A stretch of 63,996 nucleotides of DNA, counting the filler, from Basidiobolus ranarum (taxonomy: Eukaryota), in assembly GCA_040143965.1 (NCBI GenBank). It is 6 parts of 6 records of this genome, joined end to end, with 100 filler letters (N's around TTAATTAATTAA, not from the genome) between each part and the next. Parts side by side here need not be neighbours in the genome. Positions count along the whole stretch, not along the records: positions 32,214 to 42,839 come from JASJQH010000685.1; 5 more parts are not named here. One strand, given 5' to 3'. The notes below the pieces were generated by a model. It saw only the letters and a list, made by a program, of their open reading frames with translations. It did not search any database and was not told the origin of the DNA. Shown here piece after piece: positions 1 through 63,996 of this stretch. The position numbers and the translations under genes were made by a program. The stretch's first letter is position 1. Every line of letters starts with the position of its first letter.

Positions 1-368
1 CAATGGAGTCGTGTCTTATCTTCGTATCCCCGCAGGCGGGCTATACTTCTTTGTGCAAGTGGCTGAAGAAGAATATTGAACGTAAAGATCTTTCACAGAT
101 GGCCACCGCTTCTGCATTCAATGCCTTGGGATGCTTGTTTCGAAAGTTAGAGATCCCTACGATCAAGAATACAATAGATGATATTGTTGAACTCATTTGC
201 ATAGCATGGAGGAGTCCTAAGCCAGTGGTCCGCAAGTCAGTTGTAGAGTCGGTGGTAGCATTATACTCGATCCTGGATGAGGCTAGTTTGAAGGAGAAAG
301 TGATATCCAAACTGACATCATCACAAAAAAAATTATTAGAGTCGTATTTAAAACTGTCCACAAGTTAA
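1..368 (+). CDS. CLASP/Stu1-like microtubule-associated protein, C-terminal HEAT region (5' part outside window)
   Basis: The C-terminus SPKPVVRKSVVESVVALYSIL...KLTSSQKKLLESYLK resembles the CLASP C-terminal repeat. Confidence 0.7.
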   Translation, partial: MESCLIFVSPQAGYTSLCKWLKKNIERKDLSQMATASAFNALGCLFRKLEIPTIKNTIDDIVELICIAWRSPKPVVRKSVVESVVALYSILDEASLKEKVISKLTSSQKKLLESYLKLSTS

Positions 369-1205
369 ATCCATGTACACTTTTCCTTTTAAATATTCCA
401 TTTCTCTTTTACGTTAGTCCACCCAAGTTTTATCATGTATAAAGTAGCGTCTTCCTTGCGGTTTATTTTTTATTTTTTCCACCCCAGCTTCATCCAATCG
501 AATTAGGAGGCTCATCCTCCTTGCTTTTTGATATTTCCCTCGACATTTCTATGCAATAAATTTGATTTACAATCAACCAGGGCACAGCATTACGCTGACA
601 TTGAAAGACTCGCTCCATTCCTACGAGCATGCCCATTGTTGTGTAACGTTGATTCATTCCCCATGTGAGAAGATCAATATAAATTCGACAATACACACAC
701 TCGTCCCCGTAGTTACCGAATGTTCAATCGTACGGAACTAAAAACTTCACACTCGGAATGAATCTGGCTCATTAGTGAAATGTCACCAATGGGTTAAAAG
801 CTATAGTTTATTGGTTGTAGATCTTTTGGGTTTGCTTGGGTCAGTAGTGGTTCATCATTAGAATTATAGCCAATAATTGGAACCTGGGGATCGGGAATAA
901 GTAAACGTCAACTAGATTGACATCATGTATTGCTGGTGAATTTGCGCATAAATAATTACGAGGTTCAATAGTATTTACATATGTTATAAGACATAACGTG
1001 GATGCAGCGTTCGCTTGTCCTAATCAGCTGGAATGAATTATATAGGTCTCGTTAGCTAGGATAATAATAATAGTGCAAAACTCCACTCATCAAAAAGGTT
1101 TGCGAAAAGGTACAGCTTGTATTGAAATTTCATTTGGGCGCTTTCCATGTCACATTCTTGAGAAATCCATCGGAAACACAAATGATCAAAGCATGTTGTA
1201 GAGAT

Positions 1206-2845
1206 TCATTCTGACAAGTCCGAATCGGAATCTGACCCTTCCTCAGAATCATCATTGGATGATGTTCGTGAAGAACCGCCACCTCTACCAACCATTGACG
1301 AGAGCGGCTTTTTGCCACCATGGGTAGGACGAATACGCGGTTGTTCCACTTGCTCCTCAAATACTGCAACTTCTCCTGGCTCTGACTCGTCAAATTCGAT
1401 AACATCTTGTTCACCCTCTGCATTGTCACTTTCCGCTTCATCATTCTCAACCGGTGTTGAAGGTGAAGCCTGCAGTTTTTTCTTTCCATTCGTTTTACCA
1501 TTAGCTTTGCCATTAGAGGTGCTATTTTGCATTTTCTTTGCACCTGGTCCACGTCCAGTCATGATAACGAATTCCTGCCAAATATATTGCTTGCATTTGT
1601 CAGCGTCTGGCATATCTTGAATCATTTTCGCAATGGTTGGATGTGAAAATCCAAAATAATCTGGTCCAGAGGCAGAGTTACTGTGCTCCCTTTTCCGAAT
1701 AGCATTGACTGCTCTCACCACCGTTGTCCATGCTCCAGTGGCAGTGTTTGCAATAATAGGACTATCGGGTTGATCTTCAGGCTCAATGTGAAACTTGAAC
1801 AGCACGTTAACTCGATGTATTCAATACTTGTTTGAAAGAAAAGGTACCTTGGGTCCGTCATCGCTATCAGAGATTCTACACACATATGTAGTTTGACTAT
1901 CGGGGTCTATCATACTGGCATATGATCTATGCATAGCAAACTTAGTGATTGAACAATGTTGGAGGGGGTATAGCTGAGGTGAAGATATACCTTTGGACAG
2001 TGTAGCCTACCGGCCATATGTATCGCTCATTGTGAAAAGTACTACGCTCACACTCAATGGTTCCCAAGTCGATCACTGTGAGAACTCCAACTTGAACTGG
2101 GAGAGTATAGTGGCCATCGGCATTCCTTGGTAAATCTTGAACTCTACGTGCTTTCATCTCCACTCGCTTTTGTCTCCTTTTTTTGGGGGTGGATTCGGCA
2201 GGGGAGGTCGTACTTGCTGATTTCCGTTTAGCTTTGGTGGTTTTTGTTACTTTGATCGGACTTTCTTTGGATATCTTCTCATTTTTACGTTTTGGAGGGT
2301 TTTTTACTACAAGAGTGTCTTTATCAAAGGAAAGCAGTTAAGATAATTGATACTCCAAACTTATCAATAACTATTAGCATACTTGATAAATCCGTTTCGG
2401 GCTCCGATATACTTGAGACGTCAGAAAGAGGGTCAGAATCTTCCAACTTTGCAAGTCGTTCAATCAAAATACTATTCAATGAAAATATTCCCCAAATATT
2501 AATTAAGAATAAATAAAATCACTTTTACAATCTTTACTTACTTATTTTCTCTCTTAAAACGATGTAACTTTCTCTCTTGCTTTTCAACGATTTCAGCCAA
2601 CCTGTCCACTTCCTGAAGAATACGTTTTAGTATCTTATCTAAGAAGAGTGACAAGGAGAACAGGGGTTCGAGTTCAGTCAAATACCCCCTCCTTTTCAAC
2701 CAAGAATAGATGGAATGACTACCTCAATAACTTCCCTAAGCTTTAGCTTTAGTTTCTTGTACTTCTCTGGAGAAGGAGCAGGCTCCGAGTCTTTATGCCT
2801 TAATTGACGTTCTCGTTTACTTGGAGGATAGGTTGATAAAGGCAT
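1206..2845 (-). CDS. TBRG1-like FYRN/FYRC domain protein, multi-exon
   Basis: ATG at 2845 (MPLSTYPPS...EKYKKLKLKLRE coiled coil). FYRN: LPVQVGVLTVIDLG...FHNERYIWPVGY. FYRC: ATGAWTTVV...SGPDYFGFSHPTIAKMIQDMPDADKC. Acidic tail; GT-AG introns between the ORF pieces. Confidence 0.85.
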
Positions 2846-5120
2846 GGCTTATGTCAATGGCGATATACTTAGGATAACGTGAAGAAGCTTGGTACTTGTT
2901 ATATCAGATAGAAAAATAGTAACAATAGAGAGTGAAGCTCCTCAAGGACTTAACTCCAACTTATGCCGTTGAGGATAGATTAGAAAGGAAAGGGCAGGGG
3001 TGGGTTGGGAAAAAATGCCAGACCTGCAAGGGAAGGGAGCTTTATAATCCAAAGAAATGATTGTAGCGAAAGGAAGGGACTGTCAGGATTGGGGAAGGAG
3101 GATAGATCTTAATTTGAATGGGGAAGAAATCGTACAAGGAATGATTTAATTCCCAAACTTACTGGGAAATGACAAGCCAGGGCCAGATGCTGCTACATTA
3201 GGATATCAGGAGACTAAGAATTGCTAGGAAAATGAAGGTCAATTTGAAAGTCCATATTAAATGAAGAAGGGAGGGAAGAAAAGATGAGTAGGGGGAGATG
3301 GTAGTTCTCACCATAGGAACCCAAGGATTTGCTTAAGTTAAGGGTCGGAATGATTTACAAAATCGTCAGCAAAGGGCCGTTATATCATTTCGAGGCATAC
3401 AGAGCCAGTCTGGTGACCAAACTACACTAATATCGTTTCAGACGTGGGGGCATCTTCGTGACATCAAATCAATCACCTACGCCATTGTCCTTTTTTGTGC
3501 GTTTGTCTTTCATGGATGCAATGGGGCAGGTTTCGAAGGGATCCAAGCAATCCTTGAAATTGAGAGCTGTAACTCCCAGTAAAGCAAAGGAGGGCTTGAT
3601 ATGTATCCTGGGCAAACAATGAGATACTGAGCGGAGCAAGCTGTAAAAAGATTAATTCATACAAATCTTGAATCTTTCAGTCCTTATTTGTCTCCCTGAT
3701 CAAGTTTGATCCTGTTAGTCATATATGCCCAAAGCACCGAGCCGGGTTTGAAATGGGCAGCCAACAGCTATATATAATTAAAGTGGTGATGGCGTGACGA
3801 AGACCACAATCAAAGATGAAGAGAACTTAGAGGGTGGAAAATAGGTAGTGACTCGCATGTGGCACATCCAGTGGCTCGCCGTCTCTTATACCTTTTTGGA
3901 TTTGATGTTTGCATCCGATTGGGCTAAGCGGTCCATGTGTTATATCACTGAGCCATGGTCAGTGATCAGTACTTGACGCATGATCAATATTGGCTCTTAA
4001 TTGTCAACATAATGGCCCAACGTGACTGCATGCTTTTGAAGAAATCGGTTATTCAATTACCCTGTCATAAATCCACCTTATCCCTTGGAATAGGTATGCA
4101 CCATCATTCTCAATTCATCTCCAAATCAACACAAAGGAGTGCATTTATTGCTAGTCTTTCACGGACACCCTAAGTAGGTTCTCTCTAGTTTTCCTTCGTA
4201 TTTGTATTTCAGTATATCATAAGGTTGAGTTACACCTTCCTGATACTCTGAGCTGGCCATTCAATGTCAGGTAAGATGGCTTAAATAAATCATATGCAAG
4301 TAAGCTAGTAAGAATTTCCAAGCCACAGTCATTTGAATTCTTTGTCAAATGCTATGGGATCCAGCCTTGAATCTCTTGAACAGCATATGAGTAACAGCCA
4401 CTATGCGAGAAGACTGTTGTAATAGAGTAGGCTCATGCTGTGAAAAGACTCAAGATTGCTGATACACGCAAAATCATCAATCGATCGAACTGTTAAATGA
4501 TATTCACCTTTGCCATGGCGTGCAATGCAAACTAAACAAACATCATGTGATTGGGAACTCTTGTCCTCAGCTTTGGATTTATTAACAGCATATAGCAGAT
4601 TTAATCAACTTCCCTAAGATGTTGAATAAAACTATGCTTATTTCTCGGGATGTAGTTTGCCTATTTGTTAGTTACTTGCATTGTTGATATGAGCTGAAAG
4701 CTTGTTTACATTCAAATCATGACCACTGTTTAAAAATTTCATTGTATTTTTAGACACTGGCAGAATACTCGTTTCCGCCTAATTACTTCCTATAACAGAA
4801 TATTGGTATGACCAAGTTAACAGATGATTTAAACGTCCACCGAGTATTATTTGTCAAAGATTTGCATGCAGTCAAATGCATCGGTGATAAGTTCTTGTTC
4901 GGACAGCCTCGTTTCGAATTTCAGAAAGTTCGGTAAGGAAAAGTTAATTAGCATGTGCAATGTTTTGAGTGAATTGTGATAGAGATTTTTATATGCACTC
5001 TTGTTAACATTACTCTCTAACACTGAAACGTACTCTGTATAGATTATGCGGGATGGTAGTCCGAGTAAAGCAAGAAAAAAATGGATGTTGGTGTTGGCTA
5101 GGTTAGTAACCACCTAGTGC

Positions 5121-5909
5121 TTGGTAATCACTTTAAAGCTTAGTCTAATTTCAATTCGTGAATTGCGTACATACTCTCGCCTAGACGATACCACAGGTAT
5201 CATATCTGTATTGGCTCCTCACCGGTTAGGTGTACCAAGTGGGGGATGGAAGACTGGGGATTTGGTGGAGTTTCTAGGACGTCTTCATGAGGCAGAAGGG
5301 AGCGAACGTTGGATTGAGAGCTATGGGTAGGTTTACGATAGTGAATTTCAATATACCAAATTCTTGAGGAAAATGGCCGATTCTAACTTTTCATCGATCT
5401 CACTTAGGTTTGATGTAAAAGAAGATACTACTTATGAGATACTTCGACCTTTAGAAACTATCATGTTGTACCGAGAGCATTATTTCGCTTCCATATTTCA
5501 AGAGGTTGACTCAGCACTGAAGGATTCTATGACTTCCGTAAACCAAGCTCACGTACTTACCCCCACTGCCCGAGCATCCAAAGTTGTTCCCGACAAATGG
5601 TCGCCTGTAATGTCCTTAAATCAAACGTTTAATGACTCACACAAGACCGTTTTGTTTCCACATGCTATGCAACAGGATGAATTCGAGGGGGATTTGGTGG
5701 GTACGAATACAGGTATGGGGTTCCTTGTTGCTGCTATCGAGGCTATCAGTTAAATTGATATTCCCATTAACGCAGACGCGATGGAATCTGAGTTGGAAAC
5801 ATATATTCGAAACCAAATGACAGGGATATCGCTCGAACAGCTTCAGCAGGAATTCGTTCTAACCGACAGTGTAACTTTACAGGCAGGAGTCTCCAATGTT
5901 GGTTACTAA
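5121..5909 (+). pseudogene. Decayed intronless reading frame of unknown family
   Basis: ORFs 5121-5330 and 5364-5753 plus the continuation to TAA at 5907-5909 share one frame, broken only by TAG at 5328 and TAA at 5751. Confidence 0.5.
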
Positions 5910-6267
5910 ATCTCAATCATCACTTGAAATTGCAACTAATGATTATCTCCTCCCAGCTCATCATGTCTGGAGTCATTTACGAAATGAACGGCTGCTATTT
6001 CCCTCTTTAGAAATGCCCATCTGGTTGCACTGCATTGGGAACGTTTATAGCATTTGCGGTAGTAGTGATCTGCACATAATTTCAACCAAAGTCCATGATG
6101 CCACGACTTGCGTCAACTCTCAAGTGGGTTGTGGAATCAATTACATGCATAATAGTACAAACATCATGCTGCCCCATACAACCCGCTTAAAATTATCATT
6201 ATTAAACCATAATTATTGCCAAGCCTTATACGTGACAATAGGAAATTTCGTTTTTATTAAGCAGCGC

Positions 6268-7755
6268 TTAGTACAATTTTTTAAAATTTATGAAAAGGTC
6301 TCGCGTTTCCATCAGTCCAGAACTAGGCATGGTCTTTAATGAATCAAAATGTATACTATTGTGTGGCAACGACCACGAGAATTTCCTTAACATCATGCTC
6401 AATACTACTCTTTGTTCAATGAGCGAGAAATTCATGCCAATACAACGGCGACTGCCCCCACCAAATGGCAACCAGGAAAAGAAATCGCGGTTCGTCTGTT
6501 CATCCAAGAATCTTTCTGGCATAAAGCGATATGGGTTGTCCCAATAATTGGAATTATGCTGCATAGAATAGATGTGGACATTTACTGGAGTTCCAACGGG
6601 GAGTATAAATTCTCCGAATTGAATCGGCTCACATGAACGACGGGGAATAACCTGTGATGCCGATGGGTTTAAGCGCATAGATTCTTTGATTACTGCAGTA
6701 ATATAGAGAAGTTCATTTTGCTGCTGAGCAAAGGTAGGACACAGGTTGCGTTCCTCATCGCCTAACACTCTGTTCGCTTCTTCCCTAGCTTTCTGCTGGG
6801 CTTCTGGGTGTATGCCCAGATAGTAAATAGCCGATGATAGAGCATTGGCTGTGGTATCATGACCGGCAATGAAGAAAGTGATTACATCATTTCGAATCTC
6901 TTCTGGTGTAAGCTTTTGTCCCTCTTCCTCACCGGCATGTATCATAAGGGTTACTAAATCAGCACCTCGGAGATCGACGGTTTTCTTTTCACTCGTTGCT
7001 TCTATTTTACTGTTAACAATACTCAGTATGAATTCGTTAAACTTTTCAAGCTCGGTTCGATATCCACGGCGACCAAAGAATGGAATATTTTCCAAGAATG
7101 GAAACATGTTGTAGAAGGGGTCATTGAATCCGCTCAGGATGGTGTTGTATAATTTCACAATATCACCTCTTTGATTCCCAATGGAGTTAAAATCATAGTC
7201 AAAAATGATTTTGCCCAGAGCATCCAAAGTCATGCGTTGCATAAACTCCTTAATCGGTATAGCTGATTCTGCTTTCTCAATCTCTACCATTAATCTGGAC
7301 ATCAACTCTCCAAATGCAGTGGTGGTCCAAGTACGATGAAACGCAGGGTTGGCCACACGACGATGTTTCTTCCACTCTTCGCCATTTGAAGAGGCAATAT
7401 TGACATTAGAGAGTTTAGCCCGTAACGTATTTGGCTGCTCTCTACCTAATATGATTTTTGGGAACGCATCAGCTTTCATCAAAATAGCCTTGGCATATTC
7501 TGGCTTAGACACCAACACCATCCATTTTCCAAAAGCGAATTGCCTAGCGAGTCCTTTTTCGTTTACAACGGGTACGATTAGTTTGTCAAAGCGCTCTGAA
7601 GCATCCATCGATGTTAACGTGGCGATCACACTTTTCCAGAAAGAGACGGCGGGGATCTGGCGTAGAGCTTGTGGACAATTGAGTATTTCATAAAGACACC
7701 ACGCTATAGCCAAGACAGGAGCTAGCACTATGATCATTATGGTCGGAGAGTCCAT
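6268..7755 (-). CDS. Cytochrome P450 monooxygenase (intronless, 495 aa)
   Basis: N-terminal membrane anchor, AGHDTT (I-helix), ESMR (ExxR), PERF and the heme motif FGGGSRRCIG. Confidence 0.97.
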   Translation of the reverse strand: MDSPTIMIIVLAPVLAIAWCLYEILNCPQALRQIPAVSFWKSVIATLTSMDASERFDKLIVPVVNEKGLARQFAFGKWMVLVSKPEYAKAILMKADAFPKIILGREQPNTLRAKLSNVNIASSNGEEWKKHRRVANPAFHRTWTTTAFGELMSRLMVEIEKAESAIPIKEFMQRMTLDALGKIIFDYDFNSIGNQRGDIVKLYNTILSGFNDPFYNMFPFLENIPFFGRRGYRTELEKFNEFILSIVNSKIEATSEKKTVDLRGADLVTLMIHAGEEEGQKLTPEEIRNDVITFFIAGHDTTANALSSAIYYLGIHPEAQQKAREEANRVLGDEERNLCPTFAQQQNELLYITAVIKESMRLNPSASQVIPRRSCEPIQFGEFILPVGTPVNVHIYSMQHNSNYWDNPYRFMPERFLDEQTNRDFFSWLPFGGGSRRCIGMNFSLIEQRVVLSMMLRKFSWSLPHNSIHFDSLKTMPSSGLMETRDLFINFKKLY

Positions 7756-8705
7756 TGTTGCTGGTTTAGGTATCAGTGAGAGTTGAATAGAAAGAATAAC
7801 TTATTTGTTACTGTTGCAACTGGTAACTTTTATAGTTGGTGAGTCTATAGTAGAACCATGAAATGGGATAATTCTCAAACTTTACCCGTCAACATTTGTC
7901 TCTTCAACTGACGTGGTATGCTATAAGCTCCGTGTATTAGCGGGTGAGATTAGCCGAATTAGCCGTAAAAACTAGCACACGATGCACTGTTAAAGTACCT
8001 CCGTTTTGGGCCCTACTTTCAATGTGGCAGAGTCAGCATCAAAGACTGCGAATCATGTCCAACGTACGAGTTGGAAATTGTAGGACATTTGACGTCAGAA
8101 ACCTCATCTAATCATTAGTGCATAGCAGTAGTGATCATCTGTGACAACCCCAAAAATGCCGCGGGGAAGCTGAGACAGCAATAACTCAGATTTCTATAAT
8201 AAACCCTAACCTTAAGTTACAAATTCATATACATCTTAGTCTAAACACGATGTTCTCCTGACACAGATTCCAAATTAAATTGCTGGGAATAAAGCGATGC
8301 TTCTGAATATTTAGAAAATGATGATCATCACGAAAAGTTCCTAAATTTGGTGGTGATTGATCTTCGGATGACCACTCAGATGAATCACGATGTAGTGCCC
8401 CATTATACTACTGGTGGGCATATATGAATAGAGATGTGAGATATTAGTGGTAAAGTCACAGGCATAATTTATCATTTCTTTTTACTGAATGACATTGATC
8501 CATCATGTTCAAATCAGATATCTTCCATTAGTTTAGCCAATTAAGCAGATATAGTAATTAGAATGTGGGTATAGATCTTCAGTTGGTGGCATAGTTAGTA
8601 ATAAATTACTAAACATAAGAATTTAGGTGAAAATGGCAAAGGTGAATACAGGGATAGAAGATATAGAACTGGTATTTGGGGTACACCAATAATGATGATA
8701 CAATT

Positions 8706-8770
8706 TGTTCAAGTATTTTGAAGTTTGTAACAAGTGGTTTGGAGAATCAGAAAAATTGATTGTTTTATTT
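8706..8770 (-). repeat. Degenerate LTR end (family 2)
   Basis: TGTTCAAGTATTTTG...AAGTGGTTTGGAGAATCAGAAAAATTG resembles 63318-63375 and the reverse complement of 11170-11228. Confidence 0.5.
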
Positions 8771-8981
8771 AGGGTATAGATGTTCTGGTAAGGGAGGGTT
8801 AGGATGAAAAGAGGGGGTCTGGGAGACACAGTCATCCCAGTATAAAAAGAAAGCAGGGGGTTTGGGGATGCAATCCCTCATGTACACCCTTCTGTCACAA
8901 TATACTCAAGTTATTAGTATATGGGAAGAATTGGGCTTGCCCAAATTTTCCAAAGGGCAGATCTCTGATCTTTGACACATC

Positions 8982-9309
8982 CCCTAACAGAAATTTGAGG
9001 ATTGTAATTGTAGGAAAACCATCACAATTTTAATCCATTTGGGATTGACCATTCAATTACCATTATAAAATCATCAATTTAGATTTGATTTTAATCAATT
9101 TTTTCAATTTCAGGAGTGAAATTTCAAGATCTCACAAAATGGTTGCACATGATTGGCTACACTCTCAGAGAATCATGGATCAACACAAGTGCAAAAAATA
9201 TAACTCAAATTTTACACATTTACCACTTAAACACTAATTTGTCACCTTTGAAATCCCTAGTTTCTTTGATATATTCTCCTGAATATTTTTATAGAGTTCT
9301 TCATATCCA
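8982..9309 (+). repeat. Dispersed ~290-330 bp repeat beginning CCCTAAC, copy 1
   Basis: Collinear similarity to 31388-31676 and 31677-32002 (CCCTAACAGAAATTTGAGGATTG...TTTTAATCCATTTGGGATTG...GATATATTCTCCTGAATATTTTTATAGAGTTCTTCATA). Confidence 0.9.
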
Positions 9310-10644
9310 GGGGGATGAAAAGCACCAGATAGTGTGAACTTTATTTAGCTTAAATACTAATATAAACAAAGTGACAATCAAGATATTAATCTTTTAAGAT
9401 ATTGTGACAATACTGGATCATATCCATACTTAACTTGATGACCATTATAATCAAGTTCAGAGGATGTAAATATAGTGTTAAGGGGCAGGGATGGTAAGCA
9501 GAAAGGAAGGTACTCAGTATAAACTAGATGGACAATAGAATAAAAACCTGGAATAATGGGAATCAAGAAAGGAGTCTTAGAGGCAAGGTATTGCTTCCAA
9601 AGATCTAGCTGGAAGTCTATAGTCATAATTTTAGGCTGTTTTGTTTCATGTAGCTGTAAAGCTAACTCAGAATCAAGAGGATCATCTTGTATTAATTTCC
9701 ATAGTGATAGTGCATTTGAAGATGGTGTGGCTAGCCACTTCTTAATCAGTGGATTTCTGCAGTCATTTAGTTGAAGTATAAATCTTGCCCTGCGTAAAAC
9801 TATATCTGACAAGTGCTTCTTCACAGCAATGCCAGTTGAGTGAATTGAAAGTCTAGATATGTTGCATGGTTTGTATGAAGAAGCTGAGTATGATACAAGG
9901 AAATGGTGGAACCAATTGGAATTGTTTTGGCAATGAAAAGCTCCAAGTTATTTTCTGAACAGCATCTCTGAATAGTAGTAGTATCCAGCTGAGGCTGAGA
10001 AGTAGAAACTCTGATATCATCAGCAAACAAAGTAAGCAGGGATCAAGGGGATAGCTGAGGAAAATCACTGAGAAATATCACACAAAGCAGAGGACCTAGC
10101 ACTGGGCCTTGCTCCACACCATTGGGCACTGGGTATAAGCAGGAAGTATATTCAGGATGAAGGATTCTGGCTTTACTGTCAATAAGGAGAGCTCTCACTA
10201 GCATAGTGAAGGACTTGGGAGTCAAAGACTGAAAATTTCTCCATAGCAGATCTCTGTCTACTGAGTCAAAGGCTTTGGTGATATAAAAGAGAATGGCATC
10301 TTGATGATATTGCAAAGCATTGTCATGACTGAGTACCACAGCCATATCCAAGGAGAGCTTAGGGAGGAAGCCAAATTGGCTAGAGTGAAAGCATGAAAGC
10401 CTCTCATGGATGGATTTCACTAAGATGAGCTCAAACATCTTCCTGCAAGTAGGTAGCAAAGAAATAGGCCTATAGGACTTGGTATCACCATGTTTGCCTT
10501 TGTCTTTGTAAAGAGGCAGAACATTTGCTATTTACCACTCCTCAGGAGTATTAAGCTGCAAGCAACACTGCTCAAACAAAGGTGACAAGAAGGAAGCCAT
10601 GGGAACAGGAGCAAGTTTCAGCAGCTCATAGCTGATCTGATCAT
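9310..10644 (-). mobile_element. Non-LTR (LINE-like) retrotransposon, RT and 3' end, frameshifted and cut by the gap (family A)
   Basis: RT motifs YRPISLLPTCRKMFELI, QFGF, ITKAFDSV, GVEQGPVLGPLL and FADDI across frameshifted ORFs. The 3' end (...GCTTTTCATCCCCC at 9310) matches 43583-43994. Confidence 0.9.
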
Positions 10645-10744
10645 NNNNNNNNNNNNNNNNNNNNNNNNNNNNNNNNNNNNNNNNNNNNTTAATTAATTAA
10701 NNNNNNNNNNNNNNNNNNNNNNNNNNNNNNNNNNNNNNNNNNNN
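10645..10744. other. Artificial 100-nt contig spacer (N44-TTAATTAATTAA-N44)
   Basis: Identical spacers at 21383-21482, 32114-32213, 42840-42939 and 53559-53658. Confidence 0.98.
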
Positions 10745-11013
10745 AACTTATGATAGTGTGTTTTAGTTAGTTTATTCTTAAGAGTATATGGTGACTTATA
10801 TAGTAGAAAAGTAAATCAATTGTTTGAGATATTCAGGAGTTTGTGTAATAAGATATAATAGATAAGTGGGGGTAATAAGACATACTTGGTATATAGATAT
10901 AGAGATATTCCTATTTAGAATATAGGGGCTATAGATACGTTGCTTTCTGTTTGTGATATATGTATCATAACTAAAGTTAACTATGATGTTGAATAAAGAT
11001 TAATTATCCAACA
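10745..11013 (+). repeat. LTR, family 1 (3' part, ends ...TTATCCAACA)
   Basis: Near-identical reverse complement of 63748-63996; ends in the canonical CA. Confidence 0.85.
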
Positions 11014-11228
11014 TTTAAAAATACATAGACTTTTCAAACTTGTTCTGGAGACCCCAAACTTTGCACACATGCTCCTAGGACCTTTTTTAACCCACTCTAC
11101 ATGTTTGTCTGTTTACTTGTTGATCAAACTCTTAATGTCAACTTTCCACTCAATATAGCAATAAGCAGAATTCACAGATTTTTCCAACTCTCCAAACCAC
11201 TTCCAATAACTCCCAAAATCTTTCAACA
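11014..11228 (+). repeat. LTR, family 2 (Copia-associated), 3' part ending TTTCAACA
   Basis: The middle matches 53461-53558 (CCCCAAACTTTGCACACATG). The end matches the reverse complement of 63318-63375. TTTCAACA is the inverse of TGTTGAAA at 53340. Confidence 0.7.
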
Positions 11229-12878
11229 CTTAAACATACTATATGAGAGAAGCTGTTAGGTATAAAAAGATAGTAATAGCAAATATGATAGAATATATAG
11301 ATGTAGCAGGAATCTTGTTGAATAATGATTCTATCTTTAAGTAGGTTTGGTAATTCAATGTATGACAGACCAGAGTACTAAATCTGCTATGCAGAAACTC
11401 GACTGAGTTGAGAACATTTTCACAACCAGGGTATTCCTTGAAGGTAATTTTCAGAGTGATATACTTCTATAGAGGCGCTACTTAGATTATCCTCTTTATT
11501 TCTGGAACCCTTAGCCTAGTCAGAGTGTTATATGTGAATGTCAACTCCTTCGCTTTACGTTGAGGAGTGTGTAAGCATGCATGTTTAATGAAATTGGCTT
11601 TCATGCATTACCTTCCTTTTCAACCTGCTCAGGTTTTCAACATCTGGCCTAGTAAATAAAATACACTATATTTACCCTACTGGGTTGCAGGAGAATAACT
11701 TGGGATAAATTTGGGGGTACTAGGTTTATTATCATGTCAGAATTAACTGTGTTATCACCAACATTTAGCCATTGAGCAGAAACATCAACCATAATTCAAC
11801 CAAAATAAAATTTTCAATAAACAGCGAATATCAGGCATATCATATGATATCTGGCTTCTCATTTGTTTTTTGTTACTGGCATGATGAGAATCTCTACTCG
11901 TATTTACCAAATGGTATTACGAATAAAAAACTAAGGGTGGTGGGCATAAGTGATGTCTTACTAATCTTTTCCACTTTGGCTGCATCTCTCGTATGTAACT
12001 TTTGATCCGACTCGAGCTGAGGGAGTGGGTTTGCGATAATGGTCCATTTATCCAACTGAAACCGGAGACTGAGTTAATTTAATGAGTATCTTACCAATAC
12101 CGGAAGGAGATGGAATAATGTGTTCTTAGCCATCATTTAGATTTTAAACAAACCTGATTGCTCGATAGGAGCCACTAGGAAAAATACATATTATGTATAC
12201 AACGATGCATTATTTGTTTGAAATTTACAAATCACAGTCGATTATTGTAAGTATATTAATCCGTTAACAAACAACTTCCAATGTGTAATTAAGATGGCAA
12301 GACTAGCCTTGACGCTCGCTCAAGAACATTGTGCTGCCGTTAACTACTTATAGCACAGACTAAGTGATGCGAAGACACCTGAGTTATGGTTGATGAGGTT
12401 CATAGGCTAACATATGCAAAGTATCGATAGAAGCCGGAGTCGACGTAACGCTCGCTGATATTGTAAAAGCAGAAGCGATATCCCATTAGTGCATCGATAT
12501 ATTAGAATAGTATGGGTGTACTTCGAAACTCATTGCTACTAACCGTGCGACAGGTCCTATCATTCTCAAAGAATTACATACTCAATCACACCGTGAGGGC
12601 TATAACCTTGGCAGCAGTTTCATAAACCGGAGTATTTATTCCATGTACAGCAGCGAATAGACGAACTGAGCTTATTAAGCACACACAATATCAGTATATG
12701 ACTTCAAGCATGTCTATTATTAAGCACCATAACAAAATGATGGAACTCTAGTGAATGAAAATCCCTTTGACCCGTTCTGATTAGCCAAGTAAGATAGAAA
12801 CAATCTCCAACAAACAGTATAAAGTAGACCCGAAGCCATACTTATTTCCATAGTCTCCAACCATATCCGATTGCAAAT

Positions 12879-14757
12879 ATGAATATTCAACATGATTCAA
12901 GCCCAGCAACTGTTCATCTTCGACAAGGCATATATCATGGGACATCTCACTCCACACACCGTACCTTTATGAATGTTCCGTATGCTCAGGTATTCAATTT
13001 GTTTCTATACTAAAGCTACACTCAGCTAATAAGAATGTTCAATAAATATAAAGCCACCAGTAGGTAACTTGAGATGGAAGAAGCCTCAAAAACTACACTC
13101 AAATCCCGAACAAACCAATGATGCAACCAAAGTTGGGTACGTACTACCCTCTGTTTTTTCAGCATGCAAACCGAGTTTGGTATAAGACTAACCCAATCCC
13201 CCATGCCAATAACAAAGACCATGCTGCCCTCAGCCAGCAACCCATATGGATTTTTTACCTGGGCTTCATAGTTCAGCGGAACACAACGAGTCTAATTGCT
13301 TAAACCTGAATATATGGACACCTCCTTTAGAGGAAAAGCCGGATAAGGGGTGGCCTGTAATGGTTCGTAGGTAGACATTAGGCATGACATGATAGTGTGT
13401 ACTAATATGGTTTCTCGCTAAAGGTCTGGATACATGGAGGTGGCTTCGTAGAAGGCATGAATTCATATCCGCTTTATGGTAAATATCAGACATTTGTTTA
13501 TGGTGTTCCTATGTGTGAGTGACCCTATGTTCAACATTTCTTTCTCTGTAGACGGTACCAATCTAACTAAAAAGCATCCAGTGATTGTGGTCTCCATCAA
13601 TTATCGTGTCAACATATTTGGCTTTCTGGGGAGTCAAGAGCTCATACAGGACTCGGAAGACGGAAGTTCTGGGAATTATGGGCTATTGGATCAAAGATTG
13701 GCCTTTGAATGGGTATACTTAAACAGTCATGAAAATCATAATATCAGTAGAAATTCCAATAGAGCCTAATAGATTACTTTAGGTTAAAGAAAATATTTCT
13801 CACTTTGGTGGCGACAAAACTCGTATATGCGCCTTTGGCGAATCAGCTGGCTCCGTCAGTATCGCCTACCAGCTTGTCATTTCAAGGGGGTTATTCCATC
13901 GAGCCATTCTGGAGTCGGGTGGCGCAGATACTTTATCTGCCGTTTCTATAGAAAAGCAGCAGATAGTTTTCGATGAAATATGTAGACACCTGGACATCAC
14001 TGAAGGGGATAGACTAGCAAAGCTTCGTGAAATATCTGCCGAAACGCTCGTTGATGCTCTAGATAAGGTATCGGTAGGAGCTGAATTCATATGGATGGGA
14101 ACCATAGATGGAGTGACCATCAAACAGAATCCAGGACTTCTTTATCAAGATCCCAAGAACATTGACCCATCTGTGAAAGAGATGATTATTGGAGAAACTA
14201 CTGATGAAGGGACTTTGTTTACAGATCTCATTCCTCTCAAAGAAACATTCAAAGCCACTCTCGAGTCAAAATTCTCCCCACACCAAACAGAAGTGATAAA
14301 GCGGCTCTATCCATGCGAAGAACCCGGCGAGTTATTAGCTACTATTGGTAAGATTTGCGGGGATCAGTTAGTTGCAGGGCCAGTTCGGGAAACTACTCGC
14401 GCGCTAGCCCATGGCTCTAATCCCGCACGGAAGGTTTACTCTTATCGGTTCAATGCACCCATGGAAAAAACTGCGGGCTTTAATCTTGGAGTTCATCACA
14501 TACAGGAGGTTTATTTTGTATTCAACCAGACAGATTATCTAAATGAGAAGGAGCAGAAAGTTTCGGAAAAGATATCCCAGTTCTGGGTCAATTTTGCCAC
14601 CAATGGAGTGCCAGATGACGAGTGGGAACCCTTCCTAACCAACCGTGAAACAAAGTTAGTGTTCGAACCAAATGGTATAATCAGGAACCAAATCGATGAT
14701 GACGAAGTTCGCGATAAACGGTTGCTTTTCTGGAAGTCTTTCCGTGAGCAACACTGA
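12879..14757 (+). CDS. Type B carboxylesterase/lipase, multi-exon
   Basis: NVPYAQ/PPVGNLRWKKPQ, CLNLNIWTP, WIHGGGF, SINYRVNIFGFL, GNYGLLDQRLAFEW, GESAG nucleophile elbow, GVHHIQE, FWVNFATNG. GT-AG introns. Confidence 0.93.
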
Positions 14758-16393
14758 TTGGAACTTTCATGATATTTCTTCAAGGATACGGTGCAACCTT
14801 AGCAAAATAAACTCTGCACGTTTCTATGCATAAATCTTTTTATCATTCAAGAATTTCAGGTTGCTCTCTTTATCCAGCCAAGTCCTCTCCAATCAACACA
14901 CATGATTGATGCTAGCCCTAGCTGCAGAGAAATTGATTTGCTGTTGCGTTGAATTTCGTAGCATCGTTAAAAATCATTCTTACTATGACAGGCGTTATTT
15001 GCCTGCTCTTCTTTTAATCCGGTGTTATGTAGAGATTCAAGTGGAGCAGAATCCAGTTACTACATAAATACCATTTCGAGAACAGGTTCAAATCACGATG
15101 CTAGAGCATTTGCAAGTACTGGAAGGAGTTGCTAGCTAGTGCGGTGCACATGTGAGTTGCTTAATCAGTCAGAGGGCGACATCCTAGCTCAAAATATTTC
15201 TTTGATATTGCTACAATAAGCATCTTGCTATGCATAGACTATACCGCACTCGGTGACAATACACGCAAACCCACTTATGGTAATACAAATTAGACATCAA
15301 GAGGGTTTTTACATTATAATTGATAATGATTAGTTTACTGCCGATGACCCTGTACTGACTGGATATGCTACCACATGCATATACTATATAGCCTGATCAA
15401 GCGATAACAAACAGCAGTAGAAGCGAATGTGTTCGTTATGGTGGCACCTTTGTTTCATTGAATCTGCTAATATGTGTATGCTGAGATCATTCTAATGGGC
15501 GCCCATGGCGACATTCGGCAATTACAAGCATCTATTGTATTGGCGATAACAGCCCTACACCTCAGTATAATTCTAATGCACTGAGTAGGGAATTACGAGT
15601 GATAAAATTAGGTGCGGCGAGCAATAAGTCTAGTGCAGCACTTATGAGGCTTAACTGGTACTCCAGATATAGAACTATGATCAAATCTTCAGTTTTCAAA
15701 CAAGGCTACTATGCTTAGTGGTTTGTTTCTTAAATCATATTTAGAACACAGGTGTTGCCATTCCTACCCTTCCATTTCCAATTTAAGGTAAAATAAGCAA
15801 TTCCCACTCCCCATCTTAATCGCTTTCTAATTATTTGTTGATTACTGGTTTGCTAGGGTACTTGAATAAGTGTGCTTTTAATGTTTAAGTGGTGGTGGTG
15901 TCTTAAAATACTATTAACGAAAGAGCATCGAACTGCAATCTATGTCTAATCTAGATTACTACTGCATTAAATATGTATGGGCTTGTACTAGGCATCTCGA
16001 CCAGTCCATACCACAAATCATTTCTCAACATAATTGTATCCCTTCCCATACAAGCTTGTTACAAACAAGAAACATTTATTAAAGCATAACAGTTGAGGTA
16101 GTGGGTGAGAGATGAAGACAGTGGTAGTTGGAATAGCATTAATTAGTTGTAGGTATTTTGTTTTCTTCTCTATATTTAAATTTACCGATTAGTCATAGAA
16201 AACGCGTTTTAAAGGGATTGTGAAGAAAAGAGCCAGTTAAGGTTATGTCATCGATCGTAGACAAAAAACAGCCCTCGTAAAAATAGAGACTGCTCAAAAC
16301 GATAATAGAATAGATATCTTAGAAGGGAAAGTGAGTTTACAATAAAAAAAGGTGTGGTTTTTAGTAACCAGGTGGCCAGATTTGTCTCAGGAT

Positions 16394-16938
16394 TCAGCTC
16401 TTGAGAGAAGCCACTGATTGTGTTTCCTTGGAGCTGTTCAAAAAAGGAGCAACTCTCAAACTATGGAACTTGGCGGAAGGCTTATCATTACGAACTGACA
16501 ACATATCCTTAGATAGCGTTTTTCCACGTTTCAACTCTGTTACTTTTACCGGTGTTGAAGCCACGTCAGTTTTGCTAGTGTGTTGTTTCCAAAAGTGGAC
16601 TAGACTTTTGCGAAGTTGCTTGAATTTGATGACAGTACGATTCACTTTGGTTGGTTGAATCTCTTCCGTCGTCTCTGGTTTAGTATCCAAAGTGGGGTTT
16701 GTACATGGGATTTCTTGACTTGGCTCTTCAAATGTGTTGTCACGCTGTTATTAAATTAGTGGTCAAATTAGTTTAGTCTATCAAAAGATAAGCTAGAAAC
16801 TAGACTAACTAGTGCTCTGCGTTGCGCTTCAATTTCTTCGTGCATTTTTTTGCGCTGACTGTCGAATTCCGCAATCAGCTCCAGAGTAAAATCAGTGGAG
16901 TGATGTAGTAGCTCCTTGCTAACGCGTGTATTGCTCAT
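16394..16938 (-). CDS. Hypothetical two-exon protein (~160 aa)
   Basis: ATG at 16938 (MSNTRVSKELL...EIEAQRRAL), then a GTTAGT...CTAAT...CAG intron that splices in frame into RDNTFEEP...DTKPETTEE (ORF 16394-16690). Confidence 0.6.
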
Positions 16939-19900
16939 GGTATATCGAATAAAAGGAATATCTATAAGTTCAAAAGTGAAACAAGACTGCGACTTTGTTC
17001 AAAACTAATATAAAGAGATGTTAGGGAGTGGTGAGTGATGAAAGATGTATTTAACCAGGGACATGATGCAAGTACTCGAATAATGTGTGCTACTATGTAG
17101 CCCCTAAAGTTGTAAAGCTGAGATCGAAGAAAATCCTGCTTGGATTCTGGTGGTTTTGCTAACAAGCGAGTGCATGCAAGGAGTGTGTGTTGGTAGACGA
17201 TCATCACAATTGTATCAAGTGTGTTTCTCATCGACATGTTGAAGTCCCATTTGAGCTGGTTCCAACACTGGATTTGATCACTTATTAAGGATAGAGGCCC
17301 ATTATCCATCCCCTTATGGGAAGGTTTCCATGAAATCCGTAAGTTGCTTTGATTAAATATTGTTTCTCTGTTGTCCATAAACCCTCTATGTATAAATGAA
17401 AATATCCAATGCAAACCTGTTACCGTCAATTTAATAACTACAGCTAGCCTCAGGACGGGTTTCAATGCTCGGATGTGAGTACACGAGGCTTTCTGTTCTT
17501 CACTGCGCGCCCACTCTTCAGCATTGTCTGGGCTTGATCTAGATAAGGAAGAGTTCGCCGCATCAAATGAGGTGAATGGGTGTGAAAACCCTTCCACTCT
17601 GGAGGCATTCCTTGATTTATCTGATAGATTGGCCTCAGAACATCCGACGATGCGATGTTCATGGCTACTGGCTTTGCTTGCGCGTAGTCTCAAGACTGTT
17701 TCGCCATGCAAATTGACATAAGTGAGTGATTATTGATGCGCAAATCAGTGCCAACACTTAAAATGGCTAAACGGCACCACAGCTCATCAACTGTGAATAC
17801 CAACATTCCCAGTGATGCCTTTATATCGGAATAAATACCAGTACAGGAACTAGACCAGGAATGAGATATCTGAAACCCAGGTAAATATAGCTTCAAGAGG
17901 ATAATGCCATTGGTTCTTAAGACGCCCCTCAGAGCACTAACTTTACTGCTCATAATACTCATTCTCGTGAAAGATGAATGAGTACTCACATACATAACAC
18001 CTACATTATAATGGCAACTGTGAGCTGTTACCAGCACAAAAGTTAACAGTGATTCTCAAAAATATCTTGGTGTTCATTGCACCTGAGAAATATGCATATG
18101 ATTGAGTTCACCAACTACAGTGGCAAAAATATATCCCCATAAGTTAACTCGTTGTTCTTCATTAGTGTAACTTCTTTTTACCAAGAAGGTAGCTGTTAAT
18201 AGATCTATACCATGAAGCTAGAGCTTCTTAGCAAAATGAATGCAAGTCTTTGGCATCATGAAAGGCTTGCCTTGGATTCGCAGAGTTCCCATTGTGACAA
18301 TTCTATGCAGAATATTGAAAATGAATTCTTTGTCCCTAAGCAGTTTTCCCTAGCAGGGCCAAGTTGCAGTCACTCCAATCAGTGGTATCAAGACTACAGC
18401 AGTTGAGCTTAGGGTCACTTTCTAATGTTACTCTTTGTCTAGTTTCACTATATGGAGAAATAATTTATCCATTGGAAATATTGGCATACGATTTGCTCTA
18501 CTGAAATGGCACATCTGCCTCGAAGCACACTCTGGTCAGTAAAGCTTATCACAGATACTCCCAGATCTTGGTGCCACAGTGTTAATATACGTATGAATAT
18601 CCATTTTGAGACCAAGAGAGCATCCTTGAACATGCCAACAGAGAATCTACTGATCCCCATTCTATAATGACCGTACCGTGGCAGAGCATTCCGGAGCAAT
18701 CGATCGAAGATTGACATTGCGAGCAAAGCATCACCATGTTAATTATGACATCAAGTGTTTGGCAGATCTTGAGTCATTAGGCTTGGAAATCCAAAGTCGC
18801 CTCAGTCAACATATAACTAGTAGCCAATATTACGTTAAGGATTGCTGCTACAATGATTCAACAAAACTTATGTCTCGTTTCCTTGAGTGATAATCGAGGA
18901 GATTGTTGTTGTGCCCATCCTAATGAGCTGAATATATTGATCTTCGATATAGTGTGCGGTGCAGGATCCCGAGATGAATTCCGTAAAAGGAATTCCAAAG
19001 GCAGATGACGTCTAAATTACTTAATTCCAACATGTTGCGGGGGACAACTCTCCTCTGGTATTGTTGGGCCTCGCACCAGCAACCAGACAATCAAATTGTT
19101 AGAGCCAATTTTCATAATTGTAACGATTGTTCAGACTTTTTTCAGAGCAATCGGCGCCGAAAGACGTCAATCTGTCGGGATCCCATCATCCATCATGTCT
19201 GACAAGCTAACAAAACACAAATAGCCATGCTTGCCTCTGCATGTTCAAAGCAAAACCCCTAGCTTTTTCCCGATTTCACAACTCCAATGGATTCAACATA
19301 TATGCGCCATTAGTGGTCTAGCGAAATCCACCAGAAACTCCAAGTAAGCAAGGCTAATTTACCTGTATTGTGTGGATGCCAAGTTGGCCAAATATACGTG
19401 CATTGTATGCCATCTAGAATATCTCGGTTGGGGCTGTAGCTTGATTGCCATGAATCCTGATCTGAGACTCTGGGTTCCATGGTATTCCTATAATTGGGCA
19501 GCATCCATTGAGGCAGCAGTCAATCAAAAGGAGCTGTTTCAAATGATGGCTTTTTGACACGCTGACCTAATTGATAGATCTCTGCTTACCAATAGTGTTG
19601 CTTGATGCTCTGACATTAGATCATTATTTTGGGAGACCACAAATCGCTTAAAATATTTTGGGATTAAAGATCCATCAGTCATCCCTCTATTTACGGAGCA
19701 TATGCTGCCACCCATTCGAAATTTCGAATAAATAAGCCGATGCTAAGAAATCCTCCCTTGCTACTCGACACTTCAACTTAGCTTAGATTGCATCTTTCCT
19801 CTGACCCCAGCACTCCATCCTATCTCCTCTCTGTTCTCCAAATCCACATCACCTTGTTCACAGTGAGCACCTCCAAAGCTCCCCTACATAGATATCATTT

Positions 19901-20011
19901 ATAGAACCATTAGTCTCGATACTATTCTGGCAAAGTACAACTATACGTGCTTGCCCATACCTGCTTTGTTAATATTAGATAAGAATCTATTGATCAACCA
20001 CAGCTACAAAA

Positions 20012-21382
20012 ATGACCATTGGCTTTTCGTACAAACCAAGTCATATTTCACTCCCGGATACCTCTTTCTTCACTCGTAGCGCCAAATCCCCCAGTAAAGT
20101 ATACTCGACAAACCCTATAGACTCTCCAATCATCTCACCTTTAGCTTCTTCACCATGTGGCTCTGGAGTCAAAGGCTACTTTCCTACTCATGAAAGCCAG
20201 CAATCGCATGCAGCGGAGTCTATGCCTCGCTTCAATTTCCCCAGCATGCAGACAGCCAGAGTTAAGTCTACAGAAAAACCCCCTGTTACAACCTCGGCGA
20301 ATTCTGGATCCAATACGAACAACAGTAAAATAGTCACCCCTGAAACCCTGGCCAACCTCATCCAACAGGATACCCGTGAAGTAGTATTGGTTATTGATAA
20401 GCGATCTTACGCCCAATATTCACTTTCTCATATTCGTTGCGCCATTAATGTTTGTATTCCAAATACCCTACTGAAGCGAGCTTCGTTTGGTCTGGAAAAG
20501 GTTGCCGAGTCCTTGGTTGCTGAGAAGGATCGGGAGATATTGCAAAACTGGACGAGTTACTCGAATATTATAGTGTGCGATAGCACTTCAGAAGCTACTG
20601 CTGACAACACTCCTATTGCATATCTGACCAAGAAATTCTATGAGAAGAATCCCTCCACATCTGTTGGCTGGTTGAAGGGAGGATTTGACACTTTCCAATC
20701 AAAGTTTCCAAATCTATGTGATGAATCTGTACAGATACAAACCACCAAATCCTCACCATCACCTTCTAGCTTTTTAGCGGCTCCATTAACCTGTCCAACT
20801 CCTTCCGCGAGCAGTACGATTATGCCATTTTTCAATAATATCCGACCACATCACGAGGTGACCTGTGAGCTTGGCGAAATCGTAGCAATCCGCACCCCAT
20901 CCAAACCATCTAAGTTGAACATTGAGATTCCTGCCTTCATATCAGAGGTCTCTTACAACCCGCAAGGAAAATACAAGTTGTCGCAAACATTCAAGGTACT
21001 TTCTTTCACTTGCACTAATTCATGTATCAATTCCCTCTATTAACATACTGCTGTAGTGTATTGACAAGGTGGAACAGAAAAGATTACAGTCCTTACTGGT
21101 TCCCCAGACACATCCCGTTTGTCAATCTAATCCCTATAGCATCGCAGCCGGGGTTGAACGCGGTTCCAAAAATCGCTACAATAATATCTGGCCCTACGAG
21201 CACTCGAGAGTGAAACTTCAGCATCCAGACATACCCGACTCGGATTACATTAACGCCAGTTTTATTTGTGACAAGGATACACTTAATCAGTATATAGCTA
21301 CGCAAGGTCCTATGCCATCCACATTTGCTGATTTCTGGGAAATGACGTGGGAGCAGAATTCTCGTGTTATAGTGATGCTTAC
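20012..21382 (+). CDS. Rhodanese-domain protein tyrosine phosphatase (Ptp2/Ptp3/Pyp1-like), truncated by the gap
   Basis: Rhodanese domain (VIDKRSYAQYSLSHIRCAINVCIPNTLLKR...LKGGF) followed by the PTP domain (KNRYNNIWPYEHSRV, DYINAS, YIATQGP, DFWEM, VIVML). Intron at about 20996-21056. Confidence 0.92.
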
Positions 21383-21482
21383 NNNNNNNNNNNNNNNNNN
21401 NNNNNNNNNNNNNNNNNNNNNNNNNNTTAATTAATTAANNNNNNNNNNNNNNNNNNNNNNNNNNNNNNNNNNNNNNNNNNNN

Positions 21483-21957
21483 CAGCCCAGGACTCAAGCC
21501 ACAATGTAACGAGTATGAGTTAAACATTAATGCTTTGACGGAGGAGTTTCAGGAACCACCCAAGATATCCTGTGGTTGTGAATATGAAGTTCCATGTATC
21601 CCAAAGAATCCCGACGAGGCAGCCCTTTGTGAATCCTTAACCTGTGTAGCAATTGGAGTTCCTGCCACTACAGTCTCTACCAGTCGGTTGGTGCTGGAAG
21701 TTGATGAATCAGAGTTTACGGGATGTGTTACCTCGAGGTCCACTGCACCCCGCAAATACATTGGTGCGCGGGATGTGTGGGAGAAATTCTCTGCGAAGCC
21801 TGAGTTTGCGCATCTAAGTGTGGATTCACTATGTAAGCAATTGAAGAGCAAAATCAAAGTTCTAGATGGATGCAATGGAGAGAAAAGGCATGTCATCATC
21901 CCCGAAGACGAAGTGACTGCTGCTTTCGAAAGGTTACACCTTAGTGCTGCCAAATGA
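21483..21957 (+). CDS. Yap1/Pap1-like AP-1 transcription factor, C-terminal cysteine-rich domain (5' end lost at the gap)
   Basis: DVWEKFSAKPEFAHLSVDSLCKQLKSKIK...VIIPEDEVTAAFERL fits the PAP1 c-CRD pattern (IW....HP.F....IDGLC.ELK.KAKC....V...V...L). The frame is open back to the gap. Confidence 0.65.
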
Positions 21958-22342
21958 TTGGACCTGTTTCTTAGCATCCTTCATTCCGTTAGCTTCGACT
22001 AACAATGTATATCGATCAAGTTTTTCATAGAGCTTTCATCTGTTCTTCATATATTTACTTCTATATTGCACATTACCTTTCTTGAATAAAAGCCCCGACC
22101 ATTACTGAAATAGAAAAGTAATTTCTTAATTCAAACACGAATACCCAGAACTTCTTAAATGTGTTTAGAGCTTCTCCTCTGTTAGAGAAGCATCTGGACA
22201 CGTGTGACTTGATATTGATTTTATCGATGAATGCTAGATCCAACTCTACGTATCTCCCGGGGATTTTGCGTAACGCTATAAATAGAAAATTTCCATCATC
22301 TTGGTTAACGCTAGAGCTTGCAACCAACCCTTTGTACTTAAC

Positions 22343-23080
22343 ATGGCTACTTCCCAACTCGATTTCACCAAGTTAAAGAATGAATATTATGGTTTGCGTC
22401 ATGGATTCTCCAAAGCGAACGAACTCAACCTAATAGTATCCGATCCACGAATTGGATGTGAGAATTACGGTCTAACCGATCTTGGTAAATCACAAGCTAA
22501 GCAGGTAAGTTTCTATCCGAAATTTCCATAGTTTTCTTTTTATTTTTGTTCCCGTTATTAAATGTTTACTTTTTTTTTTTTTGGGGGGGGGTTTGGTTTC
22601 AAGGCAGCGGAAGAATTTTTTAACCAAGTTCAAGAAGGTTCGGTGGTCATCTATAGTAGTGATTTTCTTCGTACTCGAGAGACCAGTGAGAATTTTGTCT
22701 CACGTTTAAAAGAAATATCTACGAAATTAGATATCCATATAATTGAGACTCCTTTGTTACGTGAAAGATATTTTGGTGATATGGAAGGAAAAAGTTCTGA
22801 TAATTATGAGATTATTTGGAAATTAGACGAGAAAGAAGTCCATGAAACCGAATTTAATACCGAACCTGTACCTAAAGTTTTGAATAGAATATCAAATTTA
22901 ATACTCGAAGTAGAGAGTGATCCAATTCCTTCAAGACATATCATATTTGTCTCACATGGTGACGCTCTACAAATATTACAAACCGCTTTTTGTGATACTC
23001 CTTCCTCCAAACATAGATCTTTGCCACATTGGTCTCAAGGTGAAATTAAAAAATTATCCAAGAATATTGTTCAAGGTTAA
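22343..23080 (+). CDS. Histidine phosphatase / phosphoglycerate mutase family protein
   Basis: LRHG, GLTDLGKSQA, SSDFLRTRET, LRERYFG and VSHGD motifs. Intron 22505-22603 joins the exons in frame. Confidence 0.9.
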
Positions 23081-23479
23081 TAAAGTTGAATTGGTTTGCT
23101 GCTCGTAAGAGTTGATTGAAAAATAATAGCCAGTTCCACTATCTGCTGACAGAATGGGTTTTTACTTAATATTGAAGGGCGGGGGGGGGAAGAGAAAGAG
23201 AAGATGACAAGTAATTGGTACAGTAGGTATTTTGATGTGAACAATAACAACGCCATCAATATACGCAAATAACATACAAAGAATAACAAATACTACGCTA
23301 TCGATTGTCACAATGAGCGTAAAGATAGATCAATAAAGAGTGCGCTTGTACATGTGCTTGACAATCTGGCTAGTTTCTAACCAAGTTGCATACTTTTTGC
23401 ATTCCAAGTTAATTCAAACCAGAACAAGAGGGTTAATAATAATGTGTATTGAGGGTTTTTAGCAAGTTACGGCCTCCCG

Positions 23480-25329
23480 CTAAGCACCTTCAGAGGGTGG
23501 TAGGGAAAGACGTCGATCAATTCGTTTGTAGTTGGCAGTATTACGCTTCAAAATATCTACTACTGGGCCAAGAAGCCTCACAAATGCATCTTTGGATAAG
23601 GCTGCAGCCTTTACGTGACCTTTGGCTGTAATGGTAGCAACTCTGGGTGCGTCATTTAAAAAGGCAAGCTCTAATAGTACAGACAAAAAGAAGTATTGGT
23701 CAGGTTTAGTATAAAGAAAGGGATGGAAATGGAAATACCTCCAAAGTAGTCACCAGCTTTTAACCCAGGAAGTGAATGTTCTTCCCCTTCTTCATCCAGC
23801 TGGCTGACCGATGCCTCACCAGATTCAACGATGTAAAAATAATCACCAATCGAGCCTTGTTCAATTATAATATCTCCGTCTTCATACTCGACTGGTTCCA
23901 GGGCATCGGAGATTTTCACAATTTCTGATGACTCTAGTGAACGTAGGATGGGAACTGATTTGAGGAAGGATTCGTACATTCTGCGCTTACGGAAGGTGTT
24001 ATTCGTGATACTTCGTCGAAAAGTGACCCGATCAACTGCCCAAAGTACTCCATCAGTCACTGCCCTAACAGTAGCAGCTCTGGGAGTCTAGATATTCGAT
24101 GGTTACAGATCGTACATAAATATAGTTTCAATAAAGTAACCTACGTTATACATAAGTGCTAGTTCTCCAAAGCTCCCCCCTTGGCCAACTTGAATCACAT
24201 TCTTCCCATTCACAACAATGTCAAATAGGCCATCATCAACTACGTAGAAATTATCACCCTCGTCACCTTGTTTGATGACATCTTCGCCAGCTAGCACTTT
24301 CCGTTCGAACATCGCATCAACCTAGAATAAGAGTTGACGAATTCGTGTAAATATTCGGGAAACTAATGGTAAGCAATGTTGCAATATAAAATCATCACGC
24401 CACTAACAATCTCTCGTTTCTGATCTTCTTCCAAGTTTCTAAAAAGTAAGTTCGAGGAAGTAGCAGAGGCAATCCTCATTTTGGCTTCGTTACTCTTTGG
24501 GATTACGACTCTAGCGTAATCCTCCTCACTTGGTTTAATTGACTCTGCACTAACTGAGCCACGTCGACCTCTATTATAGGGAACGTTTACTGCTAGTTGA
24601 GTGCGTTGAAAACGTGTAGAGAGTTTTTTCTGGGGGTTTTGAAAGTCTTCTTGATCGATTTTTTGAGTGTTCTCTTCACTAAAGGAATAAATAAAAAGTG
24701 AGCACTTCATTCATATAAAGCTTCCTATATACTACCATTCTAGAATCTTTAGAATGCTTACTCTTCACGTTTTCGTTTTTCATTTACACTATCTACATTT
24801 TCTGGTTGATCTATAAACGGTGATATATAAACATGAATCAAGTTTATGAAACATAAAAGAAAAACTTCAAAGTAGTTTACCTTCAACCAGTTTTTCTTTA
24901 GAGTAAGTTGCGTTAACTTCTAAGGCACATTCTTTTAAATATTCCTAAGATTGTTTCTTGAGTTCTAAAGATATTTACCAAAAATATATAAAAGTGAACT
25001 TTACCGAATAATTGGAGTTTAAGCTTGAATCAACCCTAGTCTGAAGCTTGCTCAGACAATCAATCACGAACTGGAGTGGTTTTACTGGCTTATAAAGTAG
25101 CAGGACAGTCATCATGTGCTATATTCATGGTATAAGGTAAAATATACAGGAGAAAGTGGCGTATATCACGTTAGTGACTTCTCTTTTGTTTGAGGAGGAG
25201 GGTACTGTAGGGAAGATGATGAAGTGACTGAGATATAAACTATATAGTACTAACGTCAAATAAAGGTTCCAAGTTATACTTGAGTAAATACTCTTTATCT
25301 ACGGGACTTGGTGCGTTTAGACATGTCAT
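23480..25329 (-). CDS. cAMP-dependent protein kinase regulatory subunit, multi-exon
   Basis: D/D-like N-terminus ([35 protein letters not shown]), RRGSVSAES inhibitor site, and two cNMP domains ([31 protein letters not shown]). Confidence 0.93.
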
Positions 25330-25737
25330 GGTGGAGAAATAGTCGAATCTTATATTTGTTGGTTCAAGATCCTCTCAGCTATGATATGAAAAATACCGAA
25401 TACCGAATACTGAATAGAGAAAAGAGAAAGTTTCGTTCAAGTCTTCAGTTCAGCTTTAAACCTTGGTGGTTGTTTTTGAAGGATGCTATCAACGATAGTT
25501 TAACTGGCTTCTATGGGTACAAATTTAAATGGCCCAATGAGGACAACACAATAAGGGTAACATAGGGGGCTCTTTCTGAGCATTTATTATCCCCATACGA
25601 TTCCCACCCATATAAAAGGAGTAAAAGGAATGCAAATCGGATATTAATCAAGTTTAATGGGCATCATGGCAAGAAGCAAAAGTTACTCAGATTTATAATT
25701 GAATTTATTAAGATTGTCGTGTCTATAGAGTACATCA

Positions 25738-29061
<3,324 letters not shown>

Positions 29062-29734
29062 ATTTGCAGTTTCGCTTTAGACTATTACCAGTTACTCGTT
29101 ACTCATAAACAAGGATTAAGAAATAATTAGACAGTCGTTAGTCACGTGCTACAGGAGCATTCATCTTTTTCTATTATTTACAAAAATTTGAATCTAATCA
29201 GGATATGTGTTTAAGTGTAAAATTTGATTTGTGCTTGATTAGTGTGTATGTTTAGGTGGTCCTTCCTTATGTCACAGGGGTATTTGCCGCAATAACTTTA
29301 AATATCTCCGCATTAATGCTGTTGGTACTAAGACTATTTGAGCAAAGCCACCCATAAATAGCTTCGGGAACTTTGGGGGATTTTTTTGAGAATCACTATT
29401 ATTCTCTAGCTACTTGCTCTATATTCATATCGCTAATGATCTATTTGTCTCTTGGCATGCGATCGTTTATTCTCTTCTAAATAGCCTACCTCAACTTTTA
29501 CAGCCTTAATATGTAGTCCTCACCATACTTCATTTTGCAGTATCATTCTAGCTCTCTTTTTATGATCCAAGTGTATGGTCTAATTACTTTGTATTCTATG
29601 GAGGTCATCGGGGTATTTGCCACACTAAATGCTCTGACATGATACCGTGAATAGTACTTGGCTTTTTATCATGTCAATGACTTCTTTATGGTTGCTTTGT
29701 TCTTCACAAACTGTCGTTTATTCATTTTACAGCA

Positions 29735-30316
29735 TCATTGTAGCTTCTTTATTTCTTCTACCTCTTCGACAATGAGTTCTGTGCACCTCGCTACTATTGC
29801 ACTGCTAAAACCATTCTTAATCATTTTTTTTGCAATATGTACTCTTGTTTTTCTTTCTTCAAGTGCTGTGTTTTCATAGACCTCCTCAAGGCTCATTTTT
29901 TTACAGGCCTTCTCAGGGATCGGTTTTATGCAGGCCTTCTTAGGAATCGGTTTTTTACAGACCTCCTCAAGGCTCATTTTTTTACAGGACTCCTCAAGGT
30001 CCTCCAGCATTTTGCGTTTCCTCGACTGTTGCTCCCATATGACTTTTGCTTTGCTGTGTTTTTGTCTTTCCAACCCAGCTAGCATTGACATATCCATTTC
30101 CCTGCGTTTAGCTTCAAATTCTTCTTTGCTCGATCCTGTTTTCTTCCTGAAATCCTCCTCAAATTCCTCAGGAGTTTGCCTCCCAAGGGAATAGCAAATG
30201 AACATCTCAAAGCCACGGCCAAAGACAAGAAAATCACCTTCCGTCAGATTACAGACCTTCATAACCCGTTCTGGTATAGTGATTTGATTCTTCTTTGTGA
30301 TCTTTGCCGTATACAT
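29735..30316 (-). CDS. Bacterial-type protein: AbrB/MazE/SpoVT DNA-binding domain, 9-aa repeats, Rpn-type C-terminal HTH-like domain
   Basis: The N-terminus AKITKKNQITIPERVMKVCNLTEGDFLVF fits the AbrB consensus (K.t.kGQITIP...r..l.l..GD.l.f). The C-terminus RVHIAKKMIKNGFSSAIVARCTELIVEEVEEIKK fits the Rpn tail (EIAK.ML..G.....I...TGL..EE...L). Intronless. Confidence 0.75.
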   Translation of the reverse strand: MYTAKITKKNQITIPERVMKVCNLTEGDFLVFGRGFEMFICYSLGRQTPEEFEEDFRKKTGSSKEEFEAKRREMDMSMLAGLERQKHSKAKVIWEQQSRKRKMLEDLEESCKKMSLEEVCKKPIPKKACIKPIPEKACKKMSLEEVYENTALEERKTRVHIAKKMIKNGFSSAIVARCTELIVEEVEEIKKLQ

Positions 30317-31387
30317 TGTACCTTACGAAGAAAGAGAGTAGGAATACTCAATGCCCCAGCGCATTGCATAAATCCATATATATGTAGAAATAGTCTGTCG
30401 TAAACTTGACCTTTTCTAACATAGGCCAGGCCCTAAATCTCTCACAAATAAAGCGTAAAAGTGTTACTATGGATCGGACAGGTCCCCCCAATTGTCATTT
30501 ATGAAAATCAAAACAAATCGCAATCACCAAGTGTTACTATCTCTACCCTTGTCTTCGCCGCAGCAACATCTATAACTTTACCCTACGTTGTTGGTATCCT
30601 GATCACTCTTAACATCCCATTCGAGGTGCCTGAAATGCACCTCACTTGCCTAAAACATCTTGATTATCGCTACAATCAGTGGATTGTTGTTTGTAGTTGG
30701 TATTCTTGTTCTCTAATAGAATACTTGATCCACCATTCGCTGACTCATAGCAAAGATCCACTTGACAGATTAGATTCATCCGAACTACAGTTTTCAGCAG
30801 GTTTGTTTACATCAATAATTCCATTGATCATTTAGCCATTGCGGCACAATTTGTATTCTTTCTATTCCTACATATAATGTTCAACGTTCAGGCAAATTGT
30901 TGAAATTATGGACCAATATTGGTGATGCTTCAAAAGGACCTTGATAGTGCTTGGTATGCTGGTGTGTGAAGATTTCCTGTCTACATTTAACTCCAGTTAT
31001 TATGAACATCTTCAGCCCATAATCTAGACAAGTCCATAAAGTGTATGAAGAGACCATATTTTCTGCAACCACTTCAGCAGCCTCTGCTTGATATTCAAGA
31101 CTAGATATTACTTGCTCTACATATATTATTTAAACTTTGGAAACAAATGCATATGATACTGACCTAGTCTCACTGAAAGCTTTTCCATAGCAATAGCTGC
31201 TTGCTAAGAACTCTCAGTAGTTCAAAAATCAATGTTGTTTTTAGCCAAGCTAATTGGATGAAGATTGGACTCTTTGTGGAATTTGGATATGAGTTTTAAT
31301 ACAAACTTAATAGTATCCTTTTACAAGTCTTGCCAGTTTCCTCAAAAAGCAAAACAGGCCTGTTCTGCTTGCTGACATACTTTGGAA

Positions 31388-32002
31388 CCCTAACAGAAAT
31401 TTGAGGATTGTTATCATAGGAAAACCATCACACTTTTAATCCATTTGGGATTGGCCATTTACTTACTGTCATAAAATCATCAAGTTGGATTTGATTTTAA
31501 TCAATTTTTTCTGTTTCAGGAGTGAAATTTCAAGATCTTACAAAATAGTTGCACATGATTGGCTACAATCTAGGCAAACTATGGATCAACACATGTGTGA
31601 AGAATGTAACTCAAATTTTACACATATACCACTTGAATGCCAATTTGTCACCTTTAAAGTTCCTAGTTTCTTTGATCCCTAACAAAAATTTGTAGATTGT
31701 TATCATGGGAAAACTATCATAATTTTAATCCATTTGGGATTGACCATTTACTTACCATCATAAAATCATCAAGTTAGATTTGATTTTAATCAATTCTTTC
31801 AGTTTCAGGAGTAAAATTTCAAGATCTTGCAAAATAGTTGTGCATGATTGGCTACAATCTCAGAGAACTGTGAATCAACACATGTGCAAAAAACATAACT
31901 CAAATTTTACACAATCACCACTTTAATGCTAATTTGTCATCTCTGGAATCCCTAGTCTCTTTGATATATTCTCCTGAATATTTTTATAGAGTTCTTCATA
32001 CC
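31388..32002 (+). repeat. Two tandem copies of the CCCTAAC-headed repeat (31388-31676 and 31677-~32002)
   Basis: Both copies start with CCCTAAC and align to 8982-9309; CpG-free. Confidence 0.9.
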
Positions 32003-32213
32003 CAAGGTTTAGCTCATACCCAACACAAGTTTGTATCAATATCTCCATCAAAACCCACCATTGTATTAATGTTGCTGAATCAACATTCTTCCAGCTATCT
32101 GGCAGATACCCTGNNNNNNNNNNNNNNNNNNNNNNNNNNNNNNNNNNNNNNNNNNNNTTAATTAATTAANNNNNNNNNNNNNNNNNNNNNNNNNNNNNNN
32201 NNNNNNNNNNNNN

Positions 32214-32814
32214 TTTCTTCCCTATTTTCTCATTCTCTAAATGAAGTTGGGTATTCGTATCCTCCAAATCAGTGATGTAACGTCTTTTACGATCTCTGGA
32301 TTCTTGGGCTGCTGCTCTGTTACGAATAACTCTGAAATAAAATGTTAGATTATCAGCTCTTTCAATCTATCTAATAATGAAATTACCTCTCTTTAGCCCT
32401 AGCTTCTTTATCGACAACGTCGCTCTTCCGCTTACGGCCAACTTTACTTCCGACTCTCTTTAGGCTAGAAGTAGCTTCTGACTCCGCATTGATTTCAAGC
32501 TTCACTTGATTATCATCTGGACATTCCGGTATAGACATGCCCAAGGAGTTTGATTGGAATGTTACCCGGTGATCATGGGAGGTAACATCTTTGGTGTAAG
32601 ATGATTGGTCAGAGGAGTTGAAGTTGATGCGAGAGAAAGAGGGTGGAGTAGACGGTAGAGAGTTAGTGTCGGAGTCGGAATCGACTGGATTACAGGGGGG
32701 AGAAAATGAAGAGATTTCAAAGAAAAGCTTAGTGTCGACTGTCGCCATGTCCTCAAGCCCTGAAATGGGCACCATTGGTTGCTGAACGGGGAGATTTGAG
32801 GGACGAGAGGACAT
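32214..32814 (-). CDS. HAC1: HAC1/XBP1-like bZIP transcription factor, 3' part lost at the gap
   Basis: RKRKSDVVDKEARAKER|VIRNRAAAQESRDRKRRYITDLE basic region; spliceosomal intron 32332-32386. Confidence 0.7.
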
Positions 32815-34294
32815 GACGACTAGTAGTTCCGATCAATGGTACTAGATTCTAGATACAGTTTGAATGAAAATTGGCGTAGAACTTTTAACCCACGAATGAG
32901 TTGAACTGATTAACTTGCTCACCCAGCGCGACATGGAGTGGTATTTATAATGGCAACTGCCAAGCACCATCAACTCAACATGAATGTCCGCAGATTCCTG
33001 GAAGGAATACTTGATAGGTTCGTGAACGTCTTCAAATGTGGTAAAAAATGATTGGTAGTCGTGAATTCGATATTCTTCGATATTCGTATATCAGTAAGAG
33101 TGCTTCTCAATATTGAGCATTCAGAAATCATCCGGAAATGTATGTCTAACCAATCCTGTGCCACATCATAGTCAAAGTTAATGAGTGAAATTTGGGAATT
33201 TTTCATTGGCTACGCAGTCCAGGTTAATCTGTAAATCGAGGCTAGAGGAATACGGGAGAACATTTTGATTGAATCTAGATATATCACGTCTATTACTGAA
33301 TGCTCTGCAATGCTATTTTGAAGAACAATAGGTTCGGATTGGTCTCTTGAAGCGTCTCTTGACGTTTTTAGTTTATTGAGGGTTAGTTTAATCAAGTTCA
33401 TTAAAATTTTTTGATTTACCATAATTGCATATGAATTCAATCCAAAGATGTGGCATAATTCGTTTTGTCCGGGTAAATTGCAGTAAATCATTTAGGCGGT
33501 TTCAAAAGCTTCCAACAAGCATCTTCTACATCGTGATTACTCTTTTTTCTTATAAAGTTCAAATGGTCTGCGAGTTTTCTTTTCTCTTCTCTGATAGTAG
33601 CGTATTTCCCTTATCGAAGTCAGAGGTAGAGGTTGTTATATGATTTCTCCATCTCCTAGGTAATCCCATTATTATGATATTCCTTAGTCTTCGTGAATAG
33701 TACATTAACGATGATTGATACGTGTTCAAGTTCTACTGATCAAAATACGTAGTTGCTTCACGTTTTCTTTGATTCGGTGGGCCATCGTTTTGTCTTTAGT
33801 ACCATGGTGCACATCAACCTGATCTTCCTCGTGTGACAAGTATATAGTGTGCTTTTTTAGTTGCATCAAGTGCTGACATAGCCAAACTATTTCATTGAAG
33901 GATACTACGTGGCCAAAATCAGTGTGTTTTACCTGATCTTGAAATGCGCTTCCTATAGATGTTATGACAGCCCTTCACACTTTTGTTGAATCGTTTGTTT
34001 TTGTAACAAAAATCTGTCCACAGTATAAGGTTTTATACATGGTTGTGGAGTCTTAAACGAGAAGAAACTGGATTATCTAATTACGTGCTTTATTAATGAA
34101 TTGTACAAACGCGTGTACAATATAATGGTTATACATTATATTCTGATAAGAGTAAACAGGAAAGCACTTCTTGCAGTTACAGTGTAAAATTAATGACCTG
34201 TCAGTTCAACAAAGACAATTTGTTTCAATCATGGATAGGGAAATGGTTTGGATCATACAACTTCTGTACAGACGAAAGTTTGATTTTGTTATAA

Positions 34295-35566
34295 TCAAGC
34301 CTTGGGTGGGTTGTTATAAGCAAGGATGTTGGGTGTCTCTCCTGGAAGTTTTTGCAACACATTCTTGGTACCTGCTTCAATAAGCTTGTTCTTGAGTTCC
34401 TTGGGTGTGATGGTAGAGTTAGATTCGAAGGAGAGCATGTAAGCAAGAAGTCCACAGATATGAGGACTGGCCATGGAGGTACCAGAGATGGTGTTGGTAG
34501 CTACGTTGGAACCGATCCAGGTGGAGGTAATATCTTTACCAGGGGCGAAAATATCAACGCACTTTCCATGGTTGGAGAACCAGGCTCTCTCATCATCAAT
34601 AGCACTAGCACCAACAGTTACCGCGCTTTCGGCTGAAGCAGGAGAGTAGCTGCAAGCATCACGGTTGTCGTTACCAGCAGCGACGGCAAAGTGAACACCG
34701 CTGGCGACAGCAGAGTTGACGGCCTCATTGAGAGCAATACTCTTTCCACCACCAAGACTCATATTAGCAACACTACCCTTGTGCTTCTTACCAGCACGTT
34801 GAGCCTCGAGAACAGCTTGTTGATGAGCAGTAATAACCCAAGTGACACCTTTGACAACATCAGCCATGGTACCAGAACCATTGGAACGAAGAACCTTGAC
34901 AGCAACAATTTTAGCTGACTTGGCAACACCATAACGTTTACCGGCAACAGTACCAGCGCAATGGGTACCATGACCGTTACCGTCCTTATCTTCATCATTG
35001 TCAGGAATGGTAGCACCCCAAGTAGCTCTACCTTCGAAATCTTCATGATCGACATTGACACCAGTGTCTACAATGTAGGCAGTCACGTCATTACCACCAT
35101 TATTGGCATAGAGATACTTGTTGTAAGTACCGAATGAGAGCGCTTCACGGTGAGAGATTCTGGATAGACCCCATGGAGCATTCTTCTGCAAGTCAGAGAT
35201 ATAGACCATGGAATCAGCTTCGATGTAGGCAACATCATCCATCTCTCTAATACGTTCTACCACTTCGGATTGGAAGCGCCCAGCATAACCTCTGAAACCA
35301 TCAGCATCGTAGATATGCTTAATCTGGTTGACTTCAACATCACTCTGAGAGTTTACGTTAGCAACTTGCAAGAATGAAGTCAACCAAGCTTGGTGATTGA
35401 GCAAAGAGTCACGGGAAGTATCCTTGAGAACAACAATGTAGGAGTTGGGAATGATTTCGGCATCCAAGGAACTAATAATGGGGGCACCAGGTTGCTCAAT
35501 ATAGAAAGCAAAAGTAGATGCAGTAGCATAAAGAGTAGCGAAAATGATGTTGGTCTTCCAGGTCAT
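34295..35566 (-). CDS. PRB1: Vacuolar subtilisin-like serine protease (proteinase B-like, S8A) with I9 propeptide
   Basis: Signal peptide, I9 prodomain, APWGLSRISHR, and catalytic motifs VDTG, HGTHCAG, SGTSMASPH. Confidence 0.93.
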   Translation of the reverse strand: MTWKTNIIFATLYATASTFAFYIEQPGAPIISSLDAEIIPNSYIVVLKDTSRDSLLNHQAWLTSFLQVANVNSQSDVEVNQIKHIYDADGFRGYAGRFQSEVVERIREMDDVAYIEADSMVYISDLQKNAPWGLSRISHREALSFGTYNKYLYANNGGNDVTAYIVDTGVNVDHEDFEGRATWGATIPDNDEDKDGNGHGTHCAGTVAGKRYGVAKSAKIVAVKVLRSNGSGTMADVVKGVTWVITAHQQAVLEAQRAGKKHKGSVANMSLGGGKSIALNEAVNSAVASGVHFAVAAGNDNRDACSYSPASAESAVTVGASAIDDERAWFSNHGKCVDIFAPGKDITSTWIGSNVATNTISGTSMASPHICGLLAYMLSFESNSTITPKELKNKLIEAGTKNVLQKLPGETPNILAYNNPPKA

Positions 35567-37862
35567 TTTGTTAGTTTACTACTGCGAAATTAATAAATAG
35601 AGGCAAGGGGACAAGAGGACGAAACCAAGAGAATATGGTAGAGAATGAGGTGTGATCTGAAAAATCCAGACAGAAATGCGATAGGGTTTTATAGTGGGCA
35701 TTTGGGGGGTAATTGGATGATGGAATTCCACCCCATCTAAGGTCTGTGACTTAGTCATGGGATTTGAATTAATTAGGAGTAGATAGGTATGGTTCCTAAA
35801 TAATAACTGCTGCGAAAACAAGAGTAAGACATTATGAGGATGTATATGATCGCGTGATTTAGGAATATTTAGAGCAAAGCGTAAGCGAGCTCCGAACATG
35901 AAGTACCAAGATAGAATTCACCATTCTCATTAGCTCTGCTATCTGAGGATTGTATTGTCACTGTAGCTTTCATTCAAATATACTGCAGCCAAGTAAAGGA
36001 GAGAATACGTAATTGTATATTCGGATTGCATTTGCTGACCATCCTGAAACCCAATCAGGAAAGACGAGGTGAAGGGAGCAAACCAAGTCACTTAAACCTC
36101 AGGACTCGAGTTACACGAGCCAACTATGAAGTTGATGTTTGCTTACAAGCCTAGCATCAAGTTGCTGAGTAGACGGCACTGTCACTATGGGACCAGCCGA
36201 AGTACTCGAAAGTGCCATAGCAAATACGGATATATCTCAGTGGCATTCTGTAAAACAATTGGTGACATTCAAATTTGTTCCAGGAGGTCTGCAACCCCTG
36301 ATCTATTTCTGTCAGATTATCAACCGAACTGTGGATACAATATATACAACTGTTCGACAATAGCCCCGTTCACAGTCCAAATGCCCATCCCAGTGTCTCA
36401 TTGTGCGAAACAACGAAGTAGGGGGAAGGGAGAGGATGCGATAGTGTCGTATTGTGGATATTACTGACATTAGAATACACAATGCTGGCTAGCTACAAGC
36501 GGAGCAGCCAGGGATTGGATGGTATTCGAATCTTGATACCCAAAGAAAGGTCACATTGATCTCAAACAGAGATATCAGCTGGCCAGCAGGCTACAACAAA
36601 CCCACACCCTTGCAAAGTCAGCGCATTCCTTATTACCATATTCAGATGGACTTCGTGTGGATCAGTATTGCGGGCGCTCCCTATTCATATTTCAATGCAT
36701 TAGGTAACCCATCAGAACACTGAATGGAGGCTTACAATGTGAAGCCACGAAACAGCGCTAATCCCGATAGATACATGTATAGTGTGTATACGTAATTCTC
36801 GCCATTTGTCTTTTAATTAGTGACGTTAGAGGCTGATCACCCTAGTTTTGGGTGGAAGAAAATCATCCAATTCCAGAAACCGCTATTTATTATGCATGAA
36901 TTTCCCATCTGCCACACGCAGTGTTCTCGATTGAGCAAAATTACCCCTTGATGGCCATATAAATCGGCATTACTGAGCAGAATTTGGCTTGGTCTTCGTT
37001 GTTACATTCTTAGAAAGAAGCTAGAGTCATTCTAACTTTCCTTAGTACATGATACTATATATATTTGATGTTACCATGATCTGTCATTTATCACAGACAT
37101 ACTACCGTGACACTACGTATCAGATTTGAGGCGAGATACACTCCCTTCAGAGTCAGATTTGTACACTTTTATGCTTGTCGTTAATTCAACGCTCTGAGCA
37201 ACTGGTATCATGACAGTTAGTTTCTCTGCAGTTTTGCTAAAGCCCTACTGTAGATTACCGTCGCACATTCGAGAAAAGGCCTATTTGATCTTGCAGAGAG
37301 ATCTTTCCAACAATCTGAAATTTATGCACCACTTGATATGCCTAATTTTGGCGATTTTAATCCGAATTGCGAAAATCGGAGTTTATTTCTCCAATCGGCA
37401 TGGAGACACCGCATTGTGCATAATACATATTATGGACTTCTTTGTGTCGGACTCTAATGAGTTAATCTAGAAAAGTGGAACGCATAAATCTCGCTTTTAC
37501 GAATAAATTGTATGCAATCGTACCTCTTACAGAGTGTTAACAACAAAGCGTCTGAACGGTTCAATAGAAGGTGTACGATAACGCAAAAAACAAGTAGCAA
37601 TACCTGTTCTTATTGGATGTTGCCAAGTCAGCAATAAACCAAGGCATAACTCGGAACATGCAGAAATTTTACTAATTGCTTATTGGCATTGTCAGTCTGT
37701 ACTATGCCGCCGTATTTGTAAACCTTCATGCTGATTTCCATAAAGTGACTATGACATCCGCCATTCGTATGACGCAAGAACTGTAACTGGATGCTTGTGA
37801 AATACAAAGTTGGATCTGATTATCTGACTCTATTGAAAGTATTAATAGGATTTGTTGTTTGA

Positions 37863-38196
37863 GCTTCCGAGCTGATTTACAAAAATCTCAAAAAGCGTGA
37901 AAAACAAGGGGAACTATTACTACTGGACCTTGATGAGTTCAGGACATTGTCCGTAGGTATCTTTGCGAATTTTATGTATCTTTAAGCATCTTAATTTTTC
38001 TTTTAATTAGGTTTGCTGTGAATGCCATCAAAGAAATTTAAGATACCATAGAGTCCAAGAACGTACCTTTTACAATATATTCTGGAATCGAGACGTGCTT
38101 GCAGCTAAAAATATGATGTTCATTTCAACCCAACTTTAGTCCGGTAATGAACGACCCGATATCTTCTCTCGTCCAACAGGACAACGCGCCATATAG
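37863..38196 (+). pseudogene. Fanzor (eukaryotic TnpB-like RuvC nuclease) 3' fragment with an intron
   Basis: Translation: ASELIYKNLKKREKQGELLLLDLDEFRTLS|intron 37953-38010|VCCECHQRNL...NIFWNRDVLAAKNMMFISTQL*SGNERPDIFSRP. This gives RuvC-II (DE), CxxC and RuvC-III (WNRD..AAKN). In-frame TAG at 38137. Confidence 0.85.
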
Positions 38197-38385
38197 AACG
38201 TGGTTGTTCCTCGCTCTAGCGAGCGAATTTAAAGATTCTTACAGGTAAAGAACATCACTTTGGCCATTGATATCTTGTCTAAACTAATATTTTTTTGTCT
38301 CAATTTTATTTTCATTTCGTCTAAAAATTAATTTTGATTCGTCTAAAAAAAGTACTGACACGTCTAATTTTAGAGTAAAATCCTG
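38197..38385 (+). mobile_element. Putative right end of the Fanzor-carrying transposon, including the candidate omegaRNA region
   Basis: Hairpin CTCGC-TCTA-GCGAG (38210-38223). GTCTAA-like repeats at 38277, 38297, 38319, 38341 and 38362. Terminus ...AAAATCCTG followed by TA. Confidence 0.6.
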
Positions 38386-40022
38386 TAATAGGATTTGTGA
38401 CAGTGAAAGCATGTCACGTACATGTATCTAATAATAAATTATAGTTTGTTATTAGATGTTCTACAATTAACAAATTAAGCACACTTCTAATACCAGTATT
38501 GTCACCTGCATACTGAACGCTCTTTACGAATGACGTCTGTGCTGCCATTTTTGTTAAAGCGAGAGAAAGATCGAAGACAACACTCACAATTCCTTTGGTC
38601 ATGCAGCGCTGATGGTACGCGAGTGAACGGTGAACTCACAAGATGTGAAATAAATTTGGTTATTTTTCTGGTGTATTCATGCTGAATTTCATAAAAATAT
38701 ACACTTCATTGAGCAGATTTTCTCCAGTTTTTGTTCGCTTAACATGTGAGCTAGATGTTCTTTCTTGCTATACAGTTTGGAAACTTATTTGCCGGTGCTG
38801 AGGTTGAACATGTTCAAAATGAAACAACAGCAGGGATTCCTAAGCTCGAATTTTAAAGCTAGGTCATACCACCTGATGATGGTTTCCGTAGAAGTGCTAT
38901 ACTTTCTAGAACGGAGTAGGGGATATCTATCTAAGCAACCTCATTTCTAGCTCATGCTGGGGTAGCGGCTCCGAAGTCACTTCCAGAAATATAGGGAATT
39001 CGGTGGTTCTCCTTCTGAGAAGATCTAATTATTTTAGACGTTTGAAGCTTAACCAGAAAAGGTTGTGATTTCTTGGAGCAAGAGGAAAGGAATTGAGGGG
39101 CATTTACAACCCATATATACCTGAATAAAGAAATCGGAGCTATCTTGGCACGTAAGAATAACTTTATTGATCCACTGGTGTTGGTTCTTGGAATAAATCA
39201 ATAGGTCCGATTTACAGACAAACAAAGAGGTCAATGACTGGCATTGAAGTCGGGTGTGCTACCGCTATCAGACTTTCCAAACTTGGTAACTTCACCTCCA
39301 GACCAACTTTAAAAGCCTTGATCTGAGGCGCAATTTCTGAGTCAGACTCAATCGCGACTAGAATGGGTTCTCTCGAAGCCTACAAGATCTCAATATCTAG
39401 GACTGATTTAAGTGGCTTTCTGTGATGTTAGCCTCACTTCTATCCCATATTGTGCTATTCTCCACTCAAAGCACTAGAAAGCTTGTAGGATATCTCAGAG
39501 GTGGGCTGATTTCCCCAATTTCAGATGATCAATTTAAAGTCTAGTGAGTTTTTAGTGATTCAAAGCAGATAATGGATCCAGAACCACGATAGAAGCCACA
39601 TTAAACTTCACTCACAGCATAGTTGGTGGATTTTGCCTTGATTTGTTTGCCAGATTCTATATCATTAGCACGGCAAAGTCTCTTCATTGAGTGAAATTCT
39701 CCAGATGTCAAGCTTTAATAAGTTTTATGAGCTCAATTGCAGATGATTATTTCGCATTTGACAGATCACCGTCCAATGGAAGAGAGGTTGTACTCAGATA
39801 TTGAGGTGGTGGGGATTTATCTATAAGCTTACTACTGCCATGGACGTAGTAACAAACAAGATAATATCCATGTTATACATTACAGAAAACATGGTTTTAT
39901 AACTTGAAAAGAGAGAATACATTGAGGTAATAGGGTGAAAAGGTGCAAAGTAAAGCAATTCTGAGACTCATATATGAACGTGGATGTTTGTTAAACATGG
40001 TTTGCTTTGAAAATGAGATTAT

Positions 40023-40991
<969 letters not shown>

Positions 40992-42566
40992 ATCAAGGTT
41001 CTGATAAAATGAATCTAAGAAAATTAAATGGGTCACTTAGGTAGCGTTAAGAGTTTAGCAACACAAGAGTAGAATAGAGGTGTACGAGGTTGATTAAAAG
41101 GGATTAGTTTTGAACGGTAATATCTTACGTTCAGATTACACTAAACTAGGATTTCCACGAAGTGCTGAGTATCTAAATATAACATGCCAGTATATGCCCC
41201 TTTCATTCACGTGTCTACCAATCACCACTACCCGAACATATTATACTCCATGAGTGCCAACAATTTGTTATTGAAAGTGACAAACATTACAACCATCTGA
41301 TTGATCAGCCCCGCCCCCAAAAACATCCCGATAACTTTACATCAACAAAGCTGCCCCGCAAACCTAATGAACTAAACCTTTCTGGTAGTGAGAGTACATA
41401 CACAGCATCTAATCAATCTCATTAACCTCGGACGTAACTATTGGATGCAATATCTGCCCAAACAGTTTGGTAACAACTGGTATCTATTTGCTAGAGCAGC
41501 TGTACTCCAAGAGACCATATGAATGGGAAATGTGCATTTTCTGAGCGTGCATTCTAAAAGTACCAAAGTGGAGCTTCTCCGTGGACCTGTCCAAACTGTT
41601 ACTGAACATAAAGCCAATATCCTCCGACTCATCCCATCATTCTGTCAGGTGAGAAATAGTAGCCTCCGGTTTCAAAACTTTCAGCTTGAAATTAGCCTCA
41701 GTTGATCTCCGATGAGAATGATCCCATGGTACTCAGCCATAGCAGGGACCACCAGCGGTATCACTGATAATTATGGAATACCCAGCTTATATGTGATATG
41801 ACACCGACTAGCGATTCAAGAACTGAGCAACTCGACCAATAGTAGTGAAGATGAAGATTCCGGTTCAGTTATTATTATCGTGAAAACTGATGATTGTGAT
41901 TCGAAAAAGAATCGGCATCTTATCAATTACGGTTTTAATCAACAACCTGATCACATTTTCAGATAAGAATCGAGATCATATTGTTACAATTTTATACACA
42001 CGAAACAACAGTATTTTACAGTTATGGCTGTTTGAATGAGGTGTCAAATTGAGATTCTTGATCAGATTGAGAATTAGGCCATGGGAGGAAGCTACAGAGA
42101 AACCTCAAGGAAACACACTTTAAACAAATATTCCAGCACATTTTTATGAGTAGTAATTGGAACATCACTGTGGATCACACAGGGTGTGTGGTATTCTATG
42201 GACATGGTGTTCTACAAATGATACGCAAGTAAGATGGCTTGTATATTTGCACTGAACGTTCCGTCCAACCCTTGACAATTACTCTAAATACCCACTACCA
42301 TCAAGTACTTTAAGTGGCAAGAACTTGTTTGTATTTCACTCGGTAGAAATCGTATCATTTTAACTAGAGGTTCAGTAATTTCTACAGTCTCTAGTGCACA
42401 AGTATGTGTTAATGGTTTTAAAAAGACTCAATCAGACGGGAATGGCACTTTCCATTGTCAAGTTTTATTAAATCTTATAGAAGTGGATCTTTGGAAGTAT
42501 AATGTGTATATAAAAGTTTCTGGGTTACTTAGTGAAGGAATGTGCTATGTCATAGCGAGAACCACA

Positions 42567-42839
42567 CTACTGTTGTGCTAGAAAAGCAAACGCATTCGCA
42601 GCAACTAGGACTAAAATACCGCCAGTAGCTATTTGGGTGCCGCTATTGGGGGTGATAGATGGCGATATAGAGGTACGTGAGACAGAAGAACCGGTGGCAG
42701 ATGTTGCTACAGGACTAGTTGTGCCCTGAGAAGTAGCAGACTGCATTGCTCCAGTAGAAGTCACAGGAACAGAAGAGGATGCTGAGCTAGGGACTTGTGC
42801 GCAATAAGTAGTTACCAGTCCATCTTGAATTTGAGCCTG
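42567..42839 (-). CDS. Ser/Thr-rich putative GPI-anchored surface protein, C-terminal fragment
   Basis: S/T/A-rich stretch, NSG omega-like site and hydrophobic tail (IATGGILVLVAANAFAFLA). The 5' end is lost at the gap. Confidence 0.6.
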   Translation of the reverse strand, partial: QAQIQDGLVTTYCAQVPSSASSSVPVTSTGAMQSATSQGTTSPVATSATGSSVSRTSISPSITPNSGTQIATGGILVLVAANAFAFLAQQ

Positions 42840-42939
42840 NNNNNNNNNNNNNNNNNNNNNNNNNNNNNNNNNNNNNNNNNNNNTTAATTAATTAANNNNN
42901 NNNNNNNNNNNNNNNNNNNNNNNNNNNNNNNNNNNNNNN

Positions 42940-43576
42940 CACTAGCTCCTACAGAACACCAAGCCTAGCTGCCTAGCAAACCTACTCTCTACTGTTACAT
43001 AGCAACCCACTGCTATTCCCAAGACATATATTAGTTAGATCTGCTCTGCTGATATACCCTGTTTAAACAGTTCTAAGATTCTGCACTTGACTGTTTCTTT
43101 GGTTCAGTAAAGTTCAAGACTTTTTATCCACTTTTCTCTTGAACACAACATTGCTGATCTTTTCATAGAAGAAGTCAAGGAACATCTTGAATGGGAGCTC
43201 TTTGATCATACTTTCAGTCAGCATATTGAGAGCCCTCTTTTTGCACCTTTCTCTTTGGAAAAGGAACTCTTAGCAAGATTCACCAGCCTGCTAAAAAACT
43301 CTCCCTCTGTTCAAGTCACCAATTTTCTAAGAAATTACTACAGTGAACAAGCAGTTGAACTTCATTCCCCACTGGACTTTGAAATTCAACATCTTTGGGA
43401 AATAGCAAACTCTAAGGTTTTCAACCAACCTTAGGATTTCCATACTTTGTTATTTTCTTTATATTTTAACTTCAACTTTTATTGTTAGCATATTATGCTA
43501 TATTGGCTTATTTGTTTATAGTAGTTTATCTAGTTATTAAATAAATTTTACACCCTGTGGTGTTTACCATCCCCCC
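42940..43576 (+). mobile_element. Probable non-LTR element 3' end (family B), degenerate
   Basis: CpG-free. Its terminus ACACCCTGTGGTGTTTACCATCCCCCC parallels the family A terminus ACACCACCTGGTGCTTTTCATCCCCC. No RT motif is visible in this piece. Confidence 0.45.
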
Positions 43577-43582
43577 TAACCC

Positions 43583-43994
43583 ATCTTCAAATCAACTATC
43601 ATGCTGGAACTGATACAAGATGAACCTCTGGCCTTTGAATTAGCTTTACAACTGCATCAAACAAAACAGCCCAAAATTGTTGCTATAGACTTCCAGCTAG
43701 ACCTTTGGAAGCAATATCTTGCCTCCAAGACACCTTTTTGATCCCCATTATTCCAGGTTTTTGTCCTATTGTCCATTTGGGTTGTACTGAGTATCTTTCT
43801 TGCTGCTTACCACCTGTGCCCCTTGGCACTATATTTACATTGTCAGAATTGGATTACATTGGTCATAAAGTTAAGTATGGATATGATCTAGTTTTGTCAC
43901 AATATCTTAGAAGATTGATGACTTGATTGTCACTTTGTTTAGATTAGTGTATAAGCTAAATAAAGTCCACACCACCTGGTGCTTTTCATCCCCC
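43583..43994 (+). mobile_element. 5'-truncated copy of LINE family A
   Basis: Reverse-complement match to about 9310-9724 (LIPIIPGF...ELDY.GH.VKYGYD.VLSQYL.RL) including the 3' UTR. Confidence 0.88.
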
Positions 43995-46379
43995 TTACCC
44001 TAACCCTTTGAGTTTGATTGATTCATAGTTTCTGACAGTAATAGCATGACTTCTTTGAACATCTGTGTTGTTACATGAAAAGTGTCTTATGCTTGAAAAA
44101 ATGAACACCAGCCCTATCCTGACCATGCTATATTCATTTACTGCTTGGAAGTTCTGTTATGGCTTATTAAATTCTGATACTATTTGGACTATGATTTAAT
44201 TAGCCATACTGACCTAAAGGGGTGCCTCACTGTAGTGTATCCATCTATGTCTTTTAACATATTAGCTACTTGGCCAATTTAAATCTCATTTTAAAATTTT
44301 CAACTAACCATACTAAATCCTGATAGTGAATTGTATCATAGCTATTAAATATCTTTTTGTTAATGTCTAAAACATTGTGAACTCTCAAAAAGCTGAGTAT
44401 TAAAATTACAATAGTGAAATGTCTCTGAGGTGGCATATTCAAAAAATACACTTTATCAACAGTTGTAGCTATGTATATATGTGTGTAGTAATCTGTGTGC
44501 CATTAATACCTCTTTGTACAGACTTGAAATACAACAAAATAAAAACAGTACCTATTGGTGCTTCTCCTCCATGTAACTGTAATATATTCAAACTTGTCTT
44601 TAAACTATTCCGTACACATACCTAGAATATGTTTAATATGCTGAATTCGTTAGGCAATATTGAGTTTTAAGCCTGGCATAGATTATATTCAAGTAAAGAG
44701 TTCCAACCAGTTCACCGTAAAGTATGGAAAACCTCAACATATTTAGGGCCTAGTAGAAGGTTTTGCTTTAATCTTAAGCTATAGTAAATCCCGAAGTATT
44801 CGACAAACAAAGTCCTTACTAAGCAGTGGGTTGTTTGTATCATGGATCACTATCAGTTTGATATTTTAATAAATACTAAAATTGATACGAAATATCTCAA
44901 CAGATAACTGGCGCAGCCTGTTCGAACCGTGTAATCAGACCTGGTTATATTCAGTTCAGTAGAATTTCTCCAGATGCGCATATTAAACTAACAATCAGTA
45001 AAATCTGACAAAATACAGTGTACGAATAGCCCCATTACTGTGCGGTATTGCTGATTTGAGCTCTAGTATTTTGATTCTGGCATCTGGTCACAAACAGGCC
45101 CCTTCTAGCTGGCATTTATCACCAATCGCAACAATATTCCTTGCAAACTGTACGGGTACTACCACCTAATTTCAAGGGAATGAGCTATGGTGGTAGACTT
45201 TGACTGATTATATAAGAGAAAAGAAACATGTCATTTGCAATGTGCTCTTGGCTTGACGTCTAGATGAAGCTAGAAACCACCCTTGAGATTGTTACGAACT
45301 GGTTGTGGCAGGTTCTAGGTTGCATCAGAATCTTCAGAGATTATCAGCCGGTACTTCATGGATTGAACAAGCTGAAATCGGCACAGCTATTGAAGGTTTA
45401 ACCAATTCATCACACCCACCACCATTTACAAACACCAACCTTGCTTGATTAATCAATCATATTGTATTCATTGATTCGTGTTCGAAACTGGCGCAATAAG
45501 CCAGCGACATGACCAAGTGTTGCACTACGTGCCGAAAGTGGCATTCACTGCCGACCCATCAAGCACAATACCATCGCTGTGGCCGATCACGCCCATATCA
45601 TGCTGAAGTTAGACATTCTAGCATGTTTCTTCGTCCAAATCACCGATCTATGATGGAGAATCCCAGAAGAATGATGTACAACCTCCCGTTACCAAATATT
45701 CATTTCTAATTAAGCGTGTTGGTCTTACCATCCAGCTGCAAACATGTATACTTAGACCCAACAGAAGAGAACCCTAAAGCACCCCTAAGCGTCCAGTAGC
45801 ACCCATGCAGAGTTAGAAGTCCATTGGCTCTAACTGGCCTGGTTTCCATCTCACACCCCAGGTAATTACCTCTCGACCCGGGACATCAGCCACTGGTTAT
45901 CGTTCATGGCGAATATGTACTCGACAACAGATGAGGAAAGACAATCGTTGAGTTGCCTCTGACATTCAGACTGCATGCTACTAGGGCGCACCTCTGCATC
46001 AATTGTATCTAGCGTTTATTGCCGGAGAAAACCGATTATTATGATACAAATAATACATTGTTTTACAATGGAGCAACAAACCATATAAATTAAATATACA
46101 CAAAAATATTTCATCATAAAACCGCCTACATTGGTGTCTGAATTAAGGAAATAACCGTCCACGACAGCAAACTATAGGAATGGTGACGTGGTGCAAGGTA
46201 AAGATGCAAGTACACATGTGTAATTGGAGACTCAATTCGCCATTGCTGATGAAATCAAGAATCTCTGGGGTATTCAATAAGATAAAGGTATCACAATGAA
46301 ATCTCAGTTTAACTGGTGATTGACGAAGGTGAGTAGAATCACTGGAAAAGTGGCGTAGGTGTAGGTGTAGACTGCTTGA

Positions 46380-47642
46380 CTAATTGAATTTACAGCTATG
46401 TATTTTCGTGTGCCGGCGCAGATTGCTCACAACAGAGAAATGGCGCCCACACCCTTCATGCGGACACTTGAAAGGCTTTTCACCAGTGTGCGAGTACATG
46501 TGAGTATTTAACGAACTGGGACGACTGAACCCCTTCTGGCAAATGGTGCAATGATACTTCTTGGCCGATGCAGATATCATTCTGGAGTTGAAAGTTGTCA
46601 TCATCGATGTAGGAGGATTTGCTCTTTTCTTTCGTGAACAGGCGCCATTTAATTTCGAATAACTGACTTGATATGGCATGTTTGGTGACACTCTATCAGG
46701 ATGCATGTATAGTTGCTCTGCTGCTTGTAAATCAAATGCTTCGAAATAGTCTCTCTCACTTGCATTCATCATATACTGCTGATCACAGCTACTTTTTTCA
46801 AACATGTGCAGGGGATACTCGATCAACTGACTTATTCCATCAATATCGGCAAGCGATGGAGAGCATATATTATCCTTTTCATGGTTCAAGTAGGTTGCCT
46901 CGTAGAGTGTAGCGATTTCAGAGGGACACACAAGATCAGTGAAGTTCGAAACACCAGGTGATAGTATGTATTCCTGATCTTCAGACCAAGCTGGCGTTGT
47001 CGATGGTTTGGCATACTCTTCGTTACTGCGCCGCGCAAAATTGTCCGACTCTGTCGAAAATGTACTTTGCACTGGTGAGTATTTTGGTTGGAACGATCTC
47101 TGTAGTAATGTCTCATTGTAGTGATAAGGCTCAGGTGAGCTCCTACTCGATGACGATGAATCGAATGAGCCACCACTTTCTGAGTTTAAATCTTTATTGC
47201 CGTCAAACTGTACTTGGCCCCAAAGAATGTCCTGCTGTTCATTCTTCCTTAGGGCTTGGTTGGTCCTAACGAAATGAAGGAATTCTCCTTCGCCAAGATG
47301 AATGGAGGGTGATGGACATGCCATGATTTCTCCCTCCTCCACTTTAACTTTAATATTTTCATATAAAGAGTCAGGAACACTATTAGAGGAAGAGGTAATC
47401 TCATATGGGGTAGTTGGCCAAAGTGATGAGATTGGTCTGCACTCCTGTTCCGATTCTTTTGTAAAAGTACCACTGTATGAAACTGAGTCTTCAACCCTTG
47501 TTGGTCGCCGTTGGCCAAAGCCTGACGAAATATGGTCCATTGCCATTAACTGCTCCAGAGAAAGATCACCATTTTGAGGTGCGCAATCTTTCTGGCTTGG
47601 ATAAGGGAAGCAATAGGGAGAATATAATGTTGCGTAGGTCAT
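46380..47642 (-). CDS. C2H2 zinc-finger transcription factor, FlbC-like
   Basis: C-terminal tandem fingers CTICQKGFSRPSSLNTHMYSHTGEKPFKCPHEGCGRHFSVVSNLRRHTKIH; low-complexity N-terminal region. Confidence 0.9.
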   Translation of the reverse strand: MTYATLYSPYCFPYPSQKDCAPQNGDLSLEQLMAMDHISSGFGQRRPTRVEDSVSYSGTFTKESEQECRPISSLWPTTPYEITSSSNSVPDSLYENIKVKVEEGEIMACPSPSIHLGEGEFLHFVRTNQALRKNEQQDILWGQVQFDGNKDLNSESGGSFDSSSSSRSSPEPYHYNETLLQRSFQPKYSPVQSTFSTESDNFARRSNEEYAKPSTTPAWSEDQEYILSPGVSNFTDLVCPSEIATLYEATYLNHEKDNICSPSLADIDGISQLIEYPLHMFEKSSCDQQYMMNASERDYFEAFDLQAAEQLYMHPDRVSPNMPYQVSYSKLNGACSRKKRANPPTSMMTTFNSRMISASAKKYHCTICQKGFSRPSSLNTHMYSHTGEKPFKCPHEGCGRHFSVVSNLRRHTKIHSCKFN

Positions 47643-50600
47643 ATTAGACTTCAGAAGGGATATTGAAGGCTCGTTATAAAGGACCCAAGTAAAATAACTT
47701 TACTGTCAAGGTGATGCTGGTAGGACGATTCTACGAAGGAAATAGAGTCAGGTATAGAGCAGATTGGATATGGACAAGGACTAAATGACTGAATGGCCTT
47801 CAGGATAATTATACGAGTATGAATCAACGTTTGGATTGTTCAGGAAGTGGTCCGAATTTAAAGCTTTGAGATTTCCACCATAGTATCCACCAATCCAATA
47901 GGTTCATTGGGTGATTGACAATATGGACAAACTAAGGTCATCCTTTCTGTGAAACCTAAACCAGCTACTGAATTGTTAACACTCTTTTGGGCAACTATCA
48001 GCAATTCTGATGATCTTCTTCAGGATAATGTAAATGGAATAATGCGTTCAATTAGCTTTAGTTTGAGATACGAATATACTTGCAAATATATTTTCATGTT
48101 TTAATGTAGGGGCATGTTAATATTGAAGCTCAGTAAGGGGTAGGGGAGAGCGGTATTTAGGGTGCTTAGCTAAGTGGAGGGAAGTGGAGCTAGGCGATAG
48201 TAAGTGGGGAGAGCCCTCCGATGAATTCCAGAATGCAACGCAGATATCATTCATACTATATGCTTAAATCTTGAGATGTTTCCTTGCATCACTATATTGA
48301 CTAGGCATCCACAGGTACACTTCCCTACGAGCCCAAGTCTTGTGAGAGTATTTTGCCACCATAGCCGAAACTGTTACAAAGACGGGGATGCTCGGGCTAG
48401 TACAAGTCCAACATTCAAGTAGTACTTGTCTTCTAGTGTGCAGAAATGGACAGTACATGATTCAATCTGATCTTTAGCCCCCCTACCAATCATAGAGTCG
48501 GTGGCTGTAATGCACTCAATTATCTTCACCAAATACATCACTTCTACATTACCATTCTTTCTTAATAACCGCCATCCCAGCTTGTACTATGGACATATCA
48601 CAGTTAGGTAATGCTATCTCTCCCATGGAATCATATGCGTTCGAGAGGCGTGGCTTAGCTTAGCAACAGCCGGTCACAGAACATTGTGTAGGCCATCTGG
48701 GTCAAGAATTACCTTCATTGATGTCTCCCGGAGTAGTCCTATGTGGTCTACCACTGTAGCATCAACATACTCTGTCAAAAACAGATGATAACCAATCGCT
48801 TCCGACCAGGGCCAGTATATTATCCAACGTACTAGAGAAACGGTGAAAATAAGTCTATATTTGATGCTAGCCCTGTTTGCCATCTTAACCACCAGTTATG
48901 TTTGTTTGTGCTGCATAGAACTTGGTATGGGATCAATATAGCATTCCCCTTGATTTAATCTATTTCCTTATACTAATCTGCTCGTAATAAGAACACTCAT
49001 CCAATCCTTATCCTGAATATCCATTTGAAACCTAGGGTTTTGGCTTGTTGTATGAGCGTGATGTCGTTCCAGAGTGTCGGGATATCTTGCCGCAGTCAGA
49101 ATATGGATTGCTAGATTATGACCGACGTAAACTACTACTACAAACGAACTTCTACGCTCGTTGAAAACCCGCTTCGCCGCAATCACATCCTTTCTCCAAC
49201 CGATTCTAAATGTTGGCTATTCCCGCTGCTCTTACCAATTTAGACGACGGGAGTTGCTACTTGGCGAATGGGTATGCCGCCCGAAGGCAGTAATTACCAA
49301 AATCGATTTATTAGCCATGGGTAGAATCAACCATGCATAAGGTAGATCCAATGCACTCTGTAGCATTATACTTTTCAACGGCTGATCCATTTCTGCGATT
49401 CCACCTAAATTCGGGGGACATCGCTCAGTAAAGCGAACTCTCCTGAAATCGGAGGCCTCTATGAGATCTACAGATGCATCAGTCATTACTTTGGCAGCAG
49501 GAGACGCTATTTTGATTGACAATGAGTGCATTGATTGGCACTGAGCATCACCTCATCTGTCGGAATGGCTGAGAAACAAGTATTTCATGCAAAACTAGAC
49601 ATGACAGCTTCGATTAGTTATGACTCGACTTCAACAAGTATGGAAAAATAGAATAATCAAAAAACCCACCATCTTTTAGAAGGGGACGCAGTACTCATAC
49701 AATCCAAGTTACACGTGCTACATTAGTATCGATTAAGTATTCATTCAAGGCTCGATGAAGGTCGAGTATGGATCAGAAATCCCACTTTCTAGTCCCAAAA
49801 TGCAAGCCCGCAAGAGGAAAGCAAGTTAGTCTATGCCCAGAGAGGTGGGTTAGTTTTTGCTGACAGAGAATACAGAGTGCTAAACAAAACTGCCGCAGCT
49901 AGTTAAGTCTGCAGCTTTACCCAGCTGGGATGGGTTGGTCATGACTGTAGCAAGCCATCCAAGATTATTCAGTTGATACAAGACCACGCCTAGACTGCTC
50001 TATATCTTATGTAACATATAGGTGCACAATGGGAAATTTATTAAGTATACTGGGACCCAGGCAAGTTAGCGAATCTAACCTGGTATCTCTATCCTATGGC
50101 TCAGTATTTCACCTACACACTCAATATCAAGTCAATCGTATTTGAACTAATCACTCTTGGCAAGGAATGGCAAATCGGACTCAATCGAATGGTCCTGTAC
50201 CATTTCTTGATAAATGGAACTTCAGAATCTATGCATTTACACAGGATAAATCACTGAAGTCTTTCAAAAATTTGCAGCAAGTATTCAACCTATATCAGGG
50301 GAACATCTGCTATGTGCTACTTGGCGCTTTACTTCGCAAGCCAGGCTAATCTTCGCCATCAGAGAATCCAAATGTTCACACCGCTCTGTGAGCTGGCGAG
50401 TGTGCATCTAAGCGAGCCCTAGCTTTGCTAACTACCGCTCATGAAATCAGTGCTTCATCCTCCTCGAATAAACACCACTGTGGTTAAGTTAATTGCTGAG
50501 GTGGCAGTCATTCCAAAATTCTTGACTGCTTTCGTACAAATCAGGATTCCGGATCTGAAGCAACCACCGTTGATCCCGAATATATCTAGGAAATGAGTAA

Positions 50601-51989
50601 TGTCGCATTTGGATTACACTCGGCTGTCCAATTCTAGTTTTATCCGAAGGTTAATAACTACATGTCCGAATTCAGTGAAACCACAATAGTGACCAAACTC
50701 TGTAAAACCATCCAGAAACCAGTTACCTGGTACGAAGAACACACTTGCACCATGGCGATAGAAGAGTGGATAATTACATTTAATCCTAGCCTCATGAAAA
50801 CAGCCAGTAGCCAGATAGTCGATCTGCCCACAGTGACTCGGACTCTTTATTGGCTCATATTCTATCTGTTTCTTCACAATAGCATAGTATTCTCATCCAG
50901 ACGTTAATGTGTACCACCAAGGGTAGTTCTTAATTAGTCACTTAGTTGATTGATGGGGAGGACAGTACTCCAACAACGAGTTTATCATAACTTGCCAAAG
51001 AACCTGGGTTTCATTATATGGCACCTCCCTTCTCATTAGCCATGCTCAATTTTCAGACATTCAATCAGCCAGCATGAGTAGCCCTGCCACTTATCTGGAA
51101 CTCTGACGTACCATCATCAGAATGAGGTCATATCTATAAAACAAATAAATCCATCACTCACATCATCTAGTAGATTCGGGATATTGGGAGATGAATAAAT
51201 GACATACCAAAAACGAAGCTACTCCGAAGTAGTCATCGAGCACAAGAAAAGCAAGCGAAGCCTCCCTTAGGCCTGGAATGGCAACCTCCATGTTACGTCA
51301 AATGTATGTAGAAGGATTAAGTATGATCAAGCACGATTACCACAGCTTTCTTACCTGAAATAGAGCATGAACTTTTAACAGATGTTTGATATCAGGGCAG
51401 TGGTAGCGCTGGTATGAAGCAGCTCACAAGGCGGCCAAAACTCTTTTCTTGTTTAGTTAGAATAGCAAACTGGCTGACTTGCCCCAATTGTTCGGGATTT
51501 TCGCCTGGCGATCCAAGTGTAGCATGATTTTATCTAATCTTAACTCCAATTAGGATAGACTCTGGTCCAATCATCACCTCAACAGGTTTCCATAGAATAT
51601 TTGCCAAAATGTTGCATGATCTGTGCATTCTCGGAATTCTTTCCTATGTGCCCTTTGATACCTTGAGCTTGGACGCCTCTCCTGTTTATGCTACATAGTT
51701 GATCAGAATTGCGCTACTGCTGCCACAAGTCATTATCGTCCTGTCAGCACTGCAAGTACGTAAGCATCTTATCAATTTGGAGACCAAAGTTTTTGTGTCC
51801 AATATGAACTAGAGTTGTATGAAATAGGCCTCCTCACCTTGTTAGCGTGTATCGCGAACATTCTATCGATCTTCCATTGTGGATGCTGTCCTTCTGGCTT
51901 TCCCATCAGCTATAGATGTGGGCAATTTGTTAATAAGTGGTCTTGGTAGCTTAAAAAAGGCGCTTCTGATTAAATGGATACCGCTAATG

Positions 51990-52716
51990 GTTGCACCCGT
52001 GTTGTATGTGGCCATTGATTGGTATTACATCATGTAGGACCTATCCTAATCTAGATAGAGCATGTGTAGTGTGTGTGGTCGTTGACCTGAAACAATGTTG
52101 TAGTTCACAGTGTAGAATTTGTAACTTTTAATCCCTTGGGTGATGTATCACCAATGGGCGAAAGTTGTTTTGCTATTGGATCCATTGGATCATGCTCATA
52201 ACACAGCATTGTTAGTGGGGATCACTTGTATTTGTTCAGGAACATATTTCCATTTTCGTGAAGAGCTAGCAAGCGATTTATTAACTCTGACAACGACTTA
52301 ATAACCCCTCCTGTAACACATCCAGATTTCCCTGCAACACTCCACTCAGAATTGATTTGATGGAAACACCACCCCACTATGGCATGTATTTGTTCATTGG
52401 CACATGCAATCAATTCAAGTGGTCCACCAGATCATTGCTTTTAATTGAAGAGTATAGGATACACAGCTGCAGGTAAAGACTACAGAAGGTGCTTTAGAGA
52501 ATATCTCTTCATTGGCACTTCACCAATGGACTTCATCCAGACAGATTTCATTTCAGAAACTGTAGCAAGAATCTGGAATACTTTGCCAAGCTCAATAGCC
52601 CTATCCAGAAACGTGCTGATTCCGAGATTGCAGGACCAGTTAAGATTCAGATCTTGAACAGTGTTTGTGAATCTGAAATAATTCTCCCCAGATATTGTCC
52701 GATGTATAACAACCAT
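51990..52716 (-). pseudogene. Possible heavily decayed retroelement integrase remnant
   Basis: Broken translation with GPLELIA...SEWSVA...SLSELI and PINGHIQ loosely follows the order of rve integrase motifs; the region is CpG-poor. Confidence 0.3.
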
Positions 52717-53339
52717 GAGAATTTACGCTTTAGCTTAATGAATCTTCAACAACTGCAGCTGAGAAACCTAATGACTCTGACATTTCAGAGGGCAAGGACT
52801 TTTCATTTCGTGGTTTCTGCTCAGAGGATACCACTTCATGGTAAGCAACTAGAGTCGGCATTAGCTGGCAAGTTTGCGTAAATATTTACAATTGCTTCGG
52901 ATTTCGTTGTGGCCCAATCTGCTACAAATGACTTGCTGTGAAACAGTTAAGTTTGCATGATATCGTTGATAGAGCAACTGAGTATCTGAGCCATGTTCAT
53001 AGTTCAGTCGAAGCAACCATCAACGGAACTTGCTTATGATATTTTATGTATGGCACTGTGCATCTTTGTTCTTTACATTTAGTATCCCTCTATCCAAGGC
53101 TTCTTCAATCAGCACATGCATTCAGGGTTCACTGTAGACACAGTCAGAAGCATCATATATATATATATAAGCCAGATTTTGAAATTGTTTCATGCTAGGT
53201 TCACTCAGTCTAATATCACTAGTGCATCCCAACTTGCCTTTCACATATGGTTCCTGAAATTCTCGAAAGAATAGATGTTGATCAAGAGGAACATATGCAT
53301 AGGAGAAACCCGAATGGTCTGAGTAGACATAGTAATATC

Positions 53340-53558
53340 TGTTGAAATTAGCATTGCCTAAACACCTATATAGTCATATATAGCTTAGTATTTAGTTATT
53401 TTATATTGAACTAAGATATCACTCACTATTCTCCAGAGGAATTTACTTAGAAGTTCTCAGATATATAGATTTTTCAAAGAGGCCCCAAACTTTGCACACA
53501 TGTTCCTGGGACCCTCCTTAACACATTCTACACGTTAGCTTGTTTACATCTTGACAAA
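53340..53558 (+). repeat. LTR, family 2, 5' part (starts TGTTGAAA)
   Basis: Starts with TG; 53461-53558 aligns with about 11020-11130; cut by the gap. Confidence 0.7.
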
Positions 53559-53658
53559 NNNNNNNNNNNNNNNNNNNNNNNNNNNNNNNNNNNNNNNNNN
53601 NNTTAATTAATTAANNNNNNNNNNNNNNNNNNNNNNNNNNNNNNNNNNNNNNNNNNNN

Positions 53659-54428
53659 TGTTCTTCTTTGTATTGTGGGCCCCTTACTTACCAGAAATCG
53701 ACTTAGATACCACTAGTATTAGTAATGTTCACTTGGTTGGCAATCTTCCATTCAACATCGCTTCACCACTTTTGATACAATGGCTTAAGATGGTTTCTAA
53801 AAGAGAGGGAATCTTCAAATTCGATCATATAAGCATGACTCTAATGTTTCAAAAAGAAGTTGGAGAGGTATGTCCATGGTGCTTATTACTAGTGTTTATT
53901 ATATGGTTATTGATTCGACAATTGAAACAGAGAATTGCCGCGGCTACCTCTAACAGAGACCGTGGAAGAATATCCATTATGGCACAGTCAATATGCGATG
54001 TTAAAAAGACATACAATGTTCCTTCTTCGGTTTTCGTTCCCAAGCCCAAGGTAGTTTTGACATGTTTATCGATAGTAAGCATATATGTTAACACTGAACT
54101 CGTATTTAGGTTGATGCCTGCGTTGTTCAGCTATTGCCCAAATTTGATCACATTGACTTCTCATATAGTACTCTTGAAGTTGTCGCACGCTTTTTCTTCA
54201 TGAAAAGGAGAAAAACCGTCGCTCGTATTCTAAAGTCAGTGTCTTCACTTAACATTTTATGCTTGGAATATTATTTAACTCTCCTTCTTCAGGGACTTTG
54301 ACAAAGACCTATTGGACCTAATTCCACAGGCTGGTATGGATAGCAGCCAACGCCCTGAAGACGTCTCCGTCGAGCAGTTCATACAGTTCACTAAACTTAT
54401 AGAGTCACGTGGGGTGCAGCTTCCTTGA
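53659..54428 (+). CDS. rRNA adenine dimethyltransferase family (TFB1M/KsgA-like), 3' exons
   Basis: VHLVGNLPFNIASPL, MTLMFQKEVGE|RIAA, RGRISIMAQ, FVPKPK|VDA, FFFMKRRK, RPEDVSVEQF. Confidence 0.88.
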
Positions 54429-54591
54429 GCATTATGCATATATTAAAGTTTTGGACATCATAACATATACATCTTTCACAACATTAGAGAATATACTAAG
54501 AAATAAATTACTGATACTATGATTGGATCATACATTGAACCTGCCTCGTGTTTATTTAACTAACAGAGAAACATTCATGACGATAAATGGT

Positions 54592-55334
54592 TTAATAGAA
54601 AGTAGAAGGACGCTTAGCAATGAAAAGACTGCGGTTAGCCTTGTCAGCGGGGCGAGCAACGCGATGGGGAAGAGGGAAACGAAGCTTGGGAACCATAAGT
54701 TGCTTGATGTAAGGACGACGAACATCAGCATTGGCTACCTCAGCAACACGAATGATTTGAATGGATCTGAAACGGGCACGGTGACGAGCAGCCATATCTT
54801 GATAACAGGCCTCGACAGCGTCGTTACGGGTCAACTCACGGTACTCCTTGTACATGTTGTGAGTACCGGAGCGAGAGTCATAACGAAGCCAGATACCGAA
54901 AGTCTTGATCTTCAATGGGTTCTTTTCGAAGATTTCGTTAAGAGAGACAATCTCACCAGCTGCCTTCTTGACCTTCTTGAGCTTGGTCAAGAAATACCAG
55001 AAGCGACTCTTGGCGACAACTTCGTTAGGAGCGAAGATACGCATGCGGAAAAGTCTGGGGACCGGTTCCTTTTCGGAAGGAAGCTTACGGCCGATAATTT
55101 GATATTCGTGCAACTTTGGGATAATCAAAGAATTAGTACATGTTGACGCTGGTATTTCTCTATTATGAAGTGTCCATGTAATTCGAAAAGAAAATGAGTT
55201 TCAATATAGTATCTTGTGCTGGTCTAGATGATGGATGGATTTATACTAACGATGGATACCATATATTACTCGTATTACACTTCCACATCACAATATGACA
55301 ATTGGTAATTGGTAAACACACTTACTCTACCCAT
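54592..55334 (-). CDS. RPL20: 60S ribosomal protein eL20 (L18a)
   Basis: Exon 1 MGR (55326-55334), intron 55114-55325, then [12 protein letters not shown]...[16 protein letters not shown]...[16 protein letters not shown]...RPSTFY. Confidence 0.97.
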
Positions 55335-55864
55335 CGATACTGAAAAAAACCGAGAGATCCTCACGCGCAAAAGAAAGAACCCACATTGTTGCTTGGCAAT
55401 TTCTTTTAATTGCCTAACATTCTAACTGAGAGTTGATTGGATCTTTTCAAAAAATTACTTGCTCTGATCATTGTGGTGAATCTGGAGTGACGAATAGTTA
55501 ATTTAACTGTTCCAAAATCTAATATTCTGGAATATAGCGCATGCAGTCTTCTTATTTCGCAATTGGAACTCCGCGTAGTCATTGTTGGCTAAGTGGCTGA
55601 GGATAGTTACCAAAAAGCCATAAACGAAAATCAGGGTGAGGCTATTATCCGGTTTAGCGCCGATAAGCATCATGCTTTCAGTTAACCGCTTTCATTTAAC
55701 CTTCACTATTAATGAATTCTGATGATGAAGTTAGCCCTAAATCTTACATTCCAAATTACTATTATATAAAGTGTGTTTATCGCTGTGCTGTATCATCAAG
55801 GCTTGAATCGTCCACAAAATCATATCCGTACCAACCTAACCGCTAAATTCTTGAGCGATATAGC

Positions 55865-55973
55865 CACGTGATGTGACGCAACTTTCTAGATGTCATTTAG
55901 TACGGAATCTTAAATTAAAGAGCCAGTTTGTCATCATATTTAGACCAATTTGTGACGTCGCTGAATACGTCAT
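55865..55973. promoter_or_regulatory. Cluster of CACGTG and ATF/CREB-like sites upstream of the trehalose gene
   Basis: CACGTG at 55865, TGACGCAA at 55874, TGACGTC at 55953, ACGTCAT (ATGACGT on the minus strand) at 55967. Confidence 0.35.
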
Positions 55974-56266
55974 GTACACAATTTAATGCTCGTATTGTGT
56001 ATGTATCGAGAATTGCAAAAATGATTGTCCTTATACTTTCCTACCTATTATCAATTGCCAGGTCTGTTTAAAAGCCAAATATCTGCTCAAGATATATATA
56101 TCATTTTCAAATCATCCTTTTCTGTCTACACTTTAAAGCTTATTGCGCAGCCCCTATTTTGTAGAACCCCTCATACTAAACCTTTTCCAATATTGATAAA
56201 GGTAATACGTTGCACGTTGCAATAAAGTCTATCAATTTCTGAACAGTCTCAATTTGAAGTAAAGCC

Positions 56267-59200
56267 ATGTTTCTCGAACCAGCTGGAAAGAATGTGATTG
56301 TGGCCTCTTTTTTTCTTCCAAATACGGTTTCTTTCAATAGTGAAGATAAAGTTATTGCTACCGTTGAGAGTACCGCTAAAACCCAACCTACTATCCCTAA
56401 AATAGCCATAGACAACTTGCGAAATGGTCCTCAGGCTAGTGTGATTGAACGTATGATACAAAAGAAAAAAGGACTTTCTGACTCTAGACCTGAAAGAGAT
56501 TTCAGTATACCTCGTAGTAGGAATGCTTCTCCCACGAGATCACCCGCAAGCACACCACCTGTTTCCGCAAAAGAGAATAAAATATCACCCAAAAGACAGC
56601 AAAGAAGAAAATCTGTCTCAGCCAGTTCACCAGATTCGCCTTGGACAGTAACACCTTGTTCAATAGGAAATATCGGCTTACACAACGCGGTGAACTCGAT
56701 TGCCGACAAATTAGGTACCAGAACCTGGATTGGTACATTATCTACATCTACCGAGGATCTTAGTGAGAGGAATCGCAATGCTATAAAGGAGGAATTGAAA
56801 GATAAACATGATTGTCTTCCAGTCTTCCTTTCTGACGCTGAGATGGACGGTCACTATAATAAGTTTTGTAAACAGGTAAACTCTACAAAGATTGTTCATG
56901 AGTGATTGGGTCAGATTTTTACTTAGTATTCTTAGGTATTGTGGCCTATGTTTCATTACATTCTCCCCGAATACCCGCAGTCTCTCGGATATGAAGATGA
57001 AGCGTGGCAGCATTGTCTTTCTGTGAATAGAAAATTCGCAGACGCTGTTGTTGAAGTGTACCAACCTGGAGATATAAGTAAGTAAAGAGCTATTATCTTA
57101 TATATTATCTTTGCTAGTATTTCATGAAATATACTAACTGCCGTGAAATAAGTTTGGGTTAATGATTATCATCTGATGCTTCTACCTGCAATGATACGCG
57201 ACAGAATCCCAGAAGCGAAGGTGGGCTTCTTCCTTCATATCCCATTCCCTAGCTCGGAAATCTTCAGATGTCTTCATGGTTAGATCTCTTTCTGAAACCT
57301 GACAATAAGTATATAGATTTGTTAAACTTCATTGAGCAGTTCGTCGACAGATTCTGGAAGGCGTGTTAGGTGCTGATTTGGTTGGATTTCAGGTAGAATT
57401 CGTACATTAATCATTTGTAGTATGTAATGGTACACTAATGGTAGCATATGTTTAGACTTATTCGTTCGCACGTCATTTCCTCGAGAATTGTAGTAGAGTC
57501 TTATCATATGAATCCTCACCTAAAGGAATTCAATTCGATGATAGATTCGTTTCTGTTGGAATATTTCCCATTGGTATGACCGTTTGCACAGCAGTTTGGT
57601 AAATAAGTCACTAATAACTCGACACTTTCTAGGTATCGATGCTTCGGCTCTTAACGAGAAAAGGTATGTATTACGATTTGCTGGTAGTATTGGCTGAGAT
57701 TGACCATCATCTTTAGAAATATTCCTGATGTGACGGAAATCGCAACATCTTTACGAGAGAAATATGGTGACAAGAAGCTAGTGATCGGTCGTGACAAGCT
57801 AGATTATGTCAAAGGCGTGAGACAAAAGATGTTGGCCTTCGAGATGTTCTTAAATATGTACCCGGATTGGAGAGGAAATGTACGTATCTCGCATGTTATT
57901 ACTAGTGACGATTACTTAATCGATTGACATAAACTACAGGTCATCCTCTTGCAGATATCACTCCCTACTACTGAACACAATGAACTACAAGGTCAGGTAT
58001 CTGACATTGCTTCTCGAATCAATGCCAAATATGGCAGTTTGTCGTATCAACCTGTTATATATTTGCACCAAGAAATTGATTTTAGTCAATACTTGGCTCT
58101 ATTAACGGTTGCCGATTCCTTCATGATTACTTCGCTAAGAGATGGCATGAATCTTACGTCTCATGAGTATGTAATGTGCCAAGAAGAAAAGTGTAGTCCT
58201 TTGATTATCAGTGAGTTTGCTGGTACTTATGGTAGCTTTGGTGCTGCTGCGATTCGTGTCAATCCATGGGATACTCGCCAACTTGCACAGGCTATTAACG
58301 AATCGTTATCAATGCCTGATGAAGAGAGAGCCTATAGATGGAAGGAATTGCATGATCATGTAATTACCAATTCGGCTCAGTTCTGGGCTGAAAGCTTTAT
58401 AGACGAGCTTGATAAAGCTCATGGAGAACGTCGCAGCTCAGTTCAGATACCTCATATTACACCGTTCGTCGCTAAACCAGCTTACCAAAGTAGTCAAAAG
58501 CGACTTTTCTTTCTCGACTATGATGGCACACTAGCTCCTTATGTCCGAGCTCATTCCAATCCTGCGTCATTTGATAGAGTCAAAAAGCTGCTCGAGAGTT
58601 TGACCGATGATCCAAAGAACACCGTCTATATAATGAGTGGTAGAACTACTTCTTCACTTGACGAAGTTCTTGGCAGTATTCCAAACTTAGGCTTCAGGTA
58701 GGTCTTTTCATCTGTTGTTGTGTCGCTAGATACATAAACTAAGTAAACATTTAAATTTCTAGTGCAGAGAATGGTTGTTTCGTCAAGCACCCTGGTTCCG
58801 ATTGGGAACGTCTCTTATCCGACAACGATTTTAGCTGGCAAGGGAAAGTTAGAGAGGTGGGACTTTGCTGTGGTAAACCCTTAAAGATTACATTACTTAT
58901 TGGAATTTGGGTTATTCTAGATATTTGAATACTACACAGAGCGAACTCCAGGTTGGATCAGATTTTACCAGCATAATATATAACAACAGGCACATTTCTA
59001 ATCACATTCACATTTAATACAGGGTCTTACATTGAATCGAAAGAAGTGGCTCTTGTATGGGACTATCGTTTAGCAGATAATCCGTCATATGGGTATGCCG
59101 ACCTTTATTTATCAGTTTGAACTGTAGATTTACAATCGTTTTTGTTAGCGCTTGGCAAGCCGCTGAATGTCAGAATCATATTCAAGATGCACTTGGAACC

Positions 59201-59566
59201 GTATATCCAATTCATGTCGTAGGTGTTAGTAAAAATCTCGAGGTAAGTTCGTAGTCTGTATATACCTAGCGCTACCTTATTTGATATTGATAAATCATTT
59301 CATAGGTTCTTCCACGCTCGGTATCCAAAAGCAATGCGGTCCATCGTGTACTGGAGGCCAATCCCGAGGCAGATTTCATTGTTGCAATTGGAGATGATCG
59401 TACTGATGAGGACATGTTCGAAGCGTTGGAGAATTTACAATTAGTTCAGCCTGAAAAAAGCATCTTTACATGTACAGTTGGATCAAAAACTACACAGGCT
59501 AGTTACTTCGCTAGCAGTGTAAATGCAGTACTCTCCTTCCTGTCTGGACTACCAGATCAAAAATAA
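56267..59566 (+). CDS. Trehalose-6-phosphate synthase/phosphatase family protein (TPS2/TSL1-like), multi-exon
   Basis: GT20 domain (FCKQ|VLWPMFHY, WVNDYHLML, FFLHIPFPSSEIFR, RDKLDYVKG, RDGMNL, SEFAG) plus an intact HAD phosphatase (FLDYDGTL, MSGR, IGDDRTDEDMF). Confidence 0.93.
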
Positions 59567-59960
59567 GCCTTGTCTGATGTACATTGTCGATTGGTATTAT
59601 TTCTCGTGTCTAAGTATTAACTCATATAAAGCTCAAAAACTTCATATAAATAAACTTAATAACTGTCATTTCCAATAGTGCTTGAATACTAGATATTCTC
59701 AATAGTGCCTGAATACTAAAATCACATAATCTAGTCAATTAGCTTAAGAACCGCTTCAATATACTGCTAATATATAAATCCCTATTAGTGCAGGTAATTT
59801 AGGTTATTATCAAGACTATCCCTTTGCGATCAATACACCAGCAGTGTTGCTCTCATCCAACATCAACTCTTACAATAAAACCTGATCCCTTCTTTAACGA
59901 ATTACACGTATAGGGCTAAATATGTAACCTTTATTAAGTCGCTTCAACTAGTCTTCCGAC

Positions 59961-60441
59961 TTAGGCAGTCTTAGCAGGGCTTGGCTTCTTACCATCGCGG
60001 TCAAATCTGAATCTGGGAGGAGGGGTTCTGATTCTGCGGCCTACGCAAGAACGAACACGGACAATGTGCTGATGGATAGCGCAGGAGATGCAGTAGTGCA
60101 ATTTAACATACAACTTGGGAAGAGCGTATTCAGCATACACTGAGGCTTCCTTAAGATCACGAACGGCAGCAGATTCAACCATGTTACGGATGGTGAAACG
60201 TTTGATGGCCTTGTCCTTAGGAACGCAACGAGCGCAGTTTACGCAACGAACTGGCTTAACGTGACCGCGTCCACTCTTGTTACGTCCGTGGTTTCTTCTC
60301 TTTGTGGTCTATAATTTACATTATATTAGAATCTTATTACTGAAAGTCTACATCTCTGCAGGTGTCGCTGTACAGATTATCCTCTAACATTTCACTTCCA
60401 TCCATCACAATATTTTATACAAGTACATAATCACTTACCAT
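59961..60441 (-). CDS. RPS26: 40S ribosomal protein eS26
   Basis: ATG-only first exon, intron 60309-60438, then [38 protein letters not shown]...YCISCAIH. Confidence 0.97.
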
Positions 60442-60871
60442 GATTGCACAAAGTCTTGAATAGAGGAAAAAGATGGATCACACTATGGAGGTCCAGAATT
60501 TTTATTACCCATCGAATTCGCTCTCGCCCATCATATATGGACCTTTTTCTAGGTCCCCTAATTACTCTGATTTATTGACCAATCATTGAAGGCTGTGATA
60601 GATGGAGCATTTATCCATACATATCCAAGCCACTTTGGTAGTATAAGAGAAGCGCATTTGGCAATATATGAATTCTCCACGCTTTTTAGTCTTAGCCTTT
60701 AGGTAGTTGAAACCTCGCTCACTAAACCAGGTACTAACTGAAGTAATCCTGAAGCTAATAGAAGTATATACTGTTTCTATCCGTAAGTTCTCTACAAACC
60801 AAAAATTTGTTTGGAATCACCCAATGATATCAGAAGAAATAGATTTCATAAAACCATTAACAATTTGATAT

Positions 60872-61327
60872 GTAAACAATCGTCTGGCTCACACAGTCTT
60901 AAAATTTATTATCCATGACCCGGGAACTGTGTTTTTCTTTCAGGAAAGTTGTGTCTACTGGCGTTTTTGTTTTGGTTTATCGTTTTCTGTAGGTATAACT
61001 TTTCAAACTACCGTACCTGTTTACAAACTTCTCGTTTGAAACCGTGTACCTTTCAAAGTAAAGCATCTCAGATCTAGTTACTCTTGATCAACTTGTTCTT
61101 CAGAGATTATTATATTGGCTTAGGCGACTTCACCCTCTAACCATAACAAACCCCCTTACCTTAGGAAATATTATTTATTTCTCACTATTTACTTTTGTGT
61201 TTCATATCAGTAATAGCCTGCAACTCCTTGTGCTTTCCTCAAAATCATTCCTTCCCCAGTTTTAATCATACGTGTATCTAAACACGTGTATCCTCTACCT
61301 CGCTCCATCACTACTAAAACGTAAACA
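60872..61327. promoter_or_regulatory. Three forkhead consensus sites (GTAAACA) upstream of the forkhead gene
   Basis: GTAAACA at 60872 and 61321; TGTTTAC at 61018. Confidence 0.4.
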
Positions 61328-61342
61328 TTATCTTTAATTCTA

Positions 61343-62844
<1,502 letters not shown>

Positions 62845-63317
62845 TCACCTCATTCAACAAGATAGCCAAAATTTAGTGTACATTAGACTTCAATCGGACA
62901 ATCAAAACCAGGTCTCCAAACGCACCTTCACCTCATCACACAATCACGCTTTTGTTGTATTTACAGTTCATTTCCAATTTCCGTTTATTTGTTTCTAATT
63001 ACTTTGTCGTTGTGATATTTTCTTTCTCCTCTTCCTCTTCACATTCTCTTCCTCATTATTTTGGATATATTCTGGCTTAAATCAGCACACTCGTTTCATT
63101 TTATCATGGTTCCTTTTGCGATATCTTAATCTAGTTATTAAGAAATCAGTATCGTCATCAATAAAATTCCAAATCCCTAATTCAACCATTGGAATATTTG
63201 CTAATATTAAATATATCTTATATATTCATTTATACCTTTGATGATCATACTACAAACTATATTTGGATTTTTAGGGAATTGAATAATCTGAAACTATTGA
63301 AAAGATGGTGCTGTTAC

Positions 63318-63747
63318 TGTTAAAGTATTTTGGGAGCCAGTTGGAAGTGGTTTGGAGAATTAGAGAAATTGGTGATTTTCACTAGTTGAGTCAATAAACT
63401 TACTCTCTATATTCTCTCTAATAAAATGATGTCCAATATCTATATGTTTGCTTCTAGTATGTAATGTGGGATTTCTAGCTAATTTGATTATCTTGGAATA
63501 TTGTAGTTGGTGAATTTGGAGAATAGCCTAAATCTGTTAAGAATTTTCTTAACCATATTGCTTCTTTTGTTGCTTCACAAGCAGCCATGTATTCTGCTTC
63601 TGTTGTTGAAAGTGCTATGGTAGGTTGTTTCCTTGAATTCCAAGAAATAGCTCCATTACAGCAAAGAAATAAGTATCCTGTTGTAGATGTCCTGTCTTCA
63701 ATATCTCTTCCCCAATTTGCATCTGAATATCCCATCAGATCAAAGTT
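63318..63747 (-). mobile_element. Ty1/Copia retrotransposon remnant: RNase H plus partial 3' LTR (family 2)
   Basis: GYSDANWGRD..DRTSTTGY...AISWNSRKQPTIALSTTEAEYMA...FQDNQ. The LTR end ...ACTTTAACA lies at 63318 on the minus strand. Confidence 0.9.
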
Positions 63748-63996
63748 TGTTGGATAATTAATCTTTATTCAACATCATAGTTAACTTTAGTTATGATACC
63801 TATATCAGAAACAGAAAGCAACGTATCTATAGCCCCTATATTCTAAATAGGAATATCTCTATATCTATATAACAAGTATGTCTTCTTACCCCCACTTATC
63901 TATTATATCTTATTACACAAAACTCCTGAATATCTCAAACAATTGATTTACTTTTCTACTATATAAGTCACCATATACTCTTAAGAATAAACTAAC
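63748..63996 (-). repeat. LTR, family 1, inserted into the Copia coding sequence
   Basis: Reverse complement of about 10765-11013. Its ...CCAACA end abuts the Copia pol frame just before GYSDA. Confidence 0.85.

Follow-up and report, generated by a model that had tools for sequence, protein, structure and literature searches.

The window, by which we mean the whole 63,996-nt stretch of DNA analysed here, carries one recognizable remnant of a Fanzor gene. When it was searched by tblastn with five related proteins (P0002–P0006), matches were found in the region 37856–38385 alone, and there was no second Fanzor gene in the window. Similarity to Fanzor1/PF07282 was obtained for all three candidates compared (E values of 1.6e-12 to 1.3e-9), each of which has a precomputed PF07282 match. 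With three PF07282 proteins of Rhizopus microsporus, the exon remnant at 38011–38196 shares 70–76% identity. Identities between the fragment and P0002 are 52/68 and 25/36, and P0005 (789 aa) and P0006 (Benjaminiella poitrasii) are 52–67% identical to it over 20–46 residues. P0005, a full-length relative, itself matches SpuFz1 (8gkh) with an E value of 5e-9; the fragment starts to align at about residue 676 of this protein, the RuvC-I aspartate and the N-terminal WED/REC part being missing. Upstream of the fragment, tblastn found no Fanzor similarity in any frame.

The surviving coding sequence is split into two exon remnants by a short intron (Table 1). The intron was called because the tblastn segments join into the ...TSS|VC... 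of the relatives only once that stretch is removed, and the description of the locus in the original prediction, as a truncated Fanzor with its intron retained, is thereby upheld for what is a 5′-truncated Fanzor1. The RuvC-II glutamate (DEFRTLS|VC, six residues before the zinc finger; position rule taken from a 2026 review, PMC13565253) and the RuvC-III RD motif are both kept. An in-frame TGA (37860–37862) precedes the penultimate exon remnant at a place occupied by Gly or Glu in relatives, and within the last exon remnant an in-frame TAG (38137–38139) stands where relatives have Trp and the second CxxC has been lost through an 8-residue deletion. Neither a complete C4 zinc finger nor an open reading frame is left, and a 42-aa piece searched alone gave no Pfam match at E 0.001.

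At its right end, the element resembles ROr-3, which Bao & Jurka (2013; PMC3627910, Additional files 1–2) described from Rhizopus oryzae as a Fanzor1 element. Compared by eye with the last 25 bases of ROr-3 in Additional file 2, positions 38361–38385 are identical at 21 of 25 and both sequences end in CTG; a canonical TA follows directly after 38385. The two elements share an inverted repeat of ~130 bp in which (T/G)AGAC motifs recur at ~22-bp intervals: here five GTCT[AC]A motifs (38277, 38297, 38319, 38341, and 38362) are spaced by 20–22 bp, as in ROr-3, and their distances from the end (~23, 44, 66, 88, and 108 nt) agree with those of ROr-3. The terminus, the motif spacing, and the adjoining TA bear out the element end originally proposed at 38385. 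Insertion at TA, a Fanzor gene oriented to the right end, an intron in that gene, and the absence of a transposase of its own are further likenesses. The elements differ in that the Fanzor here belongs to another subfamily, its nearest proteins being the R. microsporus fragments, in that no more than the last 530 bp survive here, and in that the target duplication measures 13 bp instead of 2.

We found no left end to match this terminus. The window contains no second inverted terminus (25-nt terminus at ≤3 mismatches), no second cluster of GTCT[AC]A motifs on either strand, and no blastn match representing a left inverted repeat. Relatives were also sought beyond the window. A metagenome scan with the Fanzor alignment gave 304 pattern matches and two confirmed loci (L001 and L002), which at 26% identity are too distant to define the ends of the element family; the same alignment gave 126 pattern matches in viral contigs and 203 in prokaryote genome contigs, none of them confirmed, and a degenerate terminus pattern had no matches in either genome or viral contigs. 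What the locus holds is a dead, solitary right end from a non-autonomous transposon of ROr-3 type, with terminal inverted repeats and insertion at TA. It carries the final ~110 codons of its Fanzor1 gene, intron included, and a 13-bp target duplication (TA and 11 nt) flanks it.

An omegaRNA at the right end was considered as a further feature and dropped, there being no significant structure and no Rfam match: Rfam returned one sub-threshold chance match only (MicC, scoring 25 bits where the cutoff is 90), and the right-end RNA fold was no better than those of shuffles (z 0.25). The match of AGGATTT in the flank to the inverted terminus, pointed out earlier, is real (AAATCCT, 38378–38384); the hairpin that it allows is possibly a chance product.

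Table 1. Features of the Fanzor1 remnant and its flanks (positions in the window)
Feature	Position	Strand	Basis or remark
TATTAATA, 8-bp palindrome around TA 37843–37844	37840–37847		sequence inspection
Left 13-mer, TAATAGGATTTGT	37843–37855	+	TA plus 11 nt of target; 1 base before first element-homologous codon GTT (37857)
5′-truncated, decayed ROr-3-like Fanzor1 element (solo right end), 530 bp	37856–38385	+	tblastn; no left inverted repeat
Penultimate Fanzor exon remnant, ASELIYKNLKKREKQGELLLLDLDEFRTLS	37863–37952	+	contains RuvC-II Glu
Retained 58-nt intron, GT..AG (GTAGGT...TTAG)	37953–38010	+	tblastn segments in frames +3 and +1
Last Fanzor exon remnant	38011–38196	+	first CxxC and WNRD (RuvC-III) motif kept
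Right terminal inverted repeat, ~130 bp, ending ...TAAAATCCTG	38255–38385	+	motif search; inner limit approximate
Hairpin-capable stretch AAATCCT(G)-loop-(T)AGGATTT	38378–38396	+	spans terminus and flank; 8-bp stem in minimum-energy fold
Right 13-mer, TAATAGGATTTGT	38386–38398	+	begins with canonical TA immediately 3′ of element terminus

The 13-bp repeat and its placement

The exact 13-bp duplication on which the original prediction was built is present. A search of the window found TAATAGGATTTGT at the two expected places, both on the + strand, and these were the only matches even when 1 mismatch was tolerated. The identity ends at 13 bp, with not one extra shared base on either side of either copy. 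The TA expected of a 2-bp target-site duplication is there, yet what is duplicated is 13 bp. Both boundaries of the element that the pair brackets were set without recourse to the repeat; on the left, similarity to the Rhizopus Fanzor protein fragments begins at 37842 at the earliest and at 37857, one base past the left 13-mer, at the latest.

Read in frame, 37842–37856 gives L-I-G-F-V where relatives have [LF]-R-G-[RL]-[RI], the conserved Gly and Leu matching. Measured against 20000 random 15-mers, the resemblance to four relatives had p values of 0.047, 0.084, 0.112, and 0.112, and that to P0004, in which there is an indel, a p value of 0.76, with a best-of-five p of 0.14; the apparent similarity to the Fanzor reading frame is weak and non-significant (p 0.05–0.14). 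An internal origin of the 13-mer had been named beforehand as the outcome that would speak against the prediction. In the part of this question covered here, the 13-mer did not turn out to be internal: the right copy lies beyond the ROr-3-type terminus and the similarity of the left copy is non-significant. The left 13-mer lies within an intact-looking vacant site, TAT-TA-ATA, that bears no excision footprint, and TATTAATA resembles a TA target site that is empty and free of footprints. Tc1/mariner elements favour palindromic AT-rich TA sites.

That a 13-mer should recur within 64 kb is, as such, unremarkable. In the whole window, exact direct repeats of at least 13 nt spaced within 1 kb occur at 4 loci as against 1.4 expected from 100 second-order Markov simulations, of which 79 had at least one, and two matches of TAATAGGATTTGT were reached in 2 of 100 shuffles. 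The simulation and shuffle figures favour one alternative, a truncated relic whose flanks share 13 bases by accident. Its difficulty lies in where the copies stand: each adjoins a boundary that was defined independently, and on the right the fit is exact to the base. For a repeat that starts exactly after the terminus and ends within ~20 bases of the left homology boundary, the chance expectation scaled from the simulations (1.4 × 20 / 6.4e7) is ~4e-7. The placement is too good for chance, and we regard coincidence as very unlikely. The idea that the flanks are relics of a related inverted repeat or tandem junction was also dropped, since four local alignments gave p values of 0.82, 0.75, 0.87, and 0.52 (500 shuffles each).

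How the truncated copy may have arisen

We tentatively favour, at a probability of about 0.4, an origin in the break of a vacant site followed by one-sided copying off an occupied copy, an early stop, and end joining. A complete element would once have occupied the TA at 37843–37844 on the sister chromatid or homologue, and the vacant copy of the site would have been broken 11–13 bp or more 3′ of that TA. Its right-hand end would then have invaded the occupied copy through flank homology and been extended leftward, first over the 11 nt and the TA and then over the right end and some 530 bp of element sequence. On halting, the new strand would have been joined to the left-hand end, which still bore TA and 11 nt, probably by a microhomology of a few bases. 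Finished repair would restore the element without extra duplication, whereas aborted repair would leave vacant-site sequence, a truncated element, a canonical right junction, and a repeated target. Copying of the right end first from an occupied allele would reproduce the observed structure exactly. Abortive gap repair is the classical origin of deleted P, Tc1, and mariner copies. It weighs against aborted repair here that the case is a single locus and that Mucorales are vegetatively haploid, so that the occupied and vacant copies would have to meet in G2, after footprint-free excision, or in the zygote.

A published parallel comes from the Fanzor1 families CRe-1/2/3 of Chlamydomonas reinhardtii, whose copies are frequently 5′-truncated; the truncated ones have duplications of variable length (7–19 bp) beginning directly behind the canonical TTTT target (Bao & Jurka 2013, PMC3627910). 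In the available text, copies with complete 5′ ends are described as free of such duplications, and Fanzor-less Helitron relatives almost never have them (1/200). Duplication that goes with truncation, is missing from complete copies, and is rare where Fanzor is lacking is the correlation that aborted repair predicts. The present locus shares the 5′ truncation and a motif-anchored duplication in the 7–19-bp range (13 bp, starting at TA); it differs from CRe-1/2/3, which are Helitron2-type rolling-circle (HUH) elements with a TTTT target known from hundreds of loci, in its ROr-3-type inverted repeat, its TA target, and its being one locus. The published reading of the CRe pattern is one-ended transposition and not aborted homing; Craig 2023 (PMC10288648) tentatively linked non-canonical duplications to Fanzor cleavage.

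Aberrant one-ended integration or capture is a serious rival to aborted repair at the present locus, if on balance a rather unlikely one. A transposase would join the genuine right end of an excised or half-cleaved element to the TA, the element would be broken internally, and the second target strand would be broken 13 bp away, with gap filling by the host. This would yield a true yet non-canonical 13-bp target-site duplication, and neither an occupied allele nor a Fanzor cut would be necessary. The geometry is identical, as the right end would sit at its canonical TA with the truncated end attached 13 bp downstream, but the Tc1/mariner stagger is 2 bp and the 13-bp offset requires an unexplained second break. 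Nor are we aware that cut-and-paste TA elements have been reported to integrate by one end in vivo. The transposase would have to act in trans, and Mariner ones exist in Rhizopus (ROr-1/2; PMC3627910). Besides being the reading that Bao & Jurka gave to the analogous CRe-1/2/3 pattern, albeit for rolling-circle elements, one-ended integration is favoured by MCi-2 of Mucor circinelloides, an unclassified Fanzor1 family from Mucorales (PMC3627910). MCi-2 copies show 11–12-bp duplications, which have an AT-rich 5′ motif (ATAATT...) in common, and have conserved 3′ regions and fuzzy 5′ ends; they differ from our element in having, as there described, no inverted repeats, a length of 9–10 kb, a 1375-aa Fanzor, and another terminus.

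Two further routes are less plausible. In template switching, or microhomology-mediated insertion, the left 13-mer would be partly element sequence or pair with it, and a repair or replication strand would jump there into an ectopic Fanzor copy, follow an excised linear element to its end, and return. The conserved Gly and Leu read from 37842–37856 fit such a jump and AGGATTT has been proposed as a possible microhomology, but the similarity of the left 13-mer to Fanzor is non-significant, AGGATTT has, by our reasoning, the wrong polarity for pairing the left end with the new strand, and the exact return to the TA, 13 bp behind the point of departure, has no explanatory microhomology. We consider this route quite improbable. 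Truncation at the 5′ end together with a 13-bp duplication is typical of target-primed reverse transcription, and the window does hold a LINE-like reverse transcriptase fragment (10046–10531; PF00078, E 5e-14). A LINE-type retrocopy of an unspliced transcript nevertheless fails on both 3′ poly(A) and intron loss: neither junction bears a poly(A) or A-rich tail, and the intron is retained. In a guide-primed version, a cleaved target strand paired to the guide would have served as the primer for reverse-transcribing a Fanzor transcript that still had its intron, as a natural analogue of prime editing. This version would keep the intron and require no poly(A), but RNA-templated copying of this kind is without precedent; we judge RNA-templated origins as a whole to be highly improbable, and the guide-primed one to be more improbable still.

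If aborted repair is the right account, the question becomes what broke the vacant site. Of the candidates, a Fanzor–omegaRNA guided by this very flank would be the most economical, as its expected cut in a vacant site lies within a few bases of the position concerned. The model for such an event is the homing of TnpB and IscB (IS200/IS605 and IS607; PMC13565253), which restore excised elements by vacant-site cutting. There the flank that follows the right end serves as guide and the site that precedes the left end as TAM, and the vacant site, once cut, is repaired off the occupied copy, features that the present case would share. The difference is that this was shown in bacteria for scarlessly excising elements, whereas in the available part of that review homing is a model for Fanzor and DDE/TA elements, and nuclease activity alone is described as shown for Fanzor.

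The distances fit less well. In the TA-duplicating Spu-1 elements, the TAM CATA consists of CA and the 5′ TA, and the guide begins past the 3′ TA (PMC10432273; PMC13565253). The TAM is ATN for PpFz1, which comes from another Mucorales fungus. Fanzor1 cuts have been measured at 16/17 and 20/21 for SpuFz1 and at 14–17 for GtFz1 (Saito 2023, PMC10432273). By analogy with SpuFz1 the TA is part of the TAM, so that of the ~13 nt of target first proposed to have been kept 11 nt are left. Whether 11 nt are counted (TA as TAM) or 13, the retained stretch is shorter than the 14–21 nt of the measured cuts, and for 11 nt a trimming of 3–10 nt must be assumed. A candidate guide at this locus would also partly pair with the end of the scaffold through the hairpin, which counts against a Fanzor cut, as does the lack of a significant RNA structure or Rfam match that would mark an omegaRNA here. 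We think it unlikely, on this evidence, that a Fanzor–omegaRNA guided by this flank made the break and that the 13-mer pair is an in vivo cleavage fossil followed by aborted restorative homing. Of the reading first put forward, the truncation with the retained intron, the canonical right end, and the geometry of the duplication hold, and Fanzor is a plausible candidate for the break.

Truncated loci in Spizellomyces punctatus offer a comparison with another TA-inserting Fanzor1 (Saito 2023, PMC10432273). Its Spu-1 ghost and partial loci are protein-less or partial copies that retain the right end and omegaRNA region, as here the right end is retained; they differ in that the ghost loci keep both inverted repeats. 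Examined by eye in the supplementary GenBank files of that study, one 'partial ghost' locus has lost ~15 nt of its left end without a flank duplication, which as a single case and no survey weighs lightly against aborted repair, and one 'partial fz end' locus still has its left end.

What the duplication would mean for Fanzor

The biological role of Fanzor was termed unknown by Saito 2023 (PMC10432273), and a 2026 review, in the part available, lists homing evidence for bacterial TnpB and IscB only (PMC13565253). A signature similar to the one described here was published already in 2013, from Chlamydomonas (Bao & Jurka); the present locus shows this signature of rolling-circle Fanzor elements in a TA/inverted-repeat element as well. 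Should one-ended integration prove correct, the locus would be a rare case for a cut-and-paste element and of modest interest. Should aborted homing prove correct, Fanzor homing would generally leave a scar in genomes, in the form of a motif-anchored duplication of about guide length flanking a 5′-truncated copy; the 7–19-bp duplications described without explanation in 2013 for truncated CRe-1/2/3 copies would be accounted for too, and truncated copies would build up because they are no longer able to excise. One locus does not establish generality; it does turn the idea of a homing scar into a cheap, well-defined survey. If truncated Fanzor elements were found in general to have motif-anchored duplications whose length follows the site of the nuclease's cut, genome sequence alone would be enough to recognize the homing of an RNA-guided nuclease in eukaryotes, and TAMs and cut sites could be inferred without biochemistry.

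Fanzor1 remnant and its boundaries

The element holds a dead, 5′-truncated Fanzor1 gene that has kept its intron. Translation in frame +3 gives ASELIYKNLKKREKQGELLLLDLDEFRTLS from 37863, and frame +1 after the intron reads VCCECHQRNL...FWNRDVLAAKNMMFISTQL*SGNERPDIFSRPTGQRAI*. In a word-based search against 5.8 billion proteins, three candidates came back, 3/3 from Rhizopus microsporus with PF07282 at 71–74% identity; tblastn of these proteins (52/68 and 25/36 identities for one of them, P0002) found no second matching place in the window, which also lacks a second Fanzor gene. Two of 758 candidates passed as full-length relatives, P0005 (789 aa; E 5e-9 to the solved SpuFz1 structure) and P0006 (590 aa, Benjaminiella poitrasii). 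As the alignment begins only at about residue 676 of P0005, the remnant lacks RuvC-I and everything N-terminal to it. It retains the RuvC-II Glu, the first CxxC, and WNRD; the second CxxC is gone through an 8-residue deletion. At 38174-38200, frame +1 (SRPTGQRA) matches the C-terminus of P0002 and frame +2 (QQDNAPYRT) matches QQDNAPHRT of P0003, another R. microsporus protein. A frameshift thus separates these annotated proteins, and one or both of the gene models must lie on a decayed copy. Two metagenome contigs of 2.6–2.8 kb (L001, L002) encode distant relatives (26% identity) of the remnant's Fanzor subfamily.

ROr-3, a Fanzor1 element from Rhizopus oryzae, is 2862 bp long, has 16 copies, 133-bp inverted repeats, and a TA duplication (Bao & Jurka 2013, PMC3627910), and encodes a Fanzor of two exons and 720 aa (Additional file 1). 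When compared by eye with the ROr-3 consensus (Additional file 2), 38361-38385 matched its last 25 bases at 21/25 positions, including the common CTG end. In both elements, (T/G)AGAC-type motifs recur at intervals of about 22 bp; the five copies of GTCT[AC]A, at 38277, 38297, 38319, 38341, and 38362, form the sole such cluster on both strands of the window. The terminus and the motif spacing together place the element end at 38385 and make the next two bases the canonical TA. On the left, protein similarity is surely present from GTT-TGA-GCT (37857) on, and none to Fanzor relatives was found upstream of 37842 in any frame, which places the junction between 37842 and 37857. Codons 37842-37856 read L-I-G-F-V, where relatives have [LF]-R-G-[RL]-[RI]; BLOSUM62 scoring, with 20000 random 15-mers drawn from the window as background, gave p = 0.047, 0.084, 0.112, 0.112, and 0.76 for five relatives, the last with an indel. 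A left inverted repeat is absent from the window, nor, by local alignment, do the flanks represent relics of a related inverted repeat.

Features at the Fanzor1 locus and elsewhere in the window
Feature	Position	Strand	Remarks
LINE-like reverse-transcriptase fragment	10046-10531	-	PF00078, E 5e-14; beside N run
30-nt direct repeat	29878-29988		exact, 81-bp spacing; in open frames that overlap and carry reiterated peptide motifs
~190-bp stretch, two copies	31434-31913		289 bp apart; seven exact 13-20-nt segments on one diagonal
Subtilase	34298-35575		
TGAAAG, left	37833-37838		4 bases before left 13-mer (TATT... up to TA)
13-mer, left copy	37843-37855	+	
TGA stop	37860		relatives Gly/Glu
Intron	37953-38010	+	58 nt, GT..AG, kept in place
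TAG stop	38137		relatives Trp
13-mer, right copy	38386-38398	+	
TGAAAG, right	38404-38409		5 bases past right 13-mer
Ras-family GTPase	40026-40406		
Open frame	63478-63768	-	no Pfam match at E 0.001

The locus lies in a gap of about 4.4 kb between the subtilase and the GTPase. The source fungus is Mucorales-like. Genes near the element are ordinary fungal genes, and a P450, a carboxylesterase, ribosomal protein S26e, and a forkhead protein lie elsewhere in the window. The reverse-transcriptase fragment indicates that retroelements are present in the B. ranarum genome; the open frame presumably resembles the RNase H/integrase region of a copia-type retrotransposon. N runs of 44 bases, ten in all, come as five pairs spaced by about 10.7 kb (10645-10744, 21383-21482, 32114-32213, 42840-42939, and 53559-53658) and look like masking rather than assembly gaps.

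A 13-bp duplication anchored on TA

As originally predicted, exact copies of the 13-mer TAATAGGATTTGT stand at both boundaries of the element, with no further base of agreement on either side of either copy and no third occurrence in the window, one mismatch permitted. The repeat on its own carries no meaning, since the window has 4 loci with exact direct repeats of at least 13 nt no more than 1 kb apart, against 1.4 expected by chance. Its position at both boundaries has a scaled chance of about 4e-7 (fixed start 38386, about 20 allowed left-copy positions); the duplication is therefore real, and it is anchored on the canonical target dinucleotide TA. The left copy falls within TATTAATA, a palindromic TA site that is undisturbed and shows no footprint of excision. 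As far as can be tested, the left copy's similarity to the relatives (best-of-five p = 0.14) does not mark the 13-mer as an internal part of the element.

Among the 4 loci, the ~190-bp stretch is a real repeat, dispersed or tandem and unclassified; the 30-nt repeat is a minisatellite of coding or low-complexity type. The TGAAAG pair would form a 6-nt direct repeat with a spacing of about 27 bp once the vacant site is reconstructed.

Proposed origin of the duplication and candidate agent of the break

Templated repair and aberrant integration each reproduce the exact structure of the locus. We prefer templated repair, at a probability of roughly 0.4. A vacant copy of the site would be broken at or past 11–13 bp 3′ of TA, and the right-hand broken end would invade an occupied copy, copying first the flank and TA, then the right end and some 530 bp of element, before synthesis aborts and end joining links the new strand to the left-hand end. 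Finished repair would leave no extra duplication, and aborted repair would leave the observed structure. This origin is preferred because aborted templated repair is a classical source of deleted cut-and-paste elements, because it predicts the published CRe-1/2/3 correlation, and because no unexplained 13-bp stagger is required. Aberrant integration, Bao & Jurka's own proposal for CRe, we keep as a somewhat less probable alternative: the transposase would join the true right end to TA, the second strand would break 13 bp off and take up the broken inner end, and gap filling would yield the 13-bp duplication.

The original prediction of guided cleavage and aborted homing is partly supported, with the geometry right; that Fanzor made the break we regard as unlikely. 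The break lies just where a flank-guided Fanzor would act, and 13 bp from the insertion point is improbably short if breaks are random. In Spu-1 elements, the TAM (the motif required before the left end) is CATA, that is, CA plus the 5′ TA of the insertion site (CATA stands directly 5′ of the left repeat in one Spu-1 locus; by eye, n=1), and a 2026 review (PMC13565253) assigns the 3′ TA to the scaffold. The same analogy, however, leaves just 11 nt of target retained, whereas the cuts of SpuFz1 lie after 16/17 and 20/21 and those of GtFz1 after 14-17 (Saito 2023, PMC10432273), so that trimming has to be assumed. PpFz1 of Parasitella, for comparison, has the TAM ATN. The would-be guide also pairs with the scaffold end: at 38378-38396, AAATCCTG at the element end is able to pair with TAGGATTT in the flank as an 8-bp hairpin over the junction, possibly by chance, which in an omegaRNA would occupy the first guide bases. 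Judging by Saito 2023 and the 2026 review, homing by Fanzor is not known from any system.

Precedents and significance

The ROr-3-like family and truncated Fanzor relics are already known, as are duplication-flanked 5′-truncated Fanzor1 copies in Helitron2-type elements. According to Bao & Jurka 2013 (PMC3627910), truncated copies of the CRe-1/2/3 Fanzor1 families have 7-19-bp duplications that start immediately behind the TTTT target; such duplications are missing from copies whose 5′ end is complete and almost always from Fanzor-less relatives (present in 1/200); MCi-2 of Mucor shows 11-12-bp duplications and fuzzy 5′ ends. Craig 2023 (PMC10288648) tentatively suggests that Fanzor cleavage might yield non-canonical duplications in Chlamydomonas. 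Among the matches listed, only the 2026 review combines Fanzor with empty site, gap repair, gene conversion, and sister chromatid. In the papers searched, we found no report of such duplications in TA/inverted-repeat Fanzor elements and no reading of them as aborted homing; subscription papers and PDF supplements may hold more.

As one locus of a dead element, this is by itself a curiosity. Its value is that it brings a second transposon class into the duplication puzzle of 2013 and offers a sharp genomic test of Fanzor homing at low cost.

What the first reader, a model, noticed from the sequence alone, without database searches (positions are those of the whole stretch)
37863..38196. Hidden intron-containing Fanzor (RNA-guided TnpB-like nuclease) fragment
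Seen: this is absent from the ORF track, but removing a 58-nt GTAGGT...TTAG intron (37953-38010) gives KKREKQGELLLLDLDEFRTLS-VCCECH...IFWNRDVLAAKNMMFISTQL*SGNERPDIFSRP. Established: DE (RuvC-II), CxxC and WNRD..AA.N (RuvC-III) in this order are the TnpB/Fanzor C-terminal signature, and Fanzors are eukaryotic RNA-guided DNA endonucleases. Inference: this copy is dead (N-terminus and second CxxC missing; TAG at 38137 is probably a mutated TGG), but intact relatives elsewhere in the genome could define a new Fanzor family with its own TAM.
Basis: partly seen in the sequence, partly recalled or inferred. Interest (0 to 1): 0.85.

Follow-up and report, generated by a model that had tools for sequence, protein, structure and literature searches.

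The report
Dead Fanzor1 nuclease gene fragment

Summary
Frames 37863-37952 and 38011-38196 are separated by a 58-nt GTAGGT...TTAG stretch.

It is not chance. Exon 2 alone finds three Rhizopus microsporus PF07282 proteins at 71-74% identity (E 1.6e-12 to 1.3e-9 against 5.8 billion sequences). tblastn of one of them hits both exons without a gap at the junction (E 1e-30).

A profile of full-length relatives finds the solved Fanzor1 structures best: SpuFz1 7.8e-26, PpFz1 9.6e-21, GtFz1 2.2e-11. The spliced peptide matches only positions 349-441 of a 456-position profile (71.7 bits).

The copy is dead:
- Nothing in the window matches profile positions 1-348, which hold RuvC-I.
- A TGA lies directly upstream.
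- A residue that is Ser in all 17 aligned relatives is Leu.
- A 24-nt deletion removes the second CxxC.
- TAG sits where the closer relatives have Trp.

Named relatives are Mucorales fungi, where Fanzor1 was described in 2013. No genome or RNA data were available, so intact copies in this organism remain untested.

Verdict: real feature, correct reading, known kind, low interest.

The parts
37842..37862 (+). Upstream edge of the homology (LIGFVV* against LRGRRVG of relatives), ending in an in-frame TGA at 37860-37862. Nothing further upstream resembles the family.
   Evidence: tblastn HSPs start at 37842-37866. The profile scan finds no piece for profile positions 1-348.
37863..37952 (+). Relic exon 1 (30 codons, frame 3): ASELIYKNLKKREKQGELLLLDLDEFRTLS. 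It holds the family-invariant Glu (alternative RuvC-II glutamate, codon 37935-37937). A residue that is Ser in all relatives is Leu here (codon 37947-37949). There is no ATG.
   Evidence: 69-78% identity to P0001, P0002 and P0156. 20.5 bits alone against the profile without P0002. The column is Ser in 17 of 17 aligned relatives.
37953..38010 (+). 58-nt phase-0 spliceosomal-type intron, GTAGGT...TTAG, containing a stop codon.
   Evidence: Length and ends. Relatives align without a gap across the junction. The spliced peptide scores 81.6 bits against 44.6 + 22.8 for the exons apart. Of 83 relatives carrying the motif, 9 continue 'VS' plus unrelated residues at exactly this codon boundary, as a read-through of GTAAGT would give; one of them (P0017, VSIFTNFYL) resembles the window's own read-through VGIFANFMYL. 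Four introns of about 61-107 nt in the neighbouring Rab6-like gene show that the host has short introns (read by eye).
38011..38196 (+). Relic exon 2 (frame 1). It holds the first CxxC of the TNB zinc finger (38014-38025) and a 24-nt deletion at about 38074-38080 that removes the second CxxC. The RuvC-III motif WNRDVLAAKNM follows (Asp codon 38092-38094). There is an in-frame TAG at 38137-38139 and the family's normal C-terminus, with a stop at 38194-38196.
   Evidence: tblastn 76-78% identity with an 8-residue gap. The second CxxC is present in 16 of 17 aligned relatives. Asp is present in 17 of 17. W stands at the TAG column in 9 of 15.

Best explanation
A decayed, 5'-truncated remnant (about 355 bp, 37842-38196, + strand) of a Fanzor1 gene, the passenger gene of a DNA transposon that once inserted in this 4-kb intergenic region of a mucoralean fungus. 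The intact ancestor would have been a protein of roughly 600-800 aa. By homology to SpuFz1, PpFz1 and GtFz1, such a protein binds an omega-RNA transcribed from the transposon's 3' end and cuts matching double-stranded DNA next to a TAM. Cutting uses a RuvC site built from a RuvC-I Asp, the relocated RuvC-II Glu just before the zinc finger, and the RuvC-III Asp of the RD motif. The relic covers only the last fifth of that protein: the helix before the Glu, the Glu loop, half of the TNB zinc finger, the RuvC-III helix and the C-terminal tail. It keeps the ancestral short intron. It cannot make a nuclease. It lacks RuvC-I and all RNA- and DNA-binding domains, and it has no start codon. It carries two in-frame stops, has lost two zinc ligands, and has Leu where all relatives have Ser. 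Shown here: the homology, the extent of the relic, the position of the intron, and the defects. Inferred: the ancestor's RNA-guided nuclease activity (from solved and tested relatives), the transposon origin, and the absence of expression.
For: - Exon 2 alone: 3 of 3 candidates are Rhizopus microsporus PF07282 proteins, 71-74% identity, E 1.6e-12 to 1.3e-9 for a 5.8-billion-sequence database.
- tblastn of P0001 and P0156 against the window gives E 1e-30 and 8e-32. Each gives two HSPs, in frames +3 and +1, meeting at 37952/38011.
- P0001 and P0002 pass Pfam's cut-off for PF07282 (29.7 and 28.6 against 26.3 bits). P0003 falls just short at 25.7.
- phmmer of P0002 against 1.84 billion representatives gives 605 hits at E<=1e-3. 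All 10 long relatives tested (453-1180 aa) hit PF07282, 9 of them above the cut-off.
- The profile of 18 relatives against PDB gives SpuFz1 8gkh 7.8e-26, PpFz1 9cf0 9.6e-21 and GtFz1 9cer 2.2e-11. Fanzor2-like L79, TnpB, Cas12g, Cas12f and Cas12m follow at 1e-6 to 1e-2.
- P0173 (789 aa, 44% identical to P0002) hits SpuFz1 on its own at 5e-9.
- The spliced peptide, with X at the TAG, scores 71.7 bits against the profile built without P0002, on positions 349-441 of 456. No other piece of the window matches.
- tblastn of 152 family proteins against the window gives 56 HSPs, 55 of them inside 37800-38200.
- The defects are read directly from the alignment.
- Flanking genes are ordinary eukaryotic ones: an S8 subtilase at 34298-35575 (-) and a Ras-family GTPase at 40026-40406 (-).
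- Literature passages: Fanzor1 families in Rhizopus oryzae (4) and Mucor circinelloides (10), and the shared D...[TS][TS]..C4...RD motif (PMC3627910). The relocated Glu and introns in Fanzor genes (PMC10530073). The position of the catalytic Glu before the TNB domain (PMC11423790).
Against: - Neither exon alone hits Pfam (0 families at E<=10) or any PDB sequence. The assignment therefore rests on intermediate sequences.
- No terminal inverted repeats, target-site duplication or omega-RNA could be identified, so the transposon context is inferred.
- Several R. microsporus relatives of only 129-166 aa are annotated as intact proteins. A short expressed product in that lineage cannot be excluded, although this copy has stops.
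Confidence: 0.93

Rival explanations
1. The two exons are the 3' end of a still functional Fanzor1 gene whose upstream exons were missed because they are diverged, far away or lost in the assembly.
For: Fanzor genes carry introns (PMC10530073 passages). N-terminal halves of Fanzors are highly variable (PMC3627910 passages).
Against: The profile covering the conserved central part of the family (positions 1-348, which also align to SpuFz1) finds nothing in any frame of the 64-kb window. 152 family proteins give no upstream HSP. A TGA directly precedes the homology. The exons themselves carry a TAG, lack two zinc ligands and have Leu at a position that is Ser in all relatives. There is no N run within 4 kb: the nearest are 32114-32213 and 42840-42939. 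Only about 1.9 kb separates the relic from the neighbouring subtilase gene.
Confidence: 0.02
2. A short domesticated or otherwise expressed product: a TNB/RuvC-III tail protein or a regulatory RNA kept by the host after the transposon decayed.
For: R. microsporus has several annotated 129-166-aa proteins covering just this part, with open frames (P0001, P0156). The region downstream (38375-38460) folds into three hairpins, with z = -2.4 for 38100-38480.
Against: This copy has no ATG in exon 1, a TGA just upstream, an internal TAG and a broken zinc finger. Many database relatives are plainly truncated gene models that stop at the intron, so short annotated proteins are weak evidence of function. 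A z-score of -2.4 is modest, and no comparison sequences were available.
Confidence: 0.04
3. A chance resemblance of two short frames to the TnpB motif string.
For: Short motifs (DE, CxxC, RD..AA.N) are easy to find by eye. Pfam and PDB searches of the single exons found nothing.
Against: 75-78% identity over about 100 residues to natural proteins, with E 1e-30 or better. The C-terminal tail and the stop position are conserved as well.
Confidence: 0.01

Closest known systems
Rhizopus microsporus 'Cas12f1-like TNB domain-containing' hypothetical proteins (P0001 = ORE06340.1; P0002 = CEG81642.1; P0156 = CEG76993.1)
   Same: 70-78% identical over both exons, with the same C-terminal tail and stop (...FSRPTGQRA.) and the same residues either side of the splice junction.
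   Different: They keep the second CxxC (ILICNDCN), the Trp and the Ser. They extend further N-terminally (PLIIFGDG... and beyond), and P0002/P0155 reach into the central region. They are themselves only 65-356 aa, which suggests fragments or partial gene models.
Fanzor1 RNA-guided nucleases with solved structures: Spizellomyces punctatus SpuFz1 (8gkh), Parasitella parasitica PpFz1 (9cf0), Guillardia theta GtFz1 (9cer)
   Same: The family profile aligns to them over the central region and the C-terminal RuvC-II Glu / TNB / RuvC-III / tail, with E 7.8e-26 to 2.2e-11. The motif string is the same: DE[YF]xTS-CxxC...CxxC-WNRD...GRP..F.
   Different: Sequence similarity is only at profile level: P0022 alone finds no PDB chain, and P0173 alone finds only the last 40 residues of SpuFz1. 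The window copy holds only about 20% of the protein and is broken.
Full-length Mucorales Fanzor1 copies (Mucor lusitanicus 759 aa P0162/P0166/P0168; Mucor flavus 690 aa P0015; unnamed 789 aa P0173)
   Same: Same family and same order of motifs. They show what an intact member looks like. P0162, P0166 and P0168 are three separate loci of one genome grouped in one 90%-identity cluster, which suggests recent mobility.
   Different: 31-44% identity to the Rhizopus-type subfamily of the relic.
Bacterial TnpB (IS200/IS605, IS607) and Cas12f
   Same: They share the TNB zinc ribbon and the RuvC-III region (PF07282). PDB hits at 1e-6 to 1e-2 cover profile positions of about 284-411.
   Different: They are prokaryotic, have no introns, and most carry the RuvC-II Glu at the canonical place (PMC10530073 passages). 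They match the profile much more weakly than Fanzor1 does.

Membership tests
Fanzor1 (eukaryotic TnpB homologues) | Significant sequence homology to Fanzor1 proteins, better than to Fanzor2, TnpB or Cas12 | tested here: met
   The relic is 70-78% identical to P0001, P0002 and P0156. A profile of their long relatives hits three solved Fz1 proteins at 7.8e-26 to 2.2e-11, against 3e-6 or weaker for Fanzor2-like L79, TnpB and Cas12. The spliced peptide scores 71.7 bits against that profile built without P0002.
Fanzor1 (eukaryotic TnpB homologues) | Encoded in a eukaryotic (or eukaryotic-virus) genome | tested here: met
   The neighbours are a subtilase, a Ras/Rab GTPase with four short GT..AG introns, a P450, a forkhead protein and others. 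Named relatives are all Mucorales fungi except one Klebsiella-labelled 535-nt contig.
Fanzor1 (eukaryotic TnpB homologues) | RuvC-I aspartate and the WED/REC/central region | tested here: not met
   No piece of the window matches profile positions 1-348. No upstream tblastn HSP was found. This part is missing because the copy is truncated.
Fanzor1 (eukaryotic TnpB homologues) | Relocated RuvC-II glutamate in DE[YF]xTS before the zinc finger | tested here: met
   Glu at 37935-37937 aligns with the invariant Glu column (17 of 17 relatives; invariant E689 in A1). The following Ser (17 of 17) is Leu in the relic.
Fanzor1 (eukaryotic TnpB homologues) | C4 zinc finger (TNB, PF07282): CxxC...CxxC | tested here: not met
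   The first CxxC is present (38014-38025). The second is removed by an 8-codon deletion; it is present in 16 of 17 relatives. The exons alone do not reach any Pfam hit.
Fanzor1 (eukaryotic TnpB homologues) | RuvC-III RD motif | tested here: met
   WNRDVLAAKNM, with the Asp codon at 38092-38094. Asp is present in 17 of 17 relatives.
Fanzor1 (eukaryotic TnpB homologues) | Intact open reading frame | tested here: not met
   TGA at 37860, TAG at 38137, and no ATG in exon 1.
Fanzor1 (eukaryotic TnpB homologues) | Adjacent omega-RNA and transposon ends (TIRs, TSD) | tested here: inconclusive
   No Rfam match in 35500-40500. No convincing TIRs. There are hairpins downstream (z = -2.4) and a 13-nt direct repeat that arises by chance in 79 of 2000 simulations. 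No related fungal DNA could be fetched for comparison.
Fanzor1 (eukaryotic TnpB homologues) | RNA-guided DNA cleavage | not testable with these tools
   This is a biochemical property. The relic lacks the parts needed for it.

The most novel reading that the evidence does not exclude
The genome this window comes from (not held here) may still carry intact, mobile copies of this Rhizopus-type Fanzor1 subfamily. In the public protein sets searched, that subfamily appears only as fragments of 65-356 aa. Its nearest relative of 449 aa or more is only 44% identical. An intact copy would therefore give a Fanzor1 subclade that has not been characterised biochemically, with its own omega-RNA and TAM, and with a conserved intron in front of the zinc finger.
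Probability: 0.15. Interest if true: 0.35.

Novelty: already known. Interest (0 to 1): 0.12.

Why it matters
It matters little in itself. Fanzor1 elements and their decayed copies are known in Mucorales: four families in Rhizopus oryzae and ten in Mucor circinelloides were listed in 2013 (PMC3627910 passages). Fanzor biochemistry and structures are published.

There are two practical points.

First, the relic is an example of a coding remnant that ORF lists and single-exon Pfam scans miss. It was found only by splicing out a short intron.

Second, many database relatives seem to be gene models cut short at this same intron. Annotation of this family in Mucorales is therefore poor, and a search for intact copies should use intron-aware methods.

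If the host genome holds intact members of this subfamily, they would be candidates for compact eukaryotic genome editors. This window gives no evidence for that.

Tried and rejected
- Pfam on exon 1, exon 2 and the exon 1 read-through frame: 0 families at E<=10.
- PDB sequence search with each exon: 0 hits at E<=10.
- PDB search with the single full-length relative P0022: 0 hits at E<=0.01. Only the profile and P0173 made the link.
- Metagenome contigs with P0002: 99 pattern matches, none confirmed. I did not use the second scan that was allowed, because the only likely finds are relatives of 35-41% identity on contigs of about 3 kb, too distant for comparing flanks.
- Earlier findings of this scan: nothing by place or by sequence.
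- Rfam on 35500-40500 at E<=1: nothing.
- Repeat searches for TIRs or TSDs around the relic: only short, weak matches.
- blastn of 35900-40000 against the whole window: no second copy.
- Pfam on 20 flanking small frames in 35915-39376: nothing at E<=0.01; the single hit listed under the 0.1 limit of the call was Arteri_GP4 at E 0.094, far below its cut-off, taken as noise.
- One weak tblastn match at 46706-46894 (P0083, E 0.006) lies opposite a C2H2 zinc-finger gene. The profile did not reproduce it, so I rejected it as noise.
It was scored only in the script box against a profile built from session proteins.
- No structure prediction was run. It would not change the verdict.
- The supplementary PDFs of PMC3627910, which hold the Fanzor1 element sequences of Rhizopus and Mucor, could not be read. 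I therefore could not say which named family (ROr-1 to ROr-4) the relic belongs to.

Full report
**1. The observation**

The ORF listing from stop to stop gives a 40-codon frame at 37863-37985 (frame 3) and a 42-codon frame at 38011-38139 (frame 1). The 58 nt at 37953-38010 begin GTAGGT and end TTAG. Taking them out joins the frames and gives ASELIYKNLKKREKQGELLLLDLDEFRTLS|VCCECHQRNLRYHRVQERTFYNIFWNRDVLAAKNMMFISTQL*SGNERPDIFSRPTGQRAI*.

**2. Is it more than chance?**

Taken alone, neither exon hits Pfam or any PDB sequence.

Exon 2 alone, searched against longer proteins, found three candidates. All three are Rhizopus microsporus proteins carrying PF07282, at 71-74% identity and E 1.6e-12 to 1.3e-9 for a database of 5.8 billion sequences.

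tblastn of these proteins back on the window gives two HSPs, in frames +3 and +1, that meet exactly at 37952/38011 (P0001 E 1e-30; P0156 E 8e-32). The relatives read ...EFRASS|VCFECH... or ...EFKTSS|VCFECH... without a gap where the window has the 58-nt insert.

P0001 and P0002 pass Pfam's own cut-off for PF07282 (Cas12f1-like TNB domain). P0003 falls just short.

**3. Which family?**

phmmer of P0002 against 1.84 billion cluster representatives gave 605 proteins at E<=1e-3, 218 at 1e-10 and 13 at 1e-30.

All 10 long relatives that I tested (453-1180 aa) hit PF07282, 9 of them above the cut-off.

I built a profile of 18 relatives (A1) and searched it against PDB sequences. The best matches were:
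- Spizellomyces punctatus Fanzor1 (8gkh), E 7.8e-26
- Parasitella parasitica Fanzor1 (9cf0), E 9.6e-21
- Guillardia theta Fanzor1 (9cer), E 2.2e-11

All three align over both the central region and the C-terminal RuvC/TNB part. The mimivirus TnpB-like L79, TnpB, Cas12g, Cas12f and Cas12m follow at 3e-6 or weaker, and only over the C-terminal part.

A single full-length relative, P0022, finds no PDB chain by phmmer. P0173 finds SpuFz1 at 5e-9 over its last 40 residues. The family is therefore Fanzor1, but distant from the members whose structures are solved.

By the names given in the sources, relatives come from these Mucorales fungi:
- Rhizopus microsporus, R. delemar and R. stolonifer
- Mucor circinelloides, M. 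lusitanicus and M. flavus
- Gilbertella persicaria
- Mycotypha africana
- Benjaminiella poitrasii

One member is labelled Klebsiella pneumoniae, on a 535-nt contig.

**4. How much of the gene is here?**

In the script box I scored the spliced peptide, with X at the TAG, against the profile. It gives 81.6 bits with A1 and 71.7 bits with the profile rebuilt without the close relative P0002. The match covers positions 349-441 of 456.

A scan of all 3371 stop-free pieces (12 aa or more) of the six frames of the window found only the two exons, at E 3.4e-6 and 4.8e-5; the next best was 0.31.

tblastn with 152 family proteins gave 56 HSPs. Of these, 55 lie inside 37800-38200, and one weak one (E 0.006) lies at 46706-46894, which the profile does not support.

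Homology starts at about 37842, and an in-frame TGA lies at 37860-37862. The window therefore holds only the last fifth of a Fanzor1 gene. There is no assembly gap nearby: the nearest N runs are at 32114-32213 and 42840-42939.

**5. State of the remnant (alignment, 17 relatives)**

Kept:
- the Glu of DE[YF]xTS (17 of 17 relatives; window codon 37935-37937)
- the first CxxC
- the Asp of WNRD (17 of 17; codon 38092-38094)
- the C-terminal tail and the natural stop

Lost:
- The residue after the Thr is Ser in 17 of 17 relatives and Leu here.
- An 8-codon deletion, between the repeated 'NI' of FYNILICNDCNIFWNRD, removes the second CxxC. That CxxC is present in 16 of 17 relatives.
- The TAG at 38137 stands where 9 of the 15 relatives with a residue there have Trp. 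These include all the closer ones.

Exon 1 has no ATG.

Passages of PMC10530073 say Fanzors replace the canonical RuvC-II Glu by Pro or Gly and use a conserved Glu about 45 residues downstream. Passages of PMC11423790 place the catalytic Glu on the loop between the last RuvC strand and the TNB domain. PMC3627910 notes an extra strongly conserved Glu (E536) in Fanzor1.

**6. The intron**

No RNA data could be used, so splicing is inferred. The grounds are:
- GT...AG ends.
- A length that restores the frame.
- An internal stop codon.
- A gapless fit of relatives across the junction.
- The neighbouring Rab6-like gene has four introns of about 61, 72, 99 and 107 nt with GTAAGT-like starts (read by eye, with the frames).
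- The pattern of truncated gene models among relatives.

On that last point: among the 174 session proteins, 83 carry the DE[YF]xTS-type motif. Of these, 51 run on into CxxC. Nine continue 'VS' followed by unrelated residues, which is what reading through a GTAAGT donor at this codon boundary would give. The other 23 end or diverge there in other ways. One of the nine, P0017, reads VSIFTNFYL where the window's own read-through gives VGIFANFMYL. This suggests that the intron itself is shared within the subfamily. It is indirect evidence, because I could not see the relatives' DNA.

**7. Surroundings**

The relic lies in a 4-kb intergenic stretch. On one side is an S8 subtilase gene (34298-35575, - strand; possibly continuing to 35917). 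On the other is a Ras-family (Rab6-like) GTPase gene (last exon 40026-40406, - strand).

Twenty small flanking frames have no Pfam match at E<=0.01; one hit at E 0.094, far below its cut-off, I take as noise. Rfam finds nothing. No other copy of this DNA is in the window.

I found no terminal inverted repeats. An exact 13-nt direct repeat (TAATAGGATTTGT at 37843 and 38386) brackets the relic, but such a repeat arises in 79 of 2000 composition-matched simulations of the 1.6-kb region. The 3' flank folds into three hairpins at about 38375-38460; the region 38100-38480 has z = -2.4. Without related DNA, neither feature can be tied to a transposon end or an omega-RNA.

**8. Explanation**

This is a decayed, 5'-truncated copy of a Fanzor1 gene left by a DNA transposon (confidence 0.93). 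By homology to the solved and tested Fanzor1 proteins, the ancestor was an omega-RNA-guided double-stranded-DNA endonuclease. This copy cannot encode one.

Rivals:
- A live gene with missed upstream exons (0.02).
- A short domesticated product or RNA (0.04).
- Chance (0.01).

**9. Novelty**

Fanzor1 in Rhizopus, Mucor and Phycomyces was catalogued in 2013 (PMC3627910, Table 1 passage). Fanzor activity, introns, the rearranged active site and structures are all published (passages seen).

The relic is 70-78% identical to annotated proteins in the databases, so this is a known kind.

One open point: the Rhizopus-type subfamily appears in the searched collections only as pieces of 65-356 aa. Its closest relative of 449 aa or more is 44% identical (P0173, 789 aa; 2 hits among 758 candidates in a word-based search, which is weak evidence of absence).

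Whether the host genome keeps an intact copy could not be tested, because no genome is held and the metagenome scan found nothing.

**10. Verdict**

Observation confirmed, interpretation supported, feature ordinary. Interest 0.12.

Noticed in passing
window 37843-37855 and 38386-38398: An exact 13-nt direct repeat (TAATAGGATTTGT) brackets the relic. The upstream copy sits at the very edge of the protein homology. The downstream copy forms half of a hairpin 190 nt after the stop. A repeat of this length appears by chance in 79 of 2000 simulated 1.6-kb regions, so it may mean nothing.
   Followed up: partly
window 38375-38460: Three consecutive hairpins lie just downstream of the relic, including a 15-bp palindrome at 38426-38457. 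The region 38100-38480 folds with z = -2.4 against shuffles. This could be a remnant of the element's omega-RNA or right end, or just AT-rich intergenic DNA. No comparison sequences were available.
   Followed up: partly
session proteins P0008, P0017, P0061, P0066, P0071, P0074, P0104, P0123, P0149 and others: Many database relatives look like gene models cut short at, or reading through, the same intron in front of the zinc finger. Of 83 proteins with the motif, 9 continue 'VS' plus unrelated residues, and several end within a few residues of the junction. This suggests Fanzor1 genes of Mucorales are systematically mis-annotated.
   Followed up: partly
protein P0158 (cluster of P0006): A 170-aa member of this fungal Fanzor1 family is labelled Klebsiella pneumoniae, on a 535-nt contig. 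It is most likely fungal contamination of a bacterial assembly.
   Followed up: no
window 10645-10744, 21383-21482, 32114-32213, 42840-42939, 53559-53658: Five pairs of 44-N runs lie at regular intervals of about 10.7 kb. They look like masked stretches rather than assembly gaps. None is near the finding.
   Followed up: no
window 40026-40940 (-): A Rab6-like small GTPase gene with four short introns of about 107, 61, 72 and 99 nt, starting GTAAGT, GTAATT, GTAATA and GTACGT. I used it as a yardstick for host introns (exon borders read by eye).
   Followed up: partly
window 6271-7800 (-), 13783-14754 (+), 34298-35575 (-), 46383-47699 (-), 56258-58698 (+), 62191-62841 (+): Ordinary fungal genes: a cytochrome P450, a carboxylesterase, an S8 subtilase with an I9 propeptide, a C2H2 zinc-finger protein, a trehalose-phosphate synthase/phosphatase and a forkhead protein.
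   Followed up: no
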